Of a stretch of DNA of 64,000 bases, positions 1 through 64,000 are shown in pieces. A program made the translations under genes and the position numbers. The DNA comes from Felis catus (lineage: Eukaryota), in contig NC_058368.1 of the NCBI RefSeq assembly GCF_018350175.1, forward strand, positions 101,930,001 to 101,994,000, in the 5' to 3' direction. The notes below the pieces were generated by a model. The model was not told the DNA's origin, ran no database searches, and saw nothing but the letters and a program-made list of their open reading frames with translations. Within the stretch, counting starts at the first letter, position 1. Each line of letters starts with the position of its first letter.

Positions 1-1084
1 TAAATGAACATCAAAAGAGAGTGGGATGCCTAAAAGGAAAACGATGCTGAGAAAAATCTTGCAATACATGCATATTTATTTATTCATAAATTATATGCAT
101 GTAGTATCATTATTAACTCGTATCTAAAGGCAGAACATACATTTGAGATTACAGCCATTTCTAATAACGATATGCATAAAACCATATTTGAAACCGTCTT
201 CTTAATAATTCCAATTTTGTTGGCTAAGTACTTGTCAGATCTTTTTACGGTTGGTTTGTGGCATTTTTCCTTAAATGAATATTGACGGCTGCTGAGCTCA
301 CTTGAAAAGCAACAGTGATACCTCTGCCAATGTCTAGTTGTTTGCTGGGGTCTGCATCACAATTGCAACTTCTACTTCATGGTTTTTCTGCCATAACCTC
401 TTAAAGTCACTTGCCCTTTTTAATGAAGAATGGTCTCTCAACAAAGTGGGTGGTAGAACGCACGGACTTCTTAAACCCGGCACACAGAAACTACAATGAA
501 CATCTGTGCACCACGTGTGACACACGACAGTGTGACGTACGAGCTAGGTAAGATGGTCTGGGTCACTTCACAAGCGCGGTGATTAGGAAATCAGGAAAAA
601 TTAATGTACTTCCTATTTTTAGACAGCAAAGAGGGACATTATAATAGTTTCTTCCTGTATTCCATCTGGTTCACCCACTGGGCCATGTGCCCCCAGTCTG
701 GAGCCCACTGGCTGCCATGACTTACATCCGAAAATGGAAAAACAGAACATGACTAAAGGAAAGTGCGATTGTTAATTCCTCAATACGTTGTGCTCCGAGG
801 ACAAACCAAATTGAAAAATCAAGACAAGATGACAACACAGGTGAGGATCAAACTACATTAATTTCTAGTGATATTTATCGAAAGAGACAGGATGACTACT
901 TTCCTAGAAGAGAAGGAACCAGAGTAACATAGGAGAGGGAGAGGTGACTCTGGGAGAGGTAACTCAGCATGTGGGAGACTGACGCGGCTGGCTGGGCAAA
1001 CAGATAAAACTGAAGAGGAAGAATAAGGCGGTTGATGAGAGCAAATTTCGGTAAAAATGAGAACTAGAAATGCAGTGGCAATCA

Positions 1085-1303
1085 GGGGCACCTGAGCGGC
1101 TCAGTCGGTTAAGCGTCCGACGTCAGCTCAGGTCATGATCTCCCGGGTTCATGAGTTCGAGCCCCGTGTCGGACTCTGTGCTGACAGCTCGGAGCCTGAA
1201 GCCCGCTTCGGATTCTGTGTCTCCCTCTGTCTGCCCCTCCCCTGCTTGCACGCTGTCTCTCGCATTGTCTCAAAATAAACATTAAAAAAAAAAATTTTTT
1301 TTA
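1085..1303 (+). mobile_element. Carnivore (felid) tRNA-derived SINE
   Basis: ggggcacctgagcggctcagtcggttaagcgtccgac head, CT-rich body, A tail; degenerate TSD agaaatgcagtggcaatca / agaatttcagtggaaatca. Confidence 0.95.
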
Positions 1304-1585
1304 AGAATTTCAGTGGAAATCAAACTAAGGAAGAAAAAATATATTTTAATTATGGATAGGCTTAAGAAGATGCTTTTGTTGTCACGATACAGTGGTAATA
1401 AAATAGAAGAGAGTTATTATCCCCCTGAGATGCTGCCTTTACCTTTTTTATCACTGGTAAGAGCAGCTCTTCATCTGCAGGTGCACTGAGTTACAAAGAC
1501 TCAGGGATAGGACTTTCTCACTTCGTATCCTTGTCTCCACCTTACGAAACAAGTCCTCTCCTCCCCTGAAGCTCAGAGCCTCTTT

Positions 1586-1907
1586 ATAAAAAATCTTTAA
1601 ATTTAAATTTTTTATTTTTTTGAGGGACAGAGAGAGAGAACGTGTGTGCAAGCAAGGGAGGGGCAGTGACGGAGGGACAGAGAATCTCAAGTAGGCTCCA
1701 TCCTGCCAGCACGGAGCCTGACACAGGGCTCGATCCCACGAACCATGAGATTGTAAGCTGAGCCAAAATCAAGACTTGGATGCTTAGCAAACTTAAAGGG
1801 GCCCCTCATCCATTTTTTAAAGTAAGCTCCATGCCCAATGTGGGGCTTGAACTCACAACCGTGAGATCAAAGTCACACGCTCTACTGACTCAGCCAGCCA
1901 GCACCCC
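1586..1907 (-). mobile_element. Compound Can-SINE (two tRNA-head units)
   Basis: Full SINE 1586-1806 plus short tRNA-head unit 1812-1907, both enclosed by direct repeat gctcagagcc(t/c)cttt. Confidence 0.85.
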
Positions 1908-1924
1908 GCTCAGAGCCCCTTTCT

Positions 1925-2560
1925 GTGCCACTGTGGTCCTCTCCTTCCGGTCCCATTAAGACCCTAATTCTCAATTTCTGCCCGTCTGCCTGCCTTCTCA
2001 GGCATCTTCAACCTGGCCCACAGCTGTTACCCTGTGCCTACAAACACGTAGAGTTCTCTTTTCTCCTAGAAAATGTTCTCTTGACCCAGCTGCCCTCTCT
2101 AGATAACTGCTGTAATTTTTTTTTTCCCTTTTGCTGCTGATCTGCTCAAATAAGCAGCCCTTATCTGCTGCCTCCATAGTCCCTGCCAGATCCCGGAACT
2201 GGGCTTCTGTTCTTACTAGTTTGCAGCAACGAATTCCACATTGTTCTCTGGCAATCGTGACTCTGGCCTATTTATGTTTGATGCCTCCTTCCCTCTCCCC
2301 TCCGGGCTACATCCCTAGCCCGGCCTTTTCCATTTCCTGCCCCGCATCCAGACTCCCTCTTTCCTCTCTGGGATCTTCACTGTACCTTTAAGACACCCTT
2401 CTGTTCACAATATTAACACTCCCCGCGTTAAGCCACAGGATGTTTAATTCTTCATCCTTTCTTTGAACTTTCTCATGTTTTTCCCATCCCCATTTATCAA
2501 ATCATTTGTTGCAGAAGAAAGGCCTGAATAAAAATCAGTTGAGTGAATAAATAAATGAAG
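1925..2560 (+). mobile_element. Ancient L2 LINE fragments
   Basis: Pyrimidine-rich L2-like text ending in typical L2 3' terminus (gttgagtgaataaataaatgaa). Confidence 0.5.
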
Positions 2561-3861
2561 GGACATGTATTCTATGCCCCGGCCAAGCAGCGTCTTTACC
2601 GTTCTACCAAGTCCATAGTTACTTCCTATCTTTATGATGTTAATAAATTATAGCCATTTGGTTCGGGTGGGTCACCGAGTCACCCAGCTACTTAAATTCA
2701 GGTTAACTAGCCAGGAAACCATAAATTGCAGCATGTGATTCCCACCAGTACACAGCAGGGTTGAGTCGAGCCATTTCTCACGGTTGCATTCTCATGAAGA
2801 CGTTTTCTTGCTCCAAATGGTTCTATGATTAAAGCACAGTGAACTACGGCAATGTTCATAAACGTACGCACTAGACAAGAGTTGCAACAAACAGGGTGGA
2901 ACACTTAAAAGGCACAAGTGCTAAAACAGAGGCACTGGGGGAGGATCTTGACTCGCTTCTATTTCCACCTTTGATACATTTCAACCAGTTTTGTTCGTGG
3001 GTTGCCTGAAGCCTGGTGCGCGTCGAAGCCTTTCAATTAACTAGCTAATATATTTAAGCTTTTCTCTGAGAGTGACATCCACTACTTTCCCTTTGAAAGT
3101 GCTTGCCAATCGATACCAGTGGAGATGAACTCAAAGTCACGAATATGGTGATTATGTGGCTTTTGTGCTTGCCTGATGAAGCTGCTTCCCTCCAAGGAAC
3201 ACTTGACATGCCTAAGGTTCCTATACTCCTTGCCATGCAATATCCCTGGACTTTCGATTTGGTTGATTTCGTACCAAATGAAAATCACATACACCCTTCT
3301 GCTTCTCCCCCACGGCTTATTATTGAAGTCAGTAACTTTAGCGGAATGTGGAATCTGTTGACAAGCCTTCCTTTCTGGTTAGAGGCCCTTGCCAGCCAGT
3401 TTCCTTTTATGAAAAACTCAAGTTGCATGAAACAACAAAGTAAATAAATATAATACGTGACACAGCCTTATAAAAACAACTATATAAGGTACCGTGTGAT
3501 CCAACTTTAAAATCCTTTCCTGTTCAGGGAGCCTTGTAGAATTATTCTAACCATTACTGATGCCATTTGCCTCTGAAGCCTTACAGAAATTAAAATTTCG
3601 CACCGCATGGTACAGTGCATGTTCTGCTTTGTTTGTGACTGTCAATTGCCTGTCCGTCTTTAAGACTAGGGACCCTGTCATAATTTACATCTCCACCATA
3701 TGGCACACTGGAAAAAGTGTAGTTGTGAACCAGCATTCACATATCTACTGAACAATTAATGTCGGCCAGGGGGTAAGGAGGAGTGTGAAAAATAGTCACC
3801 AAAATAGTGACAGAACGTACTAGCCGGGAATTTCCAAACTGCAAGTAATACAGGCCCAAAC

Positions 3862-4065
3862 TTTTTTTTAATGTGTATTTATTTTTGACAGAGAGAGAAA
3901 GAGGAAGAGAGTGATCAAGGGAGAGGGAGACAGAGACGGAGACAGAGGATCTGAAGCAGGCTCCACGCTGTCAGGACAGAGCCCGATGCGGGACCCGAAC
4001 CCACAAACCGTGAGAGCGTGACCTGAGCCGAAGTCGGACGCTTAAATGACTCAGCCAACCTGGCT
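3862..4065 (-). mobile_element. Can-SINE
   Basis: T tail, GA-rich body, gacctgagccgaagtcggacgcttaa head in reverse. Confidence 0.9.
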
Positions 4066-4836
4066 CGTTTTTATTTCTTCTTTCCTTTAACTAGTATTTG
4101 TTCGGCGCCTACTGCGTGCAGACATCACCCTAGGTGCTTAGAACGTATCAGTGCACAATTTACAGCAAGACTCCCCCTCCTGGGGAGCTCGCTCTGAAGC
4201 ACAATGATGCACACATGACGCCATAAACATAATAAACCATTACAAGATGTAACAGAAGACTATGGAGGAGAAAAGAGAAAAAACAGGGTCAACGGTACCA
4301 GAGAGAGTCAGTGGCAGGAGATGTCAGGTCTCTGGTAAAGACACGTGACAGGCTGGCGTCAGCGTGTTCTAGGCAGAGGTGGCAATCAGTGCAAAGCCCC
4401 CGAAGCGTACTCAAGTCTGAGATGTCAAGGCCAAGGCCAATGTGGCTAGAGCAGAGTCAGCAAGAGGGAGAAGAGTAGAGGCAGAGCAGAGAGAACTGAT
4501 TAGGGGTGTGTGCGTGCATGGGTGCCCAGGTGGGTGGTACATCACCATGTGGGTTTGTTAGGTAATTAAAGAAATGAAATTTTAAGCCAAGAAATGAAGT
4601 TTTAGTCAGGTGAAATGGAAAGCCAATGCTAATGCAAGGTTCTGAGCAGAGGAATACAGAGTGTGACTTTCATTTTAAAAGATTCACCCTGCTTTATTTA
4701 TGTGAGGCAAAAATCAAAGCAGGGACACAAATGAACAGGCTACTGTAATAAAGTTGACAGGCGGGTGTGGCTTGAACCCTGGTGACAGTGGAATGCCACT
4801 TAGATCGTAGGTTTAGAGTTTAGATTCTAGATATTC

Positions 4837-5063
4837 TTTTTTTTTTTAATTTTTTAAAATGATTTTTATTTATTTTTGAGACAGAGAGAGACAGAGCATG
4901 AACGGGGGAGGGGCAGAGAGAGAGGGAGACACAGAATCAGAAGCAGGCTCCAGGCTCTGAGCCATCAGCCCAGAGCCCGACACGGGGCTCGAACTCACGG
5001 ACCGCGAGATCGTGACCTGAGCCGAAGTCGGACGCTTAACCGACTGCGCCACCCAGGCGCCCC
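4837..5063 (-). mobile_element. Young felid SINE
   Basis: Near-consensus body, perfect TSD tagattctagatattct on both sides. Confidence 0.97.
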
Positions 5064-5113
5064 TAGATTCTAGATATTCTAAGAATATTCTGGAAAGCAG
5101 CATCAAGAAAATG

Positions 5114-5240
5114 TGTGGCTCAGTTGGTTAAGCGTCCAACTGTTGATCTCAGGTCAGGTCTTGATCTCAGAGTCACGAGCTTAAGCCCACATGTGGGCTC
5201 TGCAGTGGGCATGAAGCCTACTTAAAAAAAAAAAAAAGAA
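5114..5240 (+). mobile_element. Short tRNA-head SINE
   Basis: gtggctcagttggttaagcgtccaact...gcatgaagcctacttaaaaaaaa. Confidence 0.85.
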
Positions 5241-6163
5241 AGGAAAATGCTCTGATAGATACACTTGGGGTTGGAGAAAAGGAAGGAGGCAAGGATTAAC
5301 ATCAAGAATTTTGGCTGGAGCAGGTGGAAGGCTGCAGGCTCCACGTAACTAACAACAGGGACCCCTCAGGTAGAACCAATAGCAGAGGAAAGGTTTGCAG
5401 CTCCATTCGGGGCATGTTAAATTAAAAACTTCTAATATATATCTAAACAGACATCGCGTAAGGAATTAGATACACAAGTCTGAAGTCTGGATCTAAGATG
5501 TGAGCTGGAGCACGGTTATGGTGTTAAACCAGAGTGGCCAAGAGCAACCCACTCTCTGACTGCAAAGTAGTTCGACAGTATATGACAGCTCGGTGTCCAC
5601 ACTAATTTGTGTGAAATCATCCAGGTTCTGATGAGGAGAGACAGCTCGTAGATCGGATTTCATCACCTTCTACTTGTATTGTGAATAACTGCTAAAGAGA
5701 AAAATCTACGTCTTAACCGACCCTCCACTCTCCAAATTGCATTTTCTCCAAAGCAGTGGAGTACTATAAAATGAAGCATCATAGAAAGATACTTCCCTGA
5801 AAATGTAAGTGGTAGGTCCTATGAGAGTAACTTGGATGAAAGACCACCATCCATCACTCCTTTACGGGTGTTCTTGAGCAATGGTCAAAAGTCTGCTTTC
5901 CTAATTGTGTACCAGTATCTTACTTGCACAGAGATCAGATTTTCCTGTAAGTATGTATGTGTATGTGTGTGTGTGTACACATATATGTGCATGTATATAT
6001 GTTATACACCTACAACATGTATGTTTTGGATGCCAGTGTATTACCACGGGATCAATTTCACTGATACAACAGTAAAATGAATGAGTCAAAGTAAAACACT
6101 GCTCCTGTTCACAGTTATGGAAATAAAAGTTAGGGATGCCTTTTCCTAAGAGTGATTTTCTAC

Positions 6164-6383
6164 TTTTTTTCTTATGTTTATTTATTTTGGAGAGAGAGAG
6201 AGAGAGAAAGACAGTGTGAGCAGGGGGGAGGCAGAGAGAAAAGGGAGACACAGAATCCGAAGCAGGCTCCAGGCTCTGAGCTGTCAGCACAGAGCCCGAC
6301 GCGGGGCTCGAACCCACGAACCTCGAGATCATGGCCTAAGCCAGAGTCGGACACTTAACTGACTGAGCCATCCAGGTGCCCCC
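6164..6383 (-). mobile_element. Can-SINE
   Basis: Full body, TSD aagagtgattttcta. Confidence 0.95.
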
Positions 6384-7525
6384 AAAGAGTGATTTTCTAA
6401 AACGTACATGTTCACTTCACCAGGTCAAGATGGTAGTGTTCAACTGAAGCCAGTATACAGTGATGCCAATTTTAAGTACCTGTAATCTTCCAGAGTTATA
6501 CAAACCAACCCCTTCTCTTTGTCAAAAGTTCTATCTCTACAGCACAGGAAGTCTGAACCCAAATTTATCTTTAAATAATTAGGAGCTGTAGAAAATGTTC
6601 CTAAATAACACATGATAGAGCAACAAATCTTTACTGTCCTGGGATGCCAAAGCAAAACAAAACAAAACAAAACAAAACAAAACACAGGAAACTACCGTCA
6701 CTTTTTCATAAAAACAACACGAGGAGTCATAGGCAAGATTTGGTGATATGCTAAAGGTGTTTGCTGGGAAGCCAACCTAGTATTTTAAGAGAAGCACCCT
6801 GAAAATCTCCTCATGTGCTCGTTCAGTCTAAGACCTATGAAATTTCTCTGCATTGTAGATTCCCCCTCTGGAAAATTAAAACAGTAACAACATTTTCCCT
6901 GAAAAGTGGTAGTGAAAACAGATTATATTAAAGACCCCGGTAAAATATACTTACCTAAAATGCCATACAATGCCAAGGTATGAATTATTTTCTCAATTAT
7001 AATAATCATTTCCAAATACTAATTTAATATTCAACAGAAATAATACTCAATTCTGTATCAGGAAATCCCGATAAATGCGCCATCAATAATTCCATTACAT
7101 GTATATATCACCTGACTCTGCAAAACTCGACACAAACATATACATGAAAGTCTTTACTCGCGGCGACATAAAAGCTGTTTTATGACAAACTCATTGGCCT
7201 TCAGCCACCTAATTTTGCAGAGCACGTATTTTAAGAGGACGAGGCACAAGAATTTCAAAATATATAACCTTAACTGAGCTAACTTGGGCGCTGACAGGAA
7301 AACCTTAGACTATAATTATTCTAACAATAGCATCAGGTTACAAACCCCCTCACCACGTGGGGTCAAAAGCTTCCCCTAGAAAGGCAAAGGTTTCTCAGTG
7401 AACACTAGGCAACAGGGCTCATAAAAAATTCATTATATTGCCCTTCTCTTCCTGTGGTAAGACAGATGTAAAATCAGCAATCTTCCCTGTAGATCTTTCT
7501 CACGGCACTGAGAAAATGAACTTGG

Positions 7526-7527
<2 letters not shown>

Positions 7528-7571
<44 letters not shown>
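7528..7571. repeat. (CA)n microsatellite
   Basis: Uninterrupted CA run. Confidence 0.98.
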
Positions 7572-7573
<2 letters not shown>

Positions 7574-7599
7574 ACAGAATGTGTTAGTCTGATGAGAGA

Positions 7600-8480
7600 G
7601 GTGTAGGTAAAGCACGTCACAAGCCACAGATCAAAGGGGCCACGCGTTCGATGGCGGCCTCTTAAGGCAAAGGACCGCCATATGCCTGTGCTGGGACCCG
7701 CCACTCAGACAGTTATGGGAAAGGCGGTGGAATGTGGAACATGGAGAGAATAGGCCTATAATTATTCACAAAACTTCAGGAAATAAACATTCACTTTCAA
7801 AAAATTGTTTTCAGCTGCTTTAAAGCCAAGTGACAGCTAAATTACAGTTCGGGGAAAGAAAAGTTTCCATTTTCTAATTTGATGCATTTTGTTGCATCGT
7901 ACTACATTATCCAGAGTCAGGACTGCCACATCCTGTCAGGCTTCAAACCACAGGCTGAAAGCCCCACGCAGCTGAAAGAGCCGTTTGTCCAGCCACACAG
8001 TGTGCTAAGTGTTCCGGGAGAAAAGTGTGTGGGGACTCGGGGCGATTCTTTTGGTTCACATTCCTCGGATTTCCACAAGTGCTTTTTGGCCGTACATGCT
8101 GTGGCTGCTCCCTCAGCTTCTTCTTTGTGCCAAGCTGGGATATGTTTATGGAAACTCCGCAGGCCCTGCCAGGGAACAGCCCCAGACTCACATTCTCCCA
8201 TGGCTTGGCCAGGAAAGGAGGATGGGGAGGTGGGAAGAAGAAATCGTGGGAATCGGCACGGCAAGTCTTGGGTGCTCACGAGCCGGCCGGCAGCTGTCAG
8301 GAAAATGAATAAGGGGCCGGTATCTGATGGCGTAAGAAGGAAGAAAGGAAATTAAGTTTTTATTAAAAGAGATAACAGAAATGCTATCGGCCGGGCAGTT
8401 TCCTATGGCCCGCTGAGCCCAGTGATGAGGATCCCCTGGTCTACAAATGATGGACCGTCACTAACGGTCGGTGGACATAC
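7600..8480. promoter_or_regulatory. CpG-retaining candidate enhancer/alternative promoter
   Basis: Visibly CpG-rich unique sequence; TCF/LEF motif agatcaaagg (7628-7637), YY1-like gatggcggc and ccgccat, CRE-like cacgtcac (7613-7620). Confidence 0.4.
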
Positions 8481-8852
8481 ACTACGAGATTCCTCAAAGC
8501 TCTGTTCTACCTCAGACTTTACGCTCATTAAACATTTAAGACACTCGAGCCAATTCGATATGAAAAAAACTAAAAATCCTATACACTTTCCTTAATCTGA
8601 GACACTGAGCTAGGTTTTTCCACCATAAAGCCTGGGCCACGATCAATCAGAAATATGTATTCAAAAGGGGAAATACTTAACAATTTTACACACTGAAGAA
8701 TGAAGGCAAAAGTTCTGGCCGGGATGCAGGTTCATCACAAGAAATTCAAGGTAACACTCCCTGATTCCTTCTTATTAAGATCTTACAGTTCTGTTTATCA
8801 CGATTGTGAGCAACTTCAAAAACAAAACACGTTTTTAAAATTACACATCAGG

Positions 8853-9255
8853 GGGGCGCCTGGGTGGCGCAGTCGGTTAAGCGTCTGACTTCAGCCAGGT
8901 TACGATCTCGCGGTCCGGGAGTTCGAGCCCCGCGTTGGGCTCTGGGCTGATGGCTCTGAGCCTGGAGCCTATTTCCGATTCTGTGTCTCCCTCTCTCTCT
9001 TCCCCTCCCCCGTTCATGCTCTGTCTCTCTCTGTCCCAAAAATAAATAAACGTTGAAAAAAAAATTTTAAAAAAAATAAAATTACACATCAGGGGCGCAT
9101 GGGTGGCTCAGTTGGTCTGACTCTCGGTTTCGGTTCAGGTCACCATCTCATGGTTTGTGAGTTCAAGCCCTGTATCTGTCAGTGCTGAGCCTGCTTGGGA
9201 TTCTGTCTCTGTCTCTCTGTCTCTCTCTCTCAAAAATAAACAAACATTTTTTTTT
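8853..9255 (+). mobile_element. Tandem pair: young felid SINE (8853-9080) followed by older SINE (9092-9255)
   Basis: Two SINE heads and bodies; TSD aaaattacacatcagg around the first. Confidence 0.95.
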
Positions 9256-9557
9256 AAGGAATTAATCATCTCTCCCTTTATATTGATGCATTTGCCTGTC
9301 AAAGTTTGCTACACATTCAACTAATGATATGGCAATTTTTTTTTTTTTTACCTCAAATGACATACATACATGTCTTGAAAACCTTTTACCTTTTTAAAAT
9401 TGTGAATGGCCTAAATGATTTAGGACAGATAAAAAAAACAAAAACAAAACAAACAAAAAAAAAAACCTAAAAAAAATCCAAAAGCAGCAGATGACTTGCT
9501 CCAAATGAGGTAGACATCTTTACTCACACAAATTAAAGGTGTTCATATGTACCTGCT

Positions 9558-9776
9558 TCTTTTAAAAATTTTTTTTCAATGTTTATTTTTGAGATAGAGA
9601 GACAGTGAGAGTGGGAGAGAGACAGAGAGAGAGAAAGGGAGACTCAGAATCTGAAGCAGGCTCCAGGCTCAGAGCTGTCGGCACAGAGCCTGACATGGGG
9701 TTCAAACCCACAAACCGTGAGACATGTCCTAAGCTGCAGTTGGACACTTAACCAACTGAGCCACCCAGGTGCCCCC
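9558..9776 (-). mobile_element. Can-SINE
   Basis: Full body, TSD atatgtacctgctt. Confidence 0.95.
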
Positions 9777-10599
9777 ATATGTACCTGCTTTTTCAGGGCA
9801 CTGAAATGACAATAACCAAGAGGTCCAAATAATCTCTCGTCACGTTTCCCCATTTTAGTATGTACAATTCTTGGGTTGCGATGAAAATAAATCTTTTTTT
9901 CTAAAAAGGTTTTCAAATTCAGTTATTACCAGTGAGCGGTGTTTGGTTTGTCACATGATTCATAGTGGTGAACGCTACACTACTGGTGAAATGGAAGATC
10001 AGCAGACTTCAATGCACTCACTGGATTGGGGAGCTCCCATTTTCAACTTAATGGGTTATTTTGGTGTGGAAAGGGCTGAAACTTGAGTGACCAATGAGAA
10101 AACAATTGTCTGGGGCATGAGTGCTGTGTAGTGTGACTTTGGATTTTAAATAAAGTTATTTTTACAGAACCAAAAAAAACCTATACTCTGTCTAATCATT
10201 CTAGCTCACGAAATCATGCTAATTTTTGAATTCATTTTAAAAATTCTAAGAAAGAAATGCAACTTAAATAACATTTAAATTACATTTAAAATCTTTGGGG
10301 GAACAAAAAGAATGATATTAATAAACAAATTTAGTTACTACATGTGTATTCTTCATCGGAATAAGGAGTTAAAAACAAGACTGTCCCAGAATATGTGTAG
10401 CTCAGTTTATATATTCAACAGGAAACCAAAGACCGTGAATTATTAAAATCTCTGAAGAAAGAAGATGAATTTTGGAAACGTGAGACATTTAAATAAGTTT
10501 CAGTAAGATGTCTCATTAAGATGGCTCTGTAAGTTCACACTTAAACACATAACCTCTTTTCCAAAAAATAAATCAATGACAGATAAAATCAATTAGAAA

Positions 10600-11800
10600 T
10601 CAGTCACCTCAAAAAACAATATAAACATTTCCATGTACTCAAATTAGAGAAATACAAAGGAGCAGTAGAGCTGAAACTCCATGCTCTCTGGGTTCTGGGA
10701 CAGTTTGGCCAGAATTGTGGTTCCATCAAGGGTAACAGGTCTAGAAATAGAGATGGCAGGCAGCAGCCAACCTTAATATCTAAAGTGAATTTGAAGTAAG
10801 GACTCTCTCCAGACACATCACGAAAAGAGGCCAAAGAAAATCCCTTTTGACAACCAAGAAAACCAACAACTAAAACAATGGTTCATTATAAACAATCTGG
10901 TAGGAGCCTGGTGGGCAGTCATTAAAATGACTTATAATGTTCGGTTCATCTTTTGCGATGTGCAAAAGGGATTATAAAATAAAACGTGGAAAAATAAATA
11001 ATGAAAAAAGTGGGTATGTAAAAAGCTTATTAGAAACTTTAGGAATGAAAAAAATGAACAGAAAAGTCTCAATAAACTGTATAACTGCTGAAATAATCAC
11101 CAAGGCAGAACTAGACAATTTTAAGAACTGATGAATTCACTTCAAGTGCATTACAGAGAAAGAAAGAAAATGAAGAGCAGGTAAGAAACAGAGGATAATC
11201 TGAGAGACTCTAAAGTAATTCCAAACTGATTTCTTAAAAAAAAAAAAAAGGAAGGAATTACAGATGAACAATATTTGAAGATAAATAGCTGAATAACTGA
11301 AGAAATCCATAAATTTTTATACTACAAACATATTCTGAATGCCAAAAAAAGATACATAAGAATAAATTCCACATCTAGAAACACATTGCAAAATTGCAGA
11401 ATATAAAGGAAAAAAGAAAAACCTTAATCTACCAAAGAGAAAAGACTGCATATGTACTAGGAATAATTCTAAGTCTGGGAAAATCTTCAGGCAGCAACAG
11501 TTGAGGCTAGAAGACCATCTAATAATATTCAATACTATCTTCAAAGTGCGGAGAGAAAGTAACTAGTAACCTAAAATTTTATACCCAGCTAATCTATCAC
11601 TTAAGAAAAATAGAAAGAATAATAATAACAACAACAAGAACAACAGCTAACTTAAGAGAGTATAAAGCATGTATTTTAGCAAGAAGAAAAATAAAGTGAA
11701 AAATTAATGGATATAAAATAATGTTAAAGAGAAACTGATTAAAAATGCATCAGTAAATTTAATTAGCTACAGCTGAAATGACAACTACTTTTAAAATGTA
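10600..11800 (+). mobile_element. Ancient L1 (L1M-type) 5' region/ORF1 remnant
   Basis: Very A-rich; ORF1 3'-half motifs cagcaacagttgaggctagaagac...atcttcaaagtgcggagagaaa...aattttatacccagctaatctatca. Confidence 0.75.
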
Positions 11801-11949
11801 AAACTAAGCTCTAAGTTGTAAAACTAAGGTAAGAAATGATAAGAAGAAATAAATTACAAAAATATATACTTATTTATTATTATCCGTAGAGAGTATAAAT
11901 ATCTCCAGTAAAAAATCCTAAATATTTCACATTTCTGGGTGCTATGCTG

Positions 11950-12240
11950 CAAACACCCCATGTTCACACTCCCTCAAGATCTCTACACTTGTTCTTCTCC
12001 TTGTTTGGAAATACATCCCCTTAAATTTTCTCTTGGCTTTTGTCTCTCACTTTCATTCAAGCCTCTGCTCAAATACTGACTTTTCAGAAGTTAGAGGTCA
12101 GGGGAGAAAGTGACAAATCTACTTGAAATAGACCTTATTTTATTTGTCGCCACAGGAAACTATACCCTCTTAGATGTAAGCCTCATAAAGACATTGAGCT
12201 AATGCTTGCGGAGTAAAAGAAGGGATGAAAGAAAAAGAAC
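11950..12240 (+). mobile_element. L2 3' fragment
   Basis: ttcattcaagcctctgctcaaatactgac and tagatgtaagcctcataag motifs. Confidence 0.6.
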
Positions 12241-12291
12241 TAAAATAATGGCAGCAGTGCCATTAGCAACTAAATACTTTCTGAAGTGTTT

Positions 12292-12516
12292 CTTTTTTTT
12301 AAATTGTTAAATTTTTTTTTAAATTTTATTTTTGACAGAGAGAGTGAGACAGAGTGTGAGCGGGAGAGGGCCAGAGAGAGGGACACACAGAATCGGAAGC
12401 AGGCTCCAGGCTCTGAGCTGTCAGCACAGAGCCTGATGTGGGGCCCGAACCACAAACCGTGAGAACATGACCTGAGCTGAAGTCAGACGCCCAACCGACT
12501 GAGGCACCCAGGAGCC
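12292..12516 (-). mobile_element. Can-SINE
   Basis: Full body, TSD tctgaagtgtttctt. Confidence 0.95.
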
Positions 12517-12649
12517 TCTGAAGTGTTTCTTAATAGGAATGTAAACTAAAAAAATATTTGAGTAGCCTTTGGAAATGTGATTTTAAGTACTGTGATATCA
12601 CTAACTATCGGGAAAAGCAACAGACAATGTGTACACAGCGAAATCAAGC

Positions 12650-12820
12650 TGCATTCCATACATTATCTCATTGAATCCTCCTAACAGTGTAACCTATGGA
12701 AAAAACTGAAACTTACAAAGTTAAGGCCAGTAGTTCAAAGCTATTGAGGTAGTGAGTAGTAAAATCAACATAGTAACAGAGACCTCTTTGACTCTAACTT
12801 CAGTGCCTTTTGTACCACAC
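12650..12820 (-). mobile_element. MIR fragment
   Basis: attatctcattgaatcctcctaacag...aaaactgaaacttacaaagttaag. Confidence 0.55.
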
Positions 12821-13218
12821 AGATCTTCCTACTCAAATGCCTCCAGAGTACCTATTTTGTGAGAGGTAAAATGTCTAACTATAGGCCATCCTTATTTCAT
12901 AATCATTATTACACCTTGCAAGCTCTCTGCATCACAGAGGAGGAACTACATTTCCCAGAATTCCCTTCCCTCCATGATTCCAACTTAGTGGTTTTTACAT
13001 GACAGCAAGAGAGTGGGAGATGGAAGGATGGGCATGGTTCTCCTGAAACACTGGCAACCAGAAATATGGACAGTGATGACATTCACAGCAGCTTAGCAGG
13101 GAGTTATTGAGAACCAACAGCTTTATAACTTCAGGCTGATATCAGAGATCATTCTTCTGATCTTTGCTTCTCGGGTTCTTCCAATGTAAGCCTCCAACTG
13201 TTATATTAAAACCCGTCA

Positions 13219-13858
13219 GGGGCACCTGGGTGGCTCAGTTGGTTAAGCATCTGAATTCGACTCAGGTCATGATCTCACAGCTCATGAGTTCAAGCCCTGA
13301 GTCGGGCTCTGTGCTGATGGCTCAGAGCCTGGAGCCTGCTTCAGATTCTTGTCTTCCTCTCTCTCTCTCCCCCTCCTTGGTTCATGCTCTGTCTCTCTCT
13401 CAAAAATAAATATAAAAAAAAACTTTTAGGGGTACCTGTAGGTTCAGTTGGTTGAGCATCCGACTCGTGATTTTGGCTCAGGTCATGATCCCAGGGTCAT
13501 GGGATAGAGCCCCATGTCGAGCCTGTGTAGAGTTCTGTGCTAAGCATGAAGCCTGCTTGGGATTCTTTCTTCCCCTCTCTCTGCCCCTCATCCTGACTCT
13601 CACTCTCTCTCTCAAAAACAACAAAAAATCCTTGGGGCGCCTGGGTGGCGCAGTCGGCTAAGCGTCCGACTTCAGCCAGGTCACGATCTCGCGGTCCGTG
13701 GGTTCGAGCCCCGCGTCGGGCTCTGGGCTGATGGCTCAGAGCCTGGAGCCTGTTTCCGATTCTGTGTCTCCCTCTCTCTCTGCCCCTCCCCCGTTCATGC
13801 TCTGTCTCTCTCTGTCCCAAAAATAAATAAACGTTGAAAAAAAAAATTAAAAAAAAAA
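13219..13858 (+). mobile_element. Three tandem SINEs (13219-13422, 13429-13628, 13634-13858)
   Basis: Three consecutive heads/bodies/tails; third is youngest, with TSD aaaaaatcctt. Confidence 0.95.
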
Positions 13859-14503
13859 TCCTTTATACCTGAGACACAAAGAGTAGGTTCTGAGTTCTTC
13901 ACCAAATCCCGAATATGTGCATTTTGCATGTGATATTTTTATTTCATCACAACCTCTCTTAATCTTGTACCAGATGCAAAAAAACGGAGGCATAAAAAGT
14001 TGTTGCTCTAGATCACAATCTACGACCAGGGGTTGATCCCTCGAGCCTATGCTGATTCTGCTTCAAGTGGAGGAGTGTTTGGGGAAAAATGCGGAGGCAG
14101 TTGGGCTAAGTGAGAAACAAGGTCACAATCTCCTAGCAATATCATTAACAGTGTGTGGGTACAGAAGCATGAGACGATGGCAAATGTACTGACCAGCCAT
14201 GTACTAAAATATCAAGGGAATGAGAAAATGACAACTCTGGTTTATCCCTCAGTGACCCAAGTTGGTGCTCGAGAAAGTCATAGTTTCATTGGGCAACTGT
14301 TTAGCCCTCTGCACAAATCAGGATGAAAAATGTTGCCTCGTGTTAGCCACTGTAAATTAGCTATTTCATTATGTTTTACTTTCATATTTTTAAAGGTCTC
14401 CCAATCATTTTTTATTGCCCATTCAATTACAATAAACCCTTAGTGGGTAAATAATCCTTCTTCTGAAAGGTATTTATAGCAACATGTTCTTTTCTGGGCT
14501 TAC

Positions 14504-14679
14504 CCAGACAAAACAGTGGTTTTTACTAAAAGTCCTTGGTCACTCAGTCAAATGCATCGTTCAGCCCACAGTGCCGAGTAACCGTGCAGAGAAGCCGGCC
14601 TCATACATAAGATCAATAATAACTCTAATGTACTCTGTACAGGCAAGATTGGGTACTTCCTTCATGAAAGACTAAAAGA
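14504..14679 (-). other. Candidate noncoding exon (176 nt)
   Basis: Minus strand: branch-like ctaac, gctcttctttttacag| acceptor, tgg|gtaagc donor; no through reading frame. Confidence 0.35.
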
Positions 14680-16206
14680 CTGTAAAAAGAAGAGCATTAC
14701 TGTTAGCCAGCACTTTTATTCTTGTTTTACAAGCAATATGCAATTTAATTTGGATTTAACTTCCCCATTCAGTAATCTGTAGTTCTTTCAGAATGCCAAC
14801 ATGAAGGAAATGGCAAATCAGAAGAGTCTGGTAAATGTGCATTTTAAACATAAGGCAGGCGTTATTAGATTCACCATGTGTCCAATCTTTGTTCTTGGTT
14901 CATCGGGCCACGATTCATGTCAAATCATTTATCTTATTTTTATTTCAAGACTACAACTGATACGTGATGCAGCTTAGCAGTTAGAGAAAATGATCAATAG
15001 GCCTCCTTAGCTTCTGATGAATGGGTGCTAATATAAAAATAGAGCAAAATCAACAACTACCACAGCATATACAAATAGTGATCCAGAAATGTAAGCCCAA
15101 TCCTGCGCCTGTTTCTGGGAAAGAGGGCAACGATTTGATGAGAATCTGTATTTTCCTGCCTGGGGCTTCTGATTTACAAGTCAATTTCTATTCTTAATTT
15201 ATTTTCTGATAAGGCAGGAGATCAGTACTATATTTTAACCAGATTGTGTCGTAGAGGTTTTTAAACCTGTTTTCTCTACGTGTCTAATTTGAGGTTAATG
15301 GGTGCTTTGGTTCAACGAGGGTGTCTAATGTCTCTTGTTCCCATTTGGCAAGCCAAACGTTCGTTTGGACCACAATTTGTCAGATGATTATAATCTGCTT
15401 ATATCCATTCAGGTGGCCACTGAATTGCCCACAATCTGCACCATTCATCAACTTGCCTTCTTGGTTGTTAAGGGAACTGAAAACATCAGCTCAACTATTT
15501 TTTTTCCAATCTGGTGTTTTTCATGTTTCCCCCACTTTCATCATGTTAGTTAATTTCTCTGTTTTTGCATTCACTTTTCCACTCATGGTGGAAAAATACA
15601 TCGGAGTTTCATCATGACCGCGATTTTTTTTAGCCTGCATAAAAACCTAGCTGTGTCTTTTAACCTGACCTTGACAAGGAGACTACTCAAATTTTCACAG
15701 TGAGAGATGTAGGTGGGCTCCAAAAAAACAGGCTAGTTCGGTAGCATGAGAAATGAAAGTGGAATCAGTTGCCTCTTTACCAACCAAAATTATGTCTATG
15801 TATTTCCACTATCTTCATCTATATCACACTTAGTGGAAATAAATACTTAAGTAAATACTCATAATCACTATAATATTCCTGAGGACTGTGGCTCTGTCTT
15901 CACAGATAAAACTAAGGAGAATGCTGGGCAATTATCCCACGGGTTTCATTCACAAAGACAAACGTGTAGGAAAATGTGGCCAAAGTCATATGGCTTTGTC
16001 CTCAATTAAAAAAAAAAAATGTCTTTTCTTTAAATCTTTTCAATCTGTTTTTTTAATAGTAATCCAACAAATATTTAATGGGTACTTAATTTGTTACAGG
16101 TTTTTAGATATTCAAAAGATAAAAACCACCCTGAAGAAATTCTAGAAATGGGGATTCACACAGTGAATTCAATCCCACGCCTCCTCTTCATTCCCTACCC
16201 ACTCAC

Positions 16207-16235
16207 CAAACTGTACCACTGAACATGTGACACCT
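16207..16235 (-). other. Candidate 29-nt microexon
   Basis: Minus strand: cttcctgtatttttcatag| ... ttg|gtgagt. Confidence 0.2.
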
Positions 16236-17289
16236 CTATGAAAAATACAGGAAGCTATATAAATTACAAAATACACTCACGATGTCTTCAGCTAAGTGGA
16301 AAAAGTATGTACATTTTCCAAGAGAGAAAAACAGATTCAAAGTATATGGCTATCGCCTTCAAGGGACAGGAGTCACTATACCATCCAGGTCATATGTACC
16401 ATACCCCGTACCAAGCTATTCCCCCCTGTATATTCCGGCAAAGACAAGAGACGCTAAAAAGCTTTGATGAAGACAAGGACAGAATATCGTGGAGGTATAC
16501 AGAAGAACCAGCTAAACAATAAGACCGTCTAAGACTCCCCGCTTCAGGAGGAATGAATGTCCTCCCTAGCAAAATCTTTTCCCTGATCAAGAGACTGGAT
16601 CTCTAGGAGACAGTGGCAAGAAATAAGCTGTGGGCATTCACTTACTAAATGTTTGCTCATCATTTATTATTCATTGGACATATGTTCAATAAATATTTCC
16701 TGAGTATCTCTCATGCGCCAGGCATATGGCATTTACCAAGAATCCCTTATATGCCAGGTAATGCGTAAGTATCAGGGATTCGTCTATGTCCTTGGGAAGG
16801 AAACTGAAAATTCTAGGAAGAACTTCAAATCCATTCTTTTCCCCCAGTCAATGATGACCCAAAGCCTTCTAATTTCTGTTTAGGGAAGCCACACCCATTT
16901 TCTTGGGGTCAGTTTCCCAAATACTCCGTGGGGGAAAAAAACCCTTCCCATTATGAAAATTATACATTAAAGAAGTCAAATTGGTTATTTCCAGCTTGTA
17001 AACCACTGTTAAAGAAAAAAAGAACACCCCAAGCCTAGGGCAAATCCTAGGTGACACCTAAAAATGGAACTATTTCTGGCAGAGGATATTGAGAAGAAAC
17101 CACAAAGAAGGTAAATTTTTTGATCACCTTTGTCTCTACAGTACTGGAAACTTGTGGAAGCAAAGATTTCTCACTAAGAAAAGGAAAACTGTGAGTTGTT
17201 TCACTTAAATGAGATGAAATTTTACCTGAAAGGACTCCTTTTTCCTTTTTGAGAATTTAATTTAGGAGGCTGTTAACCCCTCCGGTATC

Positions 17290-17380
17290 AGATCTGGAAC
17301 TACCTGTAGGCACCCCCCTGTGGAAACACCGAGACAGGATATACAAGTCTCATAAAGATATAGATGTACATGCAATGGCT
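17290..17380 (+). repeat. Left arm of 91-bp inverted repeat
   Basis: Reverse complement of 18516-18606 with 6 mismatches and no gaps; flanked by ctccggtatcaga / ctccagtatcaga. Confidence 0.97.
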
Positions 17381-18515
17381 CCAGTATCAGACGTACACAT
17401 CTCGTTAAAACCACCCTGAAATTTGCTGTGAGCAATGAAATAGATCCCAAGACCAGGAAAATAGTTCAGCTATGTGACCAATCTAAAATACACACCAGGT
17501 AACAAAGAAGAAGATCCGGTCTTAATTAAAAGCAAATACCCAGTTTCCCTCTCCTATTTTTCTATATTTGCTTCTTCACTTAGTGTTTCAAAGTAGAAAC
17601 ACTTTTTTTCTACTTTCAAAGTAGAAAAACTCAGCTAGAGTTTCAAAGTAATTTTCTGATTTTCTCCATTAAGATTTCTCCTCTGTTTTTCTTTCTCCTC
17701 CTTTTTCAGACAGGTTGTCATGAGTTTGGAAGCTACTGAAAAGAGCTTAGCTCCATTAAAAAATCAACCCAACTCCCTGCTTCTCAAATATTTGATAAGA
17801 AATGTTGCCTGTGTTAAGTCTATAACATATAAATTTTTTGGAGGATTATACTATACCAATTATACTGTTCCTGATTAAAATTGTAAAATGCTTTGGGGCA
17901 ACTATGTTCACATTTCACATAAAAGCAAATAGGTGTACAAGTCAGAAATTTAACAGGGGCTTGGAACAACACATTAAAGAAGGAATCGTTCCTTGTGATT
18001 CAAGGTCATGTCCTGTTTTTTATAAATAGAATTCATTTAAAGTGATGTAAATAGCATACACTTCATGTTATATAAAGCAATGAAATATCGCATACACCTT
18101 GTATCATCTGTCTATATTGAATTTTTGCTATTTATTTCTACTAATGACATCTTTGCCAAAGGGGCAAAACAAGTTTTAGAAATGTTCACTACATTGGCAT
18201 AGCCCCTAGACATCTGCTTTTCATAATCTTGTTGCCCTACGTTATCACCAATCTCTGAAGTACATTTTAGCCAGCGTTACTGTCTGTTATGAACAACAAG
18301 AACGTGAGGCCCAGATCGGGCAGGGGGTGGCAGGAAACCGCCTTGGTTATCAACATTTCCATAGTCAAAGCGTGCTTGCTGAATTTGCTTCTTCCAGAGC
18401 TGACCACACTTCAGAATGGCACGCGGTGACCCAAGAGTTCTCTTCCCACTTTTGGGGTCTCTCCTATTTGCAGAATCTAAAACTACAGGAGAAGAGCAGA
18501 CCCATCTGGATGCAC

Positions 18516-18606
18516 AGCCACTGCATGTACATCTATATCTTTATGAGACTTCTGTATCCTGTCTCCGTGTCTCCACAGGAGGGTGCCTACAGGTAGTTCC
18601 AGATCT
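18516..18606 (-). repeat. Right arm of 91-bp inverted repeat
   Basis: Base-by-base alignment to 17290-17380; also visible as shared peptide PLHVHLYLYET...VSTGGCLQVVPDL in opposite-strand ORFs. Confidence 0.97.
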
Positions 18607-19121
18607 CAGTTATGCAAAGAAAATGCATTCCTTTACCACAAGCACTCACACTGCTTGTAAAAGGTCCTCTCTGGGAAAGAGGCACTGGAGAGATTGTTAA
18701 AAGTGAAGATGAGTTAGTGCGCTGACGGGCAGAATAGAAAGAATAAGACAGGCATATTTTAGCTTTGACACAATCCCAGAGGAACGGAACAAAAGGGAAG
18801 CGGGGTGGGGAGTGAGACAGAAAAGGAGGGAAATCGTGTGAGGGTTCCAACAGTTCCCTGTCTACCCTTAGAACAGGGGCAGGCGATTTCCCAAATGGGA
18901 CGGAGGTTCTCAGAGAGGCCTTACACACTACTGTGTCTCAAGATTGTCTGTAGGAAAGGAAGACAAAGGACAAATCCGATGGCTCCTTCTCATTCAGTGA
19001 TTCCCTCCGATCCAAGTCTGCCCTTTGGAACGTCCATATCCTTCTATTTATCTATTTGCCTCTGGGCTGTTTTGGGTAAGGACTGCATGAGCTAGAGGCC
19101 CCAGGGCGCTAATTTCGCCAG

Positions 19122-19132
19122 TGCGCATGCGC
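19122..19132. promoter_or_regulatory. NRF1 consensus motif
   Basis: tgcgcatgcgc with both CpGs intact. Confidence 0.35.
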
Positions 19133-19174
19133 CATGACCAACACTGCGTGAAGGGTTTCTAAACCTGCACTCAC

Positions 19175-19260
19175 CTCTGCAAAACTAGTGACATTTATCT
19201 CCAGGGCTACACCAGCAAGCCAAGCAAATGTGTGCATCTAGAGTAGTGCCGAAATTGGCC
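19175..19260 (-). other. Candidate noncoding exon (86 nt)
   Basis: Minus strand: cttactctttgtacag| acceptor and gag|gtgagt donor; stop codons in all three frames. Confidence 0.4.
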
Positions 19261-19437
19261 CTGTACAAAGAGTAAGTCTAGAATGAGAAAGCTGATCACC
19301 CAAGGGAGGATCACTTACTCCCTCCTTTGTGTTTTTGTAGCACCTGATATATGCCAATATTATGATTTTAACCCACTGAATCATAATTAGTTATTTATAT
19401 GTCTGCCTCTCCCCCAAAAGACCGTGAACTCCTTAAG

Positions 19438-19574
19438 TAGGGCGACCTTACCTCGGGATTTGACCGAGTATTGGTTTCACTCCGTTCAGATCAGTTAACA
19501 CCGGACAATTATTTTAATTCCCTCTTTCAATGACAAAGGGTCCAGTTTGGATAATGAATTACAGGATTACCATA
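19438..19574 (+). mobile_element. MER81-like hAT MITE inserted in an L2 3' end
   Basis: taggggcgacc...caattattttaattccctctttca...gtccagtttggataatgaattac resembles MER81; L2 text resumes on both sides. Confidence 0.65.
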
Positions 19575-21231
19575 CTCATACGACAGAGGCCACGTCTTAC
19601 TCAACATTCAACGTACCTGAGTACCTACTGTCACGTCTGGATCTTAACACGTGTTCAAATAAGGATACAATAACTTCTTCTAAAAAAGAGGAAAGAGTGA
19701 CAAGATTGAACACCTGAAATACTCTGCAACGTTAAAACGAAAAAGCAAAGACATCGACAGTATTTGCTAAATTAAGAAATGCCATTGGCTTCCCAGAATT
19801 TCATGGATGGGAGGCAAAAATGTTAAGAGGTGAACCCATCACGGAATGTAGACTTCTGGTTTTGGTGACTGGGAGAGTTGCAAGAAGGAAAGAATACTGG
19901 TTGATGAATAAACAATAAGAGGTCCCATTTCCTCAGTGGTAATTCTGTAGCAGCCATTGGGCATTTCACCCGCTGGCAAACATTTGAAGTGCTCAGCCAG
20001 TAAGTATTCTCTGATTTTGTTTGGAGTGGAAATGTGTCCAACCAAAAATCTCCTAATTTTCTAGCTTCCATTACAAGGGATGGCCATGATATGCAGTAAT
20101 AGCCTCTGAGACATAGCAGGAACCAACTCAAAAGATTTTCAGAAAAGGAGACGTTACCTCCTTCTCATTTAACCAGTAGTAATGCACACAGTCTCGCAAC
20201 CAAAAATATTAAACACACACTGGTAGACGCCCCGCTCCCATGCTGCCAAATTCCATGCTTATCATGTTGTGACAAATGAAACCCTAACTGTTCAAGCCAA
20301 TGTTACTTGCATTTCTGTTGCCAACACAATTTCCAACTGACATTTTAATTCCTCCAATACCCCTGTGGAGTGGAATTATATGAAATTTTGACCTACAAAA
20401 GTAGTAATTTCATTCACTCATTCATTCATTTTTCGACATCTATTTAAGAGATATTTATTGAATGCCTACCATGTGCCAAGCATGGACACACGCTAGTCAA
20501 CTGGAAAAACAGTGGCTCTTAGTTTCAAATATATCACCCAACTATTACTGTTTAGCCCCCCCAATTCATAAAACTCAGTGACGGAACTAGTGAACCACAT
20601 GAAAAGGATAATTACTTGAGGAGGAGCCATACATGATTAAGATGAAAATTATACAGAAAAATTAATTTAAACCAAACAGATAATTTCCTTTTAACATTAA
20701 TATGTGAGCAACTGGAAATTCAGTATCCTGTACTCTGAGTTTTACAAAGTTCAGAAAGTTGGAACTGCATAAAAATAAGGAAAATAGATTAGGACAATTC
20801 TTCTAACGGCCTGCAGTTTAAAAAGAAAATGCTACAATTCCGGATCCATCAATGAGGTGCTTTAGTTCCTGTACGATTTCTCTCAAAAATGTAGGCCACG
20901 GACTTGGGACACCAGCTTCAATCTGAATTCACACGCAAGTGATCTTTTTCGTTTGCTTTATTGCCAAGAACAACCAGACTTGGCAGGAAGCTCTGACACA
21001 CAAGGGTTAGTTCCCAAACGGTACCAAACGTGTCTTCTAAGAACTGTGGTCCGATATTCTAATAAGGTTCTTATGGGGGAAAGTAACAACTCTTGATTTA
21101 AGATCTCAAAGCCAAAACATCAGCAACAACAAAAAGAGTTCTTGAGTTCATTTTTTAAAACTTTTATAAAACTAGAAGAATTTCTCTTTATTGTTTATTT
21201 TTTTGTTTTTCTTAACATTCTTTCTTCTGCA

Positions 21232-21411
21232 GGGTCAGCTGAGTAGCTCAGTCGGTTAAAGGTCCAACTCTCAATTTTGCCTCAGGTCATGATCTCATAG
21301 TTCGTGAGATCGAGCCCCACGTCGGGCTCTGTGCTGTGAGACAGCCTGCTTGGGACTCTCTCCCTCTATCTCTGGAGACCCCCTCTCAAAATAAATAAAC
21401 ACTTAAAAAAA
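21232..21411 (+). mobile_element. Can-SINE
   Basis: Head, ggctctgtgctg body, aaataaataaac tail. Confidence 0.9.
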
Positions 21412-22105
21412 TACTGTTTCTTCTACAAAATCTTGATTTGGGAAACAAAGTATACTTTCCTGACATGTACACAGAATGAATACTCTAATGGTTCAGGAGA
21501 TAAAGCAATAATTTTGAGATTTAAGGACTAGAACATTTAACTTGAAAAATGGAAAGAAAAAGCAGTTTTGTGACCTTTTCATAGAGATTCTGTGACGATT
21601 ATCTAATAAGATCACATATTGTTTTGTCTTTGCAACTAGAGGGCCTAACCCCCCCCCCCCCCCCACACACACACACACACTGTCACTGAGAATACTGGAG
21701 ATTTTCACTAAATACATGTCTATCGGTTAGCTAATCCCAACCACCAACACATGATAAGAATCTACTGTAGACAGCATGGGTGTTGAAATACCTCTTTCCC
21801 GAGGACGCTATGCTTGTATAGGTGCTTTCTGGTTTAGCTGAAGTTATTAGCTTATCAAAAAAGTACTCATCACTTCTGAGAGGAGCTACTAAACAAAGGG
21901 CACCTGGGGTTCTAGTCCGCCGGGACACCATCTCCAAAGCAAACCTTATGTCCCGCACACAAGAGCCTGAGGAACCCATGATCCTGTCCGTGTCGGGCAG
22001 CATGACTGTTTTCAGGATGAAACCCCCAAAGGAATAAGAGGTAACAGCAACCGCAAACGATCACATACTAAAGAAATTAATTTTTTCAAACAATTATCTC
22101 ATGCT

Positions 22106-22306
22106 TTTTAAAATTTCGTAAAATATTTATTTTTGATGAGGCAGAATGTGAGTGGGGGGAGGGGGAGAGAAAAGGTGGGGGACAGAGGATCTGAAGTGAG
22201 CTCTGCCGTGCCAGCAGACAAGATGTGGCACTTGGACTCACAAACGGTGAGATCCTGACCTGAGCGGAAGCTGGGCGCTTAACCGACGAAGCCACCCCGG
22301 TGCCCC
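22106..22306 (-). mobile_element. Can-SINE
   Basis: Diverged full SINE in reverse. Confidence 0.9.
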
Positions 22307-22456
22307 CAAAATTATTTGATTCATAAAATTCTTTAAAAAAAAAAAAGGGTAACTACAAACAAAGGCTTCTAGATCTGACAAGGAGTCAGCTCCAGTTGAT
22401 GGAAGAACCACGTTCCACCCATCAAGCAAGTGTTCCACTTAAAGGAAGTACTTGAA

Positions 22457-22966
22457 GGGCACCTGGGTGGCTCAGTTGGTTGAGTGTCCGACTTCGGCTC
22501 GGGTCATGATCTCGCAGTTCATGAGTTCGAGCCCCGCGTCGGGCTCTGTGCTGACAGCTGGGAGGCTGGAGGCTGCTTCGGATTCTGTGTCTCCCTCTCT
22601 GTCCCTCCCCAGCTTGTGCTCTCTTCCTCTGTCTCTCTCAAATAAACTTTAAAAAAAAAAAAAAAGAAGAAAAAAAGAAGTACATTGACTTTATCACCAG
22701 CTAAAAAAGAACACTCTTAAAAACAAATAGGAACCTAGGGATTCCTGGGTGGCTCAGTCTGTTCAATGTTCGACTTAGGCTCAGGTCATGATCTTGTGGT
22801 TCCTGGCTCGAAGCCCCGCATTAGGCTCTGCTGAGAGCTCAGAGTCTGAAGCCTGCTTTAGAGTCTGTGTCTCCCTCTCTCTCTGCCCTTCCCCTGCTCA
22901 TGCTGTCTCTTTCTCTCTCTCTCTCAAAAATAAAGAAGTATAAAAAAAATAAAAACTAAATAAAAA
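22457..22966 (+). mobile_element. Two Can-SINEs (22457-22677, 22738-22966)
   Basis: Two full bodies with A tails. Confidence 0.93.
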
Positions 22967-23061
22967 TCTTGGCCTATTTTGATAATGAAAATAAGGGAAA
23001 TTTGTAATGAAATGAACTTAATCTTGAATTCTCAAAATTATGAGTTTAAAAAGAATATATT

Positions 23062-23172
23062 TCTTTCTTTTTTTTAATTACAATAAAAATGCAGGGCTCG
23101 AACTCATGAACTACGAGATCACGATCTGAGCCAAAGTTTGACACTTAACCAGATGAGCCACCCAGGCACCCC
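23062..23172 (-). mobile_element. Partial SINE (tRNA head only)
   Basis: gggctcgaactcatgaac...gagccacccaggcacccc. Confidence 0.85.
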
Positions 23173-23392
23173 TTTTTTTATTTCCAATAATAAGAGAAAT
23201 TTATGTTGACTGTAGGTAAAGTGGAATTCATCGAAACATACAAAGAAACAATGCCTATAACCCAGTAATCAACAATGTCTGTTGTTAAGAGCCTTACTAC
23301 TGTTTTGTCTTTCTTATAACCTAGTATCATGCTTGGAGAAATCTGCCACATCTCATGTTTTTTTTTCAAAACATAATTTTCATGTTGCTGAG

Positions 23393-23967
23393 TGCGGTGG
23401 ACAGACCCTAAGTGTAGCCCACATTATCCCCATCCCTTGGTGTTCACACTCCATGTGTCCTCTGAGTTTGTGCGGGATCTGGGACTTGATTCTAACCAAC
23501 AAAGCACAGTGAAATTGACAGGGTGTATGAGGTTACTCGTACGTGAATGTTATGATGCTACATAACTTGGTAGCATCCATCTTTCAGGGGTCTCTCTCCC
23601 TTGTTAGCTTTGAAGAAGTGCACGGCCATGGTGGGTGTCCCATGTGGCAAGGAACTGCAGGTGGACACTGTTTGCTGAGGGTAAAATTCCAGGTGACAGC
23701 CAGCAAGCATCTGGGGCTCTCAGTCTTAGAGCTGGAATTCTGCCAACAGCCTGAGTAAGCTTGGAAGCAGATCCCTGCCCGGTCAAGCCTCAGATGACCC
23801 TGCAGACATTGCTGACACCTTGACCGCAGCCTTATTATATCCCAAGCAAAAGACCCAGCCAAGCCATGCCAAGACTTCTGACTCACAGAAACTGTAAGAT
23901 AATGAATACGTGTTGTTTTACGCCACTAAGTTTGTGCTAACGTTGTTACATGGCAACAGAAATACAC
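23393..23967 (+). mobile_element. MaLR LTR (MLT1 family) within an old minus-strand L1
   Basis: ccacattatccccatccc..., ctgccaacagcctgagtaagcttggaagcagat, cagaaactgtaagataatgaatacgtgttgttttacgccactaagttt. Confidence 0.9.
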
Positions 23968-26715
23968 AGAGTATTTCACCTTAAGAATACACAATGATTT
24001 ATGTGGCCAAGCCCTTACTGGACAGCTAGCTTATTTTCTCATTTTTAAATTTTTATAAATAAGTCTGGAATGACTTGCGTGAACGGACAAATTTTTGGTT
24101 ACAAAGCCACTGGTTTTGTGTGGGTTTATTTTAGTTTTTGAAACTTATACACCTGCATTCTGGTATGCTCACTCAGACACATATTTCCCGGTTGCTGATG
24201 GACATCCTCCAGGACTTAGAAACTGATAAAAAAAATAATAATAATAACAAAAGCACAATGTACTGACTAAAGCCATAGGATTGCCTAAGGATTATTAACT
24301 TGGATAACGTCTGGTACACCAGATCAAAGTTTGCTGAATGAACTGGGGATATCTGAGTACAAAATTATTTATGCCCAGTAGGCTCTCTAGCAACTTATTA
24401 TCCAAAGCAAACAGATGTATTTTGTAAAGCATTCCACACGAAACACACTTGAGATTCAGTTTAACAGGGAATAGGGATTTTTTTTCCCCCTTAAAGGCCC
24501 ACAGGCTTTATTTGACCCAAGTGAACATCGTATTTCACGGCTTCTAACTTTCTCTTTAAAGATCTGAAAAAGTTATAAAATTTTTTCAGCACCCCATCCT
24601 GTAAAATCAATTTCTAATTGTAGAGCACAGATGTAGAAAACATGGCTCTGAATACCACGTATTTATGACTATTTGCAATGCAAATCACGAATAATAAGTA
24701 ATGTTTTTTTTTAAACTTTTGGTCAGAAAATTGTAGCTATGGACTATAATTACTAATCTAAGTGAAGATCCAAATCAGCACTATCTTGCTAGGAAAGCCT
24801 GGACTATTTAAAGGACCATGATTTATCTCGTGGGGACTTCTATCCAAGCGTCTTCGAGTATTCAAAATCAGAACTAGTTTATTCAAAGCCTGTAGGAGAC
24901 AGATGGGCAATTAATGACTAGGGAGGCCAGGGTGAGGGCCCACGAGGGTCACCAGAAGAATCCTGCCTTTATCTGTTTCAGGCACCTGCCACTCAGCATG
25001 CATGAGAGGTGGGGAGAGTGACGACAGACCTTTGGGTTTTTCAAGACAAAGCTGGGAGATTTCCTATTTTAAATGTGTTACAAACCAAATCAAATATATC
25101 TGCTGGATTCCACCTATCGGCTGCCAATTTGCGACCCACAGCCCTAGGATTTGCTTCTTAAATATGTCAATTGTACACCTACTCAGCAACTGAGGAAAGA
25201 ATGTAAATTAAGTGGAACAGGGAATTAACAGGAACTAATTTGCAAAAAAGGGACTGCTAGTCAGACATAAAATCAATAAATCAATATATGTGTTTTTCCT
25301 AGGCCTCATGTACTTTCCAGGGCAGAACAGAACGTCACCAAAAGAGTCTGCCCTGAAGTTTACAACCACTTAAAATTTTAAGGTATGTGCCTGTGACGAC
25401 GTTCATCAACACCTTTTTTGGTGGAATAAATGGTACAGGTAAATATGCAGAGAATTAATTATTCAAAAAGAATAAATGAAAGCAACACATCATATGGAAA
25501 AAAAGGTTCTGCTGATGCTCTCTCTGGTTGTCATGAATGTAGGCAAACAATTAGCAGACTTTCAGTTCTGCTTTTCAAATACATGGTGTTTGATCACTGA
25601 ACTAGACAGTGCTCTATTTGGCAAAACTTGCTCTGCATCTTGAATTTCAAAAGCACCGAGGTAACCGTATGAGCCAGCTTTCTTGAAAGAGTTCCCCCAT
25701 GGTGGACATAAAAAATGCAAAGTGTTCTATGAAAATATGCTCTCAAAGCTACATGGTACTACATCCAGCCAAACTAAAACTCTTCTGATATAAGCAGGTC
25801 AGGCTGGAATGTTCTTTTAATTTTAGCAGAGACCTGGTTTTTTGTAACTTGCTACGTCTACAGCCTTGTGAATTCACATGTTGGTTTTAACCAGGGTAGG
25901 AAACTAGACAATTGCTTATATAGTTACAAATACAGGATAGAACATTCAGAGGAGACTTTTGTTCTTCCCCAAGTTAGGTTTCACTTCGACAGGTCAGACA
26001 CCGTCCATCTTAGTGATGATTTACTCCACTCACAGAAAAGGCTACAGTGTTTTTGCAACGGTCTTGAGATTCACACAGGAGAAAGAAAACACATGTGAGG
26101 ACTCAAAGTGGGGGAATATACTGCTTTCCAAAGAAGACTAGCCAAGAGGGGAGTCTGGAGGAACGTGCCAGTTGGGATTGAGGGATGGGGCAAAGCTAAG
26201 CAGGTGGGAGAGGTCAAGAACAGAGCAGGAAGCCAAACTGGCTAAAAGAAGATACGTAAGAGCAGACAAGAAGACACGAGCTTTCTGAACAGCAGATGTG
26301 AAAAGTGAACAGAATGGATCCTAGAATGTCCTGCCTTCTTGCCAGCATTTGATATGTCAAAGAGTAGGAGGTAAATGGAAGGTTCTGTCTACAAAGTCAT
26401 CTTTGAGTTTAGATCTTAGGAAAAACCAAGTTCCAAAACACATTCTGGTATTTTTTTGTTTTTTGGTTTTTTTTTTTTTCCTTTCTAAGTTTCTAAGTCA
26501 GGACTCCAGTGACAAATATGGACAATTTTAAATTGCCCATATCCTACAATCTGGTTAGATAACTCAGTTTTTGGACACACCTTTTAAAGATACAATTTTT
26601 TACTAACATCACTGAATTCCCTATGTTCTGAATACCTCACTTGAGAGAAAATTATAGGAAGCTAGTGGATTTGAATACATCTTCCAAGATTTACATTTAA
26701 ACGATCAAGAGTATC

Positions 26716-26940
26716 TTTTTATTAAAAAAATTTTTTTTTAAAGTTTATTTATTTTGATGGAGAGAGTATGAGCACCAGCAGGGGAAGGGCAGAGAGAGAA
26801 GGAGAGAGAAAATCCCAAGCAGGCTCTGTATTGTCAGTACAGAGCCTGATGCAGGGCTTGATCTCACAAACCTCAAGATCATGACCTGAGCTGAAATCAA
26901 GAGTCAGATGCTTAACTGACTGAGCTACCCAGGCGTCCCT
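26716..26940 (-). mobile_element. Can-SINE
   Basis: Full body in reverse. Confidence 0.93.
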
Positions 26941-27667
26941 CAAGGGGGCATTTTTAAAAGGGAGGGGGTCAAAACCTGCATGAAGCCTGGATCCAGTGGA
27001 TAAAACTACTCACGAAACCAAAATACTTAGAGGAAGTGCTATATATTGTGTGTCCAGGTTAATTTAACCCACCAACACCTCCTTCTCTAGGAAGGAATGC
27101 CTGCCGATGGACAAAAAGTCTTGATCAACCCATTTTTCTCTGAGGGAAGACACATAAAGATGAGTCGGAGAGAGGGGCAGTCAGGAATATGAGTTATTTG
27201 TATAATTCGGGTATTTCAGGTTGCCCAAATTACTCTGAAGACTCTCAACAAAGAATAAAACGTTTCCATATCAGGCCCTAAATTAAGATTTTTGCAAAGT
27301 GTGGGCAAACTAAAGTCAGAGCTTTAAAGACCTTTCATGTCCTTATCTTTGAGTTATTCAACTTTTAGAAATAAAGAAGAAAACAAGAATCTTAGTAAAG
27401 GATGTTCATGATAGTGTTTTGTTTTAAATATGAGTGAGAACTGATTTCCTAAAAACAGCAGACGAAGACAATGTAATTAAATTTTACAGAATATGTGAGA
27501 GCATATCAATTATAAAATATTATTTGGAAAGTAAAGCAGAAGGCAGAACTTTTAAAATAAGATTATTTTTACAGAGAGGAAATGGTATTTTACCGTATTT
27601 CTAGGTTTTCTATAATCGATATAAAGGGAATTATTTTTTCGAACAAAAAAAACATCAGGATAAAAAG

Positions 27668-27897
27668 ATTTTTATTTTATTATTTTAATAATGTATTATC
27701 TATTTGTAAATTTATTTATGTATTTTTCAAAGAGATAGTGTGAGTGGGAAAGGGGCAAAGAGAGGGAGACAGGGAATCCCAAGCAGGCTCTGTGCCATCA
27801 GTGCGGAGCCCCATGCGGGGCTCAAACTCACCAACCATGAGATCATGACCGGAACTGAAATCAAGTCAGATGCTTAACTGACTGAGCCACCCAGGTG
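27668..27897 (-). mobile_element. Can-SINE
   Basis: Full body in reverse, flanked by gataaaaagattttt repeats. Confidence 0.9.
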
Positions 27898-27960
27898 GGG
27901 GTTAAAAGATAAAAAGATTTTTAAAAAATACTCACTAGGGGTTAAGAAAGTTGCCTGTCA

Positions 27961-28170
27961 GGGGTGCCTGGGGGGGTCAGTCAGTTAAGCATCTAATCCT
28001 TGATTTCTGCTCACGTTATCATCTCATGGTTCATGAGATCAAGCGCTGAGTTGGCCTCTGAAGCATGGAGCCTGCTTAGGATTCTCTCTGTAGCGCTCTC
28101 TGCCCCTCCTCAGCTCACGTGCTCGTTCACATTCTCCCCCTCTCTCTCTAACTTTAAAAAAAAAAAAAGA
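27961..28170 (+). mobile_element. Can-SINE
   Basis: ggggtgcctggg head, A tail, flanking aaagttgc repeat. Confidence 0.9.
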
Positions 28171-29259
28171 AAGTTGCTGACCAAAAGCAAGTGTGTGCTC
28201 TTCCTCCTCCCCCTCCTCCTCCTCCTTCTGTTCAAACATTAATGTACTTTTGTTTGTTTCCAGTTGACATTTTGGAGATTCGGGCTCACAGCTGTCTACC
28301 ATTTGAGAATAATTCCATTGTTTTCTTAACGTACTGATTTGTTTCCTTCAAATACATTATATCATTAGTTGTGGAATCAAAATAAGAATCACTAGACAAG
28401 ATGGCCCCAGGGATTCCCAAAGTCAGGGGTCTGATCCATTTGCAAAGATCAGGAGACTTCTGTGATCTCCTCCCCGTCCAAGCCCTCAAACAGACTGAGT
28501 CTCTGCCTTGTTATCGTGAGCTTTGCATTCCAACATCTTTTTTGTTCCATGCCTAGATGTGAATACATCTCTTTCTGTGAATTAACAACAAATACTTGGT
28601 AAGACTTCTACTGTTTACTGTGTAGGTACCAATCTTTGAATTTATCAATTTTGAAATTTCCAAATATCTCGGCTCCATATTAATAGCATTAGTCCAATAA
28701 CTTCCTTTTCCGTTTTTTTTTTTTTTTTTCCTATCAAATTCAACTTTATCTAATGCCTCTTTTCAGTCTACGGGTACCTTTACTCCAACTTAAATAAAAA
28801 TTAATATAGTTCTTCTTTCTTTGTAGTTGCTATCATTTGAGGTTTCCTTCTTTTAGTCCCCCTTCCTGTCTTTTGACCAGTTTACTCTTGTCTCTTTCCC
28901 AGAAGCTTTTAGAAAATCTGAAGCATGGCTTTGTACCCGTCATACTTTGCTTTACAAAGCAATGTTTAAAACTATCGCCAACAACAGGGCAAAAGTGCCA
29001 GGAGGGTAGATACAGGTTCACTTTTCTTTATAAAGAACTGCAGTGACTGATCAAAGCCTTTTTTCAACAAATATTCTAAACCTTCTCTTCCATTTACACG
29101 TCACTAACCTCATCAGAGAAGTAGTTTCTATTAACCATGCAGAGATAGTGGTCACACCTGACCGGTACCTTAATGGAAAGAAAGAGTCTGAACAAGCAGA
29201 GAGTGGAGAAAAACACGCGTGGCCTAGAGTGGAACAACGTGGTTTAAAAACAGAGGGCT

Positions 29260-29679
29260 GGGGTGCCTGGGTGGCGCAGTCGGTTAAGCGTCCGACTTCA
29301 GCCAGGTCACGATCTCGCGGTCCGTGAGTTCGAGCCCCGCGTCAGGCTCTGGGCTGATGGCTCGGAGCCTGGAGCCTGTTTCCGATTCTGTGTCTCCCTC
29401 TCTCTCTGCCCCTCCCCCGTTCATGCTCTGTCTCTCTCTGTCCCAAAAATAAATAAACGTTGAAAAAAAAAATTTTAAAAACAGAGGGTTTGGGGCGCAG
29501 GGGTAGCTCAGTACATCAAGCATCTGATTCTTGATTTCGGCCCAGGTCATGATCTCACCATCCTGAGACCCAGCCCTGTATCACATGCTGAGCTTGGCGC
29601 CTGCCTAGGATTCTCTCTCTCTCCCCCTGCCCCTCTCCCCTACTTGTGCGTGTGCTCTAGCTCACTCTAAGAATAAAAA
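29260..29679 (+). mobile_element. Tandem pair: young SINE (29260-29478) plus older SINE (29492-29679)
   Basis: Three copies of target sequence aaaacagaggg bracket the two elements. Confidence 0.95.
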
Positions 29680-30299
29680 CAGAGGGTTTGATTAGTGGAA
29701 GGTAACCTTTGAAAGCTCTGGGGGAAACCATCTCTTAGGTCTCATAAGCTTCAAGAGAAATCATTTTAGATTGATAATAGAGAAAATCTAACAAGAAAGC
29801 CATTGGGAGTACAGGGCTACGGTCTTTAGCATGTTTTCTTAGGTCATTAGTAGAAGTTGAGTGTAATAAAGAAAAAGTACCAACATTAGATGCATATTTA
29901 ACTGTGCCTAACGATTATAGGTGAATTTCCTCTAAAAAGAGCACTAGCGAATAGGGCTAAAATCTATGTCAGTGATGCACGTTAAAGGCTTCTTGGGTAA
30001 AGAAGATCATACAAAGTGTTGGCTCCCTTGGACCCTTCTGCTTAGTGTCACTATTACCAGATTACTGATCATTACAGAAAAAAAGCACAGTTAAATTTAG
30101 GCTCATCCACCGCCATAAAATGTTATCCTCCTTAAAGAGTGGCAGGCCCTGAAAACATATCCCACATTAAGCATACATCTAGTAAGTATTTGCTAACTAA
30201 CACAACCAGGTTGTGGCTCAGAGAGTAATTTATTAGAAAATCTTCTAAACTGTCAGAAACTGAAGACATCAAACTAGATTTTCTTCTAGTATATTTTAC

Positions 30300-30514
30300 T
30301 TTTTATTTTTTAAAGGTTATTCATTTATTTTGAGAGAGAGAAAGAGAGAATGCGAGCAGGGGTGAAGCAGAGAGGGTGGGAGAGAGAATTCCAAGCAGGC
30401 TCCACACTGTCAGCACAGAGCCCAACTCAGGGCTGAAACTCACGAACCGTGTGATCATGACCCGACCCAAAATCAAGAGTAGGATGCTTAACCGACTGAG
30501 CCACCCAGGAGCCC
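30300..30514 (-). mobile_element. Can-SINE
   Basis: Full body, TSD-like ctagtatatttta / ctattatatttta. Confidence 0.93.
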
Positions 30515-32039
30515 TCTATTATATTTTAATTGGGAACGAGGCTCTAAGGCACAGGAAAATAAGCTCCCTGTCTCACAATCTGAGTTGGAAGGACACCAGT
30601 GAGCCCCCAGCAGTTAGGAACAGCTATCCACCTGTGTGTCCTACTACAAGGGGACCAGTGTGTTCCAACTACCAGCACGATGGCCTTCATCACCACCTGT
30701 GTCGCCAAGAGTCACTCATAAAGAGGAGGGGTAATGAAAGCAGGGGGACACTGGCACCTCATACCCTGGAAGGGTGCTTGCTGAGGTGCAGAACCCATAG
30801 GTCTACCCTGGGGCAGCTAGCAGAGGCGAGCATGAGGACATCCATGTTGGGAAAGATATTTAGAAGCCTCAGTTTCCAGCACATCCATTGCCAGTGAAAC
30901 TAAATGCCGTGCCCTCGGCCCCAGTGGAAAGAAAAAGAGAGGCATGAAATGATACCATAACATTTTGGAGAATTGTTGAATACAGAACCTAGCCCAGGGA
31001 GGTCTACCAGTATGAGGCTGCTGGAGTAGCTCACTCTATCAGGATTTGAAAGAACCACAATGTCAGGTGCCTGAAAAAAAGAGGGCATCTTCCCAGTTTT
31101 CACTGGCCTCAGAAGAACCCAGAAAAGAATGCAAATACCTCCTATGCCTCCTTATGTTAGAGAATTCAGGGTGACAGAGCAGGAACAGTGTAGAATCTGG
31201 GTGGCCACAGGGTCAAGCAAGTGGACACCTAACCCAGGAAATGGATTGTGGCATATTCTAACTGGCTTTGGCAGAGACAAAAGGGAGCTCACTGCCCCTT
31301 TGAGGTGAGGAAGGTTCTTCCAGGTTCTAGCAACAGGGGAGGCTAGAAAGAAGGATACTGTTCCATGGAACAGGGGACTGCAACTCAATCGTGGCCTCCA
31401 GTACCAAACAGACCAGACTGAACTCAAACAAGCTGGTGACACTTTCCATAGTTGACATGCTGTGGCCTCCTAAGCAGAGTCTTCTGTTTTTCATTGATAT
31501 GAGACAAGAAGGGGGCACCAGAAAGAGAGAGTCCAAAGGGAGGAGGGAACGATGTCTACTAGAGAAAGTATGGAGGAAGAGATCATGCCTCTCCTCTGTG
31601 CCATCATTCCCCCCACTATGTCCACAGCCAAGGCTGGCTCTGGTGCGATATGAGAAAGGGTGGGAGGAGCGGAGAAGGAGTCAAGCACGGGAATGAGTTT
31701 GAGACCAATCTTAAAAAACGAACAAGACTGAATTTTCAATAGCAACTGAGAATGTCTTAAACCAAAACATCTGCAAAACCAAGAAATCTGGCCGAGATCT
31801 CATTACAGAAAACCGGCACTGTCACCACAGCTCAACTAGGGGAAGGTACAATTAAAATACTCCGTAAACTGACTAATAGGGCATTCGAGTGAGCTGGAAA
31901 AGGCCCTTCCATTCCTCCCTCCACAGCTAAAGAAGAGTGTGATGACCTCGAAGTGCCTACTTGTCCCATCTCCAAATCAGGCCACAACTGTGACGATTTG
32001 TTTAAAAACCAAAGTATTAGCTAAAGTCTCCTCTTGAGT

Positions 32040-32270
32040 ACAGCCTGAGTGGTTAAAAAGATGAGCTTTGGATTCAGAAGGTCGTGGGATAGAACGCTGT
32101 TAGGAGCCAGATCACTTTCATCTAGTGGGGCCTCAGTTTATTCATCTGAAGCAGTGGGGATAGTTCTAATCACGTTAGATAGTCGATATAAATCTTGATT
32201 AGAATAATTCACAAAAAACACTGAGTCCTTAAGAAGCACACCATAAATACTGTTTATGTTGATATAAATG
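32040..32270 (+). mobile_element. MIR
   Basis: gtggttaaaaagatgagctttggattcaga...gcctcagtttattcatctgaagcagtgggga. Confidence 0.7.
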
Positions 32271-32968
32271 AAACATCTCTCTGGCTTTCTGTCTAGACGG
32301 CAGCTGCGATCATGGTGAAATTCAATTATTGCCAATACACTGACCTCTTCGCTTTGTTCCAATGAAAGGTGCCACGACCAAGCTGGTACATGTTCACAAT
32401 GGTGCCCTGGAACAGGCCAGATGGACAAAAGGTCTTGCAGAGATACTTAGAAAATAATAAAAGGTTGGAAGTGCTTGCTAGCCGACTAACACTTTGGGAT
32501 GGGAATTTATACTCATCACTGTTTACTTATGACTCACGATGTACCCGAGAAAGCAAATATGACTCCTCTAATACCGACACGGTTCTTTCCTTGAACACTT
32601 TTTCTTCCCTTTCCCCTCATTTGATTTATTCTCGATTTTAATTTACTTGCATGTACATGGAGCTCTGCCAAGGCTGGGAAGACTCAAATGTGATCTGCTT
32701 CTAAACACTTGTTCAAAAAAACTCCAGGGTTTTTTCCAAGTCAGTATTTCAGGGCACATGAGTCCCTACCCCCAGAAGGCTGATGCCAGCAGCCCAGGAA
32801 GCAAGGGTAGTCCTCACCCATCTGACCAGGCTGTTGGCACAGCAGAGAAGAAAAAACTGACTATGCAAATGGCCTCAAGTCTCAAAAACTGGGAAAAACA
32901 CAGAAAACACACAAAAAAAAAGGATGACTTGAGAAAGTATTCAGAAATACGTCAGTAACGAATTTCTG

Positions 32969-33188
32969 AGGGAGCCTGGGTGGTTCAGTCGGTTGTGTGT
33001 CTGACCTCGTCTCAGGTCATGATCTCATGATTCATGGGTTCGAGCCTCACATTGGGCTCTGTGCTAACAGCTCAGAGCCTGGAGCCTGATTCAGATTCTG
33101 TGTCTCCCTCTCTCTCTGCCCCTCCCCTGCTCGCGCTCTGTCTCTGTCTCTCAAAAGGGAATAAACGTTTAAAAAATGTTAAAAAAAG
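32969..33188 (+). mobile_element. Can-SINE
   Basis: Full body, TSD gaatttct. Confidence 0.93.
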
Positions 33189-33323
33189 AATTTCTATAGC
33201 TATCATTAAACTCTTCCTAGGAATGGATCGTCTTTTGCCACTTCAACTTGCTCCCTGTCTTCTAAAAGTGACTTCCTCCTTTGTTTCCTGTAGCTGCACT
33301 TGTTAAAAATGGTGCACTCCTTC

Positions 33324-33541
33324 GGGCGCCTGGGTGGCTCAGTCGGTTAAACGTTTAAATGTCCAACTCTTGATTTTGGCTCAGATCATAATCTCCGGGT
33401 TTGGGAGACTGAGCCCCACAGTGAGATCAAGCCCATGTCAAGCTGTGTGCTGACAGCACAGAGCCTGCTTGGGATTCTCCCTTACTCTCTTTCTTCCCCT
33501 CCCCCACTCTCTCTCAATATAAATAAATACACATTTAACAA
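33324..33541 (+). mobile_element. Can-SINE
   Basis: gggcgcctgggtggctcagtcggttaa head and body. Confidence 0.92.
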
Positions 33542-33739
33542 ATACTGATATTCCTTTTGTTTTGCATTAAAATGAACACTTAACTCTTGGTCTAAGGTTT
33601 TGCTGGGTGCTTACCCAAGTCGATTTCTAAGAATATTCTTACGTACTGTTTTTTCCACTCCAATGTGCTCAGAAAAGAACACTTTTTTATTTTCAGAATC
33701 TCTAATTCCAGCATGTCTAATATGACCTACCACCATCAC

Positions 33740-33742
<3 letters not shown>

Positions 33743-33782
<40 letters not shown>
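33743..33782. repeat. (CA)n microsatellite
   Basis: CA run. Confidence 0.98.
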
Positions 33783-33786
<4 letters not shown>

Positions 33787-34659
33787 CACTTCTCCTTGAG
33801 GCAAAATGAGATTAAGTCACAAGCACGGGTAGGTGCCAATGACAAGCCCAACAGTGTTACTGGAAGCGGAATATAGAGAAAAATGCTGAAAAAGAAGTTG
33901 CTGAGGAGAAGTAGGGACAAACTTTGGGCACCGAAGTAAAAGAATGTATGACAGAGCTGAGCGCAGTGGGCGTTGTGTTTAACTCTACCCCAGGAGCCAA
34001 TCTGTTTCATTAATTGCTTTTAATTCTTTCGCTCAAGATAAGCTGATTACAGAACCTTTCAGAATTCCCATTATGGCACTTTTTTTTTTTCTTATTTTGA
34101 ACTCTCTTCATTTCAATTGCAACTAAAAATTATCCTCTACTGTCATTTCAATTTGCCAAAATTTCACTTCCAATCAGTTCTATTCATTCTCTTGAGGACA
34201 GGTTGATTACACATACATGATATACCAAGATGATGTTGGCCATCTTTCGGTAAGACTATCTAAGACAAATCCCCTAATAGCTCATCTTTTAAAAATCACA
34301 TCTGAGATTTTTTTTTTTCCCCTAAAATCCATTCCTGTCCTAACACAGTATGCCCCGTTGCCTGAGAATATTTAGTTAGGGAGGTATATAGGCCAATAGG
34401 AGCTGATTTGATGAAAGGAATCTGAACTTCAAAGGCCAGATATCTCAGAAAGACATTCGGGGAGTAAGAAAGGGAACGATGTGGGAGAGGCAGAGCTGAG
34501 AGGTACCAGTTCAGAGGGCCCCCGAGCTTGTACTATTAGAAGCATATCCACAACAGCGACAGCCCTTCACTGAATTCCCACTATTCTCCTTGGGCTCTAT
34601 CAAAACACATCCAATTCTGATAACCACCCTGTGAGTTAGGCATTACAATCATCATGCAG

Positions 34660-35680
34660 TGGACACTTGCTTTTGCCTCCCCAGCATCTATTCTCCCATT
34701 CTGGACAAGCAGGCTCCAAAATTTCACTGTATATCCAGCCATTTCCTATGCTTAGGCCATCTGTTTGGACAGGGCTCTATGCTCAGCTCCGGGAAACGAA
34801 CAATGTAGCCAAGCCCTGCCATGCTAAACGCTTCATGCCACAGGACACAAAGTGGTAGGACAGGCATGCCTTGAGACCGCAGAAGTGCGCTCTTTAGGTC
34901 CAAATGCCCGCCAACTGATGAATGGATAAAGAAGATGTGGTTTATATACACAGTGGAATGCTACTCGGCAATGAGAAAGAATGAAATCCCACCATGTGTA
35001 GCCACGTGGACGGAACTGGAGGGTGTTATGCCAAGTGAAATAAGCCAGTCAGAGAAAGACAGACACCATATATGTTCACTCAAACGTGGACTCTGAGAAA
35101 CTTTACAGAAGATCACGGGGGAAAGGAAGGGGAAAAAATAGTTTCAAACAGAGAGGGAGGCAAACCCACAGGAGACTCCTAAATAAACAGAGAACAAACT
35201 GAGGGTTGATGGGAGGCGGGGGAGAGGGGACAATGGGTGAGGGGCACTGAGGAGGGCACTTGTTGGGATGCGCATTGGGTGTTGTATGTAAGCAATGAAT
35301 CACCCCCAAAACCAAGAGCACACAGTACATGCTGTCTGTTAGCTAACTTGACAATAAATTATATTCAAACAGGAAAGAAAAGAAAAGAAATGTGCCCTTT
35401 AAACGATCTTTAACCTGAAGGGTTGTATATGGAAGAGCCAGTAAGGGCTTACCACCAGAGCAAGAGAAATGTATGACAAGGAAACCAATACAGGGCAAAG
35501 GGAGCTGAGATCGGAGAGAGATGAACAGGACCCTAACTGAGCCCCTGTGACATGTGCGGGCTGGACCAAAGTGAATTCCAAATTCATGCCAACTCAAATC
35601 TGCAATCACTACTTTCCTGTTCTGTTTTTGAGCCTGTGTAGACTGGCTTTTCTGTAACTTGTAATAGAAGGAATCTTAAT
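34660..35680 (+). mobile_element. Old MaLR LTR (MLT1H/J-like) split by an L1 insertion
   Basis: gcctccccagcatctattctcc start; ttttgagcctgtgtagactggcttttctgtaacttgtaatagaaggaatcttaattgaaa end. Confidence 0.6.
34899..35390 (+). mobile_element. 5'-truncated carnivore L1 (end of ORF2 and 3' UTR)
   Basis: aaatgcccgccaactgatgaatggataaagaagatgtggtttatatacac...ctaacttgacaataaattat plus A-rich tail. Confidence 0.95.
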
Positions 35681-35872
35681 TGAAATGCATGCTCTTCAAG
35701 GTAAGAAAACTGAGACTCAAGGAACTTTTATACTTGCTCAAGGACATACAGGAAGGGGCAGACCTGGATTTTGAATCCAAGTCCCTCTCACTCACAATAC
35801 CATATTCTTCCAACACAACACGAAGCACAAAGGCAAATTTTGTTTTGTTTGGTTTGGTTTTTTTACAAACGA

Positions 35873-36239
35873 TGTGATGGTAACTTATATGTGTCAGTTT
35901 GGTGAGTTGGCTAGGCTTTGGCACTAGTCTAGATGTTTCTGTAAAGGCATTTTGTAAATATGATTAACATTTACATTCAGTTGACTTTGAGTAAAGTAGA
36001 TGATCCTGCATAACATGCATGGTGGGCCTCATCTAATCAGTTGAAGGCCTTAAAAGCAAAAACTGAGGTTTCCCACAGATGAAGGAACTTTGTCTCAAGA
36101 CCATAACACAGAAATCTTGCCTGAGTTTTCAGCCTGCTGGTCTGCTCTATGGAATTTGGACTTCCTGGCCCTTATGAACCAAGTACTTTAAATCTCTCTC
36201 AATTAACAGAGAGACAAAGAGATACATAGAGATATAGTT

Positions 36240-36280
<41 letters not shown>

Positions 36281-36376
36281 TATATATCTCTGCACATATA
36301 TATTCTGTATATTATCTATAACTGTATATCTCAGTTTACATCCATACTGTCTCTCTGAAGAACTCTCACTGATACA
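35873..36376 (+). mobile_element. MLT2 (ERV-L) solo LTR with internal (TA)n
   Basis: tgtgatggtaa start, ggtgggcctcatctaatcagttgaaggcctt, ends ctgataca. Confidence 0.9.
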
Positions 36377-37636
36377 AAAAGTAACTGAAGGCCACCCAGA
36401 GAATAAGAAAAAGACCAAAGGACATTTTTTTTTACTTTCCTTCAACAGATCATTTTCTTGACGACTTTCCAGAATAAGACAAGAAGGACAGAGCTCCATG
36501 ATCAGGGTCATAAAGATGCTTTTTCTGTCAAGCGCCTCGTGAGAAATTTTGTTTGCTTTCTTTTTTTTCCAAAGTGAAAAGGGTGTGTGAATATTGACAA
36601 GTAATCCACGCCACACTGTTCGTGTGCTGCACTTTTTTTAACGCAGACTGACTTTGACAAATAAAAGGCAACCAAGGAGCCCTGGTTTGCATAGGTTTAA
36701 GAGGATTTTCACATTCTTTCGAAGAGCTCAATTGCAGTTAAGTACAGGGATGGAGTCTCCAAGGAAAACGGACTGGTTCCACCTTGATTCACATTTGATT
36801 TGCCCTATCACTCTTTCCTGTATCCACAGCATCCACTCAAAAGATGCAGCGCTCTTCAATATAACGTAGAGGGTAACTGATCAGCTTGGCTCCATTGCAA
36901 CTGTGCTGACGTTTGCTAAAACGCCCAAACCCAATGGGATAAATTATTCAGTTTACCTGAAAGATGAGGGAAGGGCTGTGACGGGTTGTTAAAGAAGAAT
37001 ACTACTAGCCTCTGCTTTCAAAGCATGCAAAGGATTGTCAGCTCCAGCCTACTTCTCAAATAAACCACGAAATCCACAAGCCCACATGGAGTCTCTCCTG
37101 TTCAGCCACATCCATTCTTAATTTCTGTTCCCCCGGCAGGCAAGGCACAGGAGAGACAAGTCAGATGATTTGCAGCTCAAACTATAAAAGAAGTTTCAGA
37201 GAAACAATGGGAAAAAAAAAAGAAGGTTTGGTGAGTTGAGAAAATTCTTTTTCTTTTAATACACTATAAAATGTGAAGGAGAAGCACAATGGTTTAATGA
37301 GTTTCTGTCTCTGTACTGTGACAAATCTACAATTCGGCCATTGTAAAAGTAATGATATGTTTCATTAATTTCATATGTTCTTTTAATAGAGTATTTGGAG
37401 GGAAGGCATTTTTGCTTTAGAAATTAGGGCAAAGAAAAGCTGATAAAAGCTTCAAGTTGGTGTTCAGTACTTCCTGGAATACATTAATAACATTCAACTG
37501 CCTTTTCAAACACAAAGACAAATCTCAACGCGATGCTTTGTCTTCCCTGTCATGGTGCTAATAGTGGAAGACTAGAAATCTTTACCTAGTCTCCCCCCAG
37601 AAGACCCCCGCCCGCTCCTGCTTGCCCGTGAACACG

Positions 37637-37637
<1 letters not shown>

Positions 37638-37682
<45 letters not shown>
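37638..37682. repeat. (CA)n microsatellite
   Basis: CA run preceded by a GC box. Confidence 0.98.
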
Positions 37683-37685
<3 letters not shown>

Positions 37686-37851
37686 GCTTTTTATTGGTAC
37701 ATTTCGACCTGGCAATTAACATTCTATGTAACCCCTACCCGTCTACTTAGACACTCCTGGACCACATCCTCTGTGCCATTTCCAAATCTACTATGAGGAT
37801 CACAAACAAGCCACCTAAGGCCCATGGTCTCATCTCGCCCTTCTACAAATA

Positions 37852-38140
37852 TGTTGGGTTTTCATTAATTGCAATCCTCCAGAAGCTGACCCAGACAACA
37901 GTATGAATACCAGAACTTTATTTGTGAGGGGATCCATGAAGCTCCCGAAGTGGGGAGGGGAAATGAGACAGGGAACACAAGAGAGCAAGTTACTGTCGTG
38001 AGCAATGAGGATGCACTCCCACTGGGACGTGTCAGGAGCCTGTGTAAAACGCATCTCCGTTATCCACACTTGGGGCACTTCACTCTCCAACCACCACGAG
38101 CCAGAGGCCAAAGGCTGCTCCCCTGAGATTTCATTCATTG
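37852..38140 (-). mobile_element. Old ERVL-class LTR fragment (LTR16/33-like)
   Basis: cctccagaagctgaccc...tttatttgtgaggggatcc...ggggaaatgagacagggaa. Confidence 0.5.
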
Positions 38141-38428
38141 TACTGTTTGTGGATCAAGGGAACTTGTTAGGAGGACAGACGAGGGTTTGCAGAACCCCAT
38201 CAGCCTGTGCAGGATGGGACACATCTTTACATGGGACACATCTTTCCTTCACACCATTCACTCAACAAGCTCCTTTTCCCTCCAAATGCTACCGTCCACG
38301 AGTCCCAGGGCAGATTTACCAAGCCAGGTACTACAACACCTTTATCAGCCACACTTCCTCTTTGCCCCCAGAGGTTTGCCTGTGGTGCGTTTCACCTGAC
38401 CTGGTCTTTAGAAAAAAATCTTGGGCTG

Positions 38429-38800
38429 GGAGCATCTGGATGGCTTAGTCGGTTGAGCATCTGACTCTTGATTTCAGCTCAGCTCATGATCCCAGGGTTG
38501 TTGGATGAAGTTTCTCTCTCGCTCTCTCTCTCTCTCCTTCTGCCCCTCCCCTGTTCGCTCTTGCTCTTGCTGTCTCAAAATAAAACTTTAAAAATAGCTT
38601 GGGGGGCCCCTGGGTGGCTCAGTCAGTTGAGTGTCCAATTTCGACTCAGGTCATGATCTTGAAGTCTGTTGGTTTGATCCCTCCATCAGGCTCTGTGCTG
38701 ACAGCTCAGAGTCTGGAGCCTGTTTCAGATTCTGTGTCTCCTTCTCTCTCTCTGTCCCTCCCCCCCCCTCTCTAACATAAATAAACATCAAAAAAAAAAT
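38429..38800 (+). mobile_element. Two tandem SINEs
   Basis: Two heads (38429, 38601); outer TSD aaaaaaatcttgggct. Confidence 0.93.
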
Positions 38801-39477
38801 CTTGGGCTTATTCTGTAGCTCTCTAATGAAGAAAGCTAGAATCTACAAACCCACGGTGAAATCTGGATGGGATCAGTGCGTTTACTCCCTACAAATGTGT
38901 TACTTCCCTTAGATTTCTATCCCAATCCCATGAACAGAAAAATGAAGCAGGGTGGGGTGTGTGGTTGTGGAACAAGGCAAGTTTTACATCATTGAGAAAG
39001 CATGCATCTAGAAAGAAAAATTAGCAGTAGTAGGATCAGTCTCAAAGTTGGTTGCAGTTTTCTGAAGGAGGGAAAGTGGACTTCTGTTGTTGGCTACTGT
39101 CTTTCTTAGAAATACTCTTTAGCCGGGCCTGGAGAATTCAGTGCTGTCCTAGCAGCGCCTTGGGGGTGGACAGCCTGCTGGTGGATTCTGTTGGGTTCCT
39201 GAGGTCTCCGCAGGGGCATCTGCAACTGGTGATGCTCCCGTGCCAGGGAGACTGATTTTAAGAGGCTCACTGGCTGCAGGGCCTCCATTTATTTACTTTT
39301 AGAAAATCATTGGCCCTGCCCAGAGATGAGTTAATACGGTATTGTTAATTACATCCTATTTCTCCTTATCTTACCATCTGAATGCTTCCTGAGAGCTGGG
39401 ATGGTGAGGAGAAAGGAGACGGAGAGAGACTAAGGCGAGACACAGGGGAGCAAAACGTGGGCTAACAATGCTGATAC

Positions 39478-39691
39478 TTATTTTTTAATGTTCATTTATT
39501 CTGAGAGAGAGACAGAGACAGAGCATGAATGGTGGAGAGGCAGAGAGAGAGGGAGACACAGAATCCGAAGCAGGCTCCAGGCTCCGAGCTGTCAGCACGG
39601 AGCCCGACGCGGGGCTGGAACTCACAGACCGCGAGCTCAGGACCTGAGCCAAAGTCAGATGCTTACCTGTCTGAGCCACCCAGGTGCCCCC
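39478..39691 (-). mobile_element. Can-SINE
   Basis: Full body in reverse. Confidence 0.95.
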
Positions 39692-40721
39692 GATGTTCTT
39701 ATTTTTAAAGTAATGAGATCTCTAACTTGAAGTCCTCTTATTCCTGGCCCTGGCCGGACAGTGGGTGGCACTCCTGGGCCCCAAGAGCACCCTTCCAGAG
39801 AAGCGCTTTTCTCCTTCTGTTCCAACTAGCTAAGGCCACTTAGTGAGTCAGGCCCTTGAAGACACAGGAACGAACACCCAAATGGAGACTGTGCAGACCC
39901 GCGTGTGTGCGTACACGCGCGCGTTTGTGCAGACGCGCGTGCACATGTGCGTGAGCTGAAGGGGAGCATGCTAATTCCCCAGCACGCCACAAATGAGAGA
40001 ACAGCAGCCTGTCTCAGACATTAAAAGAACGTAAATTGGGTTGAGTGTGCTTTTGGCACAAGAACAAGGAATGCTTCAGTTTCCCACTTGCACGTAATTT
40101 ATTTTTAGGTTTATTCACCACCATTCGTCAGGCTTCTCGAGCCTGACCTGAAACTAACCTTTAGATAAACGTGAAGGCCAACGGAGCCCTGAAACTCTAT
40201 CTGTACGTTCTTTTGTCCTGGGAACTGTAAATCGGGGCATTAGGTGAATAACACAGCTTGGCTTTGTGTCATGAAAAGTAATTCGGGGCTGCAGGAAGGG
40301 CAGGATTTATGAAGCTGTCTGGCCAAGCTTGGGCAAAAGGCCCAGCTTACACCTGCTTCGCAGACACGGATGTGTGTGCTTGGCCACCCTGCTGAAGCGG
40401 CCAGATTCCTCTGGAAAGAGGCAGGGCAAAGCCAACAGCAGGTAAGGGAGGAACGCGGGCTGGGGAGGAGCGGGGGACCGGAGGAACCCATCAGTCTTCA
40501 GGAAACAAATCAATCACAACTTCCCTCTTCTCATTCCCAAGCAAAATTCCCTCCCCCCCCCCAAAAAAAGACAAAACAAAACAAAACAAAACAAACCCTC
40601 CATCTTTGTTTTCAAACCACTGAAACTCTGTAATCTGTGGGGCTGGCGAGAAGACGAAAGTCAAGCAAGTGGCGAAGTTTTAGAGCTTTCCAAAAAATGA
40701 AGGCTTGTGTCAGGTTGCTAT

Positions 40722-40844
40722 GTGACTTACCATCCAAAGAGGGACAGTCTTCCAAGTGAAACGGGGAGGGCTGTAATTAATTAGGCAGAGACAACACCTG
40801 TAAACTGGGACTGTGGGAGGCCAGGGGGCCCAACGGTGACCCTA
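40722..40844 (-). mobile_element. MER81-like hAT MITE
   Basis: accatccaaagagggaca...taattaattaggcagagacaac...gtaaactgggactgt...ggtgacccta. Confidence 0.7.
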
Positions 40845-41330
40845 GTCACGCACGTGGACGCCGCCGTACAATGAACCCGCTAAATGGCTGTTGTGTTACA
40901 AGGGTGCTTTTCTAAGAAGTTGACAGAAATTATATTGTCTCTTTGACGGAGCTGGGCTGCCTCCACCAAACAGATGGCCAAACTGTCACGATGCCAGAGC
41001 ACACAGCAGAAGGTCCACAGCAAAATCACTGTGCTCTGTGCTCCCTTTCATGGGATCCCGTCCCCTTCTCAAAAAATGCAAAAAGCGCCCAGCAAATCTC
41101 TGCTTTTCCTTTCAGGGAAGGGCTAGCAGGTACCATACAAGGCTTGTCAGCGTCTGATGAACGAGGACTTTTTCGCACAAGGTAGAACTTACACGGGGAA
41201 CAGCACTGGTCTTTGTGATCTCTGCGCTCATGAAATGTGACACAAACTCCCACGTCTCTAGAAAAGCCATCTCCGGCATCTCCAACTTTCTTCCCACTTT
41301 CCCATACTTACAGGCGCACGAGGGCACCCA

Positions 41331-41748
41331 CTTCCTATGGATGCCGTAAGAAATGACCAAACGCCTGAGGCCTTTCAAATGGTAAGAATTTATTTTCGCT
41401 TAGTACTGGAGGCCGGAAGTCCAAAATCAGGGTTTGGGTAGGGCTGTGCTTCCTCCGGACGCTGTAGGAGAGAATCCTTCCTTGCCGCTTCCAAATCCTG
41501 CTGGCTCTTGGTGTTCCTCCACTCAGGGCAACATCCCTCCAGCCTCTGTCTGTGTCTTCACATGGCCCTCTCCCTGGGTTTCTGCATATAGACGCCAGCC
41601 ACTGGATTTACAGCCCAACAAAATCCAGGACGGTTTCGTCTTGAGCCTCTTGATGACTTCTACCAAGACCTCATTTCCAAATATGATCATATTCTGAGGT
41701 TCCAAAGCAGGCCTGAATTTGGGAGGGATCACCGTTCAACCCACTACA
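41331..41748 (-). mobile_element. MaLR LTR (MLT1B/C-like)
   Basis: gaatttattttcgcttagtactggaggccggaagtccaaaatca...attctgaggttcc...gttcaacccactaca. Confidence 0.9.
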
Positions 41749-43016
41749 ATAAGTACATGTCTATTCGTAGAGTTCTTGAACTCTTGAAGTCTCCTGTACC
41801 CCACATCCAGGCAACTAATGACATGCATCCTCCACTAGCAACACCCCGTTGATTTTCTGCAAGACTGTGGATATCAGCCTCTAATGGCTTTGCTTCCACT
41901 ACTACATAGCATGTAGGCCCTGAGGACACCCTCTTCTGTCCAGTGATGGCTTTCCCTTTCCATCTGTCCTCAGCCCGCCATCCCCGTAAACTGCAGAGAA
42001 CTGCCTCACGGCTGATTTTCCAGGCTATCTATATTCCAAGACTCTAGGTTGTGGACTTCAGGACATCGACACACACAAAATAACAGAGCAAGGGAGCATA
42101 GGCTGGGCACCTCAAGACTGGTACCAGGAGGTGAAAGACTACAGGAGGCCATCCAAAGCAAAGATGGAACCTGAACTCAGCCTTACTAGGAGCTTAACGG
42201 AAGTGTGGATGAGTTAGACCAAGGAGACGGACATTTAAGGCAAGAGCTTTAAATCTCTCTTCTCATCTGAAGCTACAATAGTGGCCAGAATGGCTTTTTT
42301 GGCTGAGACATTGGTGAGAGCCAGGGATCTAACACAAACAGCTTATTCACAAACAGACTGACTGATGAGTTCCAGTAATGGGAAAATCCAAGTTTAAGCC
42401 CAGGAATGACCTAATGATGTTTCTCTAAGAATGCTAACAGAAACATACTTTTCTCCTCCTCTTGACTTGGGGCTGCTTCTACCCTGACTTGATCCTCTGA
42501 GAAATGGCCACCAGTGGGTCCAGGCTGATAACATGTCGGGTCAGTGAATCCAGCAAAACGTGCACATCTCTTTTGCAGGAGTTTCAGTACGAGTGGGTGG
42601 GCTGATGCTACATGGCTGTGACTGTCACATATCCACTCCCGAGGAATCATTCTGGCAAGAGGCTGGTGGTCTGAATCACGTGGGATCAGCCACACCCACA
42701 TCATGTGGGCTAAGACCGAGACAGGATCCATTCCTCACAGGAAAGCCATGGTGATGGAATCAGGGACAACCGAGCACATGTGAGCAAGCAAACAACAGAG
42801 ATGCCCACTCAACTTCCTCTGACTACATTTACAGACACTTTGAACACTATCAGAAGAATTTCGAGCTGGGTGCCAGAGCTGTGTCCGCTTCCAGAAAATT
42901 CACCATAATACAAGATGACTGTTTTGGCACCACAGATAGTTCAATATATTATTATTTACCCATAGTGCCTTAGGCCCTGTTTTCAGGCAACCAGATTAAA
43001 AAAAAAAAAGGGTAGG

Positions 43017-43645
43017 GGTACATTAATCAGTCTGCCAGGGCTGTCATGACAAAATACAACAGACTGAATGGCTTAAGTGATGGAAATTTATTTTCTCACA
43101 GTCCTGGAGGCTAGAAGTCCAAGATCAAGATGTTGGCTAAGGCTGGGTTCCCGTGAGGCTTCTCTCCTTGGCTTGCACATGGCTGCCTCCTCTCTCTGTC
43201 CCCCATGGATTTTTCTCTGTGTGTACATCCCCAGCATCTTTTCTTTCTTTTCTTAAAGTTTGTATTTTAATGTTTATTTTTGAGAGAGAGACAGAGCTCG
43301 AGTGGGGGAGGGGGCAAGAGATATTTAGAGGAAGACACGGAATCCAAAGCAGGCTCCAGGACCTGAGCAGTCAGCACAGAGCCTGACGCGGGGCTCGAAC
43401 TCACGGACCGTGAGATCATGACCTGATCCAAAGTCAGACACTTACCTGACTGAGCCACCCACATGCCTTCTTTTCTTATGAGGACACCAGTTCTAGGGCA
43501 CCACCCTCATGATTATCATAATTTAACCACAACCTACCTATAACCATGAATACCTTCTTAAAAGCTCTATCTCTAAATACAGTGACACTGGGAGTTTGGG
43601 TTTCAACAATTCTGGGGGCCGGGGAACATAACTCAGTCTACAACA
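43017..43645 (-). mobile_element. MaLR LTR (MLT1A-like) interrupted by a minus-strand SINE at 43240-43468
   Basis: aatttattttctcacagtcctggaggctagaagtccaagatcaag; tcttatgaggacaccagt; SINE body between. Confidence 0.9.
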
Positions 43646-45929
43646 AAAGACCAAACTTATTTTCATGCCCTTACCTCTTACCTCTACGAGGAAGACACGG
43701 AGTAATACATTTTGACGCTGATTAGCTGTGGCATGTTGGGCTGCTTCAAATATTTTTTCAAGTGCAAGAACTAAAATGTTTTCCAGTTTCCAATTCATGA
43801 TATCTCAGAGGTCACATTCTGACCCCAAGCACAGCCAGAATCCTATTAGTCTTCCCCTATCAATTAACCCTACAATTTTTTCCATTTAATTGCCAGATGT
43901 TTTTCCTTAGGTCAGCAAGCCGCCGCTAGAACACTGCATAAGAAGAGCGTTTTCAGACATGAAATACACACACGCACCCACACAATACACACACGCACGC
44001 AAATATTTCGTGGCATGCTGCATGATTACATCTCACACATACACTGCTATTACAGCGAAGCACGATTTATGCGCACCATCTCAACGTGTCCCGGCGCTTT
44101 ATTATTTGGAATTCCTTTTCCCCCTAAGCAACGTCAATATACAAAAAAGCCCGGCACGAACATGTGATACCTGTTAAGTATAACATGAAATATGACACTT
44201 AAAAGCAAATTGGGGACTAATTCCTGGGGCTGTTTGTTCATTCCCATTTAAACTAAGTCACCTGCTCTTAAGGAAGCATTTAGAAATCAAAATCCAGAAA
44301 ACAAAAGCAAAACCAGACTCTGACTACAGGTTGCCTTAATAAAATCCATCCTGACTCATTTCTTCGGCTTCCAATGGTGCTAAATCCCGCCAGTACTTGT
44401 AACACAATCCTCCGTCGAGCTGCCAAGACATTCATTACCCCAGATCACCAATGCACCAAGTCACTGCACCCCTGTTTTTGCCAAATTGACTTCTAAGTCA
44501 TGTTAGACTTCGTTTGCCAAATACTGAACTATCCCTTGGTTCCTAGAGTGCAATTAGAAAAGAATTCACAAGTAAAAAAGGAGTAGGATAGAAGGCACCT
44601 CTAAAATGTTCCTACCTGGGGGAAGAAATGTATCCACTTAACACATGAGTTCCTTCTGACATGCCTCAGCTTTCAAGGACTTGAGTAGAGTTGGGTAGGT
44701 CATTCCTAGCATGCCTTTCTCCCTGGAACCTTGAAAGCATCAACACCTCCGTCTTTGTAAAGGCTCACGCTGGAGTTACCACAAGTTTTGGATTAAATGT
44801 ATCTCATTACTTATGCCCACAAGTTACTCTTGTTTCATGGCCTCCTTTTGAGAGAAGACACGAAAATCAGGGTCAGGGTTCGTGGAAGTTCAGTCTCTGA
44901 AGGCTGTGTGTATACGCTTACACTATACGGAGAAATCGGCATTGACGTGGTTGGCGGTCCAATTTCAAGTAGTCCAATTAAAAGCTGTTTTAAATGGATG
45001 GGGCCAGTTGTTTTATGAGCCTGGGTGTCTATTTATCTTTATCTTTGTAGAATACAACATCAATGGAGAGTAACCAGCAGCTCTGGGTTGGACTTAGACA
45101 TGACCGACATTAGCGGGATTAACAAAGGCAGATAGCACTGGTGGGTAATTATTATACCTTAGCTTCAAGAGGACTACTTCGAAAAAATTTTTTTCTAACC
45201 TGAAAATTAAGAGGATAACGTTGACAGATTCTATTATGGATTCTGTCACCTTTTAGTATATTTCCTAACTGTGCATAGTATAGAAAAGGGCAAGGAATTA
45301 ATCAGGTTGCCCAAAGAGCTGGGTTACACAGCATGCAGAGAGCACTTCAGCTACATTATTTGCACAATTTCTGTAGGGAGTTGTGCAATAGAGGCCTTAA
45401 ATTTAATATGTCTGGCCCCCTTCCACCTGGACTCGGTTCAAACCCACCGCCTGCAGCTCACTGAATCTGGAGTGGGAAATCAGTCATTACATTACGAACG
45501 GATGGCAAATGATTCCAATTCACATTTTTCAGCTGGTATGTTTTTTAACCTGGAGCAAGACCAAATTGGAAAATTCTGCAATTCTGCAAGCTGGGCATTC
45601 GATCTATATTGCAGTCTAAATACATTTCTGGTTTGAGGAAGTTGACGAGATGATTTTTCTTGAGAATTTCTTTAGTTGCCGTGCCACCAACAGAAATTTC
45701 AAGGTCCACATCATCACCTTCCTGCTGGTCCTTTTGTTTCTCACCGGGGCGGGGGGGGGGGGTGTTGTCAGTGCAATTAGACTGCAATGATCTACATAAA
45801 CACTGACCTGATTTCTTCATGCTTATGGATACATTATGTAGACTGAAGGGCCATATTCAACAAAGACCAAAGTCTCTTGGAGACTGCTTTTGTACAAAAA
45901 GGCAAGTAGAACTATGCAAAAAAAAAAAA

Positions 45930-46200
45930 AAAATGGGCACAGGAAAAGAAGAAACAAGTGATACAAAAAGAAATATCAACTGGCTCTTAACCACATGAAA
46001 ATGTGGTCAATCGTGTTGGCACCAAGGACATTCAAAATATAATACAAACACGATCTCTTTTTTTATTCATAACATTGAAAACTAACATCCAGAGCTGGTA
46101 AGGACATGGGGATATATACTTCACTGACAGAACAATACACTGCTCTAACCTTCATAAAAGTAATCTATAAGTGTAAATGTAAATTAAACAATTAATTTAA
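45930..46200 (+). mobile_element. Old L1 ORF2 3' fragment
   Basis: aactggctcttaaccacatgaaaatgtggtcaatc...ctggtaaggacatgggga. Confidence 0.65.
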
Positions 46201-46207
46201 ATGACCT

Positions 46208-47417
46208 ACACTTGGCCTCCACTACCCTAACAGCCCTCATCTGACAGGTTAAGGAGCCAATGTGGGGATTCTGCCTATCGCTAAATACATCTTTTCCAAT
46301 TATGCCTTCTAGGAGGCATCAAGATGGGCTTCGGGACCCACTGGATCCTCTGGGAGACAGACCCAAGCTAAAACACCCCTGAGCACTGGCCCTCCATAAA
46401 CCCTTACTCTGACTGGCAGACCAGAGGGACAGTTTTGGTCTCCTGGGATTAGTGTCAGCTCAGAGCCCCTATCTAGCAGTACAGGGAAAAGGCCTGATCG
46501 ATCCCTTTTCCCCAGTACGCAGTCACTCGTCAAAGGCTGCCAGTCCCTTTGCGAGGGCTGGGATAAAGATTAATGGTATCATTTTGATAGCACATTATGG
46601 TCCCTCCTCAAGGGGATCCACCACCTCCTTTATTCAAGAGGTTCTGGGTCTGAGAACTGGTTCAAGTGGGTGGACTGGTTGAGGAGCCCTGACTCTGTTT
46701 TTGTGATTCAAGTTAGACTTTTGTTGCCTTGACCTAGAACTGTTCCACTGATACGAATCAAGTAAGGACTTAGTAGGCTTGCTATGGGTTTCACTTCTAC
46801 GAACACCATGATCAACTAGCCGATGTTACAGGTCCTTATCGGTCAGACTATTCTCACTGTTGTCTGACTCTGCTGTCCATTACAGAAACTATGTCCACCT
46901 TGCCTCCGGCTCTCAACTGTTGCCACTCGGCCCCACCACCCGGGGATACAGTTAACCCCACTGCATTTAGGTTCCCTCAATCAGATGTAGCAGTTCCCAC
47001 TATAATTTATGACAAGAAGAGCGATCAAGGAGCACTTCAAGGATACTGGGCTCCCTTCACAATGTCTTTCTCACAGACGTAGTGAGAGGTGCATCCTCTG
47101 AACCCTTCCATGGTGAGTGAGCAGGTATTAAATGGTAAATACACTCCAAAAGTCAATCTTCCTAAGCCCCTGAATCCCTTCCTGTACAGTGTACCAAACT
47201 TTCGGTGCCAAGTTTCAGCCAGCCCACCAACCAAACTATCAGAATGCTAATGCCACAGTCCCAAGCTGCATCACTAAATTCAAGATCTCTGCCTAGTGCT
47301 CCCACAGCCATCAAGTCAGCCTTGTCCAACTTTACATTCCTTCCACTATTACTGCACACCCTTCGTGTCCATTCCCCCATATATTCCCCAGCCTTCTGCC
47401 TCCATATTGTAAACACG

Positions 47418-47449
<32 letters not shown>

Positions 47450-47793
47450 GAGTATGGAGTATCTCACCCTTTGGAACCTCCTGGGACTTGAGTCCAATTA
47501 TAGGTCTAAAGGCAGGTGTGGAGGGGGGGTAGTAGGGATAGGTCCTGAGGAGATCGACAGCCGCCTGGAGCCTTGCCTTTTATGTTTGACCAGGAGTAGC
47601 TAATGGTGATATTTTGTGTACCTCTTTTTCCATATGAAACCATGGACCATCAGGGTCCTCTCTGCCGCTGGACACAGTCATTACTGTCTTCAAAGCTAAT
47701 CACATTAGAGAAGCAATTCCAGACACTCAAGATCTATTTCAGAAAATTCCTCTTTGACAACGTTCTGTCCTTCTAGAACCACTCTTAGTACCA
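46208..47793 (-). mobile_element. ERV-L internal fragment: PBS, decayed gag, protease and start of pol
   Basis: Minus-strand peptides WRQKAGEYMGEWTRRVCSNSGRNVKLDKADLMAVGALGRD (ERV-L Gag-like) and LLDRGSELTLIPGD...PVRVRVYGG (ERV-L protease, DTG changed to DRG); PBS-like tggtactaagagtggttctag at 47773-47793. Confidence 0.9.
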
Positions 47794-47800
47794 AAATCTT

Positions 47801-47969
47801 TATAAATTAAGGTTTCCAGGGAAAGAGAAGGATAGATAAGTAGACAAGTAGGTAGGTAGGTAGGTAGATGTTAACCTAATGTACAAAATACCCTCACGAA
47901 AAACCTACATTAGTGTTTGATTACATAAATGACTATCGGAGCCCAGCCACCCAAAAAGTAACCATCACA
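47801..47969 (-). mobile_element. 5' MLT2 LTR of the ERV-L, internally deleted
   Basis: Minus strand begins tgtgatggttact and abuts the PBS; only ~170 bp remain, joined at a (TAGG)n run. Confidence 0.75.
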
Positions 47970-48009
47970 ACAGGTGGTAACGAACAGGCTTCATTAGACT
48001 ATTATGCTT

Positions 48010-48203
48010 GAGAGGCACCTGGGTGATGCAGGTGGTTAAGCGTCAGACTCTTGATTTCAGCTCAGGTCATCATCTTGCGGTTTGCGAGTTATGCACTGAT
48101 GTCATGGAGCCTGCTTGGAATGCTCTGCCTCCCTCTCCCTCTGCCCCTCCCCCCACTCGCATTCCCTCTCTCTTTCTCTCAAAAATAACCATTTAAGAAA
48201 AAA
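48010..48203 (+). mobile_element. Can-SINE
   Basis: TSD tattatgcttga. Confidence 0.93.
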
Positions 48204-48524
48204 GAGTATTATGCTTGACCGTGGCCTATGGTGAACTCTCCTGAAATAGTTCTGGTTGTTCTAAACATATCTCCTCTCAATCTAATATGGACACTTTGGT
48301 GGGGGGGGGGGGGGGGTCCCAAGTGGATTATATATAAAAATCTTTAGAAGTAATTAATGATGTTAAGAGATCACGCAGGTATGTCCATTTGCTAGTTGAG
48401 GAACTAACATCGACTTTACCTGTATTAACATATTCATCGTTGCCACCCACTCTCACCCTTCGGGCTACTCGAGTAGAGCTCAGCATTCCTGGACTCAACT
48501 TCTAGCACAGCCTTCTTCCTCAGG

Positions 48525-48540
48525 GAGATGACGTCATCTC
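48525..48540. promoter_or_regulatory. Full CRE/ATF site in a perfect 16-bp palindrome
   Basis: gagatgacgtcatctc. Confidence 0.35.
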
Positions 48541-50119
48541 TACAATCCCAGTCAGACTCTCACCTCCACATTTCCGTTACTCGAATTGTAACATTAAAAT
48601 AATTTTCGAGCATTGCAATAACAACATAAACGTTCGGAGGTGCTACAAGACACGGCTTTATTTCCAAAGAGTTTAGGTGTTTTCATATGACGTGCTTTCA
48701 AAACATGGAAAGCAAAAATAAAATTTAGACTTCTGGAAGAGGGTTGGTGAGATTTCCCTGGAGCAATGTTCTGCATTCTACAGCAGAGGCTGTCCTAATG
48801 GCTACTGTTTCCCGTGAGTTGAGGTAGCGGCTGTGACATGCGGTAAGGGAAGTGTGGCCTTTGCTACATGAAAATATTTCACCTACTGGCTGTAAAGCTT
48901 GTACTCTGAATTTTGTTGGCTGGAGTACACAGCCTACATTCTTTTCCTATTTTTTTTTTTGTAATAAGAAACACATTTATAATTACCTGAAGAGTCAAGA
49001 ATGCTGCTTGTGGAAGAGAGTTTTTCTTGGTTCAAAATGAACTAACCCTTCTAGGCATTACGAGCTTGTGTCCAATGTTCTGAATGTTCTAGAACCATTA
49101 CAGAAAATGCTATGAATACTTCTGGAGGCCTTGATTAAAAAAAAAAAAAAAAAAAACTTGACATCCAAATAGAATGTAGACTACCTTGCAATAAAAACGT
49201 CTTCACCCCTTACAGCAAATGAGTTATTGTGGCAAAACAAAAAATAAGGACATTGGAGTTGGTGGTGAATTCAAAACCTGAGACAACATTTTATAGTTGC
49301 ATAACACTGGACAGTTCACTTAGACCCTCTGAGACTCAAATGTCTCATAAAATTAGTAATACCAATGTCTCCCATTAATTATTATGGAGATAGTCAAGAA
49401 CATAACAGTGTATATGAGAGAGAATTATAAACTTCACAATACTGGGATTATTAATCGTTTTCTGACAATGTTATACTCTTATAAAGTCAGAGCCAGTTAC
49501 AAAAGATGTTATTTCAGAGTCCTAATCACAATGCCTCCTTAAAATGAAATCAGAATTTCTCAGACAGAACAACATAAATCCACAAGGGTTTATCTTTAGA
49601 ATGAGGGAAATGAGGAAAGGTTATCAGTCTTTTGTGCAAACAAAGTGTGGTTACAAGTTCAGAATCGTGCTGAAACATGAGTTTCACATACCTGTTCCCA
49701 CTGGGCAGGGACAGACTAGCCAGATAAAACACAGAGGGCCTAAGAGCAAAGAACGAACCTTTCTGGAAGAAGCCTAGGGACAGCTGCTTCTGGGGGAAGC
49801 CCGCAGATGGGAACACCGTGGACCACTCTAATATGCGGACTGTCAGTAAATGTCATGACTTTCAAGAGAAACCTCTCAGTACAGATAGCATCTGTTTCTC
49901 CAGCTGGTTCTCAGCCGGAAATTATAAGGAAAACAATGTGGAGGCAGGAAAGGATCAGTTTGGGAAAGATTATATTCCACTCCAGGAGCCAGAGAACAAG
50001 TTCTTGCATGTGGTCTTTATTCAAAACTAGAAGGGGAATCCAATATAGAACATTCATTGGGAAATGAATGTACTTTGGATCTGACTACCTGCCCCACTCA
50101 TTAAGGATCTTTCGACTTG

Positions 50120-50322
50120 GGGCCCCTGGGTGGCTTAGTTAGTTAAGGGTCTGACTCTGGGTTTTAGCTTAGGTCATGATCTCACAGTTTCTGAGTTTGA
50201 GCCCCGTGTCAGGCTCCACACTGACAATGCAGAGCCTGCTTAGGATTCTCTCTCTCTCCCTCTCTGTCACTCCCCCACGCACTCGCTCTCTCAAATTAAA
50301 TAAATGTTATTTAAAAAAAAAA
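50120..50322 (+). mobile_element. Can-SINE
   Basis: Head, body and A tail. Confidence 0.92.
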
Positions 50323-50609
50323 GATGTGACTACTTTGAGACATGATTTTTAGTAAATGGTCTCTCAAACTTCCTAGTAAAGATAAGAAATTAGACATCAC
50401 TCTAGATACTACCTCTCAAATGGTTCTCAAATATGTCCACCTCTAGTCATGTCCACCTCTACCTTCTAGCCCTCCACTAGACAACTCCCTCTTGACAGGA
50501 GGCTTGCCACCTTTGCCTGGCGTCCAGAATCATCTTGTTAAAATCTCAATATGCATGCCTGCTTCAAATTGTCTATGGCTTCCCACTGGACTTAAAATCC
50601 ATGCTTCTC

Positions 50610-50790
50610 GGGGCACTTGGGCGACACGGTCGACTGAGCATCTGACTTTTGATTTTGGCTCAGGTCGTGATCCCAGGGTGATGAGACTGAGCCCTGTGTT
50701 GGGCTATGTGCTGAGCATGGAGCCTGCTTCAGATTCTCTCTCTCTTCCTCTGCCCCTCTCCCACTCGCACTCTCTAAAATAAAAAAAGAA
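50610..50790 (+). mobile_element. Can-SINE
   Basis: Head, body and A tail. Confidence 0.9.
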
Positions 50791-50959
50791 ACAAACTAGA
50801 GGGCATGATGCAAGAGACAATATGGTAAGAAACAAATTAGGATGGCCAAAAGCCTTGAATGCCACATAAAGACCCTGGATTTTATGCAAGAGGTAAAAAG
50901 GATCATTTGGGCGCTCTCAGTAGAGCTTCAGCAGGATCCCAACTACAGGATGGATATGG

Positions 50960-51475
50960 TGAGTCAAGGTTGCTTTTGCTGCCACTAGTTTTCCTCTATG
51001 TAAATTTTCCTTACGCCTATCTTGGGCTTTATGCTTCCGGTGGGATTCATTTAACCCCAGCTCCAAGGGCAGCTCTGCGGCTAGGACATGACACCCAAAG
51101 GATTACTTTCCCCAACACCAAGCCTACTTCAGAATGGACATGTGATCCAAAGAGCCAAGGAGAGCCAAGGAGACTTTTGCTGATACTGTTGGGAGAAAGG
51201 TACACCGTCTTTCTTGTGAGACCCAAATCTACGAGGAGGTGGGCCTAGATTTGCCGGCAGCCATCTTTGCCACCATGGGAAGCCTGAGAATGAAGCCAGC
51301 ATGGAAGAGAATAGAGTTCACAGAAGCAAAGAGCCTGGGTCCTAGTGATGTTATATGAGCTGGCACTTAAACAACCCTGCCCTTAAACTTCACATGTACC
51401 TAAGACAGGAAACTCTCTTTCCTGAAGTTGAATTTTCTGCCCCTTGCAACACAAAGAATTCCAACTGATCCTCAA
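50960..51475 (+). mobile_element. Old MaLR LTR (MLT1H/J-like)
   Basis: gccggcagccatctttgccaccatgggaagcctgagaatgaagccagc...cttgcaacacaaagaattccaactgat. Confidence 0.75.
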
Positions 51476-53449
51476 GTAACAAAACTATGCACATGGCCAA
51501 AGAGGTAAAAATAGAAATAACAAAGGGACAAAAGTAAGTTATGATATAGAAGGGAGAGAAATTTATATGAGGATCATTTTCCAGGCTCCCTGGGTGCTTA
51601 ACTACAGAGTGATCATGACTACTGAACAACACAAGGGGACTGTTTCTTCCCATCATATGACTCTTACCGGAAACTTCACAACTATCTGAGAACCGTTAAA
51701 TATCGGAATGACAAGTTTTCATTCGGTTATAAAATTCTACCTTGAGTTTTCTTCCCCTCCCAAATGATTATCAGACATAACATTCTTTCAAAGACAGGCT
51801 ACCTCATTTATTATACATATCTTAAAACTTTACTTAAAACACGATGACATTTAAATGAAAGAAGGTATGGGTATCACGACGGAACAGAGACCCGGGGGGA
51901 CTTCTAAAGACTAAATTTTATTTGTCAGTAAATGTGTGTCATCGGTGCACAATAAATCCTTGTCGATCAATAACAGGTGACACTCATCAAACACCATGCT
52001 CAAAGAGCTGTACATGTTGACAAGTTTAGTTTTAACTGTAACTTTTTTAGGAATGTGCTTTTATTTCTATTCACAGTTGAAAACCACAACACAGGTAAGA
52101 TAAATACTTGCCTTGGCTCCAAATGGTACCAGGACACAACGCTGGAGAGTTTAGCTATAGAGCCACATGCCTCAGAGCTACAGGCCAAGTAAGTGAGGAA
52201 GTGAATGGACAAAGAGGGAACCCCTGCTTGGTCCCCGGAGGTGGGAAAAATGGGGCAAGTGGACCGAGTCTTTGCAACCCCTCGGTTCTGTTGTTCTTCG
52301 GTAGATTCACGTTCTTATAATGTCTCGGTTCCTACTTGATTATCAACAAGGCATTTTGAGAAAGCTCTGTTCAGTATTTCCAATCTCCCAGGGTACAATT
52401 CAGTACACCGAAGACAATTTACTCAAATGAAAACCTGTTGAAATGCTAGCCTGGTCAACTGGAAGACTAAGCACTATTTTCCCTACGTTGTCTACCAGTA
52501 GTTAGGGAGTAACTGAGTCACTGAGACAATGTGGCTTATCACCAGTCTGATACCCAGGAGCCCGACCATTTCGGGCTCATGGTGAAATGGATGCCAGGCA
52601 CCACCTGGGTGTCTCAGACGAAAGCCTGGCCCAGGAGCCACAGACAACTCGCTCACCCCATATTGACAGTCTGCAGTATTAGGTGGGACGGGCGGCATTA
52701 TAATCACTCATCTGACACGAATCAACACTAAACGTCATGGCACAGCATTTTCCACTTGAATTTGCCCCTGAGTTTATGCCTCTCAGCTCGCAAAGAAGTG
52801 CTAATCATACCTCATACAGACAGCAATTTAAAAATCAATCTCTGTGTTCATGGAAATGCGGCATTTAATTTTGGGCTGATGTCACTATCACGGGAGGGGT
52901 AAGATCAACCTCGATCTAGTGGTTGAAATCCACTCGAAAATCAGGTGGTTCGCTCATTTAATTGGGGAATATCTCACTGTCACAGAACACCTACTCTCCC
53001 TCTGCAGGGTCTATCTTTTTGAGCGTATGAGGACTTTTCCTGTAGACTTGGACACAGGCCATCAACTGCTTCTTCACCTTAAGACACACCATCTCGAAGA
53101 CTTTCCTTAAAAGCATCGGAAGAGTCGTGGGGTGGGTGATTTCTTTAGATGAAAATCATTTCAGTACTGCTGACTGAAATAAGAGTTCATTTCACCCACC
53201 TTGAGCTCGTGTTTCTGTTTCTCCTCAGGTTTTGCCACCGTCAGCAATGTCGCGCACCGAGTGAGGCTGCACGAGCCAGAGAAGCACTTTCTTGGGCATT
53301 CGTCTTGCCCTCTGTCTAAGGTTACAAAACATTTTGATGGTCTCCCCCGGGCGTGATTTCCAGATGCTCAAATCAGTATCTGTTGCCTCCTTTGCGAGAG
53401 GAGGCAGAGCTTCACACTGTCTCATTCCCAACACGCTGTACAGAGGGAC

Positions 53450-53678
53450 CTTTTATTTTATTGTAAATATTTTTTAATGTGTATTTATCTACGAGAGAGC
53501 ACATGCGCAAGCACAAGTGGGGGAGGGGCAGAGAGCGGGAGACACAGGCTCCGAGGCAGACTCCAGGCTCCGAGCAGTCAGCACAGAGCCCGACGCGGGG
53601 CTCGAACTCACAAACCGCGACATCTTGACCTGAGCCGAAGGTGGAGGCTCAACCGACTGAGCCAACCAGACACCCCCC
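53450..53678 (-). mobile_element. Can-SINE
   Basis: Full body in reverse. Confidence 0.92.
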
Positions 53679-54460
53679 AGAAAAAGCAAGGTTTTGGTTT
53701 TCCTTTTCTTTTTTTCATTTTTGCCAAGCGCAGATCTGAGTAACAGTTAAAATTTACCAAGCACGGTACTGTTTGTTGCTTGCTGTGTTCTTCGAGCTTT
53801 TATTCCCAGAAGCCACGTAGCACTCTGGAAAGTAATAAGCTCCTAGTATTTTAGCACTTTCTTTCTCTCCACTTTCTAGGAACGCTTTCATTTGTGTGAG
53901 TCTTAAGACCTTAAATGTCTATTTATACATAGGCGGGGTTGTTTACTTTTGATATTCTCATTGTAGATGACTTGGTCAAGCGATGCTTGAATTTTCTTCA
54001 CATTGAAGACAGGCAGCGAATGTTATTCTATGTCCCATAGCTCAGACAGTTCTGCTCAGGGTGCGACTTTTGAGAGAAGGCTGATGGAAAGCATCCCTAT
54101 GCGCGACTCATACTTTCTGGGAAAATGTTTAGAGCGGGTGCTCACCATCTACTATGTCCAGCCTGTTAACCTTTGGGAATTCTTCAGTGAAGATTTTTCA
54201 TGTATGGGGTCCTTTAGACCAAGTTCGTTTGTACTTCTGTCCCTGTTCCATCGTACTCAGTCAGCTCCCAACTGCTTCATTAATTCTCTCCTTGTGGTTC
54301 TGAACTAGAGTCCCAGTTTCTCGAATAATTTGGCCTAACCCATTTCCTTTCTCCCAACACAGAGTGGAAAGTGTTCCTTCATTTATTTTCTGGCAATGTC
54401 ATCCATTTCTCTATTTACAACTTCTCTCTGTTGTAAATGTATTTATTGTTTATGATTACC

Positions 54461-54653
54461 TTTTTAAAGTTTATTTATTTTATTTTGATGGGGCAGGGCG
54501 CGTGGGAGAGGGACAGAGAGAGAGAATGCTAAGCAGGCTCCACGTTGTCAATACAGAGCCTGACACAGGGCTCGATCCCACCAACCGTGAGATCGTGACC
54601 TGAGCCGAAATCAAGAGGCAGAGGCTGAACCGACTGAGCCACCCAGGCGCTCC
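54461..54653 (-). mobile_element. Can-SINE
   Basis: TSD tatgattac. Confidence 0.93.
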
Positions 54654-55290
54654 TATGATTACTTTAATTAGCAAGCTGAGCCCAGGAATTCCCAGTGGTT
54701 CAGACAACCTCTAGTAGGATTCCTTTTGAAATGATAAGTCGCAAGTTGATTGTTGTTTCAGGGAAAAAGAGACACGAGGCAAAGAAAAATATGGAGGTTG
54801 TCTGAGGTGGGGGATGGGGGGGAGGTTAGATCTAAATGACAGATTTCATCTGTAAGCCTCAGCTGATCTCTTCCCTCTTTCCTCAGAATCCCATGCAACA
54901 GGCTATCGGGGAGCCTCTTCTCCCCCTGAGCCTTCTCCAGCGATGTTCCCCTTTGCTTGAATCCCAGCCAGCTTGAATCCCGGCACTACTCTCCACCCCA
55001 CCTCCCTGAGTCAATGATGTTGAAGGTTTGTGTCTTTCTCCTACTTCACTAGTGAATAACATGTACGTAAGTTGATACTGTATTTGTGTGTTGCTTCAAT
55101 TCCTTATACTTGTGCCCAAACGCATAGCTCATGTGTCTACTAAAACAGCTGAGCAAAGTGGGGGGGGGGGGGGGAATAGTAACCAAAACTCTAGTTTCAT
55201 TAGTTCAGGCTGATGCTTACAATGAAAAGCGGATCTGGGCAAAGGGGAACAGGGTCTTCCTGCCATTCTTACTGTCTACAGAGTAAGAGA

Positions 55291-55512
55291 GGGGCGCCTG
55301 GGTGGCTCAGTCGGTTGAATGTCTGACTTTGGCTCAGGTCATGATCTTGCGGTCCATGAGTTCGAGCCACGCGTCGGGCTCTGCACTGACAGTTCAAACC
55401 TTGGAGCCTTTTTCAGACTGTGTGTCTCCCTCTCTCTCTGACCCTCCCCTGTTTGTGCTCTGTCTCTCGCTCTCTCTCTTAAAAATGAATAAACGTTAAA
55501 AAAATTTTTTTT
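55291..55512 (+). mobile_element. Can-SINE
   Basis: ggggcgcctgggtggctcagtcggttga head, full body. Confidence 0.94.
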
Positions 55513-56486
55513 AAAGAAATGATATCAAAACCATTTTTAATAGTTATTTTTCCCATAACTTGCTGGACTTGTACCCAACAAAGAAGGCAATGGTCTCTGA
55601 CTCTCCACTTTCTGTCAAATATTTTAAACGAAGAATGACTAAGTCCTGTCTGTTTCCTCTCTAAATTTATCTCAATTACCACTTCTCCACCATTCCGACC
55701 AGAGCCTTGGGTTAGAATCTTATGAACTTTCACCTGGACTCCCTTTATGTTTGTTAGTTTTTTTTCTCTCCTATGAGAGCTTTATTCGGGGGCCGGGATG
55801 CTCCTTCCAAGACTCAGTCCTGATCATGTCTCTCCTATGTTCAAATCTTCAGTCGCTACAGAACAGAGCTGAAATTCCTGAACAAAACACAGATCTGTCC
55901 TTGTTCACTTTCCAGTTTTCCTTCTTCCTTCCCCACCTAACTCTAGCTAGGTCAAACCACTAACTTGCTTTTATTTTCACCTTTGGATGTGATATTTTCT
56001 CTACTAGAAACGGCCTTTTTCTTCTCGTCTCCCTGGCAAACTCCCACATTCAGGTTAAAAATCACTTCCCTTGGAAGGTTCTCTTTACATCCCTTTGCAG
56101 AATTAATCAAGCACTGGCCTTTCTGTGTTGCCTTAACACTTTATTTTGAATTAGAGCATTTCTCATATAACTCGAATAATTTCCTTCCGCATCTTTTAGT
56201 TCCTACATGAAAGAAACTCAGTTCTGCTTTTTTTGGGATTACCATGATCTATCTCAGGTTAAGCATAAATGCTTGATCTTTCTTAATAAACAGAGCAGAT
56301 GGATGTTAACTGAATACATGTCCAACTCTGGTGGCAGCAAAGAAAACCTTCAAGAGGCAAGTCCACAATAAACACAAAACAAAAACATTTCAACCATGTA
56401 TATGAAAGAATGTCTCCTACCTAGAGTTTTTAAATATTTTCTTAGAGTTCAAAAGCTTTAAGATCATTCTCAAAATGACCTCTTAT

Positions 56487-56678
56487 GGGATGCCTGGATG
56501 GCTCAAGTCAGTTAAGTGTCCGACTTTAGCTCAGGTCATGATCTCAGAGTTTGTGAGTTTGAGCCCTGCATCAGGCTCTTTGCTTTCAGAACAGAACCCA
56601 CTTTGGATCCTCTGTCTCCCTCTCTCTCTGCCCTTCCCCCAGTCTCATTCGCGCGCGCGCTCTCTCTCTCTCTCAAAA
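56487..56678 (+). mobile_element. Can-SINE with almost no A tail
   Basis: TSD caaaatgacctcttat directly after the (CT)n. Confidence 0.92.
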
Positions 56679-56907
56679 TGACCTCTTATAGTGTCCAGTC
56701 AGCATAATTAATGATGACAGTAATAAACATTTATAAGTGCTATGTGTATGACACTGTGATAGGCAACTCATTGCAACGTCTAATTTAACTATCATATACA
56801 TCTGTGAAGTAAGTACTAGTATTTCCTCCACCTTGCATGTGAGAGAGTCACTGAGGTTGTGAAGGGTATAGAACGAGTGTCTGCAGGTAAGTGAAAATAT
56901 CAAGATT

Positions 56908-57141
56908 AAATTTTTAAAAATACTTTTATTTATTTTTGAGAGACAAAGACAGAGAGACAGACCGAGTGTGAGCAGGGGAGGGGCAGAGAGAGAGGGAGAC
57001 ACAAAATCCAAAGCAGGCTCCAGGCTCTGAGCTGTCAGCACAGCGCCTGACACAGAGCTCCAACTCATGAACCACAAGATCATAACCTGAGCTGAAGTCA
57101 GACGCTTAACAGCTTAACCAACTGAGCCACCCAGGCGCCCC
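56908..57141 (-). mobile_element. Can-SINE (left member of head-to-head pair)
   Basis: Full body in reverse. Confidence 0.95.
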
Positions 57142-57173
57142 TGAAAACAGTAAGATTTAAAAGCAGATCTCTA

Positions 57174-57389
57174 GGGGCACCTGGGTGGCTCAGTCGGTTG
57201 AGTGTCAGACTTCAGTTCAGGTCATGATCTCGTGGTCTGTGAGTTCGAGCCCCACGCCGGGCTCTGTGCTGACAGCTCAGAGCCTGGAGCCTGTTTCAGA
57301 TTCTAATGTCTCCCTCACTCTGACCCTCCCGCATTCATGCTCTGTCTCTGTCTCAAAAATAAATAAACCTTAAAAAAAAAATTAAAAAA
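57174..57389 (+). mobile_element. Can-SINE (right member of head-to-head pair)
   Basis: TSD aaaagcagatctcta. Confidence 0.95.
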
Positions 57390-58654
57390 AGCAGATCTCT
57401 AAATGCAGGCTCTTAACCCAAATGCTCTGCTGCCTTCAGGTCACAGATCTCCAAATCTTTTTCAGAATGTCCATCCTGACATTTAGTGCCTTCTACTGTG
57501 ACACTGGGACATGTCCAGTATTCTTGTGATGGCTTCAAGTATGGGCACTAAATACAATGGTTTTACAAAATCTAGGTTCCATAAAGTTTCCAAGATTCGG
57601 CAACTCTTTGCAAGTCATGAGACCAGACTGTTCATTTGAAAGTCAAATGATTTGTTTCACCGAGTGGCTCAGCTCCATTGAATTTCACTTCCTCCAGCAC
57701 TGTCTCTCGAGTGGCATTATCTTCTGCCATGGTTGAAACGCACACTCCTGTACGTGAAGTGTTTTACTTGTGTATATTTGCCTTGGCTAGTTCTTACTAC
57801 ATCAACAACAGCCTAAGCTGAAATTTATACTAAATTCTTTACCGCCTGGTCATTCTTCAAGGATACCATATTAGATTAGCCTTGCAAATAAGGAGGTGGG
57901 CAAGGAGAGAGCTTAAAAGTGATGTGTGCTTTGTATTAGGGTGAAATGTTGTTGGCTAATTTCTTCATTACAAAATTACAATCCATACGATGCTCATTAG
58001 AAATACTCAGCAAGGATGAGGCAAGCCAGCAGAACCAGGAGAAATGATTGCTAATAAATTTAAAATGTGAAAAAAAAAGTCTATCCGTTTGCTTAACTTC
58101 ATAAAAATACACAGGTGGTACAGTCCTTTTCATTCTCCTGCTGATTTGGAATAAGTCATTACTTGATAAAGTAGGTAAGCAACTGTTTTGGTAAGTAACC
58201 TAAAAACAATTCTGTTCCTCCAAATGTGGGGATAAAAGACTCCTTATTGTACAAACTTTTAATAAAAACTATCCGTGACTCAAAGTAAAAGCATACTGCA
58301 AACAAACTGGATTTTACATTTGATGAAGGCAATATTTTGAAGGCCCTTTTGAAACTGTAAGCTACTTATTTAGATTCATTTATCACTGTCTGTATTAAAT
58401 AGTATTTATTATACTTCCTCACACACAAGACTGCACCAGTCTCCACAAGTCATACTAGAATCACACACATACTGCAATAGGAAATACGCCTAGGGTGGGA
58501 TATAAATACCCAACTGGACCATCTTAAGGCATGACATGTGGATAATTACTGATTATCATGTATCTAGACCTTACTGTCTTGGTATCTGATGGATGACTAG
58601 TGACCATACTGTCATCAAGACTTCAGAGGGAGTTACCACTTACACTTTGTTCCC

Positions 58655-58882
58655 ATTTATGTATTTATTTATTTAAAAAAAATTTTTTTAATGTTTATTT
58701 ACTTTTGAGAGAGACAGAGACAGAATGTGAGTGGGTCGGGGCAGAGAGAGACGGAGACAGAGAATCCGAAGCAGTCTGAGCTGTCAGCACAGAGCCCGTC
58801 GCGGGGCTCGAACCCGCGAGTGGTGAGATCACGACCTGAGCTGAAGTCGGACGCTCAGCCGACTGAGCCACCCAGGCGCCCC
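58655..58882 (-). mobile_element. Can-SINE
   Basis: TSD cactttgtt(c/t)ccattta. Confidence 0.94.
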
Positions 58883-59039
58883 ACTTTGTTTCCATTTAAA
58901 TCTAGACAAAGCTTTACGGGCAAAAGGCATTTTCAGGAGGATCCCAAGTATCAAAGGAGGAAGCTAGGCACAGAGTGAAGAAAAAATACACAGAATTAGT
59001 TGAGAGAAACCTTAAAAAGGGTCTCATCTCCTATACGCC

Positions 59040-59950
59040 AGGTCGGTCTCTATGCTTGCTTACTTGGCCTCTCCACTCAGGTGCCTAAGAGTTCCCTCAA
59101 CTGGGCATGTTCAAAATAAGTCTTGATCCCCGCCCTCGTCTGTTACTGACACTCCCCCAGGGTTCCCCTCAGCAAATGGCACCACCATCCAACCACACGA
59201 AACTTCTCTGAAATCTGACTCCAAAACAGGTCCAGATCCACTCACTTTCTGTACTCTCACCGCCTGTGGTTGCCACCATCGTCTCGGGCCCAGACTGCTT
59301 CAATAGCCTGTCATCAGCCTGTAGTCTCTCGGTAGTCATTACATTTTCCAAATTAACTCAGGATCACAGCACATCTCTACTTAAAATACTCCAATAGCTT
59401 TTCATTTCCACTGAAGTAGAACTCAAAACTCCTGAACGAGGCTTCAAGGACTGACACAGTCCGGTTCCTGACTATTTCTTCCACCTCATTTTCTCTTACT
59501 CTCCACTTAAAATCCTCCCTCGAAAGCCCTATTTCTTTTTTCACTCCAATTTTTCTTACTTTAAACTCTTGGCACATAGAGATTTTCTACACCTAGATTC
59601 TCTCTCTTGATCTTCACTTGGCTTCCCCCTTTTGTTCATTCGCATGTCACTTTTTCTCGGTATCACTTCCTCTGTGCAACCTTCTCTGACCATCCAATCT
59701 AAAGTAGACCCTCCCCATCCCCCCAAGTCCTCTTCTGCAACCTCAGCTCGTTTTATTTTTTCCCTGGTACTTAATGCTATCCGAAATCACTGTATTTATT
59801 TATAACTTGGTAAGTTCATTGTCTGCCCTCACATTATAAGCCACCACAGGGGAGGGTTCTTGAGCCACTGGTTCATGTCTGTAGGACTTGTACACCAAAT
59901 GGTCCCTAACCCTTGATGGAGCATCAGTAAATGGTTGTCTAACACATAAA
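59040..59950 (+). mobile_element. L2 LINE 3' portion
   Basis: cctcaactgggcatgttcaaaat, ctcagcaaatggcaccaccatcc, ccttctctgaccatccaatctaaagtag, L2-like end. Confidence 0.85.
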
Positions 59951-61705
59951 AGTGCAAGTCATAGAGTCAATGACTTTCCAAGAGTGAGCAAAGAAAAAGA
60001 AGCTTGCAAAACTTGATGTTCAATGGTGTGCAGTCTTAAAACATGAAACATCTGAGACCGTCTGTGCATCCACTGGGGTTAGCGTCCATACTCATTCACT
60101 GCCCAGCTTCAATGTACAACCGTCAAAGGAATGCACATAGTCAAATGTGTTCTCAATAACATTAATAAAGGGCTAGACATTCTATTTTGCAGAGTAAGGA
60201 CAAGCAAGAATTCTTGCTTGGATGCTTCTGTTTTCTCGTATAATTTATGAAAGCAGGTAAGGCTGGAGGGTGGCCTGCTACTTAGCCAGGGGACAAACTT
60301 ATCATTAATTCCTCACTTAAGCAGTGTCTCAAGTCCATTGTCTTTGCAATTACTTCCGAGATGAGAGATGAGAGCACAAGAATAAACTGTTCAAGTAAGC
60401 CAACTACAGCTGGAGACCATTAACAGCAAAATGGGGTATGCAGAAAAGAGCAGTGGGAGGCTGAAGTTATCTCAACTGGAGAAGCCACATGGAGGTTAAA
60501 AAATTGCACTGAATCCTGATCCACAAAGAATACCAACAATGCTTTTGGATGCTAGTCTTTCTGCCTCCAAGCATCACATGGTTTTCTGTTTATTTCATTT
60601 ATTCTAACAGTTGTGTGTGTGTGTGTCTGTGTGTGTAAAGTGGAAAACATTAGGCACAAGAGTGAAGGCCCTTTGAATTGGACACAAGATTTTAAGATAC
60701 CTCTAAAACCAAAGCCAATGAACTTCAACACACAGTGGCAAAGATGAGCCTCAGGCAAAGCAACAGAGGGGCTCAGAGGGGGTTTGTGTATGCTTTGCTG
60801 GTAGGATGAAGGCATCTCCAACACTTTAACAACACTGGAAGGTTTTGCAATTTCCCTCTAGGAAACACTGAGCGAAAATAAGATGCAACTGAACCGATGT
60901 AATGGCTACCACGAAGATATTTTACGACAGGAACTTTCTGCATGACGCGGTGGGATGGGAGGAAATGAACTCATGGGACTAGGTCAGTTTTCCTCTGAAA
61001 TGGACAGCGACCACGTTACCAGCAGCCAGTCTCACCAGCACACCCTGCTTCCCACAGTACTTGTCTTTTTCTGACTTCTCTCTCTTAGCATCCTATGCTC
61101 AAGGTCCATCCGCATTTTCTCAGACGGCAGGATAGACTTCTTCCACAGGGAAATCACATTATAATACATAAATGCATCAACTCCACATGTTGTATACCTT
61201 AAATGTATGCAATGCTATATATCAAATATGGCTCAATTAAATGGAGCTCAAATATGGCTCTTGTGCTGCCCACAAGAGGCAACCAGGTACACCTACTTCT
61301 TAGATGTTAGGGACTAAAATCCTATTCCCTAAAAACAGAGAACTCTATTCCAGTCACTACTACTTGAGATACTCATTTAGGACACACCTTTGATAAAATT
61401 ACAAGAAGAATGACAATAAAATTCCAAAAAATCTCTGGGGGTTTCAGTGATTTATATTTAATCATGTGTTCCTTTAACAAAACACTAAAACCCTGGACAA
61501 AACCATCCATCTCTCCCATTCTTGGAGAAGACCCACTGACCTTCCTCCTTCTCGGGTGAGTCCACCCACAAAACAAAACCCTGAAATGCCGAGTTATGTC
61601 AGATTTTTATATCTCCCCCCACACACTTAGAAAACCCAGCTTTCTTGTCACCAGAGGTAACTGAGAACTGATTTTGTTATCGGGTTAAAAATCTATCCTT
61701 TCCAA

Positions 61706-61905
61706 GGGTGCTTGGGTGGCTCAGTTAGTTAAGCATCTGACTCTTGGTTTCAGCTCAGGTCATGATCTCACGGTTCGTGAGTCTGAGTCCCCGTCGGGCT
61801 CTGTGCTGGCAACACAGAGCCCGCGTGAGATTCTCTCTCCCTCTCTCTCTGCCCCACTCTTTCTGCCTCTCAAAATAAACGTAAAAAAAATTTTTTTAAA
61901 AAAAA
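61706..61905 (+). mobile_element. Can-SINE
   Basis: TSD aaaaatct(a/g)tcctttccaa. Confidence 0.94.
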
Positions 61906-62127
61906 TCTGTCCTTTCCAAAAAGAATGGCGTTAAGAAACGAAACTATAACTGATGTTTTACATGGTCTCATAATAGATAAGTATTATCCAAGTTGGGTAA
62001 TACTTTACTTATTTCAGTAAAGATTAATAAGAGTTTTTTTCATCAGGAATAACTTCAGCAAAGGAACTTACACTGTTTGGAATTTGGGAAGGGGTTTTAG
62101 TAAATCAATTACTCCTAGCATCACTTC

Positions 62128-62392
62128 TTTTTTTTTCTTTTTCTTTTTTTTTTTTTGCTGTTTTATTTCTTTATTTAAAATTTTTTTAATATAATTTATT
62201 GTCAAGTTGGTTAACATACAGTATATATGGTGCGCTCTTGGTTTTGGGGGTAGATTCCCGTGATTCATCGCTTACATACAACACCCAGTGCTCCTCCCAA
62301 CAAGTGCCCTCCTCAATGCCCACCACCCATTTTCTCCTCTCCCTTGTCCCTGCATGTTACCCTCAGCAACCCCCAGTTTGTTCTCTGCGGTT
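62128..62392 (-). mobile_element. Carnivore L1 3' end
   Basis: T tail, ataatttattgtcaagttggttaacatacag..., acaacacccagtgctcctcccaacaagtgccctcctcaatgccc. Confidence 0.93.
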
Positions 62393-62964
62393 AACACCTA
62401 CTGTGCTAGCCTGGGTTGTCTAAAAAGCAGCAGAGCTGGGTACAGCTTTCTAATAAGCTGCTTGCTGTTTTTCCAAGACAAATTCAGGGAGTGGGAGGTT
62501 AGCGTTCATTGCAACAATCCTGTCTGTAGAGGTGGAACAGTCAAGAGAGGATTTTTCAGACTGTTCCCTCCTGTCTCCTACCAGCAATCCTTCATTTCCC
62601 CTATTTTGATTTCTCATGTTGTTTCTTTTCTTATTGCCGGTCCCATCTTGCCAAAATGTCTGTTTTAATGATATTTTGAGGTCTAGCTTTGGGTTCAGCT
62701 GATTACCTCCTCTGTTGCTTTCCTTATAAATGAAGAAAATAGGAACTGTTCAGAGTTTGATTATGTCCTCTCTTGTTCTTTCTTTGGCCTTAGGTTGCTT
62801 GTTGTTGGTCCTCATCTTAACCTCTTTGTACGATGCTTAGCTGGCTAATAGTCTATCTTTCTTATTTCCCAAAATATGCATTTATAGTAGGACTTTCACT
62901 TCTGCCATCCCCACCATGATATCATTATATGTAACTTAGACTCAACCTCTGCAGAAAGACTCAC

Positions 62965-63012
62965 CCTTATAACAAAATCATTAGACCGTAATGACAGATG
63001 AAAACGAGAAAG
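62965..63012 (-). other. Candidate exon (48 nt)
   Basis: Minus strand: cctgtctcctcctccag| ... agg|gtgagt. Confidence 0.3.
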
Positions 63013-63125
63013 CTGGAGGAGGAGACAGGTGTTTGAAAGACATTTATGTAGCTCCGTGGAAAGGCCGGTGGCAGTTGCTGTGTTACTAGTAGCTAGAAGG
63101 TCTTATTATGCCACGAGTTTAATAC

Positions 63126-63201
63126 CTGCCGATATTCTCTTCTACGTGCACCAGGGCGAAGTGGGGAAGTAGCCTCTGGCAAGACGAGGGAGTAGGTCCA
63201 C
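63126..63201 (-). other. Candidate exon (76 nt)
   Basis: Minus strand: agcctttcag| ... cag|gtatta; short pyrimidine tract. Confidence 0.2.
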
Positions 63202-63939
63202 CTGAAAGGCTGTGTGTGTATTTAGTGGTGTGTGTATATACGTATGTGTCTATCTGTCTGCCTGTTTGTGAATAAGTGCTTCTAGCTGAGACCAAGAGGA
63301 CTCCAAGGCCTGATGGCTGCATGGCCATTAGGCTGTATGTTTTATGAGCTGCAGCATTAGCGAACACAGGACATGTATTTTAGTTCCTATCCAGTTGTGT
63401 CATTTAGGCTTTAAATCATTTCCTTTACATTTTTATTTGAAAGAAGAGGAGCCTAAGAATAATAATGCATCAATGACTTCACCATGAGACCTTGGGGATT
63501 TGACAGCCATAATGCCCTGTGCCTTTTTCAAATAGTGAAATTATTTGGTTTCTTTTTACTTTGGTAGCTCCATCCAACTGGGGCTGCTTCACTGAAAAGG
63601 ATTCATCTGTTTTGTTTTGTTTTTGAGAAACATTACTGAGGGACATAAGAATAACACAGTGTGTGGCTGATTTCCCCTAAAGACAGAATGGCAATGAAAT
63701 GAAAAAGAAACAGGGGTGATGGGGTGTCTAATCCTTCCCGAGAATGAAAAGCTCAAGTTAAAAGGGCAAAACTAGCCCATGCTTCTTAAGAGGCAAGGAG
63801 TGGAAAGAGGATTGTTATTTTGACCTAATGGCAACCGCAAAGGGAATAATGAGGTTACCTGACCCCACGCTAGTTTGTAAATGACTACTTTCTTAGTGAA
63901 CAATTCTATTTCAGCAGCTGCCTACCCAACTGCATTCTC

Positions 63940-63943
<4 letters not shown>

Positions 63944-63980
<37 letters not shown>
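63944..63980. repeat. (CA)n microsatellite
   Basis: CA run at window end. Confidence 0.98.
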
Positions 63981-63984
<4 letters not shown>

Positions 63985-64000
63985 GCGATGGGGGCTGCGT

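Follow-up and report, generated by a model that had tools for sequence, protein, structure and literature searches.

A probable inverted copy of roughly 90 bases of sequence from a position 1.1 kb away, at a site with 13 doubled bases in non-coding felid DNA

A segment of some 90 bases in non-coding felid DNA is most likely a reversed copy of sequence found 1.1 kb away, and the site that received it now has 13 of its bases doubled. The copy and its presumed source form the two arms of a separated inverted repeat within a 64-kb stretch of DNA that was analyzed as a whole (here, the window). We consider it highly probable that the right arm served as the template for the left, through two template switches in which the return point lay 13 nt behind the point of departure. 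The architecture of such an event is already catalogued as type 4-1-3-2; what we describe is a known event type at a longer range than has been surveyed.

The left arm, the putative derived copy (17290 to 17380, minus strand), is the ungapped reverse complement of the right arm, the putative donor (18516 to 18606, plus strand). The arms are identical at 85 of 91 positions, with 6 mismatches and no gaps (E of ~4e-35 in a search within the window), so that the presumed insert and its template, in opposite orientations, lie on one chromosome. No third copy of the arm occurs in the 64-kb window, and the arm core had no matches in viral contigs. The spacer that separates the arms (17381 to 18515; 1,135 nt) contains neither a Can-SINE-like repeat nor a Pfam or Rfam match at curated thresholds.

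The junctions of the left arm carry most of the evidence. As the original prediction had claimed, the arm is bracketed by two 13-mers that are alike at 12 of 13 positions, CTCCGGTATCAGA (17280 to 17292, plus strand) and CTCCAGTATCAGA (17379 to 17391, plus strand), the single difference being a CpG-type change from CG to CA at the fifth base. The direct repeat stops at 13 nt on both sides. Between these copies of the duplicated target sits the 86-nt stretch that can be derived only from the donor (17293 to 17378, minus strand). The claimed overlaps of the duplication with the copied sequence were both found: the final 3 nt of the first 13-mer (AGA, 17290 to 17292) also match the donor end at 18604 to 18606, and the initial 2 nt of the second (CT, 17379 to 17380) also match the donor end at 18516 to 18517. 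Both junctions with the donor sequence show microhomology and carry no extra bases, and each microhomology is located at the 3' end of one of the 13-mer strands; the joint chance of overlaps of 3 and 2 nt is ~0.001, a post hoc figure. Given the overlaps, the duplication measures 8 to 13 nt and the copied piece, correspondingly, 91 to 86 nt, depending on where the junctions are placed. In every such reading the net gain is the predicted 99 nt (86 nt between the 13-mers plus one 13-mer).

To place the bracketing against a background, we used 2,267 control positions in the interval from 14 to 21.1 kb, with the true site left out. A bracketing direct repeat of at least 13 nt with at most one mismatch was found at 0 of the 2,267 positions; the longest repeats reached 12 nt at 2 positions and 10 nt at 16. 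Neither a poly(A) tract nor a TT/AAAA site was found at the insertion in either orientation, again as predicted, and AATAAA and ATTAAA were absent from both strands of the interval around the donor (18400 to 18750). Near the second 13-mer, one copy of an exact 14-nt direct repeat (16122 to 16135 and 17407 to 17420) begins 15 nt to the right; at an E of 0.17, this repeat is likely due to chance.

A flush bracketing duplication is present at the left arm only, and the ends of the copy fall 2 to 3 nt from the ends of that duplication. The 8-mers that flank the right arm match at 1 of 8 positions. An 8-nt repeat, off register, does lie no more than 5 nt from the ends of the right arm; repeats of that length occur at 97 of the 2,267 control positions. 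Beyond the arms, the flanks are no more alike than background (18/60 and 17/60 identities), and random pairs reached their gapped scores in 176 of 260 and 252 of 261 cases. We read the left arm as a copy of the right because the shared sequence stops 2 to 3 nt from both insert junctions, which would be unexplained if the right arm had been copied later. The direction from right arm to left arm rests on this anatomy, and the empty allele is predicted to be 99 nt shorter with one 13-mer. The proposal that the sequence was copied in reverse from 1.1 kb away by template switching or templated break repair is thus supported, in that the flush duplication at the left arm only and the position of the copy ends within 2 to 3 nt of it both fit.

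A probable course of events is as follows. The ancestor would have carried a single 13-mer at the left site and the sequence of 18516 to 18606. A 3' end at one edge of the 13-mer would have primed on the donor, ~1.2 kb off, through 2 to 3 nt of microhomology; 86 to 91 nt would have been copied in reverse orientation, and rejoining at the opposite edge of the 13-mer through the second microhomology would have left the 13-mer twice. On this presumed ancestor, the switch points would follow the order of return (13-mer start), departure (13-mer end), and the two donor ends, which corresponds to 4-1-3-2. Re-copying of the 13 nt would require an opened nascent duplex or a staggered break. The simplest physical route may be two nicks 13 nt apart that produce a 3'-overhang break in which either side retains one strand of the 13-mer. 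The 3' ends would then be AGA on the top strand and AG, complementary to CT, on the bottom strand, and these sequences coincide precisely with the two microhomologies. If the right-hand fragment were resected, the donor would be exposed on the same strand as the 3' end of that fragment, and with this arrangement fold-back priming would yield an inverted copy. The right-hand 3' end could thus fold back, be extended, release, and anneal to the left-hand 3' end, closing the break.

A replication fork switch or a break-induced-replication switch that re-copied the 13 nt would produce an identical sequence and would be indistinguishable here, and priming on a local transcript would give the same letters too. 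The weak point of the mechanism is priming on 2 to 3 nt across more than 1 kb. Longer, imperfect pairing of the 13-mer with the donor flank (microhomeology) was considered and rejected, as it did not exceed background on either side: its score was equaled at 86/928 and 148/928 background sites on the CT side and at 218/323 and 128/323 on the AGA side. From the observed anatomy, we infer that the insert is a neutral scar of DNA-templated copying, with the direction, the break, the enzyme, and the neutrality all presumptive.

The spacer also contains a second, scar-like cluster (17576 to 17650), ~200 nt from the left arm. Here, two 20-mers (17576 to 17595 and 17631 to 17650) alike at 17 of 20 positions surround 35 nt, and this 35-nt core is built from local pieces, among which are an 8-bp inverted copy and a 14-nt direct repeat, both perfect. 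Positions 17605 to 17629 form a perfect 12-bp palindrome with a 1-nt loop, the longer of only two perfect palindromes in the window (arms of at least 10 bp, loop of at most 3 nt, two-letter repeats left out); the sole other of that size outside two-letter repeats is a perfect 20-nt loopless palindrome at 60201 to 60220. In its layout, the cluster resembles what iterative snap-back synthesis might leave.

Published event types offer several points of comparison. In the four-point template-switch model (Loytynoja and Goldman 2017, PMC5453318), a survey of human and chimpanzee reported no "4 before 1" events among 794, an absence that a later report ascribed to a filter (PMC7954356). In that later great-ape study (PMC7954356, 2021), the type 4-1-3-2 switch, which generates an inverted plus a direct repeat, accounted together with its mirror type for 11% of 1,503 events. 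The event described here is like that type in being a reverse-complement copy of a local template, in having a return point upstream of the departure point that leaves a direct repeat, and in appearing as one insertion in a linear alignment; the direct repeat is the pair of 13-mers, alike at 12/13 positions and with 0/2267 controls. It differs from the surveyed events in that the template is 1.1 kb off, compared with the 100 nt or less searched in PMC7954356, and in that the copied piece is 86 to 91 nt, compared with a median of 12 and a maximum of 128 there; the ancestral allele is, in this case, a prediction. With 1,135 nt between the arms, well past the short-range limit of ~100 nt, the event shares the type and is not itself a short-range event.

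Polymerase theta repair of breaks with 3' overhangs is described as giving microhomology-joined tandem duplications and occasional in-cis templated inserts (Schimmel et al. 2017, PMC5730883). The likeness lies in the duplicated overhang segment with junction microhomology, which here amounts to 3 and 2 nt; inserts in that report are templated by snap-back of the 3' end. The flanking templates given there lie within 250 bp, at induced breaks in mouse ES cells, whereas here the template is 1.1 kb away and the event is a fossil. Inverted, microhomology-flanked templated insertions have also been reported as germline variants under the name MMB-TI, with templates sought within 100 bp (PMC8421209), and 277 human inverted duplications with a median of 284 bp, most with 1 to 15 bp of microhomology, are reported from 1,019 humans (PMC12350158). 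Both resemble our case in having an inverted insert near its template and microhomology at the junctions; unlike our case, neither signature, as given in the accessible text of these sources, is described with a flanking target duplication.

The templated sequence insertion polymorphisms (TSIPs) of PMC5110952 share with the insert a unique sequence and an intact donor, with a duplication as in class 1 and microhomology as in class 2. Set against these classes, the donor is local rather than distant, the poly(A) and cut site of class 1 are missing, and a duplication is present that class 2 lacks. In particular, class 2 calls for no target duplication and a distant donor, whereas this insert has a duplication and a donor 1.1 kb off; the event therefore fits neither TSIP class fully.

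Template switching and end joining are described as hard to separate from junctions (PMC3638133). The distance of the donor, about 10 times beyond the 100-nt range of the ape and MMB-TI surveys and also beyond the 250 bp of PMC5730883, counts against our best reading. It also suggests that the 4-1-3-2 class may extend to the kilobase range, past published survey windows. We found no literature on this locus or on such events in cats; most subscription papers were out of reach, and kilobase-range cases with a duplication may well be published. As a clean example, the locus illustrates that a target-site duplication alone is no proof of a transposon, given that a template switch or break repair can leave one.

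Four other explanations have to be weighed against this reading. One, which we regard as unlikely, is RNA-templated repair in cis, in which the 3' end of a staggered break primes reverse transcription on the nascent transcript of the locus. L1 ORF2p and polymerase theta are candidate reverse-transcribing enzymes. The geometry and the product would be the same, a primer on RNA of its own strand sense would also yield an inverted copy, and a donor 1.2 kb off could be reached without long resection. According to a review, moreover, templated insertions at induced breaks derive disproportionately from transcribed sequence and become fewer under reverse-transcriptase inhibitors (PMC5110952). In that review, however, those insertions come from distant loci and the microhomology class lacks target duplications; at the present site, no gene was identified nearby and transcription is hypothetical. 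A fuller version would make the insert a fossil of local RNA-templated repair in a staggered germline break, formed without poly(A) or the L1 endonuclease and belonging to a kilobase-range class that 100-nt surveys miss and that mimics transposon insertion through its target duplication, with the cluster at 17576 to 17650 marking the same fragile site or a multi-switch event. This version, too, we hold to be improbable; if the RNA-templated reading were true, every event of this kind would give rise to a long-range stem of double-stranded RNA with no transposon involved.

The same evidence on direction bears on the idea that an older inverted repeat was homogenized by gene conversion, or that the right arm was copied from the left, with the 13-mer arising by chance or from an earlier insertion from a third locus. 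Its appeal is that the direction of copying is read from anatomy. Against it stand the bracketing, which goes beyond chance in the controls (0/2267), the absence of residual homology outside the arms (18/60 and 17/60, with gapped scores at background), and, for the reverse direction, the lack of any reason for a later copying of the left arm to end 2 to 3 nt from both insert junctions. We judge it very unlikely.

A non-autonomous DNA transposon appears highly improbable in either of two forms. Taken as a MITE with 91-nt terminal inverted repeats, the whole segment from 17290 to 18606 is flanked by 8-mers that match at 5 of 8 positions, yet this is the best of 12 lengths tried and is far more decayed than the arms (93% identity), and the inner 13-mer is left unexplained. 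Taken instead as a 91-nt element that inserted twice, the left copy can be read as lying between 8-mers that match at 7 of 8 positions, in the manner of a hAT-like 8-nt duplication; the ends of the 91-nt unit are not inverted repeats of each other (2 terminal matches, 5/12), and the flanks of the right copy match at 1/8. Many dispersed copies would also be expected, whereas there are two in the window and, at 80% in contigs of partial coverage, the right-arm locus only, a count with which a low-copy family is compatible. An L1-mediated insertion of a non-L1 RNA by target-primed reverse transcription (a class 1 TSIP), whose donor would be local by coincidence, seems extremely improbable. The 13-nt duplication does satisfy the requirement for at least 5 bp, but the TTTT/A cut site is missing in both orientations, poly(A) is absent, the donor has no poly(A) signal nearby, and both joins to the donor show microhomology with no added bases. 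These three failed features largely refute it. The predicted transposon-independent origin is supported, since the transposon, retrotransposition, and gene-conversion alternatives fail the features testable here, and the templated copy from the right arm remains our preferred reading.

We also searched public sequencing runs and contigs for the locus. The 14 best-matching runs (13 from organism A and 1 from organism B; 5 studies) carry 236 of 236 sampled words of 16800 to 19000; 7 of the 14 are possible sources of the window and the remainder comprise 7 runs in 3 studies, and, the runs having been chosen as best matches, the full match does not indicate fixation of the filled allele. A carrier of the empty allele only would be expected to lose ~13 words and score ~0.94; for this reason, we conclude that the 14 runs carry the filled allele and that the structure is not an assembly artifact. 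No outgroup is among these 14 runs, each of which matches at 100% of words.

None of four RNA-labeled runs, out of 24, yielded contigs that bridge the left site when compared with 16800 to 18515 at 80% likeness. One contig from run X18 aligned in reverse on the left arm with 5 differences, and its loose end is the outer flank of the right arm, so it derives from the right-arm locus. The right arm and its right flank are thus recovered in an independent contig (X18 record 1), in which the right arm matches the window; 244 nt from run X19 aligned with no differences, and nothing aligned from X20. From X21, a sample of ~1% of the run gave 0 reads, a result with no bearing on expression. The small-share RNA-labeled runs with contigs (X18 and X19) come from the species of the window or a very close relative. 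In contigs of three runs (445, 1,082, and 74 million letters), only the right-arm locus matched the left arm at 80%; this argues against a high-copy family, within a partial coverage and a filter that drops some contigs. A further X18 contig of 103 nt (record 3; 17879 to 17951) reads forward and then folds back onto 17879 to 17908. It is single and of low depth and is probably a library chimera.

The arms have diverged by 6.6% (95% interval, 2.4 to 14.4%), which is more than the closest SINE pairs in the window, those being 95 to 97% identical. Cat and tiger diverge by ~4 to 5%. The event is therefore likely to date back at least as far as the radiation of living cats, with a wide error, and at that age most felids would be expected to carry the filled allele and non-felid feliforms would be the informative outgroups. 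A hairpin had been claimed for the locus, and in folding predictions for either strand, by minimum energy as well as centroid, the two arms do pair over their full length, as complementarity dictates. The claim stands in part, as a predicted potential to form a hairpin. For the minus strand, 3 of the 6 mismatches turn into G-U pairs, and for the plus strand 1, too few to carry meaning.

Open frames of 94 codons (18416 to 18700, plus strand) and 62 codons (17262 to 17450, minus strand) run across the right and left arms, respectively, and share an identical arm frame. The 94-codon frame is absent from the protein collection and the 62-codon frame has no homologue there; both are probably due to chance. 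None of 10 exact look-ups of chance open frames of the locus returned an entry in that collection, which also held no candidate for a frame crossing the insert. A 20-nt motif had 6 matches in metagenome contigs, none with homology to the window beyond the motif, and we attribute these to chance.

The window consists of mammalian non-coding DNA in which one short interspersed repeat, which we take to be a carnivore SINE, occurs ~40 times; the interval from 13.9 to 21.2 kb is free of it. No Rfam family reached its gathering score in the window, and a single chance-level match (E of 0.58) lay outside the arms. At curated cut-offs, Pfam gave nothing in 150 of the 179 open frames from 9 to 26 kb, with 5 weak matches (E of 0.003 to 0.009), and at an E of 0.001 nothing in 150 of 344 further open frames outside that interval. 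These scans cover 300 open frames in the first 38 kb, a span over which Rfam and Pfam identified no gene near the site; short exons are poorly detectable in this way and would escape detection. A scan for bacterial promoters and terminators was empty and is irrelevant here. No function is indicated for the locus.

Elsewhere in the window, inverted copies of ~200 nt with 78% identity (35188 to 35369 and 62184 to 62387), outside the common SINE family, are probably the ends of an older dispersed repeat. Direct copies of ~60 nt with 80% identity, 1.7 kb apart (41387 to 41446 and 43085 to 43145), are possibly old LTR fragments. At 56906 to 57395, two adjacent SINE copies lie in opposite orientation and are ~73% self-complementary across 440 nt.

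Follow-up and report, generated by a model that had tools for sequence, protein, structure and literature searches.

A 91-bp inverted repeat in the cat genome is probably a one-off templated insertion

Results

Setting of the locus

The window (the whole stretch of DNA that we analyzed, 64,000 nucleotides from Felis catus) is rich in tRNA-derived SINEs, which we take to be carnivore or felid SINEs. Its human counterpart is presumably the gene-poor region that separates CSNK1G3 from ZNF608 and contains a long non-coding RNA. Comparing the whole window to Rfam at the gathering score gave no matches. Against Pfam, we ran 462 ORF scans, which comprised 12 long ORFs, 150 of the 192 ORFs of at least 40 amino acids at 9.9-26.2 kb, and 300 of the 304 ORFs of at least 50 amino acids elsewhere. 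No family reached its curated cut-off; five weak matches fell below it, all among the ORFs at 9.9-26.2 kb. (A 109-codon open frame on the minus strand, at 21734-22060, is protein-like; it has no Pfam match and no homologue among longer proteins.)

Near 17-19 kb lies an inverted repeat that had been proposed to form a long RNA stem or to drive inversion. Its parts are:

17290-17380, plus strand: left arm, apparently derived by copying; between its two junction overlaps lie 86 uniquely templated bases (17293-17378), and there is no poly(A)
17381-18515, no strand assigned: spacer; 1135 bp, non-coding, without SINEs, with no net inversion and no splice joint seen
18516-18606, minus strand: right arm, the putative donor; its best flanking duplication (7/8 with a slip) is not significant

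The inverted repeat is real

When we remeasured the arms, every figure in the original prediction held: 18516-18606, once reverse-complemented, is identical to 17290-17380 at 85 of 91 positions; the alignment is gapless, and the spacer is 1135 bp. In a self-BLAST of the window, the arm pair has E = 9e-33, and the identity ends at both edges of the 91-bp match. Just 3 of the 273 repeat pairs of at least 150 bases in the window are more alike than the arms. Once SINE-type and simple repeats are excluded, the only other long pairs in the window are two, with 78% and 80% identity. (These are 35188-35369 with 62184-62387, inverted, at 78%, and 41387-41446 with 43085-43145, direct, at 80%; from their resemblance, they may be the 3' end of an L1 and a fragment of an old LTR.)

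The repeat is also present in sequencing data. A single contig from run X15 (17226-17472) includes the left arm and both of its junctions with no differences from the window. In each of 14 non-RNA runs, the fraction of sampled words from 14000-21200 that were present was 1.00 (8 of these 14 runs were flagged as possible sources of the window's DNA). The inverted repeat is therefore not an assembly artefact; it is real, and within the window its arms are of unique sequence.

The six mismatches between the arms are four transitions and two transversions, which are unclustered and show no strand bias. They divide the match into identical runs of 26, 8, 4, 11, 1, 30, and 5 bp. In a minus-strand RNA, three of the six would become G-U pairs, as against one in a plus-strand RNA. 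These counts agree with the original prediction, which took the bias as suggestive. However, each transition gives a G-U pair on one strand or the other, so three of four on the minus strand is what chance would give (P = 0.31, one-sided), and the bias falls away as a signal.

Transcripts around the repeat

We compared 4 of the 24 listed runs (X15, X18, X24, and X21) to 15800-20100. X15 is a set of assembled contigs, which carry no strand, and its status as RNA was a guess at the outset. The transcript features are:

16100-16832, plus strand: spliced RNA, convergent with the minus-strand RNA; donor 13185 (GT) to acceptor 16100 (AG); AATAAA at 16688; cover ends about 450 bases before the left arm
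19680-19710, minus strand: splice acceptor; pyrimidine tract with AG at 19681-19680; the upstream exon lies outside the window
17082-19679, minus strand: candidate non-coding terminal exon with both arms inside; X15 contigs at a depth of 2.7-5.5, with the strand taken from one junction

On the plus strand, an X15 contig has 28 loose bases before 16100 that are identical to 13158-13185, with GT after the donor and AG before the acceptor. Because of this exact match, we conclude that X15 contains spliced RNA. The plus-strand RNA (13158-13185 joined to 16100-16716 across a GT-AG intron at 13186-16099, with a depth of 19) looks non-coding, and the ATG ORFs in its last exon are at most 94 amino acids. 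At 16717, a CpG just beyond its AATAAA, about half of the X15 depth has a G/A difference, which is likely a heterozygous SNP.

On the minus strand, another X15 contig has 28 loose bases behind 19681, and these match nothing within the window. This sequence presumably belongs to the exon that is spliced onto the acceptor at 19679; its last bases resemble what we take to be the 3' end of an old L1 element. With a word length of 31, loose ends of 28 bases would be consistent with branching of the assembly graph at splice donors. X15 covers 2275 of the 2600 bases from 19681 down to 17082 (the piece at 17082-17235 was placed from bin depths). The longest ATG ORF in the candidate exon is 48 amino acids, and there is an ATTAAA at 17261-17256 on the minus strand. 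A gap of about 250 bases (roughly 16833-17081) separates the ends of the two convergent RNAs.

So, both arms likely belong to a single spliced minus-strand RNA in X15, where no one contig covers the two. The splice junction at 19679 and the tiled contigs from X15 speak for such a minus-strand RNA; against it, the two raw RNA runs (X24 and X21) contributed 0 genuine reads out of 34 (3 and 31). These runs come from unspecified tissues, and about 1.9 billion letters of each were sampled, or about 1-2% of the run. We rejected the 34 reads as signal because they were all partial and less than 95% alike, and most fell on a T-rich tract near 16020. Pieces from X18 are nearly identical to the window and cover neither arm. 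We took short loose-ended matches at 15895, 17680-17711, and 18615-18638 to be due to chance.

A 13-bp duplication brackets the left arm

Interval scans found a 13-bp direct repeat around the left arm, which was absent from the original prediction:

17280-17292, plus strand: first copy, CTCCGGTATCAGA; its last 3 bases (AGA) are the first 3 of the left arm
17379-17391, plus strand: second copy, CTCCAGTATCAGA, 12/13 identical; its first 2 bases (CT) are the last 2 of the left arm
18505-18517, minus strand: donor flank past the inner junction; weak gapped similarity to the 13-mer (9 matches in 14 columns), possibly an imperfect priming site, although not significant

The one difference between the two copies falls at a CpG. 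If up to one mismatch is allowed, the 13-mer occurs in the window only at these two sites. None of 4,000 random 91-bp intervals matched the left arm's flanking-repeat score, and in an exhaustive scan, just 6 of the window's 63,609 91-bp intervals passed, all of which are offsets of the left-arm site. We also considered the right arm as the inserted copy. We rejected this because there is no significant flanking duplication there: the best, at 7/8 with a slip, was equalled by 285 of 4,000 random intervals. The right arm also lacks the 13-mer in inverted form (the best match is 9/13).

The left arm is likely an inverted insertion because the direct duplication brackets it and overlaps its ends by 3 and 2 bases. 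The inverted repeat, the orientation of its arms, the duplication, and the overlaps can be read directly from the window; from them, we infer which arm is new and that a polymerase made it. Our favored explanation, which we consider probable, is that the left arm is a one-off inverted insertion, templated by the right arm via a polymerase template switch, and that the RNA stem is a likely neutral by-product.

In the simplest reading of the sequence, 99 bases (86 templated and 13 duplicated) would have been gained at a site that formerly had a single 13-mer. The simplest course would involve a strand that was being synthesized from right to left. Its 3' end would stall or break at the target site and would then prime on a 2-base match (or perhaps on a longer, imperfect one) 1.1 kb behind. 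The polymerase would copy 86 bases of the right arm backwards and return via the 3-base match, 13 bases behind its point of departure, so that those 13 bases would be copied again. The arms would then have drifted apart by about 7%.

Two features expected from a template switch are present: the left arm is a reverse-complement copy of nearby sequence (85/91), and there is a direct duplication, as would arise if the return point lay behind the departure point (12/13, unique in the window). The microhomology at the switch points, of 3 and 2 bases, is short. A longer imperfect match between the donor flank and the 13-mer has P = 0.015-0.023 if unconditioned, or 0.08-0.11 given the 2-base overlap. 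There is no extended microhomeology at the other junction.

Comparison to known insertions

The closest parallel that we found is the "4 before 1" template switch of the four-point model, as described for great apes. In the available text of PMC7954356, these switches look like a single large insertion and leave one inverted repeat. As in our reading of the cat locus, nearby sequence is inserted in reverse complement, and a short stretch is duplicated where the polymerase returns. The reported lengths have a median of 12 and a maximum of 128, so the 86 bases here fall inside the range. However, the donor in those events adjoins the site, while here the putative donor is 1.1 kb off. The 1.1-kb jump exceeds the local, single-fork events of the four-point model, which counts against a template switch. 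Another parallel is small inverted triplications (DUP/IN/DUP), which, in what is available of PMC13334657, also have a direct duplication around an inverted templated piece and short homology at the junctions. There, the duplication is about 148 bp instead of 13 bp, and the inverted piece is a copy of the duplicated segment, which it is not here.

The patch could instead have come from RNA. That is, a nascent minus-strand transcript, which passes the donor before the target, might have served in cis as the template from which reverse transcription mended a staggered break. A snap-back onto the minus strand of the DNA would have the same geometry, and transcription of the locus likely runs in that direction. 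Also, according to the available portion of PMC5110952, experimental templated insertions are enriched for transcribed donors and are reduced by inhibitors of reverse transcriptase. The insertion polymorphisms described there resemble the left arm in being short templated patches with intact donors. Those of class 1 have target duplications, as here, and those of class 2 have microhomology at their junctions, as here. But class 1 insertions carry poly(A) and a TTTT/A context, which are absent here; class 2 insertions lack target duplications, which are present here; and the donors, as given in that portion, are distant, while ours is local. (Those insertions are polymorphisms, while the left arm is apparently old.) An RNA template also presumes transcription at the time of the event, and template switching on DNA needs fewer assumptions to explain the same sequence. 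We think that an RNA template is quite unlikely.

If a template switch did produce the left arm, then it would be a clean, readable case of a known type of mutation, with both junctions kept. As it stands, this matters little. More broadly, unique-sequence inverted repeats that resemble selected RNA stems may turn out to read as copying scars once their flanks are checked. We searched the literature by the names of neighborhood genes, and among titles and the starts of abstracts there was no paper on such a repeat. A scan of metagenomes with a 19-base motif from the arms hit two loci, which match over 20 bases only and are due to chance; the same scan of viral contigs had no hits.

The arms do not look like transposon ends

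Another explanation would make the 1317-bp unit a non-autonomous DNA transposon, or the arms fragments of a dispersed repeat that has gone unrecognised. The inverted ends would fit this, and in the comparison of 8 bp on the two outer sides, 5 of 8 bases match. But this was the best result: a clean outer duplication was found at none of the seven lengths, and the other six gave just 0-2 matches. The inner 13-bp duplication would account for the left arm alone. Because there is no clean duplication outside the 1317-bp unit, we do not class it as a DNA transposon. This outcome, together with the lack of any Pfam family at the cut-off among the ORFs in the spacer, bears out the original view that the arms are not transposon termini. 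As for a dispersed repeat, the 64-kb window has no third copy of the arm (the next match is 16 bp, with E = 0.17), and among 632 + 1082 million letters of contigs, none of those listed on the arms at 85% likeness came from elsewhere. Within the window and those contigs, then, there is no sign that the arms belong to a dispersed repeat. We consider this family of explanations to be the most improbable of those discussed here.

We also asked if L1 could have mediated the insertion. The target-site duplication is 13 bp, while class 1 of PMC5110952 calls for at least 5 bp, so the insertion agrees with that class in this respect. The insert has no poly(A) (the longest run of A is 3), no AATAAA on either strand, and no TTTT/A nick on either strand. 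Given the missing poly(A), poly(A) signal, and TTTT/A context, the insertion does not belong to class 1 as outlined in the accessible text, and we excluded an L1-mediated class 1 event.

Inversion and gene conversion

Inverted repeats can, in principle, support recurrent inversion of the spacer or gene conversion between the arms, or the repeat might be the scar of a past inversion. The arms are inverted, close together, and 93% alike, and the available text of PMC2583991 does report recombination on matches of under 50 bp, between alpha-globin repeats that are 5 kb apart. Nevertheless, the longest identical run here is 30 bp, as compared to the roughly 130-500 bp of uninterrupted identity that this source gives for non-allelic homologous recombination (NAHR). 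(In mouse cells, recombination fell 20-fold within the range of 134-232 bp, and 300-500 bp was estimated for human meiosis.) Also, the two 13-mers still stand in direct orientation on either side of the left arm; after a single flip by recombination between the arms, the inner one would lie at the right arm instead. Since the inner 13-mer is still at the left arm, there has been no net inversion in this genome. An inversion with staggered breaks would be expected to leave an inverted 13-mer at the far end, where the best match is 9/13. No joint with a switch of strand was seen in the four runs that we compared, none of which is a deep DNA run.

As for gene conversion, clustering of the mismatches has P = 0.14, and a perfect run of 30 bases is expected (P = 0.51). 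Because the mismatches are unclustered and the run is unsurprising, there is no sign of gene conversion. Overall, we consider an origin or a role in inversion or conversion to be very improbable. Recurrent inversion, which the original prediction had suggested, is unlikely because of the 30-bp limit on identity and the lack of net inversion of the spacer, and arm-to-arm conversion finds no tract in the spacing of the mismatches.

Age of the insertion

If the arms have drifted apart since a single template switch, then their divergence dates the insertion. The corrected divergence is 0.073 (Poisson range 0.026-0.15). The parts of PMC9290555 that we drew on give two rates per year, 1.54e-9 from cat-tiger divergence and 2.3e-9 from a pedigree. 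At the first rate, the insertion would be 24 My old (8-49), and at the second, 16 My (6-33). So, it probably predates the split of cat and tiger at about 12 Ma.

The RNA duplex may be incidental

The arms can pair in predicted RNA structures. The predicted duplex has -168 kcal/mol. In the predicted fold of the 2,454-nt candidate exon, 88 of the 91 arm pairs form, and the stem is in the predicted centroid fold of both strands. The stem in the minus-strand RNA is therefore physically plausible, and the original prediction of a long RNA stem agrees with these models on either strand. Among the window's 53 inverted pairs whose members lie within 5 kb of each other, the arm pair is 44th in duplex energy. 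Still, no other duplex in the window is as perfect (93%, gapless), and the candidate minus-strand exon contains only the arm duplex. (The strongest predicted duplex in the window, at -416 kcal/mol, is an inverted pair of young SINEs at 4837-5063 and 8853-9079, which are 3.8 kb apart and 90% identical.)

A duplex that arose by accident could have been co-opted. Specifically, a minus-strand long non-coding RNA might have the stem near its 3' end; the stem would close a 1.3-kb loop, be edited by ADAR, and affect the RNA's retention, stability, or 3' end. Several observations point this way: the minus-strand splice junction at 19679 with contig cover down to about 17082, the 88 pairs in the predicted fold, and the ATTAAA about 30 bases beyond the left arm. 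Also, the largest hole in X15's cover of the candidate exon (18418-18582, or 165 bases) takes in 67 of the right arm's 91 bases. In the sense of the RNA, that arm has 29 A, and heavy editing could cause such a hole. The hole could be due to low depth, filtering, or hyper-editing. A hole this large over one of the two arms has a chance probability of 0.15, and a hole by itself proves nothing. The spacing of the arms is near the usual range for edited Alu elements, given the partner distances in the available text of PMC4053975, where 78.3% of edited Alus lie no more than 1 kb from an inverted partner. As in those ADAR-edited Alu or SINE pairs, the duplex would be long and intramolecular, its arms separated by about 1 kb of the same RNA. 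Here, however, the arms are unique sequence, shorter (91 bp), and more perfect, and the duplex is a prediction.

Other observations weigh against co-option. The X15 contig over the left arm has no T>C differences, even at the A-C mismatch at 17342, although contigs show majority changes only. The A>G and T>C differences that we did find, at 17939 and 17196 in X15 and at 16530 in X18, all lie outside the arms. So, for the left arm and for majority changes, the check for A-to-G mismatches turned up no ADAR editing. The transcript itself comes from one run, with one junction contig and a depth of about 5, and the two raw runs had no genuine read. The G-U bias is not significant, and the divergence of about 7% is what drift would give. 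We therefore consider co-option to be quite unlikely.

The original prediction also raised effects of the duplex on splicing and back-splicing. We found no back-splice, exon skip, or splice-type loose end within 17381-18515 in the four runs (only one of which covers the spacer), and no exon in the spacer, so this idea gained no ground. What fits best is that the duplex is incidental, with arms that would pair in a faint RNA and no evidence of function. This corresponds to the outcome that the original prediction had named as its own refutation, an inert duplication, which is the best fit to our results.

A bolder scenario would combine several of these ideas: about 20 My ago, a break was mended from the nascent RNA or the DNA of the locus itself, and in a single step a long non-coding RNA of felids thereby acquired a near-perfect 91-bp duplex next to its poly(A) signal. 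The 5' arm of the duplex would now be hyper-edited, and selection would maintain the duplex. We view this as decidedly improbable. If it were true, template switching, instead of transposons, would have given rise to a regulatory RNA structure at a time that can be dated. If editing and conservation of the pairing held up, the locus would illustrate a dated, non-transposon route to a new double-stranded RNA element.

About 200 bases into the spacer, at 17582-17660, there are three tandem near-copies of TTTCAAAGTA and two short hairpins, with stems of 8 and 11 bp. The tandem copies are possibly a second, local scar of template switching.
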